64,000 bases of DNA from Nitrosarchaeum sp. (GTDB lineage Archaea; Thermoproteota; Nitrososphaeria; Nitrososphaerales; Nitrosopumilaceae). The translations under genes were made by a program, and so were the position numbers. The notes beneath the pieces were generated by a model. It saw only the letters and a program-made list of their open reading frames with translations, ran no database searches and was not told the origin of the DNA. This document shows, piece by piece, positions 1 through 64,000 of the stretch; the stretch's first letter is position 1, and every line of letters begins with the position of its first letter. The stretch spans positions 1,120,001-1,184,000 of the forward strand of contig OZ245020.1 of NCBI GenBank assembly GCA_965223865.1, read 5' to 3'.

Positions 1-455
1 CTAAGTGAAGGATCAGGATCAACAATCTCTTGGTTATTTCTAATTCTTTGCCAACTTGCAATGATTGTGGGAATCTTTGCAATTAGATTGATTGCCCTAT
101 CAGAGCTTGCACTTTTGGTTGAAAATTCTTCATCATAATACCCTGCAAGAGCCGCAACAAATGCTTGAAGCATATCCATGGGATCTGCATCTTTTCTCCA
201 ATTTCCCATGTTCTTTTGCATTTGTTTTGGAATGAATCTTGCATCAACTAATTTTGAATTAAATTCTGATAATTGTTCTTTTGTTGGAAGATCATCATAT
301 AGGAGTAAATAGGCTGTTTCTTCAAATGTGGAGTTTTTTGTAAGATCTAAAATATCATATCCACGATAAATCAGCTTGCCTTTTTCACCATCTATGTTGG
401 AAATTCTGGTATCTGCAACCTCAATTCCCCGCAAACCAATGTTTTTTGTTTCCAT
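1..455 (-). CDS. gltA: Citrate synthase, N-terminal part (runs off the window edge)
   Basis: Manual translation from ATG at 455: METKNIGLRGIEVADTRISNIDGEKGKLIYRGYDILDL...FEETAYLLLY, a typical citrate synthase N-terminus; not in the ORF track. Confidence 0.9.
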   Translation of the reverse strand, partial: METKNIGLRGIEVADTRISNIDGEKGKLIYRGYDILDLTKNSTFEETAYLLLYDDLPTKEQLSEFNSKLVDARFIPKQMQKNMGNWRKDADPMDMLQAFVAALAGYYDEEFSTKSASSDRAINLIAKIPTIIASWQRIRNNQEIVDPDPSL

Positions 456-574
456 ATTGAACCTAATGAAGATCTTCTATTATATTTTCGCAAAAAAGCA
501 TGTATATGAAATTCATCTTTTTGTCTAATCTAACAACTCTGAACCATAAATGACAATTTCTAATCTAAAATTAA

Positions 575-742
575 TTGACTCCAGATGAACGTAAATTATT
601 ACAGAAATTAGATCAATTGATATTGAACGCATCTTCTGAAGAATTAAAAAAGATTCAGGAAGTTGATATTCAAACTCAAATGAAAGGATTGTCATTTTAC
701 GACACTGATAAATTCAAAATTTTTGCCAAATCAAAGTATTAA
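575..742 (+). CDS. Small hypothetical protein (55 aa)
   Basis: TTG-started ORF MTPDERKLLQKLDQLILNASSEELKKIQEVDIQTQMKGLSFYDTDKFKIFAKSKY fills an intergenic gap; below the ORF-track cutoff. Confidence 0.5.
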   Translation: MTPDERKLLQKLDQLILNASSEELKKIQEVDIQTQMKGLSFYDTDKFKIFAKSKY

Positions 743-811
743 ACACGACACCAGAGAAAAAAGAAAATAACTCATTTTGGTTTAAATGAGGGTGTAATTT
801 CATCGACCATA

Positions 812-1888
812 ATGGTGGTTTCCAAAACAAAGAAAGAAAAAAAGTCTACTAAAAAAATCTCAACAAAAAAGATCACCAAAAAAACTAAAACTAAAAAAAC
901 AATTAAAAAACAAAAAACCAAAATTATTTGTATTTCTCACAAAGAAGATGCAGATGGAATTAGTTCTGCAGCCTTGATTCGACAAGCCTTTGGAGGAGAT
1001 ACTATTTTAGTTGATTATCCTGGACAAATGGAGGCTCTCCAGCAAGTCTCTTCTGATGAAAAACTCAAATCATTATACATTTGTGATTTAGGTCTTAGCA
1101 AGAAAAATCAAGATGAGTTTGTTGAGTTGATAAAAACTCTAAGGAAAAACAAGGTGTCTGTTACTTATATCGACCATCATGACATTGATCCAAAAATTGT
1201 CTTGGAATTAGAAAAAATCAAAGTAAAATTGGTTCATGACATTAATGAATGTGCAACTGTACAGGTGTACAAAAAATTCAAATCCAAATTATCTGATCAC
1301 TCTGCATTTATTGCTGCATGTGCTGCAATTACAGATTATATGGAAGATAGACCAATGGGTTCAAAATTATTACAAATTTATGATAGGCAATTTGCATTAA
1401 TTAGTGCAACAGTTCTTACCTACAATATAGTTGGTCATCAAAAAGATCCTGATTATCTTCTTTATCTAGTTGAAGAACTTGCTGAATCAAAATTCCCACA
1501 TGAAATTCCAAATACTTTTGAATTTGCACAAATTCAAGTCGAAAAACTAGCGCAAATGATTGTCAAAGTCAAACAGGGTATGAAAACTATGAAAAACCTA
1601 TGTCATATGGAGATTATTGATGCAGGAGCTAGTGGTGCAGTTAATTTTGTTTTAGGTTTGTCTGGTAAAGATGTTGGAGTTGCATACAAAGAAAGAGTTG
1701 ATCATGGGATTTATGCTGTGTCGGTAAGAGGCTCTAAAAACTGCAAGATACATTTGGGAAAAATTATTAATGTTTTGGCAACTGAACTAGGAGGATCGGG
1801 CGGTGGACATGACAAAGCTTGCGGTGCGGTAATTCCAAAAACAAAAATCAAAAAATTTCTTACTGAATTTAATAAAAAACTAAATTAA
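812..1888 (+). CDS. DHH/DHHA1 family phosphoesterase with Lys-rich N-terminal tail
   Basis: HKEDADG, ICDLG, IDHH and SGGGHDKACG motifs. Confidence 0.9.
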   Translation: MVVSKTKKEKKSTKKISTKKITKKTKTKKTIKKQKTKIICISHKEDADGISSAALIRQAFGGDTILVDYPGQMEALQQVSSDEKLKSLYICDLGLSKKNQDEFVELIKTLRKNKVSVTYIDHHDIDPKIVLELEKIKVKLVHDINECATVQVYKKFKSKLSDHSAFIAACAAITDYMEDRPMGSKLLQIYDRQFALISATVLTYNIVGHQKDPDYLLYLVEELAESKFPHEIPNTFEFAQIQVEKLAQMIVKVKQGMKTMKNLCHMEIIDAGASGAVNFVLGLSGKDVGVAYKERVDHGIYAVSVRGSKNCKIHLGKIINVLATELGGSGGGHDKACGAVIPKTKIKKFLTEFNKKLN

Positions 1889-1971
1889 ATTTCCAAATCC
1901 ATTTGTTTGCATCAAATTGGCTAGAAGTTGGAAGAATTTTTTAATATTCTAAAGCCGAAATATCTTTTAAA

Positions 1972-3084
1972 TTGAATATCAAATTTATCATTCCTGCCTT
2001 AGTTTTAGCAGTTGGCATTGTTGGATATTTTGCATTTTTTCCTAATTCTGAATCAACGTCCTCATCAGAATTTCTTTCTGAATCAATACCTGCACCTGTT
2101 TCTACATTAGATGTTATGATTACTGATGGACAAAAACACATTATTCCACTTGATAAAATCAAAGGAGGAGGTCCTCCAAAAGATGGTATTCCATCAATAG
2201 ATAATCCAAAATTTGCAACTGTTGAAAATTCCCAATTTGTCTCAGATTCTGATGTTGTAATAGGTTTGAAGATAAACGATGAAGCCCGTGCATATCCTCT
2301 TTTTATCTTAGTGTGGCATGAAATTGTTAATGACAAAGTAGGTGGAATTCCAGTGGCAGTAACTTATTGTCCTTTATGTTATACAAATCAGGTATTTGAG
2401 AGAATAGTAAATGGCAATGTTGTTGAATTTGGTACATCAGGAAAATTGTACAATAGTAATTTGTTGATGTATGATAGATTGACTGAATCTTATTGGAGTC
2501 AGGGACTTGGTCTTGCAGTTACAGGCGAGCTTAGTGGTCATAAATTGAAGATCATCCCATTTGATGTGATTACCTGGGGGGATTGGAAGACTCTTTATCC
2601 TGAAACATTAGTTTTGACAACTGATACAGGTCATATTAGATCCTATGCCACCGACCCATATGGTGACTATTACACTGATCCTAGAATTATTTTCCCAGTG
2701 GATAATAAAGATGATAGAATGCATCCTAAGGAAATCATCTTAGGATTTAATGAAGGTGGAATTTACAAGGCCTATAAACAATCTGATGTAGAACTCTCCA
2801 AAATTATCAATGATGAAATTGGAGATACCTCTGTATTGCTAGTTTCTTCATTTAATCAAAACTCTAGAGCCTTTGATCGGACAGTTGATGGTAAAATTTT
2901 TGATTTTCAACATGAAGATGGTAAAATTGTAGATATTCAAACAAGCTCTGAATGGAATTATGAAGGAATTGCAATATCTGGTCCTATGGAAGGAAATCAG
3001 TTGTCAAGAATCCCAATTGAGCCGGGTTTTTGGTTTTCATGGGTCTCATTTTATCCTGAAACACTAATTTATGGAGAAACATGA
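1972..3084 (+). CDS. DUF3179 family membrane-anchored protein
   Basis: N-terminal TM, GGPPKDGIPSID, WHEIVND, TYCPLC, SGKLYNSNLLMYD, FWFSW motifs. Confidence 0.85.
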   Translation: MNIKFIIPALVLAVGIVGYFAFFPNSESTSSSEFLSESIPAPVSTLDVMITDGQKHIIPLDKIKGGGPPKDGIPSIDNPKFATVENSQFVSDSDVVIGLKINDEARAYPLFILVWHEIVNDKVGGIPVAVTYCPLCYTNQVFERIVNGNVVEFGTSGKLYNSNLLMYDRLTESYWSQGLGLAVTGELSGHKLKIIPFDVITWGDWKTLYPETLVLTTDTGHIRSYATDPYGDYYTDPRIIFPVDNKDDRMHPKEIILGFNEGGIYKAYKQSDVELSKIINDEIGDTSVLLVSSFNQNSRAFDRTVDGKIFDFQHEDGKIVDIQTSSEWNYEGIAISGPMEGNQLSRIPIEPGFWFSWVSFYPETLIYGET

Positions 3085-3572
3085 TGAATCCTATTCAAAA
3101 AGCAATATCTTTGGGAATAATCACTATTCTAATTTATCTCACAGTTGTGGTAATCACAACTCCTGCTTTATTTCCAATTGATGCTATCAACGCTGCATTA
3201 CAACTCAACTCTGTTGTTATTTTTGGAATGGGAATTGGCATAGGATTGCAAGTATATCTTTCTGAGAAAAGCAAGTTACTGGGTTGTTCATTGAAAGTCA
3301 AGAAAAAAACATTTGGTGGTAATTCTGGAAGCACTGCTGCCACATCTTTTTTCTCTTTTTTCTCACTGGTTCCCTTGGGTTGTTGTGGTTGGTGGCTTTA
3401 TGCTCTTTCACTTTTACCAGGAATAATAGGCACTGGTGTTTCTGCAGTTTTAATAGAGTATAGTACAGTTTTAGCATATATTGGATTGTTGATAATTTTT
3501 GGATTTGTTGGATTAACTGCATACAATCTAAGAATGGAGTTAAAAAAACAAAAAATCTCCTCAGTAAATTAA
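3081..3572 (+). CDS. Membrane protein with a CC motif, co-transcribed with the DUF3179 gene
   Basis: Several hydrophobic segments, GCCG motif, 4-nt overlap with upstream gene. Confidence 0.7.
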   Translation: MMNPIQKAISLGIITILIYLTVVVITTPALFPIDAINAALQLNSVVIFGMGIGIGLQVYLSEKSKLLGCSLKVKKKTFGGNSGSTAATSFFSFFSLVPLGCCGWWLYALSLLPGIIGTGVSAVLIEYSTVLAYIGLLIIFGFVGLTAYNLRMELKKQKISSVN

Positions 3573-3763
3573 TTTACCTGATTACAACTACCACAACCAT
3601 TTTTTCTAGTTGCAAACCAAACAAAAAATGTAATAGCTAAAGGATATAAAAACAAATGATATTCAAATTCAAAATTAAATTTTCCAAAAAACGCTAGCAA
3701 AAAAACTCCTCCAAAAATAATCGAGGAAAATAATGAAATCTTATTTATTTTATCTTTATTCAT
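3569..3763 (-). CDS. Small two-TM membrane protein with C-terminal CxxC
   Basis: 64-aa ORF, two hydrophobic stretches, GCGSC end. Confidence 0.55.
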   Translation of the reverse strand: MNKDKINKISLFSSIIFGGVFLLAFFGKFNFEFEYHLFLYPLAITFFVWFATRKNGCGSCNQVN

Positions 3764-3884
3764 TTTTTAATTTTCTAATTATTTTTTTATTTGTCTATAA
3801 TTCAGTACCGGTAAAATACAATATGGGCAATTAATCTGTGAAATGGAACAACAATAAATACAATCACATTTTCCTTTCTCATGT

Positions 3885-4085
3885 TTACATTCTTGGCATT
3901 TCATCTCTTTTGTTCCTTGGTTTTGACCTTAATCGTGTTCTACAACATGGACATGTGTATTCATCAGTCTTAAAAAATAATGCACAAAGTGAACACCACT
4001 TTTGCCCAATCTTATATCGTAGATTATTTGAAAATGTGGAAGATTGGAAACGCCCACACAAACCTCTACACATTTGCACCATCAA
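3885..4085 (-). CDS. Small Cys-rich zinc-finger-like protein
   Basis: CRGLC, CSLC, CPCC pattern typical of small thaumarchaeal Zn-binding proteins. Confidence 0.7.
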   Translation of the reverse strand: MMVQMCRGLCGRFQSSTFSNNLRYKIGQKWCSLCALFFKTDEYTCPCCRTRLRSKPRNKRDEMPRM

Positions 4086-4134
4086 TTTACATTGGTTTAA
4101 AATCTATTTAAGAAAATTTCCAAGTATTGTGAGT

Positions 4135-4587
4135 TTATTTTATTTCAACTATTGCATCAATTTCAGTCATAGAATTTAATGGCAAACTTGCAACACCTAC
4201 AGCAATTCTTGAGTGCTTTCCACTTTCTCCAAATATTTCAAAAAATAGATCCGATGCTGGATTGATTACTTTAGGTTGCTGTGAGAATTCTGGATCTGAA
4301 TTTACAAATCCTGACAATCTTACTATTTTTGCAACTTTTTCTAAATCTCCTAGTTCTCGTTTTAGTTGAGCAATAATGTTTATTGCACACATTCTGGCTG
4401 ATTTTTGAGCAGTTTCTAAATTGTCATCTGAGACTTTACCTGTAAAGACTACTTTTCCATCTTTCATAGGAATTTGTCCGGATACAAAAAGCAAATTCCC
4501 TGTTCTTATGACTGGAACATAAGACCCTGCAGGAGTTGGAGGAGTTGGAAGTTTAATCCCTATTGATTTGATTTTTTCCTCAATCAA
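4135..4587 (-). CDS. RidA/YjgF family protein
   Basis: PAGSYVP, LFVSGQIP, GKHSRIAVGVASLP, EIDAIVE. Confidence 0.9.
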   Translation of the reverse strand: MIEEKIKSIGIKLPTPPTPAGSYVPVIRTGNLLFVSGQIPMKDGKVVFTGKVSDDNLETAQKSARMCAINIIAQLKRELGDLEKVAKIVRLSGFVNSDPEFSQQPKVINPASDLFFEIFGESGKHSRIAVGVASLPLNSMTEIDAIVEIK

Positions 4588-4615
4588 GATGTTTGCAAGT
4601 TTTTATTGTCTGATT

Positions 4616-5776
4616 TTAATTTTTAGATATTTTAAGATGTACTTTTTCTCCTTTACTTGATTGATTTTGATATGCCATTCTTGTTTTGTAACCTTGTTTT
4701 TTTAGACAATCATCTAAAATTGAAACCCATGGTAATGAATGACCGCTATTTAATTTGGATTCAATTGTTATGTTTTTTGTATTTGCATCAAAATTAACAG
4801 AACCTGAACACGTGATTTGTAAAACTACGTTGATCGTTTCTATAATTTCATCAAGTGATTTTGATTTTAAAGTAATTCCATTTTTCTCTAACAATTTTAG
4901 CATTTCATATTCTGATTTTTTTGTTATAATTGAAGAATCTAGAACATGATGTAATCCATTTTCATTTATTATGCGAATAATTTTGTATATTTCTTGAGCT
5001 TCCATCTTTGTCATGTCAGATAATGCTTCAGTCTTCATAGAATTTTTCCAGATATTTGTAAACATTTTACGTTGATTGGATCCTAAAATATCAGTTGATG
5101 AAAAGGTAGCTCCTTTCCCATTGTCGCTGTTTACTATCAATACTTCTGTTTCATCAAAGATGAAAGAATTTTGAATAATATCTGACGCCCTAATTTTTAC
5201 TCCATCTGGTATTGTTCTATATGATTCAGAACAAATTTGTGATGATGGAACAAGAAGCTTAACATCTAAATTTCTCCGAATCACTGAAACCATCTGTTCT
5301 TTGCATTCGGCAACTAATCCTAACCCCCATTGGTCTGCCATGATGTTAATGGATGATTTGGAGCCTTCAATCATAGTTTTTAATTGTTCTAAAACATTGT
5401 TCGCATTTAGATGAAAGTATCTTTTTTCTTCTGAACCTCTTGACTTTCTACTTTCTTCACTGGCTTTTTTTAAATTTGAGACTAGAGTATTCATTGCATT
5501 TACTTTGTTGATTTGTTCGTGAATAATAGAATCAAAAGCATCCTCAGGGGCAATTGCTGTACACATTATGGGTTTACTTTTAGAAATTATTGCTAATTTT
5601 TTATTTTCTAACTTTAGGAGTGTTGGATAAATTTTGGTTCTTGGAAGATCCGAGTAATAGGCCAGCTCACTTGCAGCTATTGTCCCTTTTGATATCAAGG
5701 TGACATACGCTTTGGCCTCATATTTGCTAAGCCCAAATTCCTCAAGACTAACTGTTAATGCATTTTCATTTGTCAT
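4616..5776 (-). CDS. TrmB family transcriptional regulator
   Basis: N-terminal GLSKYEAKAYVTL...LPRTKIYPTLLKLENK HTH followed by an effector-type domain. Confidence 0.9.
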   Translation of the reverse strand: MTNENALTVSLEEFGLSKYEAKAYVTLISKGTIAASELAYYSDLPRTKIYPTLLKLENKKLAIISKSKPIMCTAIAPEDAFDSIIHEQINKVNAMNTLVSNLKKASEESRKSRGSEEKRYFHLNANNVLEQLKTMIEGSKSSINIMADQWGLGLVAECKEQMVSVIRRNLDVKLLVPSSQICSESYRTIPDGVKIRASDIIQNSFIFDETEVLIVNSDNGKGATFSSTDILGSNQRKMFTNIWKNSMKTEALSDMTKMEAQEIYKIIRIINENGLHHVLDSSIITKKSEYEMLKLLEKNGITLKSKSLDEIIETINVVLQITCSGSVNFDANTKNITIESKLNSGHSLPWVSILDDCLKKQGYKTRMAYQNQSSKGEKVHLKISKN

Positions 5777-5868
5777 GCTTTTGATATTTTTCTGATTAGG
5801 TAAAATTGAAAGCTAAATTCCTTTACACAAATACTCAAAAAAAATCATAATTGTATCTACAGCAACAT

Positions 5869-5882
5869 GTAACTATGGTTAC
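5869..5882. promoter_or_regulatory. Near-perfect 14-bp palindrome GTAACTATGGTTAC, candidate operator
   Basis: Inverted repeat GTAAC-N4-GTTAC in the divergent trmB / ESCRT-III intergenic region. Confidence 0.4.
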
Positions 5883-5932
5883 TAATTAATTTGTGACAAG
5901 ACCTTGAAATACAAAATTTTACCCTATTTTGT

Positions 5933-6487
5933 ATGATCGGTGATTATAGTTATGCAGGTATAGGTTTTACAAATATTTCACAAAATGTGACAATTGTACC
6001 ACGTCTTAGTTATTCTACTGACTTGCTGTGTAAAATAATTGAAATTCTTAAAGAAAAAAGGAGCCTAATTAAAAAATCAAATCAGGTTATTTTAAATGAA
6101 TTTGATAGCAACTCTAAGGAGAGCCAAAAAGCACTTGATATTGAAAAAATAATTGCATTTTCCATTGAAATTCTTTCTCAAATTCAAAAAAGAACTGGTA
6201 TGATTACTGGAATTGCTGATTTGCCTAAGATTTTACCCTCTGCCATACCTATGATCAGAACAATTAGTGCTCAACTTTTCGATATTGCTCCTGAATGCAG
6301 TCAAAAATTATCTGAACTATCTGTTCACCTTGGAAGTATTGCTTTGGATTCTGCTACTCTTACCAAAGCAAGATTTGATTTTAGACTCTCAAATGAAGAG
6401 TCTGCAACTTTATTGGATGAAGTAAAATTGATGGTGGACTCTAAAATAAATAAGCAGTATCCTAATCTTGATTTTTTTAAACCATGA
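5933..6487 (+). CDS. Divergent ESCRT-III (CdvB-paralogue) protein
   Basis: Helical; C-terminal half (IPMIRTISAQL..PECSQKLSEL...NEESATLLDEVKLMVDSKINKQYPNL) resembles the CdvB/Snf7 core; two genes upstream of Vps4. Confidence 0.65.
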   Translation: MIGDYSYAGIGFTNISQNVTIVPRLSYSTDLLCKIIEILKEKRSLIKKSNQVILNEFDSNSKESQKALDIEKIIAFSIEILSQIQKRTGMITGIADLPKILPSAIPMIRTISAQLFDIAPECSQKLSELSVHLGSIALDSATLTKARFDFRLSNEESATLLDEVKLMVDSKINKQYPNLDFFKP

Positions 6488-6987
6488 AAAGTTTGAAAAT
6501 TTTAAAAACTAAACGAGATTTATCAAAAGATCTAGAACGAGTAAAAACCCTCTCAGAAAGAATTGACAAGAAGATTTTACAATCTAAAACACAGGATGAT
6601 TCAAAACTTGATAAACTCACTCTTGAAGAACTGCAAGATTTAAACAAGATTTCGGAACTAACGAATTTTCTATTATGTAAATATGAGGAAAAAAAAGAAA
6701 CACGCTCAATTTTACAATACTTTGTTTCAATTATTACAGAATCTACTGAATCCATTGAAAGTTTGGATGATGAAATTTCAGAACTCATAATCTCTGCTGA
6801 GGACTCTATTAACAAAGTAAAAGATATGCATGCTAACATATCTGAAAAGTCTGATTTTGATACTCCAAAACCAAAAAATATTAAAATTGATGAACCAGGT
6901 GCAATTAATTTAACTAAATTTACTACAGAGATTAACACCTTAGAATACCAACAAAATTTTCCAGAAGATGATGTACAGGTAATTTAG
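6484..6987 (+). CDS. Coiled-coil hypothetical protein in the Cdv cluster
   Basis: Heptad-like charged sequence; overlaps or abuts both neighbours. Confidence 0.7.
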   Translation: MKSLKILKTKRDLSKDLERVKTLSERIDKKILQSKTQDDSKLDKLTLEELQDLNKISELTNFLLCKYEEKKETRSILQYFVSIITESTESIESLDDEISELIISAEDSINKVKDMHANISEKSDFDTPKPKNIKIDEPGAINLTKFTTEINTLEYQQNFPEDDVQVI

Positions 6988-8181
6988 ATGAGTTTAGCCC
7001 CACAAGAATTAGAAAATAACGCAAGCAAGTATGCTTCTGAAGCAATAAAGTTTGATTCTCAAGGTGCACGTGGAATGGCCATTACCAACTATCAACATGC
7101 TATTGATTCTTTGGTAAAACTTTTGCAATTATATCCTACAAGTAAACTAAACCCCATTTACAAAGAAAGATGTAATTCTTATCATAATAGAATAAAGGCA
7201 CTGCAAGAGTCCCATGGTGTAGAGCCTGCAGTAGATCCTAAAGCAACACCTGAAGAGCAAAAGGCATCTGTTCAGCGACAAGAAGATGAAAATGACTTTG
7301 AAGAATTAGTCATGAAAGAAAAACCTAACATTAGTTGGAACGAAGTAATAGGCTTAGAAGATGCAAAAAGTGCATTACGTGAATCCATTGTTTATCCAAC
7401 AAAAAGACCTGATTTGTTTCCTCTTGGTTGGCCAAAAGGAATGCTTCTATATGGTCCACCTGGAACTGGAAAAACAATGCTGGCAGCAGCTACCGCAAGT
7501 GAAATGGATGGCTATTTCATTAATGTAGATGCATCTTCAATGATGAGTAAATGGTTGGGTGAAGCTGAAAAAAATGTATCAAAATTATTTAGAATGGCAA
7601 GAAAATATGCTGAAAAAGAAGGTAAACCCGTAATCTTATTTGTTGATGAAGTAGATTCTCTACTTGGTTCTAGAAATAGTGAAGTTGGAGGCGAAATTAG
7701 AACTAAAAATCAATTTCTAACTGAAATGGATGGTGTTAATGGAAAGGGTAAGGATTTGATGATGTATGTGATAGGTGCTACAAACAAACCTTGGAGTCTA
7801 GATTGGCCCTTTCTTAGAAGATTCCAAAAAAGAATCTATGTTTCTCTTCCAACACAAGAAGCAGGAGAGAGTTTGTTTCAACAATATACTACTGACTTAA
7901 GATTAGACTCTAGAGTTAATTCCAGAGAACTTGCCAAAATGTTTGATGGATATAGTGCAAGTGACATCAAAGATGTATGTCAAGCTGCACATCTGAAAAC
8001 GGTTCATGAGTTATTTGATTCTCCTGAATACCATGAACCAGTTGAAGGTGAATCTCAACAACAACCTAGAGAATTGACTACTGCAGACTTTAGAGACATC
8101 ATGTCTAGAAGAAAACCTAGCGTTTCAATGGAAATGATTCGAGCATATCACAAGTGGAGTGAAGAATTCCGCGCACTCTAG
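6988..8181 (+). CDS. cdvC: Vps4-type AAA+ ATPase CdvC (MIT + AAA)
   Basis: N-terminal MIT-like helices, Walker A GPPGTGKT, Walker B LFVDEVD, GATNKPW, RRFQKRIY. Confidence 0.92.
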   Translation: MSLAPQELENNASKYASEAIKFDSQGARGMAITNYQHAIDSLVKLLQLYPTSKLNPIYKERCNSYHNRIKALQESHGVEPAVDPKATPEEQKASVQRQEDENDFEELVMKEKPNISWNEVIGLEDAKSALRESIVYPTKRPDLFPLGWPKGMLLYGPPGTGKTMLAAATASEMDGYFINVDASSMMSKWLGEAEKNVSKLFRMARKYAEKEGKPVILFVDEVDSLLGSRNSEVGGEIRTKNQFLTEMDGVNGKGKDLMMYVIGATNKPWSLDWPFLRRFQKRIYVSLPTQEAGESLFQQYTTDLRLDSRVNSRELAKMFDGYSASDIKDVCQAAHLKTVHELFDSPEYHEPVEGESQQQPRELTTADFRDIMSRRKPSVSMEMIRAYHKWSEEFRAL

Positions 8182-8236
8182 AATAGATTTTTTTGCGATC
8201 AAGCTTCCAAAAACTTAAATCCATAATAACTAGAAC

Positions 8237-9409
8237 TTGACGAGGGTCACAATTACTATAAAGAAATCCAAGCATGCAAACAAGTTTGGAAAACTAATTT
8301 TTGATGATGGTACTGTTCTTGACGGAATGGGTTTTGGTTACTCTACGACCGTTTTTGGTGAAATCGTGTTTAATACTGGAATGGTAGGATATAACGAAAC
8401 ACTAACCGATCCATCTTACAGTGGTCAAATTCTTACTTTAACTTATCCTCTTGTGGGAAATTATGGTGTTCCAGATCCTGCTAGTATGGATGAAGATGGG
8501 ATATCCAAATTCTTTGAATCTGATAAAATCCAAGTGAGAGGATTAGTTGTTCATGAATTGTCATTGACTGCTAGTCATTGGAATCTCTTTATGACTCTAG
8601 ATGAGTGGCTTTACAATGAAAAAATTCCCGGAATCTCGGGAATTGATACTAGAGAACTAACGAAGAAACTACGAACGAAAGGCGTTATGATGGCTGCTTT
8701 GGTAGTTTCTGAAGAAAACATCGATATTGATGAAGTCAAAAAACAATTGGCATCAGCTCCAAATTATAATTCAGAGAAATTCATGGCTGCTGTTTCGACA
8801 AAAGAAGAACAGGTATATGGTTCTGATGAAAAATCTGTGGTTGTAATTGATACTGGTGCAAAAAATGCAATTCTTAGAAATATCCGTGAGATTGGCTACA
8901 AAGTTATCAAACTTCCATGGAACACTACCTTTGAAAAAATTCTTTCTTACAAACCAAAAGGAGTTGTAATTAGTAATGGACCAGGTGATCCTCAAAACTG
9001 TCCTGAAACAGTACTAGTTGCAAAAAAATTAATTGAAAATAATATTCCTACTTTGGGAATTTGTTTAGGTGCTCAAATTATTGGCTTAGCTGGTAATACA
9101 GAAACGTATAAACTAAAATACGGTCATCGAGGGCAAAACAAACCTTGTGTTAATCTAGAAAATAATCAAGTATATGTTACAAGTCAAAATCATGGTTATG
9201 GAATTACCCCAGAATCTTTAAGCAAATCTGAATTTGATTTATGGTTTACAAATGCAGACGACAAAACAGTTGAAGGAATAAAACACAAAAAACAAAATTG
9301 TGTTGCTGTGCAGTTTCATCCTGAAGCAGCACCAGGTCCTTATGATTGTAAATTTGTCTTTGAAGAGCTTAAACACCTTATGGAGGAAGGAAAGTCTGCC
9401 AAAGAATGA
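8237..9409 (+). CDS. carA: Carbamoyl-phosphate synthase small subunit
   Basis: GEIVFNTGMVGY, TDPSY, SNGPGDP, GICLG, SQNHGY, QFHPEA. Confidence 0.97.
   Translation: MTRVTITIKKSKHANKFGKLIFDDGTVLDGMGFGYSTTVFGEIVFNTGMVGYNETLTDPSYSGQILTLTYPLVGNYGVPDPASMDEDGISKFFESDKIQVRGLVVHELSLTASHWNLFMTLDEWLYNEKIPGISGIDTRELTKKLRTKGVMMAALVVSEENIDIDEVKKQLASAPNYNSEKFMAAVSTKEEQVYGSDEKSVVVIDTGAKNAILRNIREIGYKVIKLPWNTTFEKILSYKPKGVVISNGPGDPQNCPETVLVAKKLIENNIPTLGICLGAQIIGLAGNTETYKLKYGHRGQNKPCVNLENNQVYVTSQNHGYGITPESLSKSEFDLWFTNADDKTVEGIKHKKQNCVAVQFHPEAAPGPYDCKFVFEELKHLMEEGKSAKE
9382..9387 (+). promoter_or_regulatory. Shine-Dalgarno-like GGAGGA for carB
   Basis: Lies 8 nt before the CTG (9396) that opens the canonical CarB N-terminus xPKNESISKILVLGSG. 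Confidence 0.55.
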
Positions 9410-12400
9410 GTCGATAAGTAAAATTCTTGTACTTGGTAGTGGGGCAATAAAAATCGGAGAAGCCGGCGAGAGTCGCAAAAACGACCGCTAATTTGACTAC
9501 TCCGGAAGCCAATGCCTTAAAGCAATACATGAAGATGGACTGAAAAGTATCTTAATCAATCCAAACATTGCTACAATTCAGACTGACACTAGATTTGCAA
9601 ATCAGGTTTATCTTCTACCTGTGACTCCTGATTATGTAGAATCTATTATCGAAAAAGAAAGACCTGACGGGATAATGTTGGCATATGGAGGCCAGACAGC
9701 ACTTAATTGTGGTGTAAAACTAGCTGAAGCAGACATACTACAAAAATATGGAGTCAAGGTTCTAGGTACACAAGTAAATGGAATTCAGAGAGCTGAAGAT
9801 AGACAACTCTTCAAAGATTCTATGAATGAATGTGGAGTTCCAATACTCAAAAGCAAAACCGTTACTAATTTTGATGATGCAAAAAAGGTAGCAGAAGAGC
9901 TTAACTATCCTGTAATTATTAGAGTTGCCTATACTCTAGGTGGAAAAGGTGGAGGGGTTGCATTTAATGAAATTGAATTACATGAAATTGTTGAAAGGGG
10001 ATTAAAAGCAAGTCTAGTCGGCCAAGTCCTTGTTGAAGAATATGTTGGTCACTGGAAACAAATTGAATATGAAGTCATGCAAGACTATGATGGTAACAAC
10101 GTGATTGTATGTAATATGGAAAATGTCCTTTCTATGAAAGCACACACAGGAGATAATATTGTGGTTGCTCCTTCTCAAACAATTGATAATCGTGAGTATC
10201 ATATGTTACGTTCTGCAGCTTTGCGAGCGACAAAACACGTAGGAATAGTAGGTGAATGTAACATACAGTATGCACTTGATCCTGATTCTGATAGATATGT
10301 TGCAATTGAAATAAACCCTAGATTATCACGTTCCTCTGCACTTGCAAGTAAAGCTACTGGATATCCTTTAGCATACATGTCTGCAAAAATAGGATTAGGA
10401 TACAATTTGTCAGAATTGATAAATAGAATTACAAAAAGTACAACTGCATGTTTTGAACCTTCTCTTGATTATGTTGTATGTAAACATCCAAGATGGGATT
10501 TTGCAAAGTTTGAACTTGTAAATAGAAAATTAGGTCCTACGATGAAATCCGTCGGTGAAGTCATGGCAGTTGGAAGAACTTTTGAAGAATCTCTCCAAAA
10601 AGCTATCCGAATGTTAGATATTGGAAATGATGGTTTAGTTCTAAATCGTCAAAATGGCAAATCCTATACAGAAGAAGAAATTGAAGATAAATTGTCTCAT
10701 CCTGATGATCAAATACTATACCATGTAGCATTGGCTCTCAAAATGGGAATTTCTGTTGAACGAATTTACAAGTTATCTGCTATAGATCCTTGGTTTATTG
10801 AAAAAATAAAAAACATTTCAAATATTGAGCAGGCTCTGAAAAATTCTGAATTAGACAAAGATATACTTTGGAAGGCTAAAAAAATGGGTTTTTCGGATAA
10901 ACAAATTGGACGCTCAAAAGACAAACCAGTAGATTTTGTGCGTAATTTACGTAAAAAATATGGAATTGTGCCATCTGTTAAACAAATTGATACTCTTGCG
11001 GCTGAATGGCCTGCTGTCACAAATTATCTGTATTTGACATATGGTGGAAATTCTCATGATATAGAAATTTCACCTGATGAAAAAGGGATTGTTGTTGTTG
11101 GTGCTGGGCCCTATAGAATAGGTAGTAGTGTGGAGTTTGATTGGGGTACTGTAAACATGGTGTGGGGATTGCAAGAAAATGGAGAAAAAAATATCTCCGT
11201 GGTAAACTGTAATCCTGAAACTGTTTCTACAGATTATGATATATGTACAAGATTATATTTTGAGGAATTAACTCAAGAGAGATTATTAGACATTGCTGAT
11301 TTTGAAAATCCTAAAGGAGTTATTACATGTGTAGGTGGTCAAACTGCAAATAACTTGACTCCTGGACTTGCAGAACACGGTGTCAATATTATGGGAACAA
11401 GTGCTCATGATGTAGATAGAGCTGAAGATCGTTCAAAATTTAGTGCCGAACTTGACAAACTTCATATCCAACAACCACGATGGCAAGCTTTTTCAAATCT
11501 TAACGAAGCAAAAAATTTTGCACTAGATGTTGGCTTTCCTGTAATTGTTAGACCTTCTTACGTTCTTTCTGGTGCTGCTATGAAGGTTGTATGGTCGCAA
11601 GATGAACTCAAAACATATGTGAAAGAGGCTACGGATGTTTCGCCTGATCATCCCGTTGTTATTTCCAAATTTATGCTAAATTCTCTTGAGGTTGATGTAG
11701 ATGGAATTAGTAATGGAAAAGATGTAGTGATTGGAGCAATAGTTGAGCATATTGATAGTGCAGGAGTTCACTCTGGTGATGCTATGATGTGTATTCCACC
11801 TTGGCGTTTAAGTAATAAAATTATTGAGACTATTACTGAATATACAAAAAAAATTGCAACTACTTTTAATGTTAAAGGACCTTTCAATTTGCAATTTTTA
11901 ATACACGATGATCATGTCTATGTAATTGAGCTCAACATTCGTGCATCTCGTTCTATGCCTTTTGTGTCTAAACTTGTAAAAACCAACCTTATATCATTGG
12001 CATCAAAGGCAATTTTAGGAAAGCCTTTACCCCAAATACCAGAAAATAAGTGGCAAAAAATTCCAAACTTTGGAATAAAGGTGCCTCAATTCTCATTTAT
12101 GCAGCTAGATGGTGCAGACATTGCCTTGGGTGTAGAAATGCAATCTACAGGAGAGGCTGCATGCTTTGGAAACAGCTTTTTTGATGCATTAGCTAAAGGA
12201 TTAACTTCTGTAGGATATAATCTCCCTGAGCATGGAACTGCACTTGTAACAGTAGGAGGTGCTCAAAACAAAGAAAAATTATTACAAACAATTGCAAAGC
12301 TAAAAAGTCTAGGATTTCAAATTTTGGCAACTGAACACACTGCAGAATTCTTCCAGGAGAAAATCGGGGAGATTCAAGTGGTTCACAAAATCTCTGAACC

Positions 12401-12659
12401 TGAAAGAAAACCAAACATCAAAGATTTACTTTATCAAAGAAAGATAGACTTTATCATAAATATTCCAAGTACATCCACATTGGAAAAATATGTTGGTATG
12501 CTTGATGATGAATATCAAATTAGGAGAAAATCTTTAGAATTAGGAATTCCTGTTTTAACAACAATTGAATTGGCCGACTCTTTTGTAAAAACATTGGAGT
12601 GGTTAAAGGATAATCAAACAACAAAAAATCCAATAGAACCTTATGATCATATGGGATGA
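9396..12659 (+). CDS. carB: Carbamoyl-phosphate synthase large subunit; exons 9396-9470 + 9492-12659 give 1080 aa after removing a 21-nt insertion
   Basis: PKNESISKILVLGSGAIKIGEAGE|FDYSGSQCLKA...NPNIATIQTD is in frame with ORF 9621-12659, which has two ATP-grasp repeats (EINPRLSRSSALASKATGYP; HSGD) and an MGS-like C-terminus. Confidence 0.93.
9471..9491 (+). other. Putative 21-nt bulge-helix-bulge/loop mRNA intron in carB
   Basis: AGTCGCAAAAACGACCGCTAA with in-frame TAA; central helix GGCG/CGCU, 3-nt bulge AGA, intron stem GUCG/CGAC; predicted cuts AG|A and AA|U rejoin GAG-TTT. Confidence 0.85.
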
Positions 12660-12690
12660 TTTTTTTATTAAAAAAGTTTGTATTTTATTC

Positions 12691-13443
12691 CTATAATACT
12701 TGATCAATTATAGACTCATCACCAATTATTGTTCCATCAAGTGTGATAATTCTTGCCGAAGATATATTTTTGATTCTTTCAACAATTGGTGATATTGATT
12801 TTTTGTATCTTCTTTTGTGTGTTGCGTAAAAATATTTGTTAAAAGATGGAATAATAGTTATTTCTATTTCTCCATTTTGATTGGGAAAAATATTTTGTTT
12901 TTCTGTTTTTAAAGAGACCCAAACTCTTTGTCCATTTAAAACAGAACCTTCTTGAAAAAATACAGGATGAACATGACCCATTATTATTTTGTTCACATGT
13001 GAAAAATTTTCCGATGGCATGGTATGACCATGTGTTAACAAAATGTTCTCTTCAACCATTCCGGTTGAACTTATCATTGAAACTCCTTCTGGAACTAATT
13101 TCTGGATGTTTGCATCGTGATTTCCTGGAATAAGAATGACTTTGCACTTTTCTTTGATTTTTTCAAAAAATAAAGGTAATTCACTCCATTCACTTTTTGA
13201 AATGGTTTTAAGGCTAGATTTGACATCCCCTAACAAAATCACCGAATCTGGTTTTTCGATATTAATCAATTCTAATATTTCATTTATTGTTTCAGTTATT
13301 GTGGAATTCTTTCCAATGAAAATTTTATTTGATGCAAGACTACTCTCAAAGCCAATGTGTATGTCTGTGATTATGATGCTCTTTTCTTGTCCTTCAAAAA
13401 TTAATGCTGGTTTTGAAGGAACTATCCTTGTTTGAGGCATCAA
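12691..13443 (-). CDS. Calcineurin-like metallophosphoesterase
   Basis: DIHIG, LLGD, PGNHD, THGH, GHVHP. Confidence 0.9.
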   Translation of the reverse strand: MMPQTRIVPSKPALIFEGQEKSIIITDIHIGFESSLASNKIFIGKNSTITETINEILELINIEKPDSVILLGDVKSSLKTISKSEWSELPLFFEKIKEKCKVILIPGNHDANIQKLVPEGVSMISSTGMVEENILLTHGHTMPSENFSHVNKIIMGHVHPVFFQEGSVLNGQRVWVSLKTEKQNIFPNQNGEIEITIIPSFNKYFYATHKRRYKKSISPIVERIKNISSARIITLDGTIIGDESIIDQVL

Positions 13444-13474
13444 AGATATACGATAGACTTTGGATTAAATCCTT

Positions 13475-13777
13475 ATGACTGACAGTTCTAAAAAAATAGA
13501 ATCCGTAGTTTTTCAAAAACGTGTAAAATTACATCTTTTTGAGCCTAGTCAAAGGAAAATTTGGACTGTTGTTGGCATGGGTGAAGAACATTGGTTAGAT
13601 CCGGAATCTGAATATTGTTCGTGTCCTGGATTTTATTTTGGAAAGTTAAATGGAAAAAACAGTTGTTATCATTTAGACTCTCTTAAAATTGCTAAAAAAA
13701 CAAACAAGATTGAAACAATTCATTTTTCTGATGATGAATATGAAGATTTCATTACTGGATTAATATCTGATTTATGA
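13475..13777 (+). CDS. SWIM zinc-finger protein
   Basis: YCSCPGF...CYH pattern. Confidence 0.8.
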   Translation: MTDSSKKIESVVFQKRVKLHLFEPSQRKIWTVVGMGEEHWLDPESEYCSCPGFYFGKLNGKNSCYHLDSLKIAKKTNKIETIHFSDDEYEDFITGLISDL

Positions 13778-13822
13778 ACAATTTTTCGAATCTGTTAATT
13801 ACTAGAAATATAATAAAACACT

Positions 13823-14074
13823 ATGGATGATAAACAGTACAATGAAGAAATTGAGAAGATTGCCAATCTAATGATACATGATGGTATTTCTTATGATGAG
13901 CAAGATTCCCAAAAATTAGAAAAGTACAAACACCAAGTAAAACAAGATTGTAATCTAAATGATGATGATGCACTCAAACTGGTATATGAGGCATTATTGT
14001 ATAGAAAATTAAAAAATTCTGATTCAGGTGATCCCCTTCAGAAGGGAGACCAGTTTGGTGCAGGATTCAGTTAA
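13823..14074 (+). CDS. Hypothetical protein
   Basis: 83-aa ORF with native codon usage. Confidence 0.7.
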   Translation: MDDKQYNEEIEKIANLMIHDGISYDEQDSQKLEKYKHQVKQDCNLNDDDALKLVYEALLYRKLKNSDSGDPLQKGDQFGAGFS

Positions 14075-14076
14075 TG

Positions 14077-14376
14077 TTATCCTAACGGGACTGTCTCTAT
14101 GTCGTCCTTTGAAACTCCTTTCCAAAGTCCAATCATACCTTCAGGTTCTACTTCTTCGACTTTGGTAATTTGTTGAATTTTGATATGATCTGGGTTTGGA
14201 GGCATCCAAAGCATTGCCATATAGTCTCCAACTTTACCTACTTTTGTGGGTAGTGCCATGGTGATCTTTTCTTTTGAAACTCCTTTTGAAGTCAATGCAC
14301 TCACTGCCTTCTCTTGCAGATCCATTCTTCCATGAAGGAACAAGTATACGTCTTTTTGACTGTCAATTTCTGACAT
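14077..14376 (-). CDS. Hypothetical protein
   Basis: 99-aa ORF with native codon usage. Confidence 0.75.
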   Translation of the reverse strand: MSEIDSQKDVYLFLHGRMDLQEKAVSALTSKGVSKEKITMALPTKVGKVGDYMAMLWMPPNPDHIKIQQITKVEEVEPEGMIGLWKGVSKDDIETVPLG

Positions 14377-14465
14377 GACTGAATTATTTTTTTAAACTAA
14401 ATCAATCTTTCCTGAACTTATACCTGCCAAAAAGGGTTAAATTAGTAGTATCAAAATTTCTCATT

Positions 14466-14759
14466 GTGAAGATCTTCACTGTAGGTAGTAAATCCTTTGT
14501 AACTAGTTTCCAATTAGCCGGAGTTCCAGGGGTAATTTCTGAAACTCCTCAAAAGGCTTTGGATGAAATTAGACGACTAACTGATGATTCAGATGTAGGT
14601 CTGATCCTCGTTAGTGATGATATTACAGAATCTATTAATGATGAATTAACTGCTCTTAGAGCAGAAAAATCAACTCTTGTTTTTGCATTACCTGCTACCG
14701 GCAGTGAAAAGACTGAAGTCGATTACCGTGTAATGCTCAAAAAAATTCTAGGTGTCTAA
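14466..14759 (+). CDS. atpF: A/V-type ATP synthase subunit F
   Basis: MKIFTVGSKSFVTSFQLAGV...DVGLILVSD...KKILGV, 97 aa. Confidence 0.85.
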   Translation: MKIFTVGSKSFVTSFQLAGVPGVISETPQKALDEIRRLTDDSDVGLILVSDDITESINDELTALRAEKSTLVFALPATGSEKTEVDYRVMLKKILGV

Positions 14760-14801
14760 TCTCCTTTAATCTACTTATATTCTGTATTCTCAAGTTTTGA
14801 T

Positions 14802-15830
14802 ATGAAAACTGCATATGTGAAGGAACCGTCTGTTATCTCCGTTGATGAAACAGAAAAACCTATTCTAAATGCAGGTGATGTATTAGTACAAATGCAGGCA
14901 TGTGGAATCTGTGGTTCTGATTTAGAAAAAGTATTTGGTCAATATGGACAACCATCTATGCGGTTGGGTCATGAACCTGCTGGAATAATTGTTGAGGTAG
15001 GGTCTGATGTCACGGAATTCAAAAAGGGTGATAGAGTATTTACTCATCACCATGTCCCATGTTATTCGTGCCATTTGTGTGTACATGGAAATGAAACAAT
15101 GTGTAAAAAATACTATGAAACAAATCTCTCTCCCTGTGGTTTGTCAGAAGAATATGTTGTTCCAGAATGGAACGTTTCTCATGGTGGTGTCTTAAAAATA
15201 CCTGAGTCTATGACTTTTGAAGAAGCAGCCATGATTGAACCATTAGCTTGTTGTGTGAGGGCATGGACAAAATTTTCTTATCAAGAAGGTGATTCTATTG
15301 CAGTATTTGGAGTAGGACCCACTGGAATGATGCATGTTATGATTGCAAAGGCAAAAAAATTTTCAAAAATTTTTTGTTTTGATGTTAATGACTTTAGATT
15401 AAATTTTGTAAAAAAATTCAATATTTCTGATTCTATTAGTTCGATGGATGAAAATCGCAAACAGAAAATTTTTGAAAATACAGAAGGAAGAGGTGTTGAT
15501 GTTGCAATTGTTGCTACTAGTAGCCTAAAAGCCTTAGATGATGCTATTGAAATGGTACGAAAGGGCGGTGCGGTAATGATGTTTGGGGTTCCCTCAAAGG
15601 GCGCAAAAATTGATTTGGATATGGCCAAAATTTATTCAAAAGAAATCACTTTGGTGACAAGCTATGCAGCTTCAGATAATGATACCCAAGATGCCATGAA
15701 TTTAATTAACTCTAATCAGATTGATGTAAAACAATTAGTAACTCATACTTACTCTATTGAGGATTCACAAAAAGCCTTTGAGCATGCTCGCAGCGGCGAA
15801 AATGCCATGAAGATTATCATAACTAAATAA
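14802..15830 (+). CDS. Zinc-dependent medium-chain alcohol/polyol dehydrogenase
   Basis: CGICGSD, LGHE, CxxCxxC..C structural Zn site, GVGPTG. Confidence 0.92.
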   Translation: MKTAYVKEPSVISVDETEKPILNAGDVLVQMQACGICGSDLEKVFGQYGQPSMRLGHEPAGIIVEVGSDVTEFKKGDRVFTHHHVPCYSCHLCVHGNETMCKKYYETNLSPCGLSEEYVVPEWNVSHGGVLKIPESMTFEEAAMIEPLACCVRAWTKFSYQEGDSIAVFGVGPTGMMHVMIAKAKKFSKIFCFDVNDFRLNFVKKFNISDSISSMDENRKQKIFENTEGRGVDVAIVATSSLKALDDAIEMVRKGGAVMMFGVPSKGAKIDLDMAKIYSKEITLVTSYAASDNDTQDAMNLINSNQIDVKQLVTHTYSIEDSQKAFEHARSGENAMKIIITK

Positions 15831-15875
15831 GAAAGGCTTAAGAAGGGATTTCCTTTCTTTCAAAAACGAAGAAAT

Positions 15876-16772
15876 ATGGATTGGGGATTACAAAATAGAC
15901 TTTCAAGTATAATCAAACCACAAAATAATCGTGCGCTAATGTTAGCAGTTGATCATGGTTACTTTTTAGGACCAACTGAAAAATTAGAAAACCCAAAAAA
16001 AGTCATAGCGCCATTGCTTAAACACTGTGATTCTTTAATGCTTACCCGAGGTGTTCAAAGAACATCTGTGCCTGCTACTACTAACACTCCTATGGTCTTG
16101 AGAGTATCTGGTGGCTCAAGTATTATTGGTGAAGATTTGTCTCAAGAAGACATTACCGTTAGTATTGAAGACGCAATTAGATTAAATGCAAGCGCTCTTG
16201 CAATGTCTATTTTTGTTGGATCAAAATATGAATATCAAACTATTGTTAATCTTGGAAAATTAGTAAGTGAGGCTGAAAAATATGGAATTCCTGTGCTTGC
16301 AGTTACTGCTGTAGGAAAAGAACTTGGAAAAGACGCTCGATATCTATCCTTGGCCTGCAGAATTGCTGCTGAACAAGGAGCTCATATTGTAAAGACCTAC
16401 TATTGCGATGATTTTGAAAAAGTTGTTCAGTCCTGCCCTGTTCCAATCATTGTTGCTGGCGGCAAAAAAATCCCAGAACGTGATGCACTACAATTGACAT
16501 TCAATGCAATCAAAGGTGGAGCAGTAGGTGTTGATATGGGTAGAAATATCTGGCAATCCGAACACCCAGTTGCAATGGTACGAGCTGTTCGTTATATTGT
16601 GCATGGCAATGCAAATGTAGAGCAAGCTTTCCAATTATACAAAAAACTTGCAAAAGAAGATACAAACAAAAACAAATCAAAAGGAAACAAACCTAATCAA
16701 AACAAATCAAAAGGAAACAAACCTAATCAAAACAAATCAAAAGGAAACAAACCTAATCAAAACAAATCCTAA
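15876..16772 (+). CDS. Class I aldolase, DhnA/LsrF family, with repetitive C-terminal tail
   Basis: LAVDHG, GAHIVKTYY (Schiff-base Lys), AGGKK, DMGRNIWQ. Confidence 0.88.
   Translation: MDWGLQNRLSSIIKPQNNRALMLAVDHGYFLGPTEKLENPKKVIAPLLKHCDSLMLTRGVQRTSVPATTNTPMVLRVSGGSSIIGEDLSQEDITVSIEDAIRLNASALAMSIFVGSKYEYQTIVNLGKLVSEAEKYGIPVLAVTAVGKELGKDARYLSLACRIAAEQGAHIVKTYYCDDFEKVVQSCPVPIIVAGGKKIPERDALQLTFNAIKGGAVGVDMGRNIWQSEHPVAMVRAVRYIVHGNANVEQAFQLYKKLAKEDTNKNKSKGNKPNQNKSKGNKPNQNKSKGNKPNQNKS
16671..16768 (+). repeat. 30-bp tandem repeat, about 3.3 copies, encoding NKSKGNKPNQ
   Basis: AACAAATCAAAAGGAAACAAACCTAATCAA three exact copies plus a partial copy. Confidence 0.95.
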
Positions 16773-16800
16773 ATTCAATCTACTCAAGACAAAAAATAAT

Positions 16801-17262
16801 CTAATTGTGAATTTTTGACAAATGTATATGAACAATCTTCCATGTTGGTTGTTTTATTAACACAAATGTAGCTCTTCCTTCTATTGATATGTGTTCTCCT
16901 GTGTATGCCTTTGTGTCTACAAGCATTCCTTTTTGAGTAGTTTCCATTGCAACTACTGCGGTATTGCCAAATAGGCTTATCTTGGGATTTTTGATCTCAT
17001 AATCATAATCGGAAATACTGACGTACTTTAGCTCCTCTAACTCCATAGTAGTTTGGAAATCTTTTAGATCATATGGTGGCAAATCACTAAAACTAGAAAA
17101 CCTTGAATCATCAAGATGAATGTCTTTTAACCGTGAAAAGTCCTTAGTTTTTCCTGCTTCAAACAATGTATCAATTACCTGAATTATCTCTTCATTATCT
17201 GACAAAATTTCAATTTGAGATGTAAAAATATCAACTTTAAATCTTCTTAATTGTTTCCTCAA
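16801..17262 (-). CDS. NTF2/SnoaL-like fold protein
   Basis: C-terminal GRATFVL..WKIVHIHLS signature; start uncertain. Confidence 0.75.
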   Translation of the reverse strand: MRKQLRRFKVDIFTSQIEILSDNEEIIQVIDTLFEAGKTKDFSRLKDIHLDDSRFSSFSDLPPYDLKDFQTTMELEELKYVSISDYDYEIKNPKISLFGNTAVVAMETTQKGMLVDTKAYTGEHISIEGRATFVLIKQPTWKIVHIHLSKIHN

Positions 17263-17326
17263 AAACCAAAATTATTTTTCTGAGAATCTTTATTAGGCAT
17301 AATCATTGTTTATATTTTGAATTTCA

Positions 17327-17386
17327 ATGAGATTAAAGACAACTGGAAAAACGCAAATTTTCTTGCTGGTTGATCTTATACTGTAA
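17327..17386 (+). promoter_or_regulatory. Putative leader peptide MRLKTTGKTQIFLLVDLIL upstream of ilvB
   Basis: ATG...TAA 19-aa ORF; 7 of the last 9 residues are Ile/Leu/Val; followed by an imperfect hairpin at about 17387-17410. Confidence 0.6.
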
Positions 17387-17440
17387 AGTGTGCTTAAATT
17401 TTAACACATTAAAATTATGGAGAAAAATTTGGTGAATTAA

Positions 17441-19129
17441 ATGGAAACTATGAAAGGTGCAAAGGCATTGATGACTGCCATGGAAAAAGAAGGCGTCAAA
17501 CAAGTATTTGGGTTACCGGGAGGTGCAAATCTTCCTATGTATGATGAGTTTGCTAGGTGTGATATTAGACATATCTTGGTAAGGCATGAACAATCTGCAG
17601 CACATATGGCTGATGGTTTTGGTAGAGTTAGTAGAAAACCCGGTGTATGTTTTGCAACTTCTGGACCTGGTGCAACAAACATCTTAACTGGTATTGCAAC
17701 TGCTCAAGCTGATTCTGCTCCAATGATTGCAGTGACTGGACAGGTACCAGTAAAGATGATTGGAAGAGATGCATTCCAAGAAAGTGATATTATTGGAATG
17801 GCAAATCCCGTTGTAAAGTATGCCTTTCAACCACGAACAGCAGAAGAAATTCCAGAGGTTGTAAAAAAAGGATTCTTTATTGCAGAAACTGGAAGACCAG
17901 GACCTGTACTTATTGACATTCCAAAAGATGTTCAAACAAACGAGGCTGAGATGAATTTTCCAGATGAATTTAAAATTCGAGGTTATCATCCTTGGACTGA
18001 TCCTGATATGGTAAATGTAGAAAAAGCAATTGATATGCTACTTCATGCACAAAAACCTGTGTTATTGGCCGGCGGTGGAACCATCATTTCATCAGCATTT
18101 GCTGAGCTTCAGGCTATTGCTGAATTACTAATGATTCCTGTAGTTACTACTTTTAAAGGAAAAGGAGCCTTTCCTGAAACTCATCCATTATCCTTAGGTC
18201 CAATTGGAATGCATGGACATGCAGAGGCAAACAAAATCATGTCTGAAGCTGATTGTGTTTTGGCAATTGGGACTAGATTTTCAGATAGATCTGTTGGAAC
18301 TTTTGAGGAATTTGAAAAACGATTGAAAATTATCCATATGGATGTAGATCCCGCTGAAATTGGTAAAAACCAAACCACTAACATTGCAGTGATAGGCGAT
18401 GTTCGCGCGTCACTTAGAATTATGGTAAAAATGTTGATGCAAAAAGCAATTAAAAATACTGAAGAAACACCTTGGATAAAACATGTAAAAGAAACTAAAG
18501 AATACTGGAAACAAAACTTGAAACTTCATCCTGGTGAAATGGGTGCAGCAAAAATATTGAGAAAACTACGAGAATTATTACCTGCAGAATCTATTGTTAC
18601 TACAGAAGTAGGACAACATCAGATGTGGGCATCATTATTTTATGACGTAATCCAACCTGGTACTTTCTTTAGCTCAACTGGACTTGGTACTATGGGCTGG
18701 GGATTTCCAGCTGCAATTGGTGCTAAAGTAGCAAAACCAGATGTACCTGTTGTAGATATTGCAGGAGATGGAAGTTTTAGTATGACAGAGAACTCTCTTG
18801 CTACTGCTGTATTAGAAGATATTCCAGTAATTGTATTTTTGTTAAACAACTTTACTTTAGGTATGGTTGCACAATGGCAGCGTACTTTCTATGATAGACG
18901 GATGATTGGTGTTGATCAAGGAAAATGTCCTGATTATGTTAAACTAGCTGAATCATACGGAGCTCAAGGAATTCGCGCACAATCGATGGATGAATTAGAC
19001 AAGGCAATCAAAACTGCACTAAACAGCGATGTTGCAACAGTAATTGATATCCCAATTGATCCTGAAGAAGATGTATTGCCATTTGTAGCTCCTGGAACTT
19101 CCCTTTCGGATATGATTTTACCGTCATAG
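17441..19129 (+). CDS. ilvB: Acetolactate synthase large subunit
   Basis: RHEQ, TSGPGATN, GRPGPV, GQHQMW, GDGSF...NN TPP motif. Confidence 0.96.
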   Translation: METMKGAKALMTAMEKEGVKQVFGLPGGANLPMYDEFARCDIRHILVRHEQSAAHMADGFGRVSRKPGVCFATSGPGATNILTGIATAQADSAPMIAVTGQVPVKMIGRDAFQESDIIGMANPVVKYAFQPRTAEEIPEVVKKGFFIAETGRPGPVLIDIPKDVQTNEAEMNFPDEFKIRGYHPWTDPDMVNVEKAIDMLLHAQKPVLLAGGGTIISSAFAELQAIAELLMIPVVTTFKGKGAFPETHPLSLGPIGMHGHAEANKIMSEADCVLAIGTRFSDRSVGTFEEFEKRLKIIHMDVDPAEIGKNQTTNIAVIGDVRASLRIMVKMLMQKAIKNTEETPWIKHVKETKEYWKQNLKLHPGEMGAAKILRKLRELLPAESIVTTEVGQHQMWASLFYDVIQPGTFFSSTGLGTMGWGFPAAIGAKVAKPDVPVVDIAGDGSFSMTENSLATAVLEDIPVIVFLLNNFTLGMVAQWQRTFYDRRMIGVDQGKCPDYVKLAESYGAQGIRAQSMDELDKAIKTALNSDVATVIDIPIDPEEDVLPFVAPGTSLSDMILPS

Positions 19130-19620
19130 TGATTATTATGTGGGCAATTCTTTCTCTTCTAGTTGAAAACAAGCCAGGAATTTTGTTTAAGGTAACTCAC
19201 CTTTTCAGATCTAGAAATTTCAATATCGATAGTATCTCTGTTGGTGTTACTGAAAATCCAGAATATTCTAGAATGACTATTACCACATATGGTGATAAAA
19301 AACAAGTCGATCAAATAGTAAAACAACTTGATAAAATGATAGATACCGTTGAGGTAAAACACCTAGATGAATACAAAACTGTCTATAGAGAACTTAGCAT
19401 TTTTAAGATTAAACTAAGTAATGCTAACGACAGTATGGAGATCAACAAATTAGCAAATGCATATGGTGCCAAAGTACATGACGTCAAAAAAGATTCTATT
19501 ATGATTGAATTGACTGCAACCCCTGACCAAATTCAAGCTTTTGAAGAATTGGCCAAACCCTTTGGAATAATTGAAGTTGCAAGAACCGGTGTTACTGCAT
19601 TGCAGAGGAGTGGAGTATGA
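19129..19620 (+). CDS. ilvN: Acetolactate synthase regulatory (ACT) subunit
   Basis: LVENKPGIL..FRSRNFNIDSISV, EVARTGVTAL. Confidence 0.93.
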   Translation: MIIMWAILSLLVENKPGILFKVTHLFRSRNFNIDSISVGVTENPEYSRMTITTYGDKKQVDQIVKQLDKMIDTVEVKHLDEYKTVYRELSIFKIKLSNANDSMEINKLANAYGAKVHDVKKDSIMIELTATPDQIQAFEELAKPFGIIEVARTGVTALQRSGV

Positions 19621-21131
19621 ACATTAGAGTATTTGATACCACATTAAGAGATGGAGAACAGACCCCTGGAATTTCATTATCTCCAGATCAGAAACTATCA
19701 ATTGCAAAAAAACTTGATGAACTTGGTGTTGATGCAATCGAAGCAGGTTTCCCGGTAATTTCTGAAGGTGAACTAAAATCAGTTAAAATGATCACAGATG
19801 CAGGTTTATCCTGTGATATTTGTGGTTTGGCTCGAACAAACAAAAAAGATATTGATGCAGCAGTTGATGCAGGATTAAATTATATTCATACATTCATTGC
19901 AACTTCTGATATTCACTTGGAGTATAAACTAAAAATGACTCGTGATCAAGCCCTTGAAAAAGCAATAGATGCAGTTGAATATGGAAAATCTCGAGGACTT
20001 CAAATTGAATTTTCAGCAGAGGATGCAACCAGAACTGACAGGGAATTTCTTAAAAAAGTATTTGGCGAAGTTGCAAAAGCAGGTGCAGATAGGATTGATA
20101 TTCCTGACACTGTAGGATATTCTACTCCTGAATATATTGCTGAAATAACCAGAGATGCAATTAATGCAACAAAACTTCCCATTAGTGTTCATTGTCATAA
20201 TGACTTCGGTTTGGCAGTAGCTAATGCATTATCAGGTATACGAGCTGGTGCTCAATGCGCACATGTTACAATTAATGGAATAGGTGAGAGAGCAGGCAAT
20301 GCATCACTGGAAGAATTTGTAATGGCATTGAAATGTTTACCTTATGATCAAAAGTATGAAACAGGAATAAAATCTGAACTAATCTATGATGTCTCAAGAT
20401 TTGTATCAAAAATTGTAGGAATTCAGGTTCAGCCAAATAAAGCAATTGTAGGAGATAACGCATTTGGTCACGAGTCTGGTATTCATACTCACGGTGTTTT
20501 GAATAATCCTTTGACCTATGAGCCAATCAGTCCTGAATTGGTTGGAAGAAAAAGATGGCTTCAAGTAGGAAAGCATGCAGGCATTCATGGAATGAATGCA
20601 ATGCTTGAAGAGTATGGCATCAAACCAACCGATGATCAAGCAACACAAATTCTTGATAAAGTAAAGATACTAGGAGATCAAGGAAAACAAGTAACTGATA
20701 TAGAATTACTTTCAATCGCTAGTGATATTTTAGGTGAGCAGGGAATCAAACGAATCGTCCAATTAACTGGATTCTCTGTATCTACTGGAATAGGAACAAT
20801 GCCATATGCATTTGTTAAATTAAACATTGATGGAGAGGACTTTGTAGGAACTGACTACGGAGTTGGTCCTGTTGATGCAGCACTTAATGCCATTCAGAAA
20901 ATCACTGGAAAAATCTCTGAAATTAAAATAAAAGATTATGGATTGGCATCTATATCTGGTGGTTCTACTGCATTGTGTGAAGTAACAATTCGTGTAGAAG
21001 ATGCCCAAGGCAACAGTGTTTCAGCAAAATCTGTAGGTGAAGACATTGTCACAACCAGTGTTCAGGCAGTAATTGATGGTCTTAACAGAATAATGCTCAA
21101 AAAAATGTTAAAAGAAAAACAACTAACCTAA
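19617..21131 (+). CDS. leuA: 2-isopropylmalate / citramalate synthase family protein
   Basis: DTTLRDGEQ, HCHNDFG, GIGERAGNA, HESGIH, GPVDA regulatory domain; LeuA vs CimA not resolved. Confidence 0.85.
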   Translation: MNIRVFDTTLRDGEQTPGISLSPDQKLSIAKKLDELGVDAIEAGFPVISEGELKSVKMITDAGLSCDICGLARTNKKDIDAAVDAGLNYIHTFIATSDIHLEYKLKMTRDQALEKAIDAVEYGKSRGLQIEFSAEDATRTDREFLKKVFGEVAKAGADRIDIPDTVGYSTPEYIAEITRDAINATKLPISVHCHNDFGLAVANALSGIRAGAQCAHVTINGIGERAGNASLEEFVMALKCLPYDQKYETGIKSELIYDVSRFVSKIVGIQVQPNKAIVGDNAFGHESGIHTHGVLNNPLTYEPISPELVGRKRWLQVGKHAGIHGMNAMLEEYGIKPTDDQATQILDKVKILGDQGKQVTDIELLSIASDILGEQGIKRIVQLTGFSVSTGIGTMPYAFVKLNIDGEDFVGTDYGVGPVDAALNAIQKITGKISEIKIKDYGLASISGGSTALCEVTIRVEDAQGNSVSAKSVGEDIVTTSVQAVIDGLNRIMLKKMLKEKQLT

Positions 21132-21162
21132 TCCTAAAATTCCCTTACTTTGAGAGTCAATC

Positions 21163-22176
21163 ATGTACAAAATTTCTTTAATTACCGGTGATGGTATTGG
21201 TTCTGAATTATCTGAATCTGCTGAATCTGTTCTTAATACAATTAATGATAGATATGACTTGAAGTTTGAAATTTCAAAATTACTAGCTGGAGATATTGCT
21301 TTAAAAAAAACTGGAAAGGCATTACCTGATGAAACAGTAGATACAATCAAAAAATCAGATGCTTGCATGAAAGCCCCTGTTGGAGAGAGCGCAGCAGATG
21401 TAATCGTTGTTTTAAGAAGGATGCTTGATCTTTATGCTAACATTAGGCCTGCAAAGTCATATCCTCACATGCCTGCGTTACGAGATGATATTGATATGGT
21501 TATAGTGCGAGAAAACACTGAAGATCTTTACACTGGTAAAGAATTTAGATTGGGAAATGCAGCAGTTGCATTGAGAATAATTTCTGAAGATGCATCAAAG
21601 AGAATTGCAAGATATGCATTTGAATCAGCAAAACAACGCAACTCAAAGAATAAAGTCACATGTGTTCATAAATCAAACGTGATGAGAGTTACAGATGGAT
21701 TGTTTGCCAAATCTTGTGCAGAAATTTCAAAAGATTATCCCGATATTTCATTTGAAGAAATGTATGTTGATGCATGTGCAATGAATTTAATTCGTCAACC
21801 AGAGCAGTTTGATGTTATAGTTACTACGAATTTATTTGGGGATATCTTGTCTGATGAATCCTCTCAAGTAGTTGGAGGACTTGGAATGGCACCAGCTGCT
21901 AACATTGGTGATGAGTTTGCATTGTTTGAGCCTGTTCATGGTGCTGCATTTGATATTGCAGGACAAAACATTGCCAATCCTTCCTCATTTTTACTATCTA
22001 TCAAAATGATGCTTGACTGGCTTGGCTCAAAACATAATGACTCAAAATGTTTCGAAGTAGGACAAAAGTTAGAGAATACTATATTTGATTTGGTAAAATC
22101 TGGGGTTAAAACCAAAGACATTGGTGGTGATAAGACCACCAGTGAATTTACTAAACAGATTACTGATAATCTCTAA
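21163..22176 (+). CDS. leuB: 3-isopropylmalate dehydrogenase family protein
   Basis: GDGIG, RENTED, NLFGDILSD, EPVHG; in the ilv/leu operon. Confidence 0.85.
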   Translation: MYKISLITGDGIGSELSESAESVLNTINDRYDLKFEISKLLAGDIALKKTGKALPDETVDTIKKSDACMKAPVGESAADVIVVLRRMLDLYANIRPAKSYPHMPALRDDIDMVIVRENTEDLYTGKEFRLGNAAVALRIISEDASKRIARYAFESAKQRNSKNKVTCVHKSNVMRVTDGLFAKSCAEISKDYPDISFEEMYVDACAMNLIRQPEQFDVIVTTNLFGDILSDESSQVVGGLGMAPAANIGDEFALFEPVHGAAFDIAGQNIANPSSFLLSIKMMLDWLGSKHNDSKCFEVGQKLENTIFDLVKSGVKTKDIGGDKTTSEFTKQITDNL

Positions 22177-22226
22177 AAAGGGAAAGCCCTGATTTGTGCG
22201 TAGAAATACGACGCTTTTGTAAAGTT

Positions 22227-23546
22227 TTACAACAAAATTCTGTAGTAATCCATGTGCTCGGGATTAAACTGTTGATGATGCTTTACCTGTTCTGTTTTTT
22301 TCCTCTTTTCAATTAAGGTTCTCAACGAGAAACTGCTCAAGTACTTGAAATTTGCAGATTTTGCCTCTGAGATGAATAGATTTCGCAATTCGCCTCCACC
22401 TTGCAGGCCCCAATAACCTTGTTTGAGGGCAATCGGCTCTAGAAATATTGTGTTATTTCCCCCCCAACTGTCATCAGATAATTCAGATCTTAATGTATAT
22501 CTTTCAAGAGGACCGCCTCTTGCAAATCCGATAATATCTCCATGCTTACTATTTAATCTCAAGGTACACAAGATGGTTTTTGGATCCTTGCAAGAATCTG
22601 TAAAACCGATGCGTTGAAACTGAAGGGGTTTTGGTAGTTCATCATAAATGGTAAAGATAGTCTTGATGAACTCGCTTGATTTTTTTGTATTAATGGATTC
22701 AGTAGTGGGCACTAGTGTTAGATTTTCATAGACAATGGAGGCTTTGTTTTGCAACTCATGTTGTCGCAGTTTCATAAAGGAGATTACATTATTCATAAAG
22801 TTTTTTCTCAAAGGTGTTGGTAATGCGCACAAGATTCTCTCGGCCATTTCTGATTCGTTGTTAAGCAGATCCTCATAGTAGGCAACGGCTCTTCGTACTA
22901 TTAGCGATGGATGCCAAGCTGATGCATGTGCATTCATCTTTGCCATCTCCAAGGCTTTGGAAAAATCTCCCAGTGCATAACCACCAATCCTGTCTGAAAC
23001 CGAAAGAAACCATCCAAGATTCTTGTACCTCTCCTTTGCCTCTGGTTTATTTTTGGTAGCAAGTGACGATTGGAGGCACTGGTCTATCTGGCTCTCCGTC
23101 TCTTCTTTTACCTGACCTCTCCAAGGATACACTGTCCTGTAGACCAGCGATTTTATCAAGTTAAAATCAAGCTCTGCTTCTTCTATGAGTTTTTGGAATT
23201 CTTTGTTTTGTTCGACAAATTGAATTACATTTTCTTCGTGCGGCTTGTCTATATCCTTAAGTGGATCAAAATCGTGGATTAATGCCGCAACAAAAAGATG
23301 ACCTAACTCATCTGGCGTTATGTCATTTCTTTCATCTTTCCAACAGGCTGCCTTGAGGGTGACATAAGTCACCTCAAGCTCATGATCTATGTTATGATAT
23401 CCATAATAGTCAGAACCCAATCCCTGGGAGTTGAAAAGGTGAATAATATGATCCAGCATCCTTTTGTAGCAGTCTTGGTTTTCCACCTCGGATGACTCGA
23501 GCAGATCTAAAATGTCATCTCTTAGAGGATGATGAACCTCTTGCAA
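22227..23546 (-). CDS. HD-domain protein with possible C-terminal GNAT-like domain
   Basis: YHNIDH...AALIHDFD..H..SD HD-type motif; C-terminal IIGFA...FLEPIAL...GLQGG. Confidence 0.75.
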   Translation of the reverse strand: MQEVHHPLRDDILDLLESSEVENQDCYKRMLDHIIHLFNSQGLGSDYYGYHNIDHELEVTYVTLKAACWKDERNDITPDELGHLFVAALIHDFDPLKDIDKPHEENVIQFVEQNKEFQKLIEEAELDFNLIKSLVYRTVYPWRGQVKEETESQIDQCLQSSLATKNKPEAKERYKNLGWFLSVSDRIGGYALGDFSKALEMAKMNAHASAWHPSLIVRRAVAYYEDLLNNESEMAERILCALPTPLRKNFMNNVISFMKLRQHELQNKASIVYENLTLVPTTESINTKKSSEFIKTIFTIYDELPKPLQFQRIGFTDSCKDPKTILCTLRLNSKHGDIIGFARGGPLERYTLRSELSDDSWGGNNTIFLEPIALKQGYWGLQGGGELRNLFISEAKSANFKYLSSFSLRTLIEKRKKTEQVKHHQQFNPEHMDYYRILL

Positions 23547-23769
23547 TACATAATGTATTATTGGGATAATTATTAAAAATTTAATTCATAATCAATTTTT
23601 GAAGTATACAATCAATTTTTATTTGATAAATTACCTCACGTCATGCCGAAAGTTATATCACGTTTTCAGGCGTGAAAGGGGGCATCAACTCATTCATAAT
23701 TCCATCATCTATATTTTTCAATCCTTTCCCAACCAAAACTTCTTCCTATTTACATTCAAATTAATTTCT

Positions 23770-24132
23770 CTAGTCTCTTCTCTTTTTCAAATCCGAAGAT
23801 GGGGGATTTAATGACCAAAAGAATAATGCAAAACAGATTGGAATCATTATTAGTAATAATGCAACTAGCGTTATAGAGTAAAATCCCGGATCTAATCCCG
23901 GAAGAAATGGTCCTGGATATACTGCATAAAACCACAAAAATGATACAAAAACCAGAACAACTTTGTTCTTTTTTAGCAGTTTCTTCCAGCCTAATCTGCG
24001 TTTTTTAATATAGCATTCTTTGCATCTAGTTCTGTCATCTACCATACATGACGTACAACAGTTTTTATCACAAAAATAACAAATCCTGTCTCCAAATCCT
24101 GATCCACAGAAATCACATTTGTACATCACCAT
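23770..24132 (-). CDS. Cys-rich zinc-finger membrane protein
   Basis: Four CxxC motifs then two TM helices. Confidence 0.75.
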   Translation of the reverse strand: MVMYKCDFCGSGFGDRICYFCDKNCCTSCMVDDRTRCKECYIKKRRLGWKKLLKKNKVVLVFVSFLWFYAVYPGPFLPGLDPGFYSITLVALLLIMIPICFALFFWSLNPPSSDLKKRRD

Positions 24133-24207
24133 AGATCCTCTTCTTTGAATTTATCTTTTTTCAACTATTACTAATTTTTATTAATTGTATATTTTATCTA
24201 CTTGTTA

Positions 24208-24339
24208 ATGGCAGTATGTTGTATTTGCAAGATTAACGAGGGTTCACTGAAAATTAAAGATGGGAACCCAAAGTACAAGGGAAAACCTATTTGCAAAGAA
24301 TGCCAAGGCTATAGAAAATTATTACAAGAAACAAAATAA
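24208..24339 (+). CDS. 43-aa zinc-finger micro-protein
   Basis: Manual translation MAVCCICKINEGSLKIKDGNPKYKGKPICKECQGYRKLLQETK, two CxxC motifs. Confidence 0.65.
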   Translation: MAVCCICKINEGSLKIKDGNPKYKGKPICKECQGYRKLLQETK

Positions 24340-24340
24340 A

Positions 24341-24604
24341 TTAAGGATCTTTTGTCTTGTTTTTATTAGCCCATTCTTCATATGTTTTGATTAATTCATC
24401 CACGTCTTTGTCATTTTCAGAATATGTGATAATAACTCCAAACGTTCCTTTTTTATCATGTCCTCTTGCAAAATATCCCCAAAAAGAGTCTGGTAGTTTT
24501 TGAAAATTGTTTGAATCATGTGAAACTCCAATCAAATTATTTCCGATTACTTCTACTACTTTTTTTGCATCATCTTGTTCAATCATAATTTTGTGTAAAT
24601 ACAA
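24341..24604 (-). CDS. Hypothetical protein
   Basis: ORF track; likely start at the internal Met. Confidence 0.7.
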   Translation of the reverse strand: MYLHKIMIEQDDAKKVVEVIGNNLIGVSHDSNNFQKLPDSFWGYFARGHDKKGTFGVIITYSENDKDVDELIKTYEEWANKNKTKDP

Positions 24605-24624
24605 TATAATAAAAATTTGAATTA

Positions 24625-25911
24625 CTATGGACTTAGTCTGTCTGGATCCCTTGGATACAAAACCACTTCACGGACATTATCAATCCCAATTAAGGTAGTC
24701 ATCAATCTATCTAGTCCCATCCCCCATCCTGAATGAGGAGGCATTCCCCAATCAAAGGCTTTTAGATGATCTGTAAATTGTGCAGGATCCAATCCTTGCT
24801 CTCTTAGTCTATCTTTTAACATCTCTGGATTATGTAGCCTTGTTCCTCCTGAGGATAACTCTAGATATCCATATTGTAAATCAAACGAGCGTGATAAGGT
24901 TGCATCTTCATCCTTTTCTCTAATGTAAAATGGTTTTAACTTCATTGGCCAATCAGTCAAAAAGAAAAATCCTGGATGATTCTTTCCGATTATTCTAAGA
25001 TGTGAATCCATCAAATCTTCTCCAAACTCCACTTTTTCTCCTTCTTGTTTTAGTTCTTCAATACACTGATTGTATGTAATTCTCTCAAATGGTGAGGATG
25101 GAACCTCTATGGTATGTCCAATTAGTTGTTGTTCCTTCTTACAATTCTCAGATGTAAACTTGTATACCTCCATTACAAGCAGTTCTAAGACATCCATCAC
25201 ATCATTATAATCCATAAATGCAGCTTCAATGTCTACACTGGTAAATTCACTTAGATGTCTGCCAGTATGGGATTTTTCAGCTCGATAAAAATTTGAAATC
25301 TCAAATACTCTTTCTAATCCTATTGTCATCTGTTCTTTGTAAAGCTGCGGACTTTGTGCAAGATATGCAGTTTTCCCAAAATATTCTAAAGAGAATAAAT
25401 TTGCCCCTCCTTCACTTGCACTGCCAATAATTTTTGGAGTTGTAATTTCTATGAATTTTTTTTCGGATAATGTTTTTCGAAGTGATGCTAAAACTTGATG
25501 TCTTAATTTGAAAATTGCTGCAGTCTTTTGATTTCGCATATCTAAGGCACGGTGATTCAATCTTGTATCTATATTACTCTCAACTCTACCAATTGGATCT
25601 ACTGGAAGAGGATGTATTGCTTTAGCTAATACGTCAATTTCTCCAGCCTTAATCTCAAAATCAAAATCACGTGCTTTTGTCTCTTGAACTATTCCCTTTA
25701 CGCTTATGACGCTTTGACGATTTAATTCTTCTAGGCTATCATTTAATTCTCCTTTTACAATTATCTGTGAAATTCCAGAAACATCTCTTAAGGTGATAAA
25801 TGTCATCTTTCCTAATTTTCTAAGATCTTCTATCCATCCTCCTAAAACTACTTCATTGCCTACATTTTCAGAGTTTAATTCTGAAATATCATGAGTCTTA
25901 ACAAATACCAA
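24625..25911 (-). CDS. aspS: Archaeal aspartyl-tRNA synthetase, probably non-discriminating Asp/Asn
   Basis: OB-fold, LAQSPQLYK, YRAEKSHTGRHLSEF, PPHSGWGMGLDR. Confidence 0.95.
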   Translation of the reverse strand: MVFVKTHDISELNSENVGNEVVLGGWIEDLRKLGKMTFITLRDVSGISQIIVKGELNDSLEELNRQSVISVKGIVQETKARDFDFEIKAGEIDVLAKAIHPLPVDPIGRVESNIDTRLNHRALDMRNQKTAAIFKLRHQVLASLRKTLSEKKFIEITTPKIIGSASEGGANLFSLEYFGKTAYLAQSPQLYKEQMTIGLERVFEISNFYRAEKSHTGRHLSEFTSVDIEAAFMDYNDVMDVLELLVMEVYKFTSENCKKEQQLIGHTIEVPSSPFERITYNQCIEELKQEGEKVEFGEDLMDSHLRIIGKNHPGFFFLTDWPMKLKPFYIREKDEDATLSRSFDLQYGYLELSSGGTRLHNPEMLKDRLREQGLDPAQFTDHLKAFDWGMPPHSGWGMGLDRLMTTLIGIDNVREVVLYPRDPDRLSP

Positions 25912-25916
25912 CTACT

Positions 25917-26432
25917 TCACGCTCTTTTATCTTCAAACTCTATCTCAATGTCAAGGTTTCGGGCACTTTTGACAATTTGTATGACCTTTTCTGTGTCAAT
26001 TGGAAATCTAGGAGTCCATTTTCCAGATACAACTGCTTTTGTTTTTTGAATTCCTCCTGGAGCCCATACTGAATTTATTGATAAAATTTTTGTTGGAAAG
26101 AATAAATCTTCGATAAATTTTTTGTCATTTTCTTCTGCTTCAACTATCCAAATTTTTCCATCAAACTGCTCTTGTATTAATCTGTAAAGCGTTCTACTTT
26201 TTCTTATGGTCATAATGTCATTTTTTGCTAATGATAACACATAATTTCCATCAAATTCTTTACAGGAAAAAAGAGTAAAATTATCAATATCTTGATTTGT
26301 TTTTGTTAGATTTGCTAGTTTTATTGATCCATCTACATCTGCTTTGCTAATGTTCCCTGATTCTACTTTTCCTTCGCATTGAGGACAAAGCACTGCATTT
26401 TTTGCATCAAAATTGCATATGGGGAGCTTCAT
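25917..26432 (-). CDS. Archaeal NusA-like protein with N-terminal Zn-binding motif
   Basis: MKLPIC...LCPQC N-terminus followed by KH-like segments. Confidence 0.7.
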   Translation of the reverse strand: MKLPICNFDAKNAVLCPQCEGKVESGNISKADVDGSIKLANLTKTNQDIDNFTLFSCKEFDGNYVLSLAKNDIMTIRKSRTLYRLIQEQFDGKIWIVEAEENDKKFIEDLFFPTKILSINSVWAPGGIQKTKAVVSGKWTPRFPIDTEKVIQIVKSARNLDIEIEFEDKRA

Positions 26433-26772
26433 ATTTAGTCGACTTTTTTAATTTCTGTTAAAGTTGTTTATATCCCTTAGTGCAGGAATTTATTGGTTTA
26501 ATGTATTATTACTTATCATTGCCTTTTTTCTTAACTTTGATGTTTTGATTTTTGATCGGTTTTTTTAATTTGAGTATTTTTTATCCAATTCATTTTTTTA
26601 TTCCTGAAATTCTTTCATTTGAAAACTCGATTTCTTTTTCTAGGTATAGTTTTGCACTTGTTCTCTCTTCTTTTGAGTCACTCGTTTATTACCATCTATA
26701 ATTTATTCCGTAAATCTAGTATGCTTCTACTTTTAGTGTAAAACAAAAATTCTACTAAAAATCTAAGAAATC

Positions 26773-27711
26773 ATGGCATTTTTGATTGTCAAAGATTTGT
26801 CTGTACAATATTTCACATCTAGAGGACCTGTTTATGCTGTAGAAGATGTTGATTTTGAACTTGACGATGGTGAGTCATTAGGAATTGCCGGAGAAAGTGC
26901 GTGTGGCAAAAGTACCTTAGGTCTATCTATAATGAGGATGCTTTCAGGTGGAATTGCTAAAGGGGAAATTCTCTTTGATGGAGAATCCTTGCTTGAATTA
27001 TCTGAATCTAAGTTTGATAATGAATACCGTTGGAAGAAAATTGCTATGATTTTTCAAGGTGCAATGAATTCACTTGATCCTGTTTTTACCGTAAACGATC
27101 AATTCATAGAAGTTCTAAAACAACACAACTTTAATGGAGATTTTAAAAAAGCAATATCTGATGCCATAAAATCGGTGAGCTTAGATAATTTGGTCCTCAA
27201 AAAATATCCTCACGAATTGAGTGGAGGAATGAAGCAGAGAATTATAATTGCAATGGCTCTTCTGTTAAAACCCAAATTCGTAATTGCAGATGAACCTACT
27301 ACAGCTCTGGATGTTCTTATCCAGGCACAGATTGTAAATTTATTAAAAAAACTAAAAAAAGATGGAATGTCATTTTTTTTAATTAGTCATGATTTAGCAA
27401 TATTGTCTGAAATCGCAGATAAAATAGGAATAATGTATGGTGGTCAATTAGTAGAATTTGGTTCTTCTCAAGAAATTTACAAAAATCCCAAACATCCATA
27501 CACAAAAGGACTTTTAGAATCTATACCCAGACTAAGGGGTACTGTTCCAAAACACATCAAGGGAAATCCTCCAAGCCTTTTAGAATTTCCAACCCAATGT
27601 AGATTTATTGATAGGTGCCCCCTTGCAATTGAAAAATGCCATAATGTTCCTCCAAAGATTAAAACTAAAACTGGATATGTTCAGTGTTGGCTTTATGAGG
27701 ATGAAAATTAG
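26773..27711 (+). CDS. Oligopeptide/dipeptide ABC transporter ATP-binding subunit
   Basis: GESACGKS, YPHELSGGMKQR, ADEPTTALD, HPYT, C-terminal Cys cluster. Confidence 0.93.
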   Translation: MAFLIVKDLSVQYFTSRGPVYAVEDVDFELDDGESLGIAGESACGKSTLGLSIMRMLSGGIAKGEILFDGESLLELSESKFDNEYRWKKIAMIFQGAMNSLDPVFTVNDQFIEVLKQHNFNGDFKKAISDAIKSVSLDNLVLKKYPHELSGGMKQRIIIAMALLLKPKFVIADEPTTALDVLIQAQIVNLLKKLKKDGMSFFLISHDLAILSEIADKIGIMYGGQLVEFGSSQEIYKNPKHPYTKGLLESIPRLRGTVPKHIKGNPPSLLEFPTQCRFIDRCPLAIEKCHNVPPKIKTKTGYVQCWLYEDEN

Positions 27712-27721
27712 TCTGTTGTTT

Positions 27722-28006
27722 TTAATCATTTAGATATTTTTTGTCGATTTGTTCTAGATACCTTTCTTGAATTTCTGAAATTTCTCTTTCAGTTGTATTC
27801 CTACAAATTATCTTTGCGTATTTTATCAATTCAGGATTAATTTCCTTTTTTTCCAATTCTTCAATTTTCTGAAATATTTTTCTCTCAAATTCCATCATTT
27901 TTCTTAACTTTTGACTTAATTCTTCAATATCCATTTCGTGATAATTCTTTGATGAGATTTGATTGATTTCATCTATGATATGCTGAATTTGTTCAATTTC
28001 TTTCAT
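27722..28006 (-). CDS. Hypothetical coiled-coil protein
   Basis: 94-aa ORF. Confidence 0.65.
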   Translation of the reverse strand: MKEIEQIQHIIDEINQISSKNYHEMDIEELSQKLRKMMEFERKIFQKIEELEKKEINPELIKYAKIICRNTTEREISEIQERYLEQIDKKYLND

Positions 28007-28033
28007 TGCTTTTCATCCTTCATAGAAATAAAA

Positions 28034-28135
28034 CTATGATTTACTTTGATTCTCTTTTTTATGTTCTAAAATATGCTTTAATCCTTCTGTCATGCTAAGA
28101 GAATCCAAATTTATTTCACAGTAAGGGCATTTCAA
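28034..28135 (-). CDS. 33-aa C2H2-type zinc-finger micro-protein
   Basis: TTG start; MKCPYCEINLDSLSMTEGLKHILEHKKENQSKS, CxxC...HxxxH. Confidence 0.6.
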   Translation of the reverse strand: MKCPYCEINLDSLSMTEGLKHILEHKKENQSKS

Positions 28136-28143
28136 GATGTGTT

Positions 28144-28521
28144 CTAGTCTGAGTATTTTTTTACGATTGGCAAACAAGAGTCGATAATTCTTAGCATCTC
28201 TGTTCTGATTACTTTTTTATCAATTGAAATCCAAATTCGTATTTTTTTTATGGCAAATGATATTGTTTGAACCTTTTTTCGTTCTTCCCATACAAATTCC
28301 ACTTCTCCAAGATTTTTGTCAAAAAAGCCTTCAAGATCTGTCTTCATTGCAATATGTGAGAATTGGTATTGAGTATTCTTTGCATTGAGGAGTGGTTTTA
28401 AGTCTGGCCTCCTTCGATAAGCTTTGAGCTCTCCTCCTTTGCCAACTACTCCTACAAATCTAATGTATGGACTAATTGATGAAATAGAGTCACATATTGC
28501 TTGATAGTCTTTTTTTATCAT
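28144..28521 (-). CDS. Thaumarchaeal roadblock/profilin-like small protein
   Basis: IRFVGVV...G, FDKNLGEV pattern. Confidence 0.65.
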   Translation of the reverse strand: MIKKDYQAICDSISSISPYIRFVGVVGKGGELKAYRRRPDLKPLLNAKNTQYQFSHIAMKTDLEGFFDKNLGEVEFVWEERKKVQTISFAIKKIRIWISIDKKVIRTEMLRIIDSCLPIVKKYSD

Positions 28522-28609
28522 TTGCCTTTGTTGTAAAAATATTATATTTTAATGATGTGTGACTGATTTTCTCGGTTTAGTTAAATATCGCTTTTTGTCT
28601 GTTTGAGTA

Positions 28610-29242
28610 GTGGATTTTTCAGATCTATTTCCATTTGCTCCGGAGGTGGGTTATCTCGGTTTAGGTCTTGTGAACTTTTTTGGCTCATTAGTTCCGTTTG
28701 TTCCATTGCCTGGATTTCTTTTGTTGGCAACAATGTCAGTTGGAGATCAATTTGATATTCATATTTTAGCTCTACTATCTGCAATAACTGCAACTGTTGC
28801 CAAACAAATTATCTTCTATGTCAGCTATGGTGGTCGACGTATTATTAATGAAAAAACTAGAAAAAGAATGCGTCCTTTTGAGCGTCTTGTAAAGAGATAT
28901 GGTGCAGGAGCAGCATTTTTTGCTGCAGCAACCCCAATTCCAGATGATTTAGTATATGTTCCACTGGGTCTAGCAAAATACAATCCAAAAAGATTTTTCA
29001 TTGCCACTTTGACTGGAAAGCTTGTTCTAAGTTATACTATTGTTTTAATTTCTCACAATTTGGGAATCTCGCTAATTGAACCTTTTCTGGAAGATGTGGA
29101 TGATACCACTCCGGTATACATTGGAATTATTGTTTTTGGGGCAATGATGGCCTCAGTTGTGATATTGTTATTGAGATTGGATTGGCAGAAAATCCTAGGT
29201 AGGTTTGCCCCTTGGACATTAGATGAAAATAACGACGATTAA
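28610..29242 (+). CDS. DedA/VTT family membrane protein
   Basis: PFVPLP, AATPIPDDLVYVPLG..KY, several TMs. Confidence 0.85.
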   Translation: MDFSDLFPFAPEVGYLGLGLVNFFGSLVPFVPLPGFLLLATMSVGDQFDIHILALLSAITATVAKQIIFYVSYGGRRIINEKTRKRMRPFERLVKRYGAGAAFFAAATPIPDDLVYVPLGLAKYNPKRFFIATLTGKLVLSYTIVLISHNLGISLIEPFLEDVDDTTPVYIGIIVFGAMMASVVILLLRLDWQKILGRFAPWTLDENNDD

Positions 29243-29805
29243 GTTTCTAATTTAAAATTCCACTTATTTTCAGTTGCTTCTTTAATTCCTATTCTAGGAT
29301 TGGCTTTGATGTATTTTGGTTTTTTAAAACCTTCTGTAATGAATAGTTCTCCTTTTTGGGTTAGGTCTAAACCATAATGTTCTTTGGTGATGTTTAATGC
29401 CTGTGTTAGTTTTGCAGGGCCATTTGTAAGATTTTTCAGATCTTCTATTTTTCTATTTTTTCTCATAATCTCGATTCCTTCTAGGGGTTCTACTGCACGA
29501 ATCAGAACTGCACCTGCATCAAATTTTGAATTTCTTGCAACTACGTTAAAACAATAATACATTCCATAGGTAAAATAGACATACGCCCTTCCAACTTCTT
29601 CGAACATAGCTCGGTTTCTATCTGTCTTTCTTCTATGAGCATGGCTTGCAGGATCATCTTTATGTCTATATGCTTCTGTCTCTGTAATTATTCCTGAAAT
29701 TTTTTTATTGCCAATCTTTCTTACTATCTTTTTACCCAGCAGGTGTTTTGCTACTGTAACAGTATCCTGTAGATAGAACGTTCTAGGAAGTATATTCAAT
29801 GTCAA
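29239..29805 (-). CDS. mpg: DNA-3-methyladenine glycosylase (MPG/AAG family)
   Basis: ETEAY, DPASH, YVYFTYGMYYCFN, AVLIRA, GPAKL, RIGI. Confidence 0.93.
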   Translation of the reverse strand: MTLNILPRTFYLQDTVTVAKHLLGKKIVRKIGNKKISGIITETEAYRHKDDPASHAHRRKTDRNRAMFEEVGRAYVYFTYGMYYCFNVVARNSKFDAGAVLIRAVEPLEGIEIMRKNRKIEDLKNLTNGPAKLTQALNITKEHYGLDLTQKGELFITEGFKKPKYIKANPRIGIKEATENKWNFKLET

Positions 29806-30376
29806 TCTTTACTTGTTTGTTATCTTTTAGGTCTTTTATTATTTCAAACAACTTGCAAATATCTGCCTTTAAGACCTCGATTAGTTCTTGATTGTAAATT
29901 GTAGCAGCAGGGTGAACTGTTAGAAAATAAATCTGTTTGTTTTTTCTAACTATCTTTCCTCTGTATTTTGTAATTTCTGAACCGCCTAAAATTGAATTAA
30001 AAGCAGTATTTCCTAAAATACAAATAATTTTTGGTTTGATGATGGAAACTTCTTTTTGAAGATATTCCTTACACGTACTTAGTTCTAAAGAACTAGGTAC
30101 TCTGTTATTTGGTGGTCTACATTTTACAACATTGGTTATGTATATTGATTCTCTTAAAACACCTGCATTTTGTAATGCAAGAGTAAGTCTTTTTCCTGCT
30201 GCTCCCACAAATGGTTCTCCTTGCCTATCTTCATTTCTACCTGGAGCTTCTCCAACAAAAATTACATCTGATTTAAAATTCCCTTTTCCAGGAACTGAGT
30301 TTGTACGACTGTTACAGAGTTCACATTTTTTACATTCAATAACATTTTTTCTTATTACCTCTAATTCTGTAATCAT
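29783..30376 (-). CDS. udg: Family 4 uracil-DNA glycosylase
   Basis: CxxC, GEAPG, PFVG, TNVVKCRPPNNR, HPAA. Confidence 0.94.
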   Translation of the reverse strand: MITELEVIRKNVIECKKCELCNSRTNSVPGKGNFKSDVIFVGEAPGRNEDRQGEPFVGAAGKRLTLALQNAGVLRESIYITNVVKCRPPNNRVPSSLELSTCKEYLQKEVSIIKPKIICILGNTAFNSILGGSEITKYRGKIVRKNKQIYFLTVHPAATIYNQELIEVLKADICKLFEIIKDLKDNKQVKIDIEYTS

Positions 30377-30379
30377 TTT

Positions 30380-31801
30380 CTAATCTACACTCTTTACTGT
30401 AGCAATTCCTCTGATTGAAGGGCCTCCATTACCCATTATCATGGATTGCATGGGATCTCCTTTTCCGCAATTTGTAATTGGCCTAACTGTAAAATCATCT
30501 CCACAGGCATCAATGGATTTGAAAAATTCTGGGGCTGTATCCATAACTATGACATCTCTGACTAAATCAGTTATTTCTCCCCTCTCAATTTTTTGGGCAT
30601 ATTGGCATGATATACTCCAGTTGTGTCTCTTCATATCAATTGAAGGAATTTTCATGTTAGAAATCGTGTATCCATGTTGTACATCTTTTATCATTTCCTC
30701 TGGTTTCCAATCTCCTTTTTCTATACAGGTACAGGCCATCCTGATTAAAGGCATGAATTTGTAGCTAGTGGCTCTCATATTTCCAGTTGGTTCTGTTCCA
30801 AAAATTTGACTTGTTTCCCTATTTTGCATATGGTTTGTCAGAATTCCTTTTTCAATCAGTAATGTTCTTTGAGTTTTTACTCCTTCATCATCATAATAAT
30901 ACCATCCAAGACTCTGATTGATAGTAGGATCATCAAACACTGTTAGATTTTCAGATCCTATTTTTTCTCCTAACATTCCATTCCACCATGCACCGCCTGC
31001 CCATGCCATCTCTTTTCCTAAAACTCTGTCTGCTTCAGAAGGATGACCAAGAATTTCATGTGTTAATAATGAAACAAAGTCTGGATTCATCACCAACGTT
31101 GTCTTTTCTTCTTTTATTGGTTTTGCCAAGATTAATTCTGATGCTTTTTTTGAAATTTCATTTGCACTATTTTGAACTTTTTCATTTTCAACTAATAGTT
31201 CTAATCCTCCTCTCCCTCCTTCTGTAATGTTAACTGATTGCGTTAATCCTGATTCATGAGCAGTTGCTATCATATCAATTACTACATCTGTATAATTTTG
31301 TAAAATTTGAGATCCTTCACTACTCGTAAAATATTTTGAAGTTTCAGAAAACCAAGGATTAACTGTTGATTTTATGATCCTTGGTTTATTTGAAATTATT
31401 TTGTCACATTCAAATCCAATTTTCATTAGTTCTTCAATATTTGGTTTTTTTAAAACCTGAAACTCTTTTTTTATTTTGTATGTAGGTATTGCACACAAAT
31501 CAATTGATGTTTTTTTATTTTGTGATGAATAACTCGAATTTTTTAATGATTGCTCAATTCTAACTTTTATTTGCTCAAAAGATTGGGGATTTGTAATTGA
31601 AAAAAAACTCCATGCTCCATTTTTTAATATTTTAACTCCAATACCATTGCATATTTTTTCTCTAATGTATTCTGTTTCTCCATTTTCTATTAATACTGAT
31701 TTTTGATTTTGGTTTTCTGCTCTTACATCACAGTATTGAGCTCCTGATTCTAAGGAATATGAAACCGCTTTATCTGCTAATTCCTGAAGTTTAGAGTCCA
31801 T
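30380..31801 (-). CDS. tldD: TldD/PmbA family metalloprotease (TldD type)
   Basis: HEILGHPSEAD, DDEG, CGKG. Confidence 0.92.
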   Translation of the reverse strand: MDSKLQELADKAVSYSLESGAQYCDVRAENQNQKSVLIENGETEYIREKICNGIGVKILKNGAWSFFSITNPQSFEQIKVRIEQSLKNSSYSSQNKKTSIDLCAIPTYKIKKEFQVLKKPNIEELMKIGFECDKIISNKPRIIKSTVNPWFSETSKYFTSSEGSQILQNYTDVVIDMIATAHESGLTQSVNITEGGRGGLELLVENEKVQNSANEISKKASELILAKPIKEEKTTLVMNPDFVSLLTHEILGHPSEADRVLGKEMAWAGGAWWNGMLGEKIGSENLTVFDDPTINQSLGWYYYDDEGVKTQRTLLIEKGILTNHMQNRETSQIFGTEPTGNMRATSYKFMPLIRMACTCIEKGDWKPEEMIKDVQHGYTISNMKIPSIDMKRHNWSISCQYAQKIERGEITDLVRDVIVMDTAPEFFKSIDACGDDFTVRPITNCGKGDPMQSMIMGNGGPSIRGIATVKSVD

Positions 31802-31839
31802 AAAAAAATATGCTAACTGGAGTTCCTAAATCTTCTGCT

Positions 31840-31986
31840 TTAATAGTTCGAAATTGCAGGCATGGTAAAGTAATATTCATCCTCGAATTCATAGTCAAAA
31901 TTTCCTTTTTTTCTCAAGTGTTCAAAATATTTCGTACAGTTTTTGTAAAATTCTGAATTTTTATGATTTTTGTGGCTTTGACTCAT
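31840..31986 (-). CDS. Small hypothetical protein (48 aa)
   Basis: Manual translation MSQSHKNHKNSEFYKNCTKYFEHLRKKGNFDYEFEDEYYFTMPAISNY in an intergenic gap. Confidence 0.55.
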   Translation of the reverse strand: MSQSHKNHKNSEFYKNCTKYFEHLRKKGNFDYEFEDEYYFTMPAISNY

Positions 31987-32176
31987 GATTTGTTTTTCTA
32001 AAATTCCATTTTTTTTATAGAGTGAGTGAATTTAGGTCAGAAAGTTTGTTTTCTTTAAGCAATTTTTTAGAAATATTTGTAATTATGATAATTTTAGTAA
32101 TTCTGAATGTATTCCAAAAATGTTAAGCTTTGCGAAAGTAATTTAGGGGTTAATTTTTCTAAAGAAAATACGAAAC

Positions 32177-33994
32177 TTGTCAAAGATTGTAGTTGATACT
32201 AGTGTAATAATTAATGGTCAGCTTATTACCCAAGTAGAATCTGGAAATATCCAAAATTCTGAAATTATAATTCCACAAGCAGTTATTGATGAACTCCAGT
32301 CTCAAGCATCTCAAAAAAAAGAACAAGGATATGTGGGTCTTGAAGAAATAAAAAAAATAAAAGACATTTCAAGTAATTTTGGACTTGAAATTTCAATTAA
32401 AGGACATCATCCAACATCTGATGACATCAAAATGGCCGGTACTGGAAAAATAGATTCAATAATCAAGGATTTGGCAAAACAAAATAATGCTGTATTGTAT
32501 ACTTCTGATAAAGCTCAGCATCTAGTTTCACAGGCTGAAGGTGTAGAATCAATCCTTATCAAACCCATTCCAAAAGAAATTCAGCTTGAGTTTTTAAAAT
32601 TTTTTGATTCAAATACTATGAGTATTCATCTCAAAGAAAATTTACCACCATTGGGGAAAAAAGGAAAACCTGGAAATTTTTCTCTAACAAAACTCTCTGA
32701 TGAGAAATCCTCAAAAGAATATCTAGAATTTATTTCCACTCAAATTTTAGAGGCTGCAAAAATTTCAGATTCTAGCACAATTGAAATATCAAAGACTGGA
32801 GCATCTGTAATCCAACATGAGGATTATAGAATTGCAATTACTCGGCCTCCTTTTTCTGAAGCCTTTGAAATCACAATTGTCCATCCAATTGTAAAACTCT
32901 CTCTTGACGACTATGATATATCTGAGGAACTAATGAGTCGATTCTCCGATCGAGCAGAAGGAATTGTGATCTCAGGTCCTCCTGGTTCTGGAAAAAGTAC
33001 TTTGGCATCAGGTCTTGCTAATTTCTATCATGCTCGTGGAAAAATTGTAAAAACTTTTGAATCTCCACGAGATTTACAAGTAGATCCAGGAATCACTCAA
33101 TACACAAAACTTGATGGGAGTTTTGATAATACTGCAGACATTCTATTACTGGTTAGGCCTGATTATACAATTTTTGATGAAGTAAGAAGACGTGAAGACT
33201 TTAGAACATTTGCAGATCTTAGACTTACAGGAGTGGGAATGATTGGGGTTGTACATGCAAATTCTCCTCTTGATGCAATTCAGAGGTTCATTGGAAAGAT
33301 TGAGCTTGGTATAATTCCAAATGTCCTGGATACTGTTGTCTTTGTAAAAAACGGTAGAATAGAAACAGTTTATGATTTGAAATTAAAAGTAAAGGTTCCA
33401 ACAGGAATGACTGAATCTGATTTGGCAAGACCTGTTATTGAAATTAGAAATTTTCAAGATAATGTCTTAGAACATGAAATCTATACTTTTGGAGAAGAAA
33501 ATGTAATTGTTCCAGTGGCAAAACGAGTTCAAAAAGTTGGAATTGAAAAGATCGCTGAGGAAAAAATTCGTGACATATTCAAAAGATATGATTCTCGTGC
33601 TGAAGTTGAAATTTTATCTGACAATAGAGTTCGCGTGTTGGTTGATAAAACTTCAATTCCTTCAATTATTGGAAGAGGAGGTTCTAACATAAATGAGATT
33701 GAAAAACAACTTAATGTACACATTGATGTAGAAGAAAAGGGTTCGTCTTCAGGTTCTATTTCAGGTGATCTTCCTTTTACTTTTTCAGAATCTAAAACTA
33801 CTCTAATTCTCACTGTTAGTAGAGAATACACGTCAATGCATGCTGATATTTACGTGCATGACAAGTATGTAACATCTACTCGAATTGGTAAAAAAGGACA
33901 GATAAAAATTCCAAAACGCTCTGATATTGCAAGAAATCTTATGCAGTTAGCATCATCTCAAAATGAGATTCAGATATTTCTTAAAGATTTTTAA
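32177..33994 (+). CDS. PIN-domain ATPase with KH domain (PINA-like)
   Basis: VVDTSV PIN start, GPPGSGKST, FDEVR, IIGRGG KH loop. Confidence 0.9.
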   Translation: MSKIVVDTSVIINGQLITQVESGNIQNSEIIIPQAVIDELQSQASQKKEQGYVGLEEIKKIKDISSNFGLEISIKGHHPTSDDIKMAGTGKIDSIIKDLAKQNNAVLYTSDKAQHLVSQAEGVESILIKPIPKEIQLEFLKFFDSNTMSIHLKENLPPLGKKGKPGNFSLTKLSDEKSSKEYLEFISTQILEAAKISDSSTIEISKTGASVIQHEDYRIAITRPPFSEAFEITIVHPIVKLSLDDYDISEELMSRFSDRAEGIVISGPPGSGKSTLASGLANFYHARGKIVKTFESPRDLQVDPGITQYTKLDGSFDNTADILLLVRPDYTIFDEVRRREDFRTFADLRLTGVGMIGVVHANSPLDAIQRFIGKIELGIIPNVLDTVVFVKNGRIETVYDLKLKVKVPTGMTESDLARPVIEIRNFQDNVLEHEIYTFGEENVIVPVAKRVQKVGIEKIAEEKIRDIFKRYDSRAEVEILSDNRVRVLVDKTSIPSIIGRGGSNINEIEKQLNVHIDVEEKGSSSGSISGDLPFTFSESKTTLILTVSREYTSMHADIYVHDKYVTSTRIGKKGQIKIPKRSDIARNLMQLASSQNEIQIFLKDF

Positions 33995-34445
33995 AATTCT
34001 CTAAAATTTTAGGATTTGATTTTAGAAATGTGATAAACTTTCTTAGTTGTTTGATTGTTTTTGCATTAAGATGATGTTCAATCCCTTCAATATCCTTATT
34101 TGCCGTCTCATCACTGATTCCTAATATTCCAAAAAACTCTAACAAAATTCCGTGTTTTTGGCGAATTCCTTCTGCAACTTGAGAGCCTTTCGTTGTCAGA
34201 TTGATCCCATGGTATTTCTCATATTCTAGTAACCCATTTTCATCCAATCTTTTTAGCATTTTAGTTACGCTTGGGGCACTTACGTTCATGTACCTGGAAA
34301 TGTCAAGAGTAGTGGCATATCCTTTCAGCTCAACTAATTCAGAAATAATTTCAAGATAATCCTCCATTCTTGCACTGGATCCACTTCTTTCGGATTTGTG
34401 AGCTGCTTTTATCGATTCTAATCTCTTTGAGTTTTTTACCTTCAA
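33981..34445 (-). CDS. DtxR/MntR family metal-dependent regulator
   Basis: MEDYLEII, VSAPSVTKMLKRL, EGIEHH. Confidence 0.92.
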   Translation of the reverse strand: MKVKNSKRLESIKAAHKSERSGSSARMEDYLEIISELVELKGYATTLDISRYMNVSAPSVTKMLKRLDENGLLEYEKYHGINLTTKGSQVAEGIRQKHGILLEFFGILGISDETANKDIEGIEHHLNAKTIKQLRKFITFLKSNPKILENFKNL

Positions 34446-34569
34446 GACTTCTTTTTACCTAAAAGATTCTACTATAATTGAATGTCTTTTTCTCTTTGGG
34501 CAGGTTATCCTTTATTGACTTGGGAGTAATAGATCTTGATCTTTGAATCTTATCTAATTTTTTCAAAAT

Positions 34570-34929
34570 ATGAGTCGGATGGCTGACCACTTAAAGAAAC
34601 GTTTAGACAAATTACGTAGGTATTCTGATTCTGTAAAACGCAGGACATCTTTGTATTCTGATATTGCAAAAATTGATGATAAACACACTGCAAATTCTTT
34701 AGGTGCACTACAAAAAGCACCTGCACCTGGAAAAAAACTTCAAAAGATTGGTTTTATCATGTTATGGGTTCCTGAACCCACTGGTGTCACATGTGCTCTT
34801 GGAGGCCCAATGATTGTGGCTGGGAGATATCTTGAAAAAAAATACAACAGTGCTACAATTCACGATATTGGACATGAGACAAAAAACACTTTCTCCACTC
34901 TTAAAGATTTTAAGAATTCTGTAATGTGA
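34570..34929 (+). CDS. Hypothetical protein
   Basis: 119-aa ORF with PEPTG hydrophobic hairpin. Confidence 0.7.
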   Translation: MSRMADHLKKRLDKLRRYSDSVKRRTSLYSDIAKIDDKHTANSLGALQKAPAPGKKLQKIGFIMLWVPEPTGVTCALGGPMIVAGRYLEKKYNSATIHDIGHETKNTFSTLKDFKNSVM

Positions 34930-34967
34930 TGCTCTAGTTTTTAAAAGGATTTAGAAAATAATATTGT

Positions 34968-35459
34968 ATGGCAACTAGAACACAAATTTTGATTCCAATA
35001 GGTATAGCCACTGTTATTGTTGGTGTTGTTGGTTTAATATCAATACCAAGTGATAGCAAATTAGAATCTGTGGAATTTCCAAGAGGCACCATCAAAGTCG
35101 ATGAGGTGTCTTTACAAGTTCAAGTTGCAGATACTGAACCAAGACGAATTCGTGGTTTGATGTTCCAAGATCAACTTCCATATGATCAAGGGATGATTTT
35201 TGTTTTTGAACAACCTGGGTCTTATTCTCTCTGGATGTTGAACATGCAATTTACACTTGACATGATTTGGTTTGACGCTCAAGGAAATGTAGTGCATATA
35301 GAAAAAGATGTTCCTCCATGTAAAACTGCAATTGAAACAATGGCTTGTCAGAGTATTATTCCTGAAGGAAACGCTATGTATATTCTTGAAGTAACTTCTG
35401 GATTCATAGAAAAAAATAACATAACAAAAGATTCAAAGCTTAGTATAATCTCAATTTAG
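34968..35459 (+). CDS. DUF192 family protein
   Basis: VADT..R..GLMF, GMIFVF, WMLNM..LDMIW, ILEV. Confidence 0.9.
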   Translation: MATRTQILIPIGIATVIVGVVGLISIPSDSKLESVEFPRGTIKVDEVSLQVQVADTEPRRIRGLMFQDQLPYDQGMIFVFEQPGSYSLWMLNMQFTLDMIWFDAQGNVVHIEKDVPPCKTAIETMACQSIIPEGNAMYILEVTSGFIEKNNITKDSKLSIISI

Positions 35460-35499
35460 GTTGCAAAACCTTATCTTTGAATGATTATTGAGGTAAAAA

Positions 35500-36129
35500 A
35501 TGAATAAGAAAATCTTAATTCCGATAATTTTAAGTATTGTTATTGTAATTTCATTTTCTTCGTTTTATTTTTCAGATGAAAAAAAGCCATCTGCTATTTC
35601 TAAATTGAATCTCTCTTATGATTCTTCAAATTCTCAAATGCAATTAATGTTAGAACCAAGTGGAATTGCAATGTCAAATCCGTTGAATTTAAAGGGAGAC
35701 TTCATTGAGCAATACTGTCAGTTCTTTTCTGATGAAAATCTTCAAAATTCTGTGCAGTATTGCACCTCAACTGAATTGATTGATTCAGACGGTCATTTCA
35801 TTGGAAATATTCACATGGTGGGAGATCCTAATTCCCCTTTTGCAGTTTTGGGAATAATACAAACAGATCCTTTCATGTCTGAACTCAATTCTGTAAAGGT
35901 AATATCTGAGGCGATGATAAAATCACTAGTTTGTGATTGTTGGATGAATGAAAAGCCAGGAGGTTTTGAGTCTGTTTCTGATTGGGTTGACGCTACAAAA
36001 TCTTATCATTTAGAAGCAAAAAAAATTACAAGTAAATCCGAAATAAATAATCTTGCTCAAAAACAACTGTTGATTGAAATTAGCACAAATAAAGAAGGTT
36101 TTCTTTGGAAGTTCATAGTAACAGACTAA
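35500..36129 (+). CDS. Membrane-anchored hypothetical protein
   Basis: N-terminal TM, Cys-containing external domain. Confidence 0.7.
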   Translation: MNKKILIPIILSIVIVISFSSFYFSDEKKPSAISKLNLSYDSSNSQMQLMLEPSGIAMSNPLNLKGDFIEQYCQFFSDENLQNSVQYCTSTELIDSDGHFIGNIHMVGDPNSPFAVLGIIQTDPFMSELNSVKVISEAMIKSLVCDCWMNEKPGGFESVSDWVDATKSYHLEAKKITSKSEINNLAQKQLLIEISTNKEGFLWKFIVTD

Positions 36130-36164
36130 ATCAAGATTAATTCAGTATATGTGATGATTATAGT

Positions 36165-36938
36165 ATGATTGAACAACTTTGGCTAGTTCCTTTGGGATTT
36201 GTTGCAGGGGTATTAGGATCTATGATTGGTCTTGGTGGAGGAATAGTTGTTGTTCCAGTTTTAACTTTTTTTGGATTTCCTCCAACTTTAGCTGCAAGTA
36301 ATAGTTTGTTTGCTGCCTTTAGTAATGCTGTTGCTTCTACGTTCTCATATTCACGGCAAAAACGGATAGAATACTCTCTGGGTTTGAAGTTAGGATTGTT
36401 AACTATTCCTGGAACCATTTTAGGTGCATATGTTTCTAGTGATGTAACTCCTGGGATTTTCAAAATATTGTTTGGTTTGGTATTGGTTTCCTCTGCTGCT
36501 TACATTTTTTTGAGAAAGAGACTTGATACTCGAGAAAAAACTATCAATAAACAAATAATGATATTTGGAATTGGTGCAAGTTTTTTTGCCGGGATAATAT
36601 CCTCATTTTTTGGAATAGGTGGAGGAATTATTTTTGTTCCTTTGATGGTAGTTGGAATGGGAATGGCAATGAAAAAAGCTGCTCCTACATCTCAATTCAT
36701 TTTATTGTTCGCGTCATTATCGGGAATCATTGTTCATAGTATTCTTGGCCATCCTGATTTTCTTCAAGCTGGTCTTTTGGCAGCAGGCTCGTTTATGGGA
36801 GGATTATTTGGTGCTAGATTATCAGTTGAAATAAAAGAGCGTTCTCTTCAAATCCTAGTCTCTGTAATTATTCTCGGTGCAGCAATAAAGCTCTTTTTTG
36901 ATTCAGCTAGTGAAAATGTATTTTTGATTGGCGGATAA
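36165..36938 (+). CDS. TauE/SafE (DUF81) family permease
   Basis: Duplicated GLGGG / GIGGG motifs, about 8 TMs. Confidence 0.9.
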   Translation: MIEQLWLVPLGFVAGVLGSMIGLGGGIVVVPVLTFFGFPPTLAASNSLFAAFSNAVASTFSYSRQKRIEYSLGLKLGLLTIPGTILGAYVSSDVTPGIFKILFGLVLVSSAAYIFLRKRLDTREKTINKQIMIFGIGASFFAGIISSFFGIGGGIIFVPLMVVGMGMAMKKAAPTSQFILLFASLSGIIVHSILGHPDFLQAGLLAAGSFMGGLFGARLSVEIKERSLQILVSVIILGAAIKLFFDSASENVFLIGG

Positions 36939-37034
36939 TCATGCCTTACAAAACTTGTTTTTATCATTCAAAATCTTTAAGAAAATTTAAGGATTTTTTT
37001 AAAACATGGATTAGGATGATTGTTTTTTCTTAAA

Positions 37035-37487
37035 TTATCTTGGTGGGTCTTTTTTTATTCTATAGAGGTTCTTGTTTGATATCACCACCGTTTCACCTTC
37101 TTGTGTTGTGCCTTCATAATCGATGGCAATCTTTCCATAATCCTCATCAATATCTTCTTTGGACGATACTGTAAACTTTAGTTTCAATACCTCATCAGTG
37201 TAAAGTGGTTTTAGAAACCGTGTGTTTCTGTTTTCCCATTTATCGTCTCCATCTGTTCCAATAAAGATTATATGATTTCCATAAATCTGACTTAATCTTG
37301 TAAATTCTCCTTCCATTCTAGATAATATTGCCCTGCCTGAAACAATTTTTTGTTTGCCTTTTTCTTTGTTTTCTAAAAACGCATTTCTAATTCTGGAAAA
37401 ACTGAGATATTCGTCTAATTCTTTATCTGATACACTGCAAGTTGAAAAGAATTGATCTCCTACTTTGAATTCTGAAAATTTCCTCAT
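37035..37487 (-). CDS. MaoC-like hot-dog fold protein
   Basis: FKVGD, IVSG, RFLKPLYTDEVL pattern; directly downstream of the SDR gene. Confidence 0.65.
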   Translation of the reverse strand: MRKFSEFKVGDQFFSTCSVSDKELDEYLSFSRIRNAFLENKEKGKQKIVSGRAILSRMEGEFTRLSQIYGNHIIFIGTDGDDKWENRNTRFLKPLYTDEVLKLKFTVSSKEDIDEDYGKIAIDYEGTTQEGETVVISNKNLYRIKKDPPR

Positions 37488-37489
37488 TC

Positions 37490-39264
37490 TTATCTTAATT
37501 CGTCAACACAAAATGTAACTTCTGCTGATGAAGCTGCATTTTCTGACGTAAGGAAATTAAATGCTTGAGCAATTCTCTCATTGCTTGGTTCTACTCCTGA
37601 AACAGAACCTGGGAAAATTGTGAACATTCTGATATTTGATTTTAGAACGTCACTTAATTCCTGGTTTACTGTTGTTGTAAATGGTCTTAATGCTCCTCTA
37701 AATACTTCTACTTGGGCTCTTTGAACCCCTGTAACTTTTCTTCCAGATGGTAAATCTGGACCGATGATCATCATTGCTCCATTTGCATCTTTGTATAATC
37801 TAGGATCTTTACTCCCTCCTGGAACGAATTGCTCTAAAACTCCCTGTGCTACTGTTGCAGGTGTTGTAATGAATTTTTCAATTAATTCTTCCCATTCTGC
37901 TCTTGTTAAATCTGTGATTTTTGGGATTTCTGGAAGTTTTCCAGTGATATGGATTACTCCTAGAATATCTCCAATGTTGGTCTTTGCGGTGTTTAGCCAT
38001 CTTTGAACCTCCTCGGGATTCTTGATATTGACTACATGCGAATGGAATTTTCCACTGATGTATTCTTGTAATGGCTGCGGCGTTGATTCTGAAATAAAGC
38101 AAGCAACTTTACCTCCATTTTTTTCAACATGTTGAGCTAAGAATTCTACTCTTTCTGCATCTGTTTTATCTGTTGCATCTATAGTAAACACAATTGCTTT
38201 TCCAGTAAAGTCTGGTTGGTGAACTCCTGGAGTTGTAGTTCCTATATGGGGTTTTACTGGATAAAATACTCTATCTCCTGGAATTACTTTTCCATTAAGG
38301 ATTTTTGCAATTTCCTCATCACATAAATTCAAAACCGATTCGGCAACTTGTCCTTGTGCCAAAAATTCTTGATTTGCAATCATATGTGATGTATTTTTTT
38401 GAACCTTCTCTGCAATGCTTTGAATTTTGTTCAATAGATTTGTAAATGTCTCAGTTAATTTTTGAATATCTTTACCATCTGCCAGTTTGTTTGCAGCTGC
38501 GGCAATTCCTTCTTTTATGACATTTTCATCTTCTCCTAATAATGGAAGAAGTTCTTTGTTTGCAGCATTTACTTCAACAGGTGAAAGATCCTCAAATCCA
38601 CTTACTCTCATAAATTCAGCTGCGGCTTTTGGATATACCGTTTTGTAAATTCGATCTGAATGAACTGGTCCCGGGTTTGTTGCAATTGATATTATTCCTT
38701 TTTCTGTTAACTCCCATGACATTAATTCAGCTAGTCTGTTCTTTGCTCCTTGTGAGGCAGTATATGGACTTCTGAATCTGTAAGGTCTTTGCTCAAGTGG
38801 TCTTTCTTCTGTGAAAAATGTGGATATTGTAATGATCTTCCCTTCTTCTTTCATTACTTTTAATGCTTGGACTGAACCCCAAAAAGTACCGGTAAGGTGA
38901 ATTCCTACTGTACTTTTAAAGTCATCAAGTGGTGCATTTGCAAAACACGTAACAGGTCCTGACACTCCTGCATTATTAATTATGTAATCAACTGTTACGT
39001 TATCATTTTTTAATGAATCAAACATGTTTGTCATACTTTCTTCATCACTGACATCTACTCCTGAGAAAATTCTCACCGATGCTCCACTGTTTTTTTGAGA
39101 AATAATATCTTCAAGCATTTAGATGTCTCTTCTAGTGGTTCTGGTCTTCTGCCCAAGATTATTACACTAGCACCATTTTCAACAAATTTTTTGGCTATAG
39201 CCTGTCCAATTCCTGTTCCACTTCCAGTAACTAGAGCAACTTTATTTTGAAATTTTAGAGTCAA
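37490..39264 (-). CDS. Two-domain short-chain dehydrogenase (about 590 aa) with one frameshift near 39119
   Basis: ORF 39073-39264 gives the Rossmann TGSGTGIG motif; ORF 37490-39118 gives NNAG, YTASQ, NPGPV; one extra A in TCTAAA(A)TG joins them. Confidence 0.8.
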
Positions 39265-39353
39265 TAAATTGTCATTTTTTTTGTAATATTTATTTGGATT
39301 GATCTCCGAAATTTTTTCTTGATATCTTTATTTGTGGGTATTATTCATGATTT

Positions 39354-39593
39354 ATGATGCATGACACCGAGCCAGATACATTTGTCTTAAAATCTTGGCC
39401 TGAAAAATTTAGTGATATGTTAAATGAGTTTGGTGTGGACTCTGAAGCAAAGGAGATTGGAACTGATGACGTGGAAAAAGGCGATTATTACGGTAGATAT
39501 TTTGCTCATACAGCTAGAATGATCACAAATAGAGGATGTCTCGATGTGAAAAATTCTAATATTGACGTCATTCAAATTGTTCAAAAGGGATAA
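39354..39593 (+). CDS. Hypothetical protein
   Basis: 79-aa ORF with native codon usage. Confidence 0.6.
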   Translation: MMHDTEPDTFVLKSWPEKFSDMLNEFGVDSEAKEIGTDDVEKGDYYGRYFAHTARMITNRGCLDVKNSNIDVIQIVQKG

Positions 39594-39595
39594 AG

Positions 39596-39973
39596 ATGCA
39601 AGATCCAAATCCTATGCCATGGGGTGCACTTGACAGATATCAAGCCCATTTTATAGTGAGAAAAGACGCAGGTCGTGGAGTGTCAAATTATCTTGCAAAA
39701 ACAAAACTTACGACTAGAGGTCATTTTGCAGCAAAGACTGTTGAAAAGGTTGAGTGGGATGGCAATGGCAGTCTTGCAACAATACTCAATGAAGATGCTG
39801 AATTAAATGAAATGATTGCTAGGCAATCTGTTTCTGATGCTACCATTTATGTTGAGCCAACAGATGGTGCTATCAGAATACGAAACAAGTGGAAAAATCA
39901 TCTTGATTTTGGAATTACAAAAGAACTTTTTGAAATCTATGACCGAATTGCTGGTCACATAAAAAACATTTAG
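39596..39973 (+). CDS. Hypothetical protein
   Basis: 125-aa ORF directly following the previous one. Confidence 0.65.
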   Translation: MQDPNPMPWGALDRYQAHFIVRKDAGRGVSNYLAKTKLTTRGHFAAKTVEKVEWDGNGSLATILNEDAELNEMIARQSVSDATIYVEPTDGAIRIRNKWKNHLDFGITKELFEIYDRIAGHIKNI

Positions 39974-40506
39974 GCTTTCCACCAATCTAAAGCTAGAAAA
40001 TCTATTTTTTCTTTTCCTTTCGGTATTGCGAAGATGAATTGTTTTCTGACTGTAGTTGCAAGTCTACCAGCTAACACTATTCCTATTGATGTAATTGGTT
40101 CATTTCTACCGTATACCTGAATCAAGTATGGGGCATGATCAATTCCAGGTCCTCGTTCATATACTGCAAAGTCACATCCAAACTTTATTCCTGGATTGAT
40201 AATGTATCCTTTGTTTCTAAAATTTTTGTAAACTTGGTATTTTTTATCAAAGTCATGATATTCTTTCTTACAAATTTCAGTCATTTTATCAATAGTTATT
40301 TTTTGTTTAGATTTGTAAATTGAAATTTTTTTATTTTCAAGTAAATATAGTCCCTCTATCAAGTCTAAAATTAACGGAACGTTGATTTCTTCTGGTTTTG
40401 GTTTTGGGATTCCTATTGGTTTTCCATAATAACCTTGGCTGAAAAGTTTGCGGGAATCTTCAATGCTCCAAACAATTATTCGATTTTTTATGATCTCGCT
40501 TTTCAT
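39970..40506 (-). CDS. endA: tRNA-intron (splicing) endonuclease, catalytic subunit
   Basis: GIKFGCDFAVY, HAPY, RLATTVRK supply the Tyr/His/Lys triad; GYYGKPIGIPKPK loop. Confidence 0.93.
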   Translation of the reverse strand: MKSEIIKNRIIVWSIEDSRKLFSQGYYGKPIGIPKPKPEEINVPLILDLIEGLYLLENKKISIYKSKQKITIDKMTEICKKEYHDFDKKYQVYKNFRNKGYIINPGIKFGCDFAVYERGPGIDHAPYLIQVYGRNEPITSIGIVLAGRLATTVRKQFIFAIPKGKEKIDFLALDWWKA

Positions 40507-40577
40507 GTTTTTTTCAAAATAACTTCATATATGAATTCTATACTTTTAAAATCAAAAGTAAAAATGTTGTGGGGAAT

Positions 40578-41231
40578 TTAGAGGCTTAATGCTAATAGGA
40601 TGAATGAATCTGAAACTCGTTGGCACTTGTCTGCCATCTCTTCAATTCCTTCAATCACATCTTTCATCAACATTAATTCTTTTGTGTTTGTGACTTCATT
40701 TAGAAGTTTGAGGGTTGCTTGTCTATACTTGATATCAATTTCTCGTTCAATTGTTTGTGTTTCTTGTGCTAATTCTATTGCACTTGCTGTGTTTGTGTTA
40801 AGACTACGAATGATTTCGTTTAGTTTGTAAACTTGGTCTACGACTAATTCGATCAATTTTGTAATCTCCTGATCAAGTTTTGAACTCTTCAAAGTTGTTG
40901 GCTTTACATTGGAAAGTTTAAAGGATATTCCTGTAATGTATCCTGCAATTTCATCCATCGTATATGCTGTATTGAGGAGATTTTCTCTATTCATGATGAG
41001 ACCTCCTACATCAGCTACTTCTCTTGTGATCTTCCGTCTGAGATTTTCTACTTCTTCTTCGATGGTAGAAATTTGTTCAAGGGCATTTTTGATACCTGTT
41101 TTGTCTTTTTTCATCATGAGATCTGGCAAGGTTGCAAGTTCTCTTGATGCATTTAGAATTCTATTGATTTCGTCTTGTAAAACTGCTATAGCCTTTCTTT
41201 TTGCTTGAACTTCAAGCTCTCCGCTATACAT
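40578..41231 (-). CDS. DUF47 / PhoU-like phosphate transport regulator
   Basis: Two helical repeats with E..D and E..AD motifs. Confidence 0.82.
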   Translation of the reverse strand: MYSGELEVQAKRKAIAVLQDEINRILNASRELATLPDLMMKKDKTGIKNALEQISTIEEEVENLRRKITREVADVGGLIMNRENLLNTAYTMDEIAGYITGISFKLSNVKPTTLKSSKLDQEITKLIELVVDQVYKLNEIIRSLNTNTASAIELAQETQTIEREIDIKYRQATLKLLNEVTNTKELMLMKDVIEGIEEMADKCQRVSDSFILLALSL

Positions 41232-41299
41232 TTCAAAATTCTAAAATATACTCAGGTAATTTAAATCCTCTATGTTTGTATGATTTTTTTGTAAAATCG

Positions 41300-43066
41300 T
41301 CATATTCTATTTTTATCATAGGCAATTTTTTTCTGTCCTCTGAACAATGTAACAACTTCTTCATTTGTTGAGGCATCTTCGACTGCTTTTTCAACCCTGA
41401 TCTTTCCTGTGAACTTTGGGAAGCGTAGTGCTAACCCTGTATTTTTCCTAATAACACCGCTTGCTGCTTTATGGATTGGGCTAAGAGTTATTTCTGATGC
41501 TACAACTTCTACTACTAACTCTGGCTCAAACCACACATCTGCTTCCATTTCACTGTCTATTCTCGGATTTTTTTTTATTGTTACTTTATTGGATAAAATT
41601 TGATAGAGTTGGTCTAAATTTTCATCTGTAAAACCTGTTCCAACTTTACAAATACTAGTAAACAAATCACTATCGTCATCATATGTTGCCAAAAGTAAAG
41701 TTCCATAACGTCCAGTTCTTCTACCTTTTCCAAAAAACGCTCCAATAACTACCAAGTCTAAACTGTCGCCAAGCTCATTTCTATATTCCCGTTTAAGCTT
41801 TAACCAATAACTTCCTCTGGAACCTGCCTGATATGGTTTGTCCATCATTTTTAACATCAATCCCTCACATCCTGAATTAATGCTGTTCTCTAAAAATTCT
41901 TCAATTTCATTTTCATTTGTTACAATACTCATTGGAATATTTCTTGCAAATTCATCTTCTTTTACAATTTTTTCTAATAGTTTTCTTCTTTCTATGTATT
42001 TTAATTGCAGACAACTTTTTTCATTATAATACAATAAATCAAAAAAATTAACAGTAATTGGGTATTGTGAAACTGCTTTTTCAATTTTATATTTTCTCCT
42101 TCTATGCATTAATTCTTGAAATGGTAAGAATTCTCCTGTGTTTTCATTAATTGCAACTGCTTCTGCCTCTAAAATTGCTTTATCTGCTTGAATTGATTTA
42201 GGAATTTTTTCTACTATGTCTGGATAATAACTAGTAATATTTTCTAAACTTCTTGAAAATAAAACGACTTTGTCTCTTTCTATGTGAAGTTGAACTCTTT
42301 CCCCATCTAACTTGTATTCTGCTGCAAATTCATTTCCCATTTTTTCAATTGCTTCATTTTCACTCTTTACTCTATCTGCAAGCATTGGACGGACTGGATT
42401 AAACAAATTGATTTCGAATTTTTCTACTCCATCTATTCCTTTACTTGCAATAACTTGAGCAACTTTTCCCAAATCACTTGAAACATTATATGAATGTTCC
42501 AAAATCTTTCTATTTTCTTTATTGTTTGTAAATGCAATAGCAAGAGCATCCATTACTGTATTCTCTGCAATTCCTAATCTTAGTGTACCGAGTAAAATTT
42601 TCAAAATAAAACTAGCTTCAATCGGTGTTGCATCATTAAGTAGACTTGAAATGTATTTTATTTTCATATCTTGAGAACGAGAACCCTCTAGTTTTGCAAT
42701 TTTGAATAATGTTTCATATACTCTTTCTACCGTAATATCTTCCACGAGAAAAGTTGTTTGTGTTTTCTGCTCTAAAATTATTGATGCAGCATTTCCAAGA
42801 TCCCCTTCCTTTCTGTACTCTGTTTCGATTTTCTTAATTGGTATGCCTGACGATTTTGATATTGCTCTTATTGCAAGTTTTTCAGCAACCCCTAACTCTA
42901 TTCCCTCAAAATCTGGTCTTAATTTTCCTTGCAAAAGATAAACAATTTTTGAAATAACTTCGTGTGGAGTTCTTCCAAACAATTCTACTAAGTATTGTGT
43001 AAGTTCTAATCTTTTTCTGGTTTTTTCCATTTTACTAAAAGAATCAGCTAATATAGAATACTCCAT
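41300..43066 (-). CDS. lig: ATP-dependent DNA ligase
   Basis: EYKLDGERVQ, EGLMLK, WLKLK, LRFPK. Confidence 0.97.
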   Translation of the reverse strand: MEYSILADSFSKMEKTRKRLELTQYLVELFGRTPHEVISKIVYLLQGKLRPDFEGIELGVAEKLAIRAISKSSGIPIKKIETEYRKEGDLGNAASIILEQKTQTTFLVEDITVERVYETLFKIAKLEGSRSQDMKIKYISSLLNDATPIEASFILKILLGTLRLGIAENTVMDALAIAFTNNKENRKILEHSYNVSSDLGKVAQVIASKGIDGVEKFEINLFNPVRPMLADRVKSENEAIEKMGNEFAAEYKLDGERVQLHIERDKVVLFSRSLENITSYYPDIVEKIPKSIQADKAILEAEAVAINENTGEFLPFQELMHRRRKYKIEKAVSQYPITVNFFDLLYYNEKSCLQLKYIERRKLLEKIVKEDEFARNIPMSIVTNENEIEEFLENSINSGCEGLMLKMMDKPYQAGSRGSYWLKLKREYRNELGDSLDLVVIGAFFGKGRRTGRYGTLLLATYDDDSDLFTSICKVGTGFTDENLDQLYQILSNKVTIKKNPRIDSEMEADVWFEPELVVEVVASEITLSPIHKAASGVIRKNTGLALRFPKFTGKIRVEKAVEDASTNEEVVTLFRGQKKIAYDKNRI

Positions 43067-43183
43067 TCCATTTCTCTCTTGGTCCTGAATAAAAGTTTGA
43101 ATCTAGATATGTATGGAGGAAGAATACTACAAAGAGGCGTAATGAAAAATTTTGGGAAAATTACAGGTCAAAATTACTTCATT

Positions 43184-44278
43184 TTACTGCTGTCGAATTA
43201 ATTTTTTGATACTTTGAGCGTTTGTATTAGTTGGATCTATACTTAATACAGTATCAAGCAAAAGTAAAGCATCATCATGTTCTCCAAGTTTAATCAATGC
43301 ATTTGCTTTTCCATTTAATGCATTAACATTATCATAAAGATTTAACACCCTGTCATACAAAATTATAGCTTTCTCATATTCTCCACTATCTACCAAAAGA
43401 TTACCTTGTCGTATGATCATGTTAATAAAATGAGACTCAATTGTATTAGAAACGTCTCTTGCAGTTTGAATTAATTTTACCGCTTCGTCATCTTGTCCAG
43501 TTTCTGATAAAACCAACGCCAAACCAAGTAACGCATCCAAATTATTAGCATCAATATTTAATGCTGTTCTATAATTTTGCTCAGCTTCATTCATTTGTCC
43601 TGCCTGAAAATATGAAAAAGCTAATCCATTATGTGATTCAACACGGAATGATTCAAGTCTTAAAGATTTTTGAAAGTTTTCTATGGCTTGGGAATAATTC
43701 CTCAAATTTGTATATGTGAATCCAAGCCCATTGTATGCATTTACATTATTTGTCGTAATATCAAGGGATTTCTGATAGTAATCTAATGCCTTATCATATT
43801 CTCCCAAATCCATATGGGCTACCCCCATACCATTGTGAGCATTTACATTGAATGGGTCAATGGATAATACTTTGGAATAATATTGCATTGCATCCTCCAA
43901 GAGATGTAGTTTCGATAAAGAGTATCCCATACCATTTAATGCACGAATATTGTTTTCGTTTTTTTCAAGAGTTATTTCATAAAGAATTACTAATTCACTA
44001 TAAAATCGATTAGTGGTAAATTCATCTCCATAATAGATTAATTCGTTTTCGGTTAACTCTCTTAATGATTCTATATCTTTGGTATCAATTTCATGAATAG
44101 ATTTAGGTTCATCATGTTTTCTTACATCCTCTACAACAATAGGAGGTTCAGTGTTAGAATAAAATAAAAAAATTGCAGTTATAGTAATAATTACAAAAAT
44201 AGAAATTCCAAATATTACATACAGATATGCAGATTTTTTTGGATTTTTAGATGATAGATCTTCTGAGGAATTAAACAT
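43184..44278 (-). CDS. Membrane-anchored TPR-repeat protein
   Basis: N-terminal TM; repeated NA.NG.G...LG.Y..A...Y.K.L.ID units. Confidence 0.88.
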   Translation of the reverse strand: MFNSSEDLSSKNPKKSAYLYVIFGISIFVIITITAIFLFYSNTEPPIVVEDVRKHDEPKSIHEIDTKDIESLRELTENELIYYGDEFTTNRFYSELVILYEITLEKNENNIRALNGMGYSLSKLHLLEDAMQYYSKVLSIDPFNVNAHNGMGVAHMDLGEYDKALDYYQKSLDITTNNVNAYNGLGFTYTNLRNYSQAIENFQKSLRLESFRVESHNGLAFSYFQAGQMNEAEQNYRTALNIDANNLDALLGLALVLSETGQDDEAVKLIQTARDVSNTIESHFINMIIRQGNLLVDSGEYEKAIILYDRVLNLYDNVNALNGKANALIKLGEHDDALLLLDTVLSIDPTNTNAQSIKKLIRQQ

Positions 44279-44355
44279 GACAAATCTCCATTTTTACTAA
44301 GATGATTATCTCATCTTAACATTTTTCATGCCATTCAAAACTTTTTGATTTGAAT

Positions 44356-44766
44356 CTAGATATATCTGAAAATTGTTGGCTTGTCTGATTTTGGCAGGTT
44401 TGACACTAGTGCAAAATTGTATAGAGGATATGCTTTCTTGTATTGTTTCATGAAACTCCATGCCACATCATGTGTTTTGAATTTTGTTCTAATTCCATCA
44501 ATATTACTTTGTTTTCCAAATACATCAAAGACAACTACATTGTAATTTTTTGGACGGTTGTGAGGTTTTGCTTTTAGGAGCCATGCTAGTGCAAACAGAA
44601 ATACTGCTGCAAGAATAACATATTCTCCTGCAACTTTGAAAAATGCTGAAAATACCCCTGGTATGGTTTGGCCAAAAAGTACTGCCATGAAATTAGAAAA
44701 TGAGATTACTACTAATGCTGTAAAAATGTAGGTCTTCCAATCAAAGATTTTTGAAATATTTTTCAT
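44356..44766 (-). CDS. Membrane hypothetical protein
   Basis: Two N-terminal TMs plus a soluble C-terminal domain. Confidence 0.7.
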   Translation of the reverse strand: MKNISKIFDWKTYIFTALVVISFSNFMAVLFGQTIPGVFSAFFKVAGEYVILAAVFLFALAWLLKAKPHNRPKNYNVVVFDVFGKQSNIDGIRTKFKTHDVAWSFMKQYKKAYPLYNFALVSNLPKSDKPTIFRYI

Positions 44767-44834
44767 TTAGGTAACTTTGTTAGTAGTTATTTTCTTTTAA
44801 CTATTTCCTATCTTTTTGAGGGATAACCGCTAAT

Positions 44835-45968
44835 CTAGTCTGGATCTTCGTAGTTTTCTTTCCTTTCATCGCTACTAGTACTTTCCATTGGTTTCATCTT
44901 GCTTTCAAGTACATCCATTCTTGCTCTATATCCTTCAGCATATTCTAACTCCGATGGAACAAGTGTTGCTGGATGTATGAATCCCTGACTTCTTATTGCC
45001 ATTGCCTTTTTAGTTGCATTCTCTCTTACGAGGTCCCAATCTGGAGTCGAGAATCCATCAAATGGACCAGTAAACTTTCCATTATGCATACTAAACACCA
45101 ATGCCTCTACAATTGGAATGCAAAAGTTGATTGTTGCAGCTGAATTTAGCTTTACAGGCATTAACGGCATATTGTGACTTCCTCTAGTGTTTCCTGCAAC
45201 ATAATGTGGATTGTTAAAGACACTGCCTACCTCTTCTGTTGCTGGGAATCTTTTCTGTGTCCTTACCATGCATATAGGATCATCTTTTCCTACGTATGTT
45301 CCTGCAATATTGTGTAATCTGTCAGTTGATGCTGCAAGAATTGGTTCTCCATCTTTGGTAGTAACTGAATCTACAACATATCTTCCAGGATACATCAATG
45401 CTGCTTCTAGTGTGGGTTTGTCTTGCCATAACTCAAGCTCTGCGATTTTGGCCTCTTCTACATCCATGATGTTTATTTTAACACCTCCTGCAAGATTCTT
45501 GTTTACAATTAATCCTGTGTTACTTAGTGCATCAACAAACATTCTATATATTGGATAATTAAATGCCCCTGGTTCAGTCTTGTCTGCTGCAAAAACTGTA
45601 AATGCTTCATTTGGTCTTTCTTCAAATTCCATCTCAGCAACTCCAGGTCCCATTCCTTTGACATTTCCTGAAAAAGAATCTTTTAGCAAATCTTGTCCTG
45701 CACCATACAAGCCTTCTTCTCTTGCAACTTGGGTTCCTGCCATAAATGCATCCCAAGCTAATTTGTGAATTTGTTGATTATCTACACCATGAGTGTGAGA
45801 CATGACAATGTGGACATCATCTCCACAATATCCGATATAATGATCGATTAGTAAATCTTCAGAATTTTTGATGGTGTTTCTAACTGCTTCAATTAGTCCA
45901 TCACTTGGTCTTGTATGACCTCCAACTCCACCTACGTCGGCTTTGATAACAGAAACTGTGATTTTCAT
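44835..45968 (-). CDS. fbp: Bifunctional fructose-1,6-bisphosphate aldolase/phosphatase (class V), copy 1
   Basis: IKADVG, GDD, LYGAGQDLL, GNVKGMGPGVAE, DKTEPGAFN, YVGKDDP, RGSH. Confidence 0.96.
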   Translation of the reverse strand: MKITVSVIKADVGGVGGHTRPSDGLIEAVRNTIKNSEDLLIDHYIGYCGDDVHIVMSHTHGVDNQQIHKLAWDAFMAGTQVAREEGLYGAGQDLLKDSFSGNVKGMGPGVAEMEFEERPNEAFTVFAADKTEPGAFNYPIYRMFVDALSNTGLIVNKNLAGGVKINIMDVEEAKIAELELWQDKPTLEAALMYPGRYVVDSVTTKDGEPILAASTDRLHNIAGTYVGKDDPICMVRTQKRFPATEEVGSVFNNPHYVAGNTRGSHNMPLMPVKLNSAATINFCIPIVEALVFSMHNGKFTGPFDGFSTPDWDLVRENATKKAMAIRSQGFIHPATLVPSELEYAEGYRARMDVLESKMKPMESTSSDERKENYEDPD

Positions 45969-46219
45969 AATATGCGTGTTTTTTTGCAGGGATTTATGTG
46001 TAATTTTTTATTTTTCTATTAATTATTATCTCTGATATTGTGTGATCCTGAGATTTATTTTGTTATTTATCATGTGATCTAATGAACAACAAATAAACTC
46101 CAATTATTAGTATGGCAAGTGATGCTAAATTATGCATCATGCGATTTTCGTAGAAAAATCATCCTAATTACTAAGGCTGCTGTGAATTAATTAAATAATA
46201 ACTGTAAAATAAAATATTC

Positions 46220-46750
46220 ATGTCAAATAACAGTCAAAATTTTCCTACTCCTTTACGTGTCCTGATAATTGATGATAATCCTTTTCTTCTGAGAGTATTT
46301 GAAAAAATGTTGCGGATAAAAGGCTTTTTTGTATCTACAGAGACTACTAAAAAAGGGTTTACAACATCTTGAAAGTGATCTATATCATGTTGTATTTCTA
46401 GACATTCCCATAAATGGATATGATGAAAATCAAGTTTTAGATATACTTGAAGAAAACAAATCTTTAGAAAAATCATCCATACTTTTGCTTTCTTCTTTAG
46501 ATCTTAATGAAGAAAAACTAGAAAAATGGAAACAATCTGATTGTATTCCTATATCAAAAAACCAGTAAGACGTAATGTAATATTTGATATATTGAATGAT
46601 ATACATGCTCACACAGATTTTGATGAGCCAAAATTAGAGTTAGAAAAAGAAAAAACTGTTGCTAAACAAACCTCTCCAAAGAAAACCTCTCCAAAGAAAA
46701 CCTCTCCAAAGAAAACCTCTCCAAAGAAAACCACAAAAAGTAAAAAATAA
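46220..46750 (+). pseudogene. Response-regulator receiver protein with TSPKK tail, two frameshifts
   Basis: From ATG 46220: LRVLIIDDNPF; continues in ORF 46329-46568 (VVFLD, LLSS) and ORF 46541-46750 (YIKKP). Confidence 0.75.
46668..46732 (+). repeat. 15-bp tandem repeat, four copies, encoding TSPKK
   Basis: AAACCTCTCCAAAGA exact copies. Confidence 0.95.
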
Positions 46751-46860
46751 TCTTAAATTTTAAATGACTATGCTGGTTCTTGAGATAATGGATTCAATAG
46801 TGTTTGATTAGTGTATCTTAATTTCAATCACATTGGCATATGGAATATTTTTACTAAATT

Positions 46861-47562
46861 TTAGATCTTACCGAGCTTTTCCTTAAATTCCTTGTATGCT
46901 TTCTCATATGAAGGCATATCTCCTACATCTGTAAATCCTTTCTTAATCAAAAAGCTGTTTACTTTTTTCTTTTTTGACATTGCTTTTAGAATAACTTTGT
47001 CCATACCATAAGGTATGTTGTTTGGAATTAATGAGAATGTTTTTGGTTCCATAACATAACACCCTGTATTAATATTGGAGGTGATTTCTGGTTTCTCTCC
47101 CCATTTAGTGACAATGCCTTTTTTGTCAGTATCAATCACGCCATATGGCAAACGAAACTTATATTCATAAAGACACATAGTGATAAAGGATTTGCTTTTT
47201 TGATGCTTCTTTATCATACCTTTAAGATCGAAATTAAATATTGAATCACCATACATACAAACAAAACTATCGTCTATGAATTCCTCAGCACTTTTTAGCT
47301 GGCCAGCAGTAGCTAATGGCTTATTGGAAACTGCATACTCTATGTTAACTCCAAACTCTTCTCCGTCTTGAAAATAATCTTGAATATTTTTTCGTAAATA
47401 ACTCACACAAAGTACGATTGATTTTATGTTATTTTTTTTCAACCAATTAATTGAATGTTCTAATAATGGTTTATCTCCCAATGGAAGCATCGGCTTTGGA
47501 ACAAATAATGTATATGGCTGAAGTCTGGTTCCAAGACCTCCGGTCAAGATGACTGCTTTCAT
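46861..47562 (-). CDS. Sugar-phosphate nucleotidyltransferase
   Basis: AVILTGGLGTRLQP..PKPMLP, YGD, INTGCY, DVG. Confidence 0.9.
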   Translation of the reverse strand: MKAVILTGGLGTRLQPYTLFVPKPMLPLGDKPLLEHSINWLKKNNIKSIVLCVSYLRKNIQDYFQDGEEFGVNIEYAVSNKPLATAGQLKSAEEFIDDSFVCMYGDSIFNFDLKGMIKKHQKSKSFITMCLYEYKFRLPYGVIDTDKKGIVTKWGEKPEITSNINTGCYVMEPKTFSLIPNNIPYGMDKVILKAMSKKKKVNSFLIKKGFTDVGDMPSYEKAYKEFKEKLGKI

Positions 47563-47814
47563 TATTCGATTTTTTTCCCAGAGTTATTTATGACTATGTA
47601 TTAAAGATCATGTAAAAAAATTTCTATACTATGATAATTTGATTATACTGTTCTAATTATTGTTTGAAATAATCGAAACTTTTCTAAAAATTTAATAATT
47701 ATGCGTGTTTAAGGCATCCATAGTATTTGTTTTAGTCACAAGTATACTTCTTGTTGTTAACTATATATGATAATTTTATTAATAACAACCTTCGCGTAAC
47801 TTAAGATTAACATA

Positions 47815-49581
47815 ATGTGTTCTATTCTAGGCCTATCCAGTGATCGTGACGTTGCACCAACAATTGTCGAGTCGTTAAAAAGAATGGAATATAGAGGATA
47901 CGATAGTGTAGGTGTAGCCATTAGAAGTGCTTCTGATATTCAGGTTAAGAAAGGAGTAGGAAAAGTTAAGGTTGTAAATGATAGCATTCACATGGATAAG
48001 ATAAGTGGTAATGCGGGCATTGGCCACACTAGATGGGCCACTCATGGAGGAGTTACTGTGGAAAATGCTCATCCACATCTATGTGAGACCGGCTCTATTG
48101 GAGTTGTGCATAATGGAATCATTGAAAATTATTCTGAACTAAGAGAAGATTTAGAAAAAAATCATAATATTGTATTCAAAAGCTCAACTGATACAGAGGT
48201 AATTCCTCATCTTTTACAAGTTAATTTACAAAAATCAAATGATATTAAAAAAGCTGTAATGGATACTGTGCATCAATTAAAAGGACATTATGCCTTTGTT
48301 GCACTTTTTAAAAGTGGTGAGATGGTTGGAGTTAGAAACCATGAGCCTCTTATATTGGGTATTGGTGATGGTAACAATTTATTGTTAACAAGTGATGTTG
48401 TTGGACTCCCAGAAAACATGACCTCTGTGATATATCTTGATAATAATCAGTTTGTCATTATAGATAAATCTAAATTCAAAATTCATTCTTTTGATGGTCA
48501 TGCTGCACAATACGCCATCAAGACATTACCAAAAAATTATCAAAAGATATCTAAAGGGTCGTATGATCACTTTACTATAAAAGAAATTTTTGAACAGCCT
48601 AATACAGTTCTTGTAGCTGGGGAAGGAGACGTTGGCTCTCTTGAAAAAATTGTAGACTCCATACGAGATTCCGACTTTGTATATGTCACAGGTAGTGGAA
48701 CAAGCTATCACATTTCAGTTATTGCAAAATATCTTTTTTCGCGATTTGCAGGAAAGAAAGTAGAGCATGTTATGGCAAGTGAGATGAAATATTCCTCTAG
48801 ATACATCATTCCAAATTCTACTCTTTTAGCAATATCTCAGAGTGGAGAAAGTGCAGACATTATTGAATCTGTGTCTATTGGAAAAAAGAAAAATGCAAAA
48901 ATACTATCAATGATAAACTCTAAAAATTCTTCTCTTGAAAGAGAATCTATGTTTTCAGTTGGGTTGAATTGTGGCCCTGAAATCGGTGTGGCTGCCACAA
49001 AAAGTTTTACTTCTCAAATGGCCATTCTGTATAAAATTGCCGATAAATTATGCGGTGGTTGTCTTGCTATTGATTTTAAAATCATTTCTGATGCTTATAC
49101 AAAAATTTTATCAAATACTTCTACTATCAAAGAACTGGCAAAATCTCTCAAAAACCTTCAAAGTCTTTTTGTTATTGGTAGGGGAATACACTACCCAATT
49201 GCAAAAGAGGGCGCTCTAAAAATTAAAGAAATTACATATGTCCATGCTGAAGGAATAGCTGGAGGAGAACTAAAACATGGCCCCCTGGCCTTGATGGATT
49301 CAGAAACTTATGTGATTGTAATTAATCCTGATGATGACTCGTATATGGATAACTTATCTAGCGTTAACGAAATTAAGGCTCGTAAAGCAAAAGTAATTGG
49401 AATCTCTAACAAAAAGGATCCTGCATATGACTATTGGATTGAAATTCCTACTATTCGTGAAGAACTTTATCCGTTAATCGAGATAATTCCACTACAGCTT
49501 ATTTCATATTACCTTGCTATAGAGAGAGGAATTGATCCTGATTATCCCAAAAATCTTGCAAAATCTGTGACCGTGAAATAA
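47815..49581 (+). CDS. glmS: Glutamine-fructose-6-phosphate transaminase
   Basis: N-terminal Cys, EYRGYDS, GHTRWATHG, HNGIIEN, SQSGE, ELKHGP, LAKSVTVK. Confidence 0.96.
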   Translation: MCSILGLSSDRDVAPTIVESLKRMEYRGYDSVGVAIRSASDIQVKKGVGKVKVVNDSIHMDKISGNAGIGHTRWATHGGVTVENAHPHLCETGSIGVVHNGIIENYSELREDLEKNHNIVFKSSTDTEVIPHLLQVNLQKSNDIKKAVMDTVHQLKGHYAFVALFKSGEMVGVRNHEPLILGIGDGNNLLLTSDVVGLPENMTSVIYLDNNQFVIIDKSKFKIHSFDGHAAQYAIKTLPKNYQKISKGSYDHFTIKEIFEQPNTVLVAGEGDVGSLEKIVDSIRDSDFVYVTGSGTSYHISVIAKYLFSRFAGKKVEHVMASEMKYSSRYIIPNSTLLAISQSGESADIIESVSIGKKKNAKILSMINSKNSSLERESMFSVGLNCGPEIGVAATKSFTSQMAILYKIADKLCGGCLAIDFKIISDAYTKILSNTSTIKELAKSLKNLQSLFVIGRGIHYPIAKEGALKIKEITYVHAEGIAGGELKHGPLALMDSETYVIVINPDDDSYMDNLSSVNEIKARKAKVIGISNKKDPAYDYWIEIPTIREELYPLIEIIPLQLISYYLAIERGIDPDYPKNLAKSVTVK

Positions 49582-49699
49582 TTTTATGGAAATTTAGTAC
49601 CACCTAAAATTTCTAATTTTAAGAACAAAAAGAAAGAGATAATAAGGAAATTCAAATCGGATCGAAATATTATGACTATTCCTGAATTCATACCTGGAG

Positions 49700-51307
49700 A
49701 TGACAATGACTGAAATTGTAGGCTCCTCTCCAACTGAAAAGTTTGTTGCCCAACTAGCTGACTTTGGAATCAACCCATCTAAAGTTCACAGAAACTTGAG
49801 CGTAGATGAGATGGTATCCTTAGCTGTTGATAGAAACGAAGGTGTGGTAAACTCTACAGGATCCCTTTCTGTAAACACTGGAAAATACACTGGCCGCTCA
49901 CCTGATGACAGATTTATCGTATATGATGATGTAACACATGACACCATAGACTGGGGTAAGGTAAACCACCAGTTCCCAACAGGAAAGTTTGAGAAAATAT
50001 TTGAAAAGATGAAAGACTTTGTAAACAACAAGGAATTATTTGTCTTTGATGGATTTGTCGGAGCTGACAAAGACAATCGCCTACCCATTAGAGTGATAAA
50101 TGATCATGTATGGCAGAATCTCTTTGCAAGAAATTTGTTTATTCGACCAACTGATGAAGAGCTAGAAAATCACGAACCAGAGTTTACTGTAATGTGTATC
50201 AATGACTTTAAGGCAATTCCAGAAGAGGATGGTACTGGAACTGATATCTTTATCTTAATTGATTTGACAAGAAAACTCGTACTCATTGGAGGAACACAAT
50301 ATGCCGGTGAGATGAAAAAGTCAATGTTTGGTGTAATGAACTTTCTACTTCCAGACAAGGGAGTATTTCCAATGCATTGCTCAGCTAACATTGGCAAAGA
50401 TGGTGATACTGCACTGTTCTTTGGACTATCAGGGACTGGTAAAACTACACTCTCAGCTGATCCAAACAGAAATCTGATTGGTGATGACGAACACGGATGG
50501 TCTGATAATGGAACCTTTAACTTTGAAGGAGGATGTTATGCAAAATGCATCAACCTAAGCCAAGAGGCAGAACCTGAAATCTGGAATGCAATAAAGCCTG
50601 GTGCAGTTTTAGAAAATGTTGTACTAAATGGTAATACTCCAGACTATGATGATAACACTCTAACTGAAAATACCCGTGTTGCATATCCACTTGATTACAT
50701 TCCAGGAGCTGTGATTCCATCAGTTGGTGGAAATCCCAAAGTTATCGTATTTCTAACTGCAGACGCACTAGGTGTCTTGCCACCAGTATCTAGATTAACC
50801 AAAGAAGGTGCAATGTTTCACTTTATGTCAGGTTATACGAGCAAACTAGCTGGAACCGAACGTGGAATAAAAGAGCCAAAGTCAGTATTCTCTGAATGCT
50901 TTGGCGCACCATTTATGCCAAGGCCAGCCTCAGTTTATGCCAAACTCTTAGGTGAGAAGATAAACCAACACAATACCGTAGTATACCTGATTAATACAGG
51001 ATGGTCTGGCGGCCCATACGGTGTTGGCAAGCGAGTCAAGATAAAGTATAGCAGAGCAATGGTAACTGCAGCACTTACTGGAGCACTAGATATTGTAAAG
51101 TATAGACATGATGATCTATTCAATGTAGATATTCCAACTGAAGTTCCTGATGTTCCCTCTGAAATTCTAGACCCAAGAAACACATGGACTGACAAGGACT
51201 CGTATGATCTTTCTGCAAGAAAGCTAGCTCAGATGTTCATTGAGAACTTTAAGAAATTTGAGAATGTCTCACCTGAAATTGTCAATGCTGGTCCCAAGAT
51301 GCTTTAG
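49700..51307 (+). CDS. pckA: Phosphoenolpyruvate carboxykinase (ATP)
   Basis: TGRSP, YAGEMKK, GLSGTGKTTLS, IGDDEHGW, NFEGGCYAK. Confidence 0.97.
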   Translation: MTMTEIVGSSPTEKFVAQLADFGINPSKVHRNLSVDEMVSLAVDRNEGVVNSTGSLSVNTGKYTGRSPDDRFIVYDDVTHDTIDWGKVNHQFPTGKFEKIFEKMKDFVNNKELFVFDGFVGADKDNRLPIRVINDHVWQNLFARNLFIRPTDEELENHEPEFTVMCINDFKAIPEEDGTGTDIFILIDLTRKLVLIGGTQYAGEMKKSMFGVMNFLLPDKGVFPMHCSANIGKDGDTALFFGLSGTGKTTLSADPNRNLIGDDEHGWSDNGTFNFEGGCYAKCINLSQEAEPEIWNAIKPGAVLENVVLNGNTPDYDDNTLTENTRVAYPLDYIPGAVIPSVGGNPKVIVFLTADALGVLPPVSRLTKEGAMFHFMSGYTSKLAGTERGIKEPKSVFSECFGAPFMPRPASVYAKLLGEKINQHNTVVYLINTGWSGGPYGVGKRVKIKYSRAMVTAALTGALDIVKYRHDDLFNVDIPTEVPDVPSEILDPRNTWTDKDSYDLSARKLAQMFIENFKKFENVSPEIVNAGPKML

Positions 51308-51611
51308 CTAAAGTTTGCTTTTCAAAAAAAAATAATTTAAAAAGATTTCATCTCCTGTTAAACTTGATTTTCAGTCAATAAAGTCATCAAGAAAATATTT
51401 TACAATGTGTTTTGAATTGATAAGTATACTTATTTTTCTTCATAGATATTTTCTGCTTTTTATCTTGTTTTTATTCCTAATTTAATTGAAATTTTTTCAC
51501 TCATAGAACATCTCATTTCTATACATTGTGATTAGTATCATGCGTAGCAAGAACATGGTTTGATGTATTTACAAAAATCTTTGGATATTGTTATCTTGGA
51601 AAAAACTGTTT

Positions 51612-52046
51612 CTAAATAATGTTGTTTTGATTGTGTATTACTTTAAAAATCTTTACAGTGTATTGCCCTTCAAAAATATTTATTACTTGTCCATTTTCAG
51701 TATCTATGTTTCTTATTCTAAACTTGTATTCATAAGACCCATCTCCTTTAACATCAACCTGAGTAAAGTGAACCGCATCTTCTCCTTTAAAGAATTGGAT
51801 GATCACAGGATATCTTTCTACAAAATCAGACGCTTTTCCATTAACTGAACCCCAAGGAAGTTTATTATCTTCAGGTATGATCATTGTGGTTATGGTCTTT
51901 TGAAGGCTAATTTCTTCGTTAATTGGAATAATAGTTGTAATATTTTCAGGTTTTTGTGTTTCAGCTTGTATTTCTAAAGGAAATATAATTATTGAAACTG
52001 ATACAACAATTACCATTATCAATAGACTTGACTTTAACATCTTCAT
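51612..52046 (-). CDS. Secreted hypothetical protein (Ig-like)
   Basis: Signal peptide/TM, QVDVKGDGSYEYKF..GQYTVK. Confidence 0.75.
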   Translation of the reverse strand: MKMLKSSLLIMVIVVSVSIIIFPLEIQAETQKPENITTIIPINEEISLQKTITTMIIPEDNKLPWGSVNGKASDFVERYPVIIQFFKGEDAVHFTQVDVKGDGSYEYKFRIRNIDTENGQVINIFEGQYTVKIFKVIHNQNNII

Positions 52047-52478
52047 CTTTTTTCATCAATAATAATTACTTAAAAAATTTATTATCAAATTGCATTTAAT
52101 TGTTAAATTTTACAGTGAATTTGAATATTCCTCTTTCCAGATCAGAACAAGCCTTATGACTCCTTTTTTTGAATTTTTTACAATCTCTTTTCTTATTTTT
52201 ATTACCTTGCCACATTCTTACATTTGTCATTAAATTTTGTTTTTCTATGTTTAACTTATGTTGCTCTAAATTCAAGTAATTTTCTTGTTTCAAATTTTCA
52301 TTTGTTTTCTTTATTCTAACTAAATTAACTGAAATTGTAAACTCGAACATTTTTAGTAACTTATTAGATTACTTCAATTTTTACAAAATATACTCTTTTA
52401 GATTATCTTATTGTTTTACTATAATTTCAAAGAATTGACTATCTTAAAGAATTTAACCAGGTAGATTATAGAAAGATC

Positions 52479-53687
52479 GTGAAGGTACTTACACTTGATG
52501 ATTTCGAACTGAAAGGAAAGACTGTCTTCCTACGTGTAGATATGAACTGTCCTATCGACTCAAACACAATGGAGATCTCTGGAACAAAGAGAATAGAAGA
52601 GGCAATTGAAACCTTAAATGACCTTGCTCAAGCAAAAGTTGTTATTGCATCTCATCAGGGCAGAGTAGGTAACAATGATTATACAGGCATGGATAAACAT
52701 GCGAAAGTTTTAGAAAAATTACTAAACAAAAAGATAAAGTATGTTGAAGATGTAATTGGACAGGCGGCTCAAAATGAGATAAAGAATTTGAAGGATGGTG
52801 AAATTTTACTTTTAGATAATCTTAGGTTATGTGCAGAAGAAAATTATGAATTCTCTCCAGAAGATGCAGCAAATACAATTATGGTAAAACGTCTTGCAAA
52901 TCTCTTTGATCTATGTGTTTTGGATTCTTTTCCCAGTGCTCACAGATCTCATCCTTCAATTGTTGGATTTCCACATGTTTTACCTGCTTGTGCGGGAAGA
53001 ATTGTAGAAAGAGAAGTAAAAAATCTTGATGAAATAATTACAGTTGCAAAAGCCCCTCATGTGATAGTTCTTGGTGGCTCAAAGGTTCCTGACAGACTAG
53101 AGGCAATCAAGATGCTTATTCAAACTGGAAGAGCAGATCATGTTCTCTTGACTGGATTAATAGGAAATGTGTTTATGCGTGCGCAAGCTAGAGTAAAATA
53201 CCCACTTGGGATAAAGCGAGAAGAAGAAGCTGTTGCCAAGGCCCACGCCTTAATTGGTGAGTATCCTGATGTGTTTTCCACTCCTGTAGATGTTGCAATT
53301 GATAAAGATGGAGAAAGAGTCAATCTGGATGTAAGAGATCTTCAAACAGGGGATAAAATATATGATTTAGGACCCAAGACTGTAGAACATTATTCTAAGA
53401 TTATTTCTAGTGCAGGGACTGTATTTATCAGTGGACCTGCTGGATTTTTTGAAAAAGAAAATTTCAGTTTTGGCACGCGAAGATTACTTGATGCTGTAGC
53501 CAATTCTATGGCAACTACTCTAGTAAGTGGAGGACATCTGACAACTGCACTAAAAGAACAAGGATTGGAAGAAAAAATCAATCACATTAGTACTGCTGGT
53601 GGTGCATTAGTTTTGTACTTAACAGGAGAAAAATTACCAATGATAAAAGCACTTGAAACCGCAGCTATAAAACACAGATCTAACTAA
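52479..53687 (+). CDS. pgk: Phosphoglycerate kinase (archaeal type)
   Basis: LRVDMN, SHQGR, NLR, AHRSHPS, VLGGSK, DLGP, HISTAGGA. Confidence 0.95.
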   Translation: MKVLTLDDFELKGKTVFLRVDMNCPIDSNTMEISGTKRIEEAIETLNDLAQAKVVIASHQGRVGNNDYTGMDKHAKVLEKLLNKKIKYVEDVIGQAAQNEIKNLKDGEILLLDNLRLCAEENYEFSPEDAANTIMVKRLANLFDLCVLDSFPSAHRSHPSIVGFPHVLPACAGRIVEREVKNLDEIITVAKAPHVIVLGGSKVPDRLEAIKMLIQTGRADHVLLTGLIGNVFMRAQARVKYPLGIKREEEAVAKAHALIGEYPDVFSTPVDVAIDKDGERVNLDVRDLQTGDKIYDLGPKTVEHYSKIISSAGTVFISGPAGFFEKENFSFGTRRLLDAVANSMATTLVSGGHLTTALKEQGLEEKINHISTAGGALVLYLTGEKLPMIKALETAAIKHRSN

Positions 53688-53812
53688 CAATTACAAGAAC
53701 AATGGAATCTGACTTGAAAATCACGGTCAAACTAGTGACAAAATTCTATGAAATAGCATGTAATCTGAATCCTAGAAAGAATTTAACAGAAAGCCTGTTA
53801 AGTGAGATGGCA

Positions 53813-53824
53813 TAACTATAGTTA
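53813..53824. promoter_or_regulatory. Perfect palindrome TAACTATAGTTA before the CARDB-like gene
   Basis: 12-bp palindrome 6 nt upstream of ATG 53831; a second inverted repeat TTAACAG-N5-CTGTTAA lies at 53783-53801. Confidence 0.35.
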
Positions 53825-53830
53825 ACTTAC

Positions 53831-55111
53831 ATGAATCATTATTGTATTATATCTGCTCTCTTTCTAGTACTAGTTTTATCTAGTTTGACTACTTTTTCAT
53901 ATGCTCAAAGATTAGGTAATGCTGATGTATTGCTCAGCGACATTTACCTTAATCCTGCAAATCCCAAAGAAGGGGATCTTGTAAGCATACAATCGATAGT
54001 GTATAATGCAGGACTAGAATCAACAAAATCTGTTACAGATGTTGTAACGGTTGGTTATTTTGTAAATGGTGATCTTGTAAAAATTGCTGAACTGCCAAAT
54101 GTTGAGCCAGGAGTGGAAAATGGTATACTGTTATCCTCAGGTCCTATCTGGACTGTATCTGAAGGGTCTCATACTATAACGGTAATTCTAAACTATCATG
54201 ATACTCTTTCGCACTTGATTGACAATCCATCAAACAATATCGTACAAAAAATATTTTCGATTGGGGAACCAAGACCATCTCTTGTAAACTTTGATGTATT
54301 CCAAGAATATCTGCCACAAACAAAGATGCAACAGATTACAATAGAAGGTAGTTTGACGTCTTTATCAGACAAGCCATTTTTACCAGATCAAATCATACTG
54401 CAAATAGGAGATAGCTTGTATGATGTTATACCATTAGATCAAGAAGGTCTTTTCTCATTTAGCAAGAATATTCCTTCATTTGACGAAGTTATTCCAATAA
54501 CTATTACCGTTGAAGAAAACTATCCGTTATTGGGCTCCACCTATACTGCAAATATTTATCCAATTCAAATGAGTAATAATGATTCTGTTTTAGCGATTCA
54601 GATTCAAGATCCTGAGGAATTTTATAATTTTAAAGATTCTTCAGCAGTCCTAGCAATATATGATGAATCATACAATTTGATAAAAAAAATTAGTACTGAC
54701 AATCTTTCCTTTGAAAAAACATATGATACAGTTTTTACAACTTTGGCTAGTGGTGGTTATATCGTTGAAGTATACATTGAGGGCAGATTTGTTGACGCAA
54801 TACAAACAAATCTAAAAGAAAATTCAGTAAAAACAATCAGCATCTTAATTCCTGAAACTTCCAAAGTAAAATTTCAAATTCTTGATAATAACGGGGAGCC
54901 AATAAATAATGCAGTGGTGCAGAACTGGATATTTACAATCAACACAGATGAGACAGGATTCACTGAGTGGATTAACATTTTTCCTACTCTTGGAGAACGA
55001 GAGCCTTATACTGCAAAAATCATACTTCCTAATGGTAAGATTTCTTGGTCTGATTCCTTTTTCATAAAATACGGTGACCAAAAAATAATTCAAGTGGTGA
55101 CTGAACCATGA
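53831..55111 (+). CDS. Secreted CARDB/Ig-like surface protein, paralogue A
   Basis: Signal peptide; PANPKEGDLV..VYNAG..YFVNG..G.H.I.V..NN CARDB pattern. Confidence 0.75.
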   Translation: MNHYCIISALFLVLVLSSLTTFSYAQRLGNADVLLSDIYLNPANPKEGDLVSIQSIVYNAGLESTKSVTDVVTVGYFVNGDLVKIAELPNVEPGVENGILLSSGPIWTVSEGSHTITVILNYHDTLSHLIDNPSNNIVQKIFSIGEPRPSLVNFDVFQEYLPQTKMQQITIEGSLTSLSDKPFLPDQIILQIGDSLYDVIPLDQEGLFSFSKNIPSFDEVIPITITVEENYPLLGSTYTANIYPIQMSNNDSVLAIQIQDPEEFYNFKDSSAVLAIYDESYNLIKKISTDNLSFEKTYDTVFTTLASGGYIVEVYIEGRFVDAIQTNLKENSVKTISILIPETSKVKFQILDNNGEPINNAVVQNWIFTINTDETGFTEWINIFPTLGEREPYTAKIILPNGKISWSDSFFIKYGDQKIIQVVTEP

Positions 55112-56064
55112 GATCTTTACTTTTATTATTTTTTATAGTTGTTATTTTTGGAGTACTTACAGCTATCCCAAATGGTATAAACAACATTGCTTTTGGTGCT
55201 GTTACTGGAGGTTCTAATTTTTGCAGTGCTTTTCCCACGCATCCAGAATGTACTGGTTGGAGAATTGATCCAATTCATGATAATTTTTGGTTTTGTGAAT
55301 ATGTTGATCTTCCAACATTATGTAACAATCCACCAGATCCTCAAAAAAAGATAATTCCCAGAACTGACAATTATTGTTGTGGTGTGATAGGTTCACATTC
55401 ACTAAAGTATGTATCCCTTGATGGTGCAAACTTTACAGATGTATCTAAGAGAGAAAGCTCACTTGATACTTCAAAAGAATTGGTAATTTGGACAGACAAG
55501 GATTACTATTCCTTTGGGGATAGAGTCAATGTTTATGGAAAATTTAATTTTGCTGACTCTATATTGAAGAACAATAATCAATTTGTTGACATTAGTATTA
55601 ATGATAGAAAAGTCATTCTTGATTTACCTGTACATCCCAACGGGTGGTTTGCAGGATACTTTGTATTGTCTAATCCTTACTTGTATTATACTGGAACCAA
55701 TTTGATATCAGTTACATATTTTCATACTCCTACTTTGAATGAACCAGACAAGTTCGCACAAGCAACTTACAAGATTGCTACTGGAAATATTACAACAAAA
55801 CCATTTTCCATTGATGTAAAATCATTATCCGGAAAGATATCTTATGAAATCATCACAGAATCTAACGAATTTGTAAATCTAGATCTGGCAATTACTAGAC
55901 TTGTAACACCAAATGGATTGGTTTTGTCGCTACCAAGTTTATCCTCTGTAAAAGATATATCGGATTATCTGGATGATGATGTCTCTCTAGTCCCAGGCAA
56001 ATATGAGATAATTGTAACTAAGGGGAATCATACAACTTCGCAAGAATTTGAATATGTAAAATAA
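55108..56064 (+). CDS. Secreted Cys-rich / Ig-like surface protein
   Basis: Signal peptide, Cys-rich N-terminus, TDKDYYSFGD.V.V.G motif. Confidence 0.7.
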   Translation: MRSLLLLFFIVVIFGVLTAIPNGINNIAFGAVTGGSNFCSAFPTHPECTGWRIDPIHDNFWFCEYVDLPTLCNNPPDPQKKIIPRTDNYCCGVIGSHSLKYVSLDGANFTDVSKRESSLDTSKELVIWTDKDYYSFGDRVNVYGKFNFADSILKNNNQFVDISINDRKVILDLPVHPNGWFAGYFVLSNPYLYYTGTNLISVTYFHTPTLNEPDKFAQATYKIATGNITTKPFSIDVKSLSGKISYEIITESNEFVNLDLAITRLVTPNGLVLSLPSLSSVKDISDYLDDDVSLVPGKYEIIVTKGNHTTSQEFEYVK

Positions 56065-56194
56065 TCTATAAACGCCTAAAATAAATAAGTTCAATACTAG
56101 ATAATATTCTTCTCTAAAATGATATACTAAACCTGTATTTGTCTTTTCTATTTTTGCTGATAGAAAAGTTCTCCCAAAAAACGAAAGATTTGTT

Positions 56195-57769
56195 ATGTAT
56201 TGTTTGTATATTTTAAATCATATGCAAAATTTTATTGTGGGTGTGTTGATTGCTTGTATCTTGTTATTTCCTATATATTCATACGCAGCACCTAGAGAAG
56301 CTGATTTGGTATTAGAAAATATCCAAATTGAACCTTCTTACCCAAAAAAAGGTGAGTTAGTAACAATAACTGGTGAGGTATACAATGCTGGACTGAAAAA
56401 TACTGATTCTTTTGCCAGTATCATAACAGTTGCATACTTTGTTGATGGGGAATTATTACACATTAATGCAATTGATAATGTTGAACCTGGGCTATCTAAT
56501 AAAATAAAAATCTCTTCTCCTCCTATTTGGAAATCTGAAATAGGATCTCATAATGTGAAAGTTATCATTGATTATCATAATTCAATACAGGATCAATATG
56601 ATTACTCTAATGATAATTCTTTAGAACGAACTTTTTTTATTGAACCCTCTAAAAATGCCCAAATTTTACTTTATGCCACTCCTCAATATTTTATACAAGG
56701 ACAAGAAATGCCAGATATTACTATCTCTCTTTTAGATTCTAACTCCAAGGAGCCTTTAAACAATAAAGAAATTATTTTGACCCTTGATAATATTAATTCT
56801 ACTTTAACCACAAATCATGAAGGAAAAATCTATTTTTCTAATGCAATTCCAATATATGATTCTATAAAAATAACTGTTTTTTTTGAGGGCGACTCTCAAT
56901 ATTCCTCTTCTAGTTCTTCCTTAACACTTAATCCCTTTCCCAAAGATGTTACATCATCATCTTTTATAATACAAATACTTGACTCACATAATCAATATAA
57001 TTTTGAAGATTATTCGTTTGATATTGTTATTTTTCAAAATTCTTATGGCAACTTGATTACAAAAATCAAACCTGATTCTACAACACTACTTGATTCTAAA
57101 ACTTTTCATGTGTCTCTTCCTCCTACAAATACTTATTTTGCAGAAATTTATCTCGAAGATAGACTCCTTTTTGTAACTAGTAATGATCTATTAGAGGAAG
57201 ATACTATTTTGTTTAAAGAATTGAAAATTCCAGAAACTGCATCAATAAGATTCAAAGTTACTGATGGCGAAAATTCTCCCATTGCAGGGGTATTAGTAAA
57301 AAACTGGATATATCATACTAATTCAAATGAAGATGGGTTTACAGAGTGGATAGATATACTCCCTACCACATATAACGAACCTTATGTGGCAGAAGTGGTT
57401 TTACCTGATCAGAGTGTGATTAAATCAGATCCCTTTTTTGTTTTTTCTGAGGAACAAAAAACTATCGAAATAATCACGAATGATTCTGCCTCGGTACACA
57501 ATATCCCTTCTTGGATTAAGAATAATGCTGGATGGTGGGCCACAGGACAAATTGATGATGTTTCTTTTATTCAGGGAATACAATTCTTGATCAAAGAGGG
57601 AATAATGATGATTCCTCCAACAACACAAGGCGAAGGTGCTGGTTCTAATGAGATTCCTACATGGATTAAGAACAACGCAGGCTGGTGGGCAAATGGCGAC
57701 ATTGATGATAACTCCTTTATTCAAGGAATACAATTTTTGATCAATGAAGGAATAATGGAAATACATTAA
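56195..57769 (+). CDS. Secreted CARDB/Ig-like surface protein, paralogue B, with thaumarchaeal C-terminal WIKNNAGWW repeats
   Basis: Collinear similarity to 53831-55111 (VYNAGL, IPET, NWI, GFTEWI, EPY); two IPxWIKNNAGWW...FIQGIQFLI repeats. Confidence 0.8.
   Translation: MYCLYILNHMQNFIVGVLIACILLFPIYSYAAPREADLVLENIQIEPSYPKKGELVTITGEVYNAGLKNTDSFASIITVAYFVDGELLHINAIDNVEPGLSNKIKISSPPIWKSEIGSHNVKVIIDYHNSIQDQYDYSNDNSLERTFFIEPSKNAQILLYATPQYFIQGQEMPDITISLLDSNSKEPLNNKEIILTLDNINSTLTTNHEGKIYFSNAIPIYDSIKITVFFEGDSQYSSSSSSLTLNPFPKDVTSSSFIIQILDSHNQYNFEDYSFDIVIFQNSYGNLITKIKPDSTTLLDSKTFHVSLPPTNTYFAEIYLEDRLLFVTSNDLLEEDTILFKELKIPETASIRFKVTDGENSPIAGVLVKNWIYHTNSNEDGFTEWIDILPTTYNEPYVAEVVLPDQSVIKSDPFFVFSEEQKTIEIITNDSASVHNIPSWIKNNAGWWATGQIDDVSFIQGIQFLIKEGIMMIPPTTQGEGAGSNEIPTWIKNNAGWWANGDIDDNSFIQGIQFLINEGIMEIH
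57503..57757 (+). repeat. Duplicated IPxWIKNNAGWWAxGxIDDxSFIQGIQFLIxEGIM module
   Basis: Two diverged copies visible in protein and DNA. Confidence 0.85.
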
Positions 57770-57876
57770 ACTAAATTAACGACTCTCGTTTTCATTCAAA
57801 TCACTTTCTTTAGATCTTAGACGAGGATTTTATAATCAACTAAATTCATTCAATAAATGCTTTAATTAGTAAATAT

Positions 57877-60800
57877 TTGAGCAAACATGTGGCATTGCTT
57901 AGATATCTTTTTTTGCTCTAGCTATCTTTGTATTAGTATCTGTAACTCTATTGGGTTCATTTTATGGATTTCAAACAGTTTATGATCTTCGATCCCAAGC
58001 CATCTCTTACATCACTCCATCTTTTTGTAATGATATGAAAAACGTACTACAACAAAAAGGGACGGATTACGATCACATGATCAACGCAATAGGAGATGAA
58101 CAACGATGGAACGCTTTCAATTTTGATCAAAAGGATGAAGATATTATTGAAAAATGTTTACAAGAAAATTTGTCAACAGTTAGTTCGTATGAAATCCCGA
58201 AAAAAACTGGATTCTTTGAGGGAGTTGGTGATCATAATGTGAAAGGAAAAGCAAAAGTAATACTCCTTGGACAAGATGAATATCTAAGATTAGAGAAATT
58301 TGAAATAAGTTATAATCCTATAACTGAATATGGTTACAAGATACCTGAACTATATGTTTATTTGAATAAAGGTGATAACTTAAATTCAGAATACAAGGAT
58401 CTTGGAAATTTAAAAACAAATCTTGGTGGTAAGAATTACAAACTTGAACCTGAATTGGAAGATCGTGATTTAGATGAATATGATACTGTAATCATTTATG
58501 ATATTATACATAAAGAAGTTTTTGCAAAAATAGAATTAAATGATCCTAATCTGTTTACAGATCCATTTTATGATATTATTGATGAAATTAAGATCGTTGA
58601 TTCTCCTAAAATTGAATCCCGTATAATTCATGAACGGTATGGTTTTTTTGAAGGAGTAGGTGGCTCTGAAGCAAAAGGATCAGCTGATGCATATTTTACT
58701 GAAGATGAAGGAATTTTACAAATTGAAAAATTTGAGATTTCTGTAGGGCGTGAACCTGAATTATATCTCACAAAAAATGAACAAATATCTAAAAATGGAC
58801 ACTGGACAATTGGTCCAGATAACAATCTCTATGTTGTCAGCGGTAATACAAATGAAATACTACGATATGACGCTTTTGGAAAATTGATTAATAATGAAAA
58901 ATTTGTTACTGATAAATCAAATGGATTGATTCATCCTTCACACTTGGAAATTAAAAATGATAAGATATTGGTTAGTAGTAGTTTTAATGATTCAATCAAC
59001 TATTATGATGAAAGAAGTGGTAAAAGTTTTGATAAAAATACCATATCTCTTCGTGACACAGTTTTGTATAATGATAATTCTGTTATGGGTCCCAATGAAG
59101 AAATTATGTATCTAATAATATTGCCAGCGAAATAGTTAAACTTGATGGTACTGATTCTAAACTAGTTATTAAAACTGGAGATTCTCTTTTACGCTCTCCC
59201 TCTTATTTGACTTTTAAAAATAACAATCTCTATGTGGGTAGTGATGACAAAATTTTAATGTATGATGGAATAAATGGTAATTTTATTGATACTTTTGTTG
59301 CAGAAAACAATGGTTCATTACGTAATCCGCAGGGATTATTCTTCACAAATGATCATCTCTTTGTGAGTAGCTACAATGATAGAATTTTACAATATGATCT
59401 TCAAGGTAATTTTGTTAAAGAATTTACTGCCAGTAAAGATACCCAAATAATTAAACCCGTTGGTATGGCAATAGACAAAGAAGGAAATTTGTTCACCACG
59501 TCTCAGCTTGGACATGTTTTAAAATTCTCAAAGACAGGATTACTTGAAAAAATTATTCCTATCCCTGATTCAAATAATGATGCATCAAAACGACCGCCAG
59601 ATCCTCATGGTCTTTTTTTGGATGATGATGACAATGTTTTGTACATAAGTGTCTTTAACAAAAATCAAGTATTACGGTATGATCTAGCTTCTGATACAAT
59701 TTCTGAAATATGTTGTGACGGTGATCTATTGGATGGACCAGAAGGTTTATCTTTTGATAAAATAAATAAAATTCTTTATATTAGCAACAACAAAAATGAT
59801 CAAATTATTGCATATAATGTGTTGACAAAATCATTTTACCCAATAATAAAAAACAGTGGGGACGGTGAACTGTCTTTGCCCCGAGGGCTCTTTTTTAATG
59901 ATGATGGAATTCTCTACATTGCAAACAGCAATAATAACGAAATACTAATGTACGATCCAATAAAAAATCTCTGAAAGTTTTTCCAGACATTCCTAAAAAA
60001 GGTCCTTCTATTATATCAGGTGGAATTGCATTTGACCAAAATGAAGTTCTTTACGTAATCAATGAAGTAAACAATGACATATATCGTTACAGTCTGGATA
60101 ATGGAAAATTCGTTGATGTATTTACTGGATTTACCCATTCATTAAATGAATATCTCCATGAAATAACATACAATGATAAAACATCCGATAAATTTGTTGG
60201 TAAAAATTACAATCCCTCTAAGATGCCATTAAGAAATATCATTTTTACTAATGACGATGAATATTTGTTTGCAAGTGATCCTTATCATGATAGAATATTT
60301 GTTTATGATGCAAGTGGCTCCATTGTTGACATTTTTACTGATCCTGAAAACTTAGATTATCCTACGGACATTGCTTTGACTACTGATGAAAAACATCTCT
60401 TGGTAACTAATTATGGCTCAAATGTCATTTCGCTTTTAGCAATCTCTGATGGTACTTTGACACTTGATAATGTAGTGTTTTTAGATCCTGGCAAAAACAA
60501 TTTGATTGAAATAAAACAAATAGGATTTGATCTTTTTGGTAATTTGTATGTAGGGGGGAAAATATAATCAAATTTTGAAGTATGCTCTAGATACACGTGG
60601 CTATGACAACCCTGATGTTGTATATCTTGGAGACTTTACTGTTGATGATGTCCGCTTGAATAAATTGAGTGACAATTTACTTAAGCATTATACATTAAAC
60701 GGTATTGATACACAACGTAATGATCACTTGGTTGTTTATGACCCTTTTTTGGAACAGCCTGTCGCACAAGTAGTATTTAGTGATACACAAGATCTTCTCA

Positions 60801-62386
60801 CCCCTCTAAACAATTTGCTATATGGCGCCGTCTCTGTTTTTAATGTTATAGATGAGCCAGAAATAAAGTCTAAAAAAATAATCAAACATACTGGATTCTT
60901 TGTAGGAAACAAAAAACTTCAATCTGATGAAATAATAACTCCTGCTGGATTTGTAATTGGGGATAATGTAGATGCATATGGTCAGGTATTCATCAAAAAT
61001 GTAGATCAACAATTATCAATATTGATTGAAGCCTTTTCAATAGACTATGAAAAAAATGATTATGTTTCAATTCCATCATATCATAAATCCAAGGAACTAA
61101 AACCTTCATTATGTGTGTCTAATTCTTTTTCAGAATGCATTTCTCCTACAAATGACAAATTGAAGATTAATGCAGGTGATAATCTATTCATATTACACGA
61201 TACCGACTTTGGCAATCTTACTTCTGATGATCTTAGTATATTCATACATGACGAAAAAAATGTTTTAGCTTACATTCCAATAAAAGAGTATGGAGTAGCT
61301 CGTATATCTCTTGAATCTTTTGTTGATTGGTTTCAATATTCTTACCCGTTTTTCCTTTCATTGTTTTGATTTTGATATTTCCAATCGTGATCGACTATCT
61401 TCGCTTAATATTTAAGTTGATTTTTTCCCCAACGTTATGGATATCTGAAAAAATTAAATCTAAACCTAAATCAGTAATTAACAAATATGAAAAAATTACC
61501 ATATTAATACCTGCACATAATGAAGAATTTGGTATCAAAGAATCAATCGAATCTGCTCTTAATACTGATTATCCTAACAAGGAAATAATAGTAATAGATG
61601 ACGGCTCAACAGATGGCACTCATCTTATTGCTCACAAATATGCAGAGAAAGGACTGATTAAACTCCTTCATTGTGATACGGCTAGCGGTTCAAAAGCTAC
61701 TGCATTGAACTATGGAGTAAATTATGCCACTAGTAACTATGTCATATGCATGGATGGTGACACTCAATTAGATAAGAATGCTTTAAAAAATACTGTAGGG
61801 TACTTTGATGATGATGAGGTAGTTGCACTTTCTGGAAATGTAAAGATAATTGCAGGAGATGACGGAAAAACAAACACTCTGACCAATTTGCAGAAATATG
61901 AATATATGGTTGCAATTGAACTGGGTAGACGTTTTACATCTTTCTTTCAAATATTGTTAGTGATTTCAGGTGCATTTGGAGTGGGCATATGGTCAATTTC
62001 AAACTTTATTAAAAAATAGGAATATTCTTACATCTAAATTTCCCTTCCGAGATAAAATATCTTTTTTAGATATGTTTGCGCTAGATATGTTTCTAGCATT
62101 ATTGTTTCCAGTTGGACTTCTAGTGATTGGAATTGTATCTGTTAATCTGTATATCCAAAACAATTTGCATGTGTTAGTTTATCCCTTATTTTTTACTATG
62201 ATCACATTTCTGATATTAGAAACTGTGTTATTCTTGTATGCTGTTCTCTCTTCTGCTAATAACAGGTCTAGTCTCAAACTTATCTATCTTGTACCTGTAA
62301 TGACTTTCTTTTATAGGCCATATTTGAAGATGATCAATCTTAGGGGGTTCCTTAGAGCATTTTTTAAGAAGCAAGCACCCTGGTGA
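57877..62386 (+). pseudogene. Giant DM13 / NHL beta-propeller / TM / GT2 glycosyltransferase fusion (about 1500 aa), fragmented
   Basis: Six consecutive ORF-track fragments; single-base homopolymer corrections near 57910, 59105, 59965, 60555 and 61352 restore one frame from TTG 57877; GT2 motifs IPAHNEE, DDGSTD, DGD, ISGAFG; internal deletion at about 61980. Confidence 0.75.
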
Positions 62387-62404
62387 TGAAAAAATCCTCA
62401 CGTA

Positions 62405-63381
62405 TTATTCTATAACTCTGTATAGTGTGTCTCTTTTCCACTGCATTGTACCTTCAACAGAAATATTTCCACATTCATGACAAATCAATTCAAAAAATGG
62501 CCTTGGAAATTTATCTCCACAGCTTTTACAAACATAATAATCTGTATTTTCAAGATAATCTTTTCCTACAGAGCCTATGTGCTTATTGCATTTGGGACAT
62601 ATGTCTGAACCTACTACTTTTGGATATACTTCTCCGCACTTGTAATGTTCTATGAGAATCTCTTGTGTAAAGTTGATTTGTTTACATTTGGGAATTTCGA
62701 ACTATATAATATCGTAGGCGATTTGCATTGATTGCATGCTACCTCCAGAATTTCTTTGTCCAAAATTATTCTCTGATTCTCTTTTGCATTTCTTAACAAT
62801 GTTTCAATTTCTGATTGTTCTACATTTAGAAATCTCTTAATTTTATTCTCACTTATAATATTGCCCGATGATAACAACAATTCGAATTTTTCTTCGCATG
62901 TAATGTTTTTCCAACTGTCTTTTTGTTCAAATATGTTTGAAAGAGATTTTTTTAGATCTGTCATTTCTAGGGGTTTTTGCGTTATTGACCCTATTCCCAT
63001 ATCGAAGAATTTTGTTATCCGTGGATCTGTTTTTTCCTTTGCAGTTATGACTATTATTTTCACACCAGGATATATTTCTAATAATTCTCTTATGGTATTT
63101 TCAAGATCTTGATTTGGTAAACTGTCATCTATTATGATGGGAACACTAATTTCTTTACTTACAAAATCTGAGAAAATATTTATGCCCTCATCTGGTTCTT
63201 TACAGATGTAAATATTTTCAAAACCTAAACTGACAAGAAATTTACGTATAGTGATTGCTATTGGATTGCAATACTCTATTACAACAATATCTCTATTGGA
63301 AATAGGCAAATCTGAAAAATATTCAATTTGCATCAAGTCTATGTTTTCAAGTTTATTTTTTTCAGTAATTGCTCTGGACAT
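62405..63381 (-). pseudogene. Receiver domain + multi-CxxC (TackOD1-like) output domain regulator, one frameshift near 62692
   Basis: REC-like IIIDD, VITA, QKP; after the shift PKCKQINF..IEHYKCG..CPKC..CKSC..CHECG to TAA at 62405-62407. Confidence 0.72.
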
Positions 63382-63587
63382 TTCTTTACATCCTTGGTGA
63401 ATCCATCTGATAAATCATGTGCTTGGTTTGAATTACTTTTGGTGTATTTTTTTGGACTAATGTCATTTGGAATTCTCTCTTTTGGAACATGAAGTTATTA
63501 TTCAAACAAAACAAGTTTCAACCATGTTTCTTCAAATTTGAACTTTAGTTTCTTCTAGTGTTTTTGATTTTGTTCTATATTTTTCTT

Positions 63588-64000
63588 CTAGTCTGGATCT
63601 TCGTAGTTTTCTTTCCTTTCATCGCTACTAGTACTTTCCATTGGTTTCATCTTGCTTTCAAGTACATCCATTCTTGCTCTATATCCTTCAGCATATTCTA
63701 ACTCCGATGGAACAAGTGTTGCTGGATGTATGAATCCCTGACTTCTTATTGCCATTGCCTTTTTAGTTGCATTCTCTCTTACGAGGTCCCAATCTGGAGT
63801 CGAGAATCCATCAAATGGACCAGTAAACTTTCCATTATGCATACTAAACACCAATGCCTCTACAATTGGAATGCAAAAGTTGATTGTTGCAGCTGAATTT
63901 AGCTTTACAGGCATTAACGGCATATTGTGACTTCCTCTAGTGTTTCCTGCAACATAATGTGGATTGTTAAAGACACTGCCTACCTCTTCTGTTGCTGGGA
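63588..64000 (-). CDS. fbp: FBP aldolase/phosphatase copy 2 (3' part; runs off the window)
   Basis: 413 nt identical by eye to 44835-45247; identity ends essentially at the stop codon. Confidence 0.93.
   Translation of the reverse strand, partial: PATEEVGSVFNNPHYVAGNTRGSHNMPLMPVKLNSAATINFCIPIVEALVFSMHNGKFTGPFDGFSTPDWDLVRENATKKAMAIRSQGFIHPATLVPSELEYAEGYRARMDVLESKMKPMESTSSDERKENYEDPD

Follow-up and report, generated by a model that had tools for sequence, protein, structure and literature searches.

A probable relaxed bulge-helix-bulge pre-mRNA intron in the carB gene of ammonia-oxidising archaea

Results and Discussion

The carB Gene and Its Insert

Our analysis of the window, the 64,000-nt stretch of Nitrosarchaeum sp. 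DNA studied here, indicated that the 21 nt at 9471-9491 are very probably an obligatory pre-mRNA intron of the relaxed (HBh'-type) bulge-helix-bulge (BHB) kind, located in the only carB of the genome. A 4-bp helix would form in the pre-mRNA between exon 1 and the intron. On the 5' side of this helix a 3-nt bulge would be closed by a short intronic hairpin, and on its 3' side a looser bulge of 5-7 nt would be closed by exon-exon pairing. An (alpha-beta)2-type endonuclease would cut after the second nucleotide on either side of the helix, which places the cuts at 9470/9471 and 9491/9492, and RtcB would then ligate the exons, joining GAG to UUU (Glu-Phe) in a colinear CarB of 1080 aa. If the intron were not removed, translation would stop after 31 aa. 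We infer cutting and ligation, at exactly the bonds after 9470 and 9491. The original prediction had proposed a relaxed BHB intron whose cut rule restores the reading frame, and this reading is supported by the geometry, the covariation, the flanking codons, the single carB and the machinery of the genome.

The gene carA lies directly 5' of carB, and its final 14 nt overlap the carB start. The start codon of carB is CTG here and ATG or TTG at the same column in relatives, where GGAGG is also found upstream. The features of the locus are as follows.

8237-9409, + strand: carA, carbamoyl-phosphate synthase small subunit (ORF; Pfam CPSase_sm_chain and GATase)
9382-9386, + strand: GGAGG, Shine-Dalgarno-like and putative in function, 9 nt before the presumed carB start
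9396-9470, + strand: carB 5' exon, 25 codons, CTG start, last codon GAG (Glu) (TIGR01369, homolog)
9471-9491, + strand: putative intron, 21 nt, in-frame TAA at its end (sequence, frame, comparison with relatives)
9492-12659, + strand: carB 3' exon, 1055 codons plus stop (TIGR01369, homolog, Pfam domains)

The insert at 9471-9491 (AGTCGCAAAAACGACCGCTAA) interrupts a CarB motif. It is composed, in this order, of a single A, the stem h' (GUCG/CGAC) with the loop CAAAAA, the CGCU that forms the 3' strand of the central helix H, and AA. Because these are seven in-frame codons closing with TAA, the unspliced message from the CTG at 9396 gives 31 aa. Thus, a 21-nt split of the CarB motif with an in-frame TAA, and a 31-aa product of the unspliced message, are both seen as predicted in the frame read from 9396.

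The two exons together gave a full-length colinear match above the curated cut-off of the CarB models (TIGR01369/NF003671): exon 1 matched positions 1-24 of TIGR01369 (E 3.2e-5) and exon 2 matched positions 25-1051 (1376.8 bits, cut-off 1027). Compared with an intronless CarB of 1080 aa, exon 1 was identical at 22 of 25 residues (residues 1-25) and exon 2 was 88% identical without gaps (residues 26-1078). The 25 and 1055 codons add up to 1080 aa, the length expected in the original prediction and exactly that of CarB in 117 of the best 120 listed relatives. A second intact carB, which would have spoken against an intron, was also looked for; the genome, which is 99.98% complete, holds a single copy.

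Predicted Folding of the Pre-mRNA

Our minimum-energy folds reproduced the BHB structure drawn in the original prediction: a central helix of 4 bp with a bulge of 3 nt, a stem within the intron, a relaxed 3' side and a stem between the exons. Its elements are listed below.

9454-9459, + strand: outer exon-exon helix h, 5' strand UCGGAG, pairing with 9500-9505 (folds, alignment)
9500-9505, + strand: outer helix h, 3' strand CUCCGG, in Tyr-Ser-Gly codons (folds, alignment)
9461-9462 with 9497-9498, + strand: 2-bp AG/CU (minimum-energy folds)
9465-9468, + strand: central helix H, 5' strand GGCG in exon 1, 4 bp, pairing with 9486-9489
9486-9489, + strand: central helix H, 3' strand CGCU in the intron (folds, alignment)
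9469-9471, + strand: 5' bulge AGA, 3 nt, with the predicted 5' cut after 9470 (folds; cut from the rule in PMC12397907)
9472-9485, + strand: intronic hairpin h', GUCG/CGAC at 9472-9475/9482-9485 with the 6-nt loop CAAAAA (folds, covariation)
9490-9496, + strand: relaxed 3' bulge or loop AAUUUGA, with the predicted 3' cut after 9491, between AA and UUUGA (folds, alignment)

According to PMC12397907, archaeal cleavage occurs after the second nucleotide of each bulge. PMC7714728 defines the 5' bulge as closed on the intron side by an h' of at least 2 Watson-Crick pairs. The carB insert has the 4-bp helix and the 3-nt 5' bulge with h', and the predicted cuts give an in-register product. A canonical 3' splice site, with a 3-nt bulge closed by the exon-side helix h, was not found. 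The site is instead a 5-nt bulge, AAUUU at 9490-9494 in the minimum-energy fold, or a 7 x 2 internal loop, and thus we filed the motif as relaxed HBh', not canonical. The closing pair C9464-G9495 (columns 18-79) was unpaired in 35 of 64 alignment rows, and RNAalifold offered another partner for G9465, at the third position of the Phe codon.

The fold of this sequence alone is within chance (z = -2.29 for 81 nt, with 5 of 200 shuffles as good; z = -1.49 for 53 nt, with 14 of 200), and its significance comes from the comparison with relatives. The Rfam 15 covariance models gave no match at E <= 1 between 9200 and 9800. Model R1 matched the window at 9447-9512 only.

Conserved Geometry, Covariation and Flanking Codons

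We calculated the geometry and length statistics from 132 unique insert sites, and the covariation from 64 distinct alignment rows. The inserts ranged from 17 to 38 nt in length. The lengths of 77 of them were not multiples of three and the 55 in-frame inserts all contained a stop, so that none of the alleles allows read-through into CarB. The geometry, however, was almost invariable. The 5' bulge was 3 nt long in 132/132 sites (AAA in 100, AGA in 26, AAT in 4, AGT in 1 and AAC in 1), pairs H2-H4 of the central helix were formed in all 132 and H1 in 112, and pairs 1-3 of h', whose stem varied from 3 to 10 bp, were again formed in every site. The gap from H to the Phe codon was exactly 2 nt in 132/132 (AA 93, AT 21, AG 18). 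A cut two nucleotides into each bulge would therefore join GAR to TTY at all 132 sites, whatever the insert length. Because this geometry is kept throughout while the length and sequence of the insert vary, the frame would be restored only by removal of the insert.

Covariation across relatives, which the original prediction had proposed as a check, was indeed found, with the insert present in some relatives and lost in others. In the alignment 95.4% of the cells were paired, against 17-61% in slid controls. Double changes were seen in 73 cells vs 24.8 in shuffles, and none of 500 shuffles reached the observed score. The helix h' was paired in 100% of its cells, and three of its four pairs had double changes (in 28, 17 and 26 rows). 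The central helix H had one double change, from C-G to U-A, in 2 rows. The outer helix h was paired at columns 9-13/84-88 in 64/64 rows, with a U-G at columns 8/89 in 65/65; it showed only one-sided changes, and coding may constrain it no less than structure does.

Alleles with the intron hold the codons around the insert site constant, and in intronless alleles these codons vary freely. GGA and TC[CT] were used in every intron-bearing allele, and GGC and TAC in most, whereas the five intronless loci used GGT, GGC or GGG, and TCT or TCA; among the 118 intronless matches listed, GGA occurred in only about 26 by a hand count. The claim that these codons are unusually GC-rich also held: the third position was G or C in 8 of the 12 flanking codons, while GC3 was 0.208 in the remainder of carB, and the GC content of the 53-nt region was 0.547 vs 0.341 for the genome.

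Distribution among Relatives

Among the relatives found by BLAST, the insert was present at the same spot in 25 of 30 loci, and the downstream carB frame was open to the end of the locus in all 30 (574-603 codons). The insert pattern matched 215 of the 401 genomes sampled from the order, the uninterrupted motif was found in 116, and the reversed pattern in none. In the window's own family, 71 genomes with the insert and 41 with the uninterrupted motif accounted for all 112. Records bearing the insert include Nitrosopumilus, Nitrosarchaeum, Nitrosotenuis and Nitrosopelagicus, as well as Nitrosotalea, Cenarchaeum, Nitrososphaera and Nitrosocosmicus; cultured strains with it include Candidatus Nitrosotenuis chungbukensis MY2, Candidatus Nitrosopumilus salarius BD31 and Nitrosopumilus sp. 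b1. In one genus 35 of 47 genomes lacked the insert, and intron-plus and intron-minus alleles exist within a single genus. The carB tree needed 5 intron changes, of which at least 3 were forced by well-supported branches. Most simply, the intron is an old, tolerated element that arose before the split of the main ammonia-oxidiser families, with several clean losses since.

The same insert design was also found at the same site in two genomes of about 1 Mb labelled Woesearchaeota and Methanosarcinales. The CarB of one of them, L128, is only 51% identical to that of the window. In the order around genome G409, the insert occurred in 1 of 151 genomes, which was G409 itself. The cases with these two labels hint that a protein-free BHB intron may have spread laterally or by homing.

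L128 also carries a 29-nt hairpin-bearing insert upstream, whose removal restores the frame and whose fold fits the cut rule only uncleanly. In two named relatives, L103 and L116, downstream stops had raised the suspicion of a second carB intron; tblastn showed them to be plain frameshifts.

RNA Libraries and Possible Regulation

A total of 24 sequencing runs matched the DNA, and the RNA runs contained only 0.05-0.09 of the sampled words. We compared the region 9300-9700, at 80% likeness, with run X19 (kind unknown, share 0.86) and with the metatranscriptomes X1, X3 and X5, in the form of Logan contigs, which drop rare and short variants. The contigs of these four runs contained neither a splice joint nor a 21-nt deletion, a result that is uninformative against splicing. 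Only one contig, record 24 of X5, crossed the boundary between exon 1 and the insert with at least 31 letters on each side. This contig, from a relative, extends unspliced from carA across exon 1 and into the insert, and may represent either pre-mRNA or DNA carried over into the library. The same insert was seen in contigs of another public run, which is possibly the source sample and was not counted as independent.

It could be suggested that the intron does more than interrupt the message. One extended reading, which is speculative and in our opinion rather improbable, takes it as a conserved post-transcriptional checkpoint and takes the same codon junction as reachable in distant lineages. 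An obligatory intron, always with a stop or a frameshift, would tie CarB synthesis to the capacity for RNA splicing and ligation. We also consider it unlikely that the same spliced intron acts as a regulatory gate, in which the spliced fraction would shift with physiology (arginine or pyrimidine supply, stress, and tRNA-splicing or RtcB capacity are the proposed inputs) and would tune CarB post-transcriptionally. Such a gate would agree with the retention of the intron in most sampled families, its position just 75 nt from the start codon, the presence of relatives' insert-bearing sequence in RNA libraries, and the stop in all 55 in-frame inserts, by which the unspliced message is left cleanly silent. 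However, the repeated clean losses, with 35 of 47 genomes of one genus lacking the intron, argue that it is dispensable, and a conserved element beyond the cutting motif was looked for in the intron loop across the alignment and none was seen.

Splicing Machinery

The obligatory relaxed BHB intron, which remains our preferred reading, would need a suitable endonuclease and a ligase. The genome encodes two EndA paralogs (PF01974/PF02778) of 178 and 199 aa, which are alpha- and beta-like. Among Tyr-His-Lys, which we take to be the catalytic residues of EndA, the His is present in one paralog, and the second has no His at the aligned position. The best solved relatives of the 178-aa EndA are the crenarchaeal chains 2cv8_A (3.4e-42), 3p1z_B, 3ajv_B and 2zyz_B. 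RtcB is also encoded (591 bits), and ARAGORN predicted introns in 8 of 45 tRNAs. The paralog located in the window is presumed to be the enzyme that cuts the carB intron.

39970-40506, - strand: endA, catalytic-type (alpha-like) RNA-splicing endonuclease subunit, 178 aa (PF01974/PF02778, PDB relatives)

Two-subunit (alpha-beta)2 endonucleases are described as cutting relaxed motifs (PMC5829648). We infer that the host enzyme would be of this broad-specificity two-subunit type, with the breadth of its substrates taken over from PMC5829648. The 3' site is non-canonical, which may suggest that a nuclease and a ligase other than EndA and RtcB remove the insert from the RNA. This is very improbable, because the insert conserves precisely the dimensions by which an EndA substrate is defined, and the genome encodes the two-subunit type, which cuts relaxed motifs and whose nearest solved relatives here are crenarchaeal heterotetramer chains.

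Improbable Alternatives: Bypassing, Pseudogene and Artefact

The chance is smaller still that the ribosome hops over a retained insert by programmed translational bypassing of the phage T4 gene 60 type. Gene 60 also has a short untranslated gap with a hairpin and a stop inside its coding sequence, and in carB the hairpin follows immediately on the final codon of exon 1, and the gap contains stop codons. However, bypassing requires matching take-off and landing codons, as in gene 60. In carB the take-off codon is GAR, and the last triplet of the gap has C, T or A as its first base in 132/132 sites; it is therefore never GAR, and a matching pair was found in 0 of 132. What is conserved instead is the 4-bp helix, the 3-nt bulge and the 2-nt ruler of the splicing endonuclease.

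A decaying carB pseudogene, or an assembly or sequencing artefact, would account for a stop 25 codons into carB and for truncated automatic gene calls, but this reading has next to no probability and is already contradicted by the data: 215 of 401 genomes, assembled independently, contain the insert, the carB frame beyond it is intact in 30/30 loci and over 1055 codons here, the 5' exon varies synonymously while its peptide is conserved, the genome has no second carB, and the contigs of the other public run, possibly the source sample and not independent, carry the same insert.

Comparison with Known Systems

A BHB intron in carB seems to be unreported so far. Full-text literature searches, with supplementary proteome tables outside their reach, found no report of a carB intron and so agreed with the original prediction, which had named no known case. 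The pre-mRNA intron of cbf5 was reportedly studied by Watanabe in 2002 and by Yoshinari in 2006. Yokobori (2009; PMC2738675) surveyed the cbf5 intron of crenarchaea; in the passages cited here it is, like that proposed for carB, a short and often relaxed BHB intron in a coding sequence, and it is removed by the hetero-oligomeric tRNA-splicing endonuclease, as the carB intron would be. The cbf5 intron is patchy, with gains and losses, and is mis-annotated as a frameshift or truncation (PMC2738675); the carB intron is likewise patchy and is probably mis-annotated too. The same passages count no cbf5 intron in Cenarchaeum symbiosum and Nitrosopumilus maritimus (PMC2738675). The two cases differ in the gene, as carB belongs to core metabolism and cbf5 is an RNA pseudouridine synthase, and in lineage, as the carB intron occurs in mesophilic ammonia-oxidiser families and the cbf5 intron in Sulfolobales and Desulfurococcales. 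Moreover, cbf5 splicing has been shown by experiment, whereas that of carB is predicted from sequence.

The BHB intron in the 5' UTR of HVO_1309 of Haloferax volcanii is similar to that of carB in that the substrate is an mRNA, beyond tRNA and rRNA (PMC7714728). However, it lies in an untranslated leader and interrupts no reading frame (PMC7714728). Its host has a homodimeric-type enzyme and its motif is canonical (PMC7714728), whereas the carB motif is relaxed and the enzyme would have two subunits. In the cited part of that paper, cbf5 is the sole reported mRNA case besides HVO_1309.

The carB intron would share the motif class of the HBh'/BHL tRNA introns of TACK archaea. These have an intronic helix and a 3-nt bulge on one side of a strict 4-bp helix, and a disrupted bulge on the other (PMC5829648, PMC12397907). 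According to the same passages, cleavage of these non-canonical introns is restricted to (alpha-beta)2 and epsilon2 enzymes (PMC5829648, PMC12397907). The carB intron differs from them in that its host RNA is a messenger and its exon-side pairing comes from codons with fixed third positions.

In the HAC1/XBP1 mRNA splicing of eukaryotes, IRE1 cuts, the tRNA ligase RtcB joins and the frame of the product changes. The two systems would work alike, since a protein endonuclease recognises small mRNA stem-loops and a tRNA ligase joins the exons (PMC13149111). However, IRE1 is unrelated to EndA, and HAC1/XBP1 is stress-regulated.

Genome Scan, Significance and Annotation

Further mRNA introns were sought across the genome by a scan that required an ORF fusion together with a 4-bp helix, a bulge of 3 nt and a stem of 4 bp or more. 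This non-exhaustive scan gave 1231 raw candidates, of which 51 had four or more G-C pairs. The first rank went to carB, and by inspection no other candidate looked similar to it.

CarB feeds both the arginine and the pyrimidine pathways and its gene is essential for their synthesis. If the checkpoint were true, the supply of this enzyme for arginine and pyrimidines would be tied to splicing capacity in archaea that are among the most abundant on Earth. The intron-plus and intron-minus alleles of a single genus would provide a test system for mRNA splicing under coupled transcription and translation. In the cited passages of two papers, of 2020 and 2025 (PMC7714728, PMC12397907), cbf5 of Crenarchaeota is the only gene with such an intron in its coding sequence. 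The carB gene would be the second. It encodes a central metabolic enzyme, its hosts are mesophiles from another phylum-level lineage, and its insert is frequent (at least 215 of 401 sampled species genomes).

Gene callers are blind to the intron and will probably report carB as truncated or as a pseudogene, and metabolic reconstructions could wrongly infer arginine or pyrimidine auxotrophy from such calls. Among the proteins listed, none that is more than 91% identical covers the N-terminus of exon 2, and genomes with 95% DNA identity exist. This indirect finding is consistent with truncated annotation but falls short of proof.

Structure of the Interrupted carB Gene

We read the window sequence directly and found that carB is split by an insert of 21 nt, AGTCGCAAAAACGACCGCTAA. 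Translation from 9396 gave 25 residues, followed by SRKNDR and a stop codon contributed by the insert, after which the CarB motif resumes with 1055 open codons in the carB frame. The locus is arranged as follows:

8237-9409, + strand: carA, adjoining carB upstream with a 14-nt overlap
9396-9470: carB exon 1
9471-9491: insert
9492-12659: carB exon 2

The 1055-residue 3' piece matched positions 25-1051 of the NCBIfam model TIGR01369 (1376.8 bits, cut-off 1027), and the 25-residue 5' piece matched positions 1-24 (E = 3.2e-5). The 5' piece corresponds to residues 1-25 of a 1080-aa CarB named Nitrosopumilus cobalaminigenes (22/25 identical), and the 3' piece to residues 26-1078 of it (88% identical, gap-free). 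Given these matches to the model and the homolog, deleting exactly 21 nt yields a colinear CarB of 1080 aa, as the original prediction had claimed. A decaying copy beside a separate intact carB is the alternative; no second carB was found in the organism's own genome (99.98% complete), where the next best matches were ATP-grasp fragments with 25% and 36% identity.

We then pooled 132 unique insert-bearing sites from all loci collected. Their inserts range from 17 to 38 nt, with 21 nt the commonest length (43 sites). The length is not a multiple of three in 77 sites, and every one of the 55 multiple-of-three inserts contains an in-frame stop. Since carB is essential, single-copy and otherwise intact, and the insert cannot be translated through, it is either removed at the RNA level or bypassed.

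Distribution among Relatives

Using a 501-nt DNA query, we found the carB locus in 33 of 41 relatives. Among the 30 loci fetched, 25 carried the insert at the identical codon junction and five had an uninterrupted motif, and the frame downstream of the junction was open up to the locus end in all 30. In 401 sampled genomes of the order we also looked for the two motif halves set 12-42 nt apart. This pattern matched 215 genomes and its reversal, run as a control, matched none; the uninterrupted motif was found in 116, and neither form in 70, many of them incomplete. All 112 genomes of the window's own family were accounted for (insert 71, uninterrupted 41). The insert is present in three of the four other genomes of the window's genus and absent from one; in one further genus it is present in 12 of 47 and absent from 35.

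Among the matches listed, the named insert-bearing records include Candidatus Nitrosopumilus salarius BD31, Nitrosopumilus sp. b1 and Candidatus Nitrosotenuis chungbukensis MY2, and the MAG labels include Nitrosarchaeum, Cenarchaeum, Nitrosopelagicus, Nitrosotalea, Nitrososphaera, Nitrosocosmicus and Nitrosomirales. The carB insert is real and beyond chance, and is widespread in ammonia-oxidiser-type archaea. The comparison across relatives, which the original prediction had proposed, showed an insert kept at one junction with covarying helices and a patchy presence and absence.

Conserved Geometry and Covariation

The conserved feature of the insert is a ruler rather than a sequence. According to anchored counts, in all 132 sites the bulge between central helix and intron stem is 3 nt and the spacing from central helix to Phe codon is exactly 2 nt. 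Intron-stem pairs 1-3 and central-helix pairs 2-4 are paired in 132/132, intron-stem pair 4 in 126 and central-helix pair 1 in 112; the types of intron-stem pair vary (at pair 2, for example, U-A 75, C-G 47, U-G 10).

A covariance model was built from 23 sequences, 65 sequences were aligned to it, and counts were made on 64 distinct rows. In this alignment, which is fitted to the structure and with which the anchored counts, made without an alignment program, agree, 95.4% of cells were paired, against 17-61% in slid controls. Both sides had changed in 73 cells, compared with 24.8 in shuffles, and the covariation score was equalled in 0 of 500 shuffles. The intron stem was 100% paired, with double changes at three of four pairs. 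One Gly-codon change, GGC to GGU, has a matching intronic change of G to A.

For the window, RNAfold predicted a 6-bp outer exon-exon helix plus a 2-bp step, a 4-bp central helix (GGCG/CGCU) with the 3-nt bulge AGA, an intron hairpin (GUCG-CAAAAA-CGAC) and a 5-nt 3' bulge, AAUUU, reproducing the secondary structure drawn originally. The single-sequence fold was not significant by itself (z-scores −2.29 and −1.49), and no Rfam family matched.

The exon flanks appear to be kept constant for pairing. All 132 intron-bearing sites use GGA for the first Gly and TCC or TCT for Ser; the second Gly is encoded by GGC in 128 and Tyr by TAC in 126. The corresponding codons of the five intronless loci are GGT, GGC or GGG (Gly) and TCT or TCA (Ser), and by hand count GGA occurs in about 26 of the 118 intronless matches listed. 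GC-rich flanking codons had been remarked in the window, and indeed 8 of 12 there have G or C in third position, compared with the gene's GC3 of 0.208.

Predicted Splicing and Its Machinery

The best explanation of the carB insert is very probably an obligatory intron of the relaxed bulge-helix-bulge type, as predicted from sequence. An excerpt of PMC12397907 places the scissile phosphate at A15 of the bulge A13-U14-A15, so the cut falls after the second bulge nucleotide, the rule that the original prediction had used. On the carB insert this rule would place the cuts at 9470/9471 and 9491/9492. The 3' site departs from the canonical form, with the closing pair unpaired in 35 of 64 rows and an alternative partner for G9465 in RNAalifold, in keeping with the relaxed 3' side first proposed; the motif is therefore classed as relaxed HBh'. 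Excerpted passages of PMC5829648 state that relaxed motifs are cut only by (alpha-beta)2 and epsilon2 endonucleases, and that enzymes of (alpha-beta)2 type are conserved in Thaumarchaeota.

The genome encodes the RNA ligase RtcB and two paralogs of the tRNA-splicing endonuclease EndA (178 and 199 aa), both with N-terminal and catalytic domains. The first lies in the window, about 30 kb away from the intron that is presumably its substrate:

39970-40506, − strand: EndA paralog, catalytic-type subunit, with crenarchaeal two-subunit enzymes as closest PDB relatives

The second, elsewhere on the contig, is without His at the aligned active-site position, the EndA active site being a Tyr-His-Lys triad. 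ARAGORN predicted introns in 8 of 45 tRNAs. Seven have predicted introns of 12-71 nt; the eighth prediction, a 'tRNA-SeC' with a 278-nt intron (contig C1 of the source genome, 297493-297868), is probably spurious or atypical.

No spliced carB RNA was found among the sequencing-run contigs examined, all of them assembled contigs. One contig of the RNA-library run X5 (region 9300-9700, loose end at 9490) joins GEAAE-type upstream sequence straight to the FDYSG exon. Its source is another organism, whose motif is uninterrupted, and it is uninformative for the carB intron.

Start Codon of carB

The start column of carB (9396-9398) lines up with position 1 of the CarB model and, among relatives, with the M of MPK.... 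It reads CTG in the window and in 16 of the 30 loci (L004-L033), ATG in seven and TTG in four. All 16 CTG-start loci have the intron, and from the upstream stop to the intron six of them contain no ATG, GTG or TTG in frame. A further element lies upstream:

9382-9386, + strand: GGAGG, 9 nt upstream of the start column

This pattern suggests that carB is initiated at CTG or is coupled to carA termination.

Evolutionary History

On the carB protein tree of 30 loci, presence and absence of the insert needs five changes, of which at least three are forced by well-supported branches, the root not being fixed. As the insert is present in all major clades, a single old gain followed by recurrent precise losses would be the simplest history. 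Like the original prediction, which knew of no reported carB intron, we found no report in the open literature; an excerpt of PMC7714728 (2020) gives cbf5 as the only other mRNA case.

Downstream breaks in carB of N. salarius BD31 (one frameshift) and N. chungbukensis MY2 (several) were considered as introns and rejected, since they look like sequencing or assembly errors.

Similar inserts occur under more distant labels. In a record labelled as an uncultured Methanosarcinales MAG (L128; about 1.1 Mb), carB shares 51% identity with that of the window and is interrupted at the same codon junction by 18 nt of like design. A second insert, of 29 nt and hairpin-bearing, lies there between GSGA and VKIGEAGE and shifts the frame; its fold does not agree cleanly with the cut rule. 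In a MAG labelled Woesearchaeota (L155; about 1.0 Mb) the junction again holds an insert of like design, here of 17 nt, and 32 codons later there is an in-frame TAG where L128 has GAG; this genome was the sole match to the insert pattern among 151 sampled from its order. One contig of 2.5 kb in a Heimdallarchaeota-labelled MAG is probably mis-binned, its carB 5' end and 21-nt intron resembling those of the window's family.
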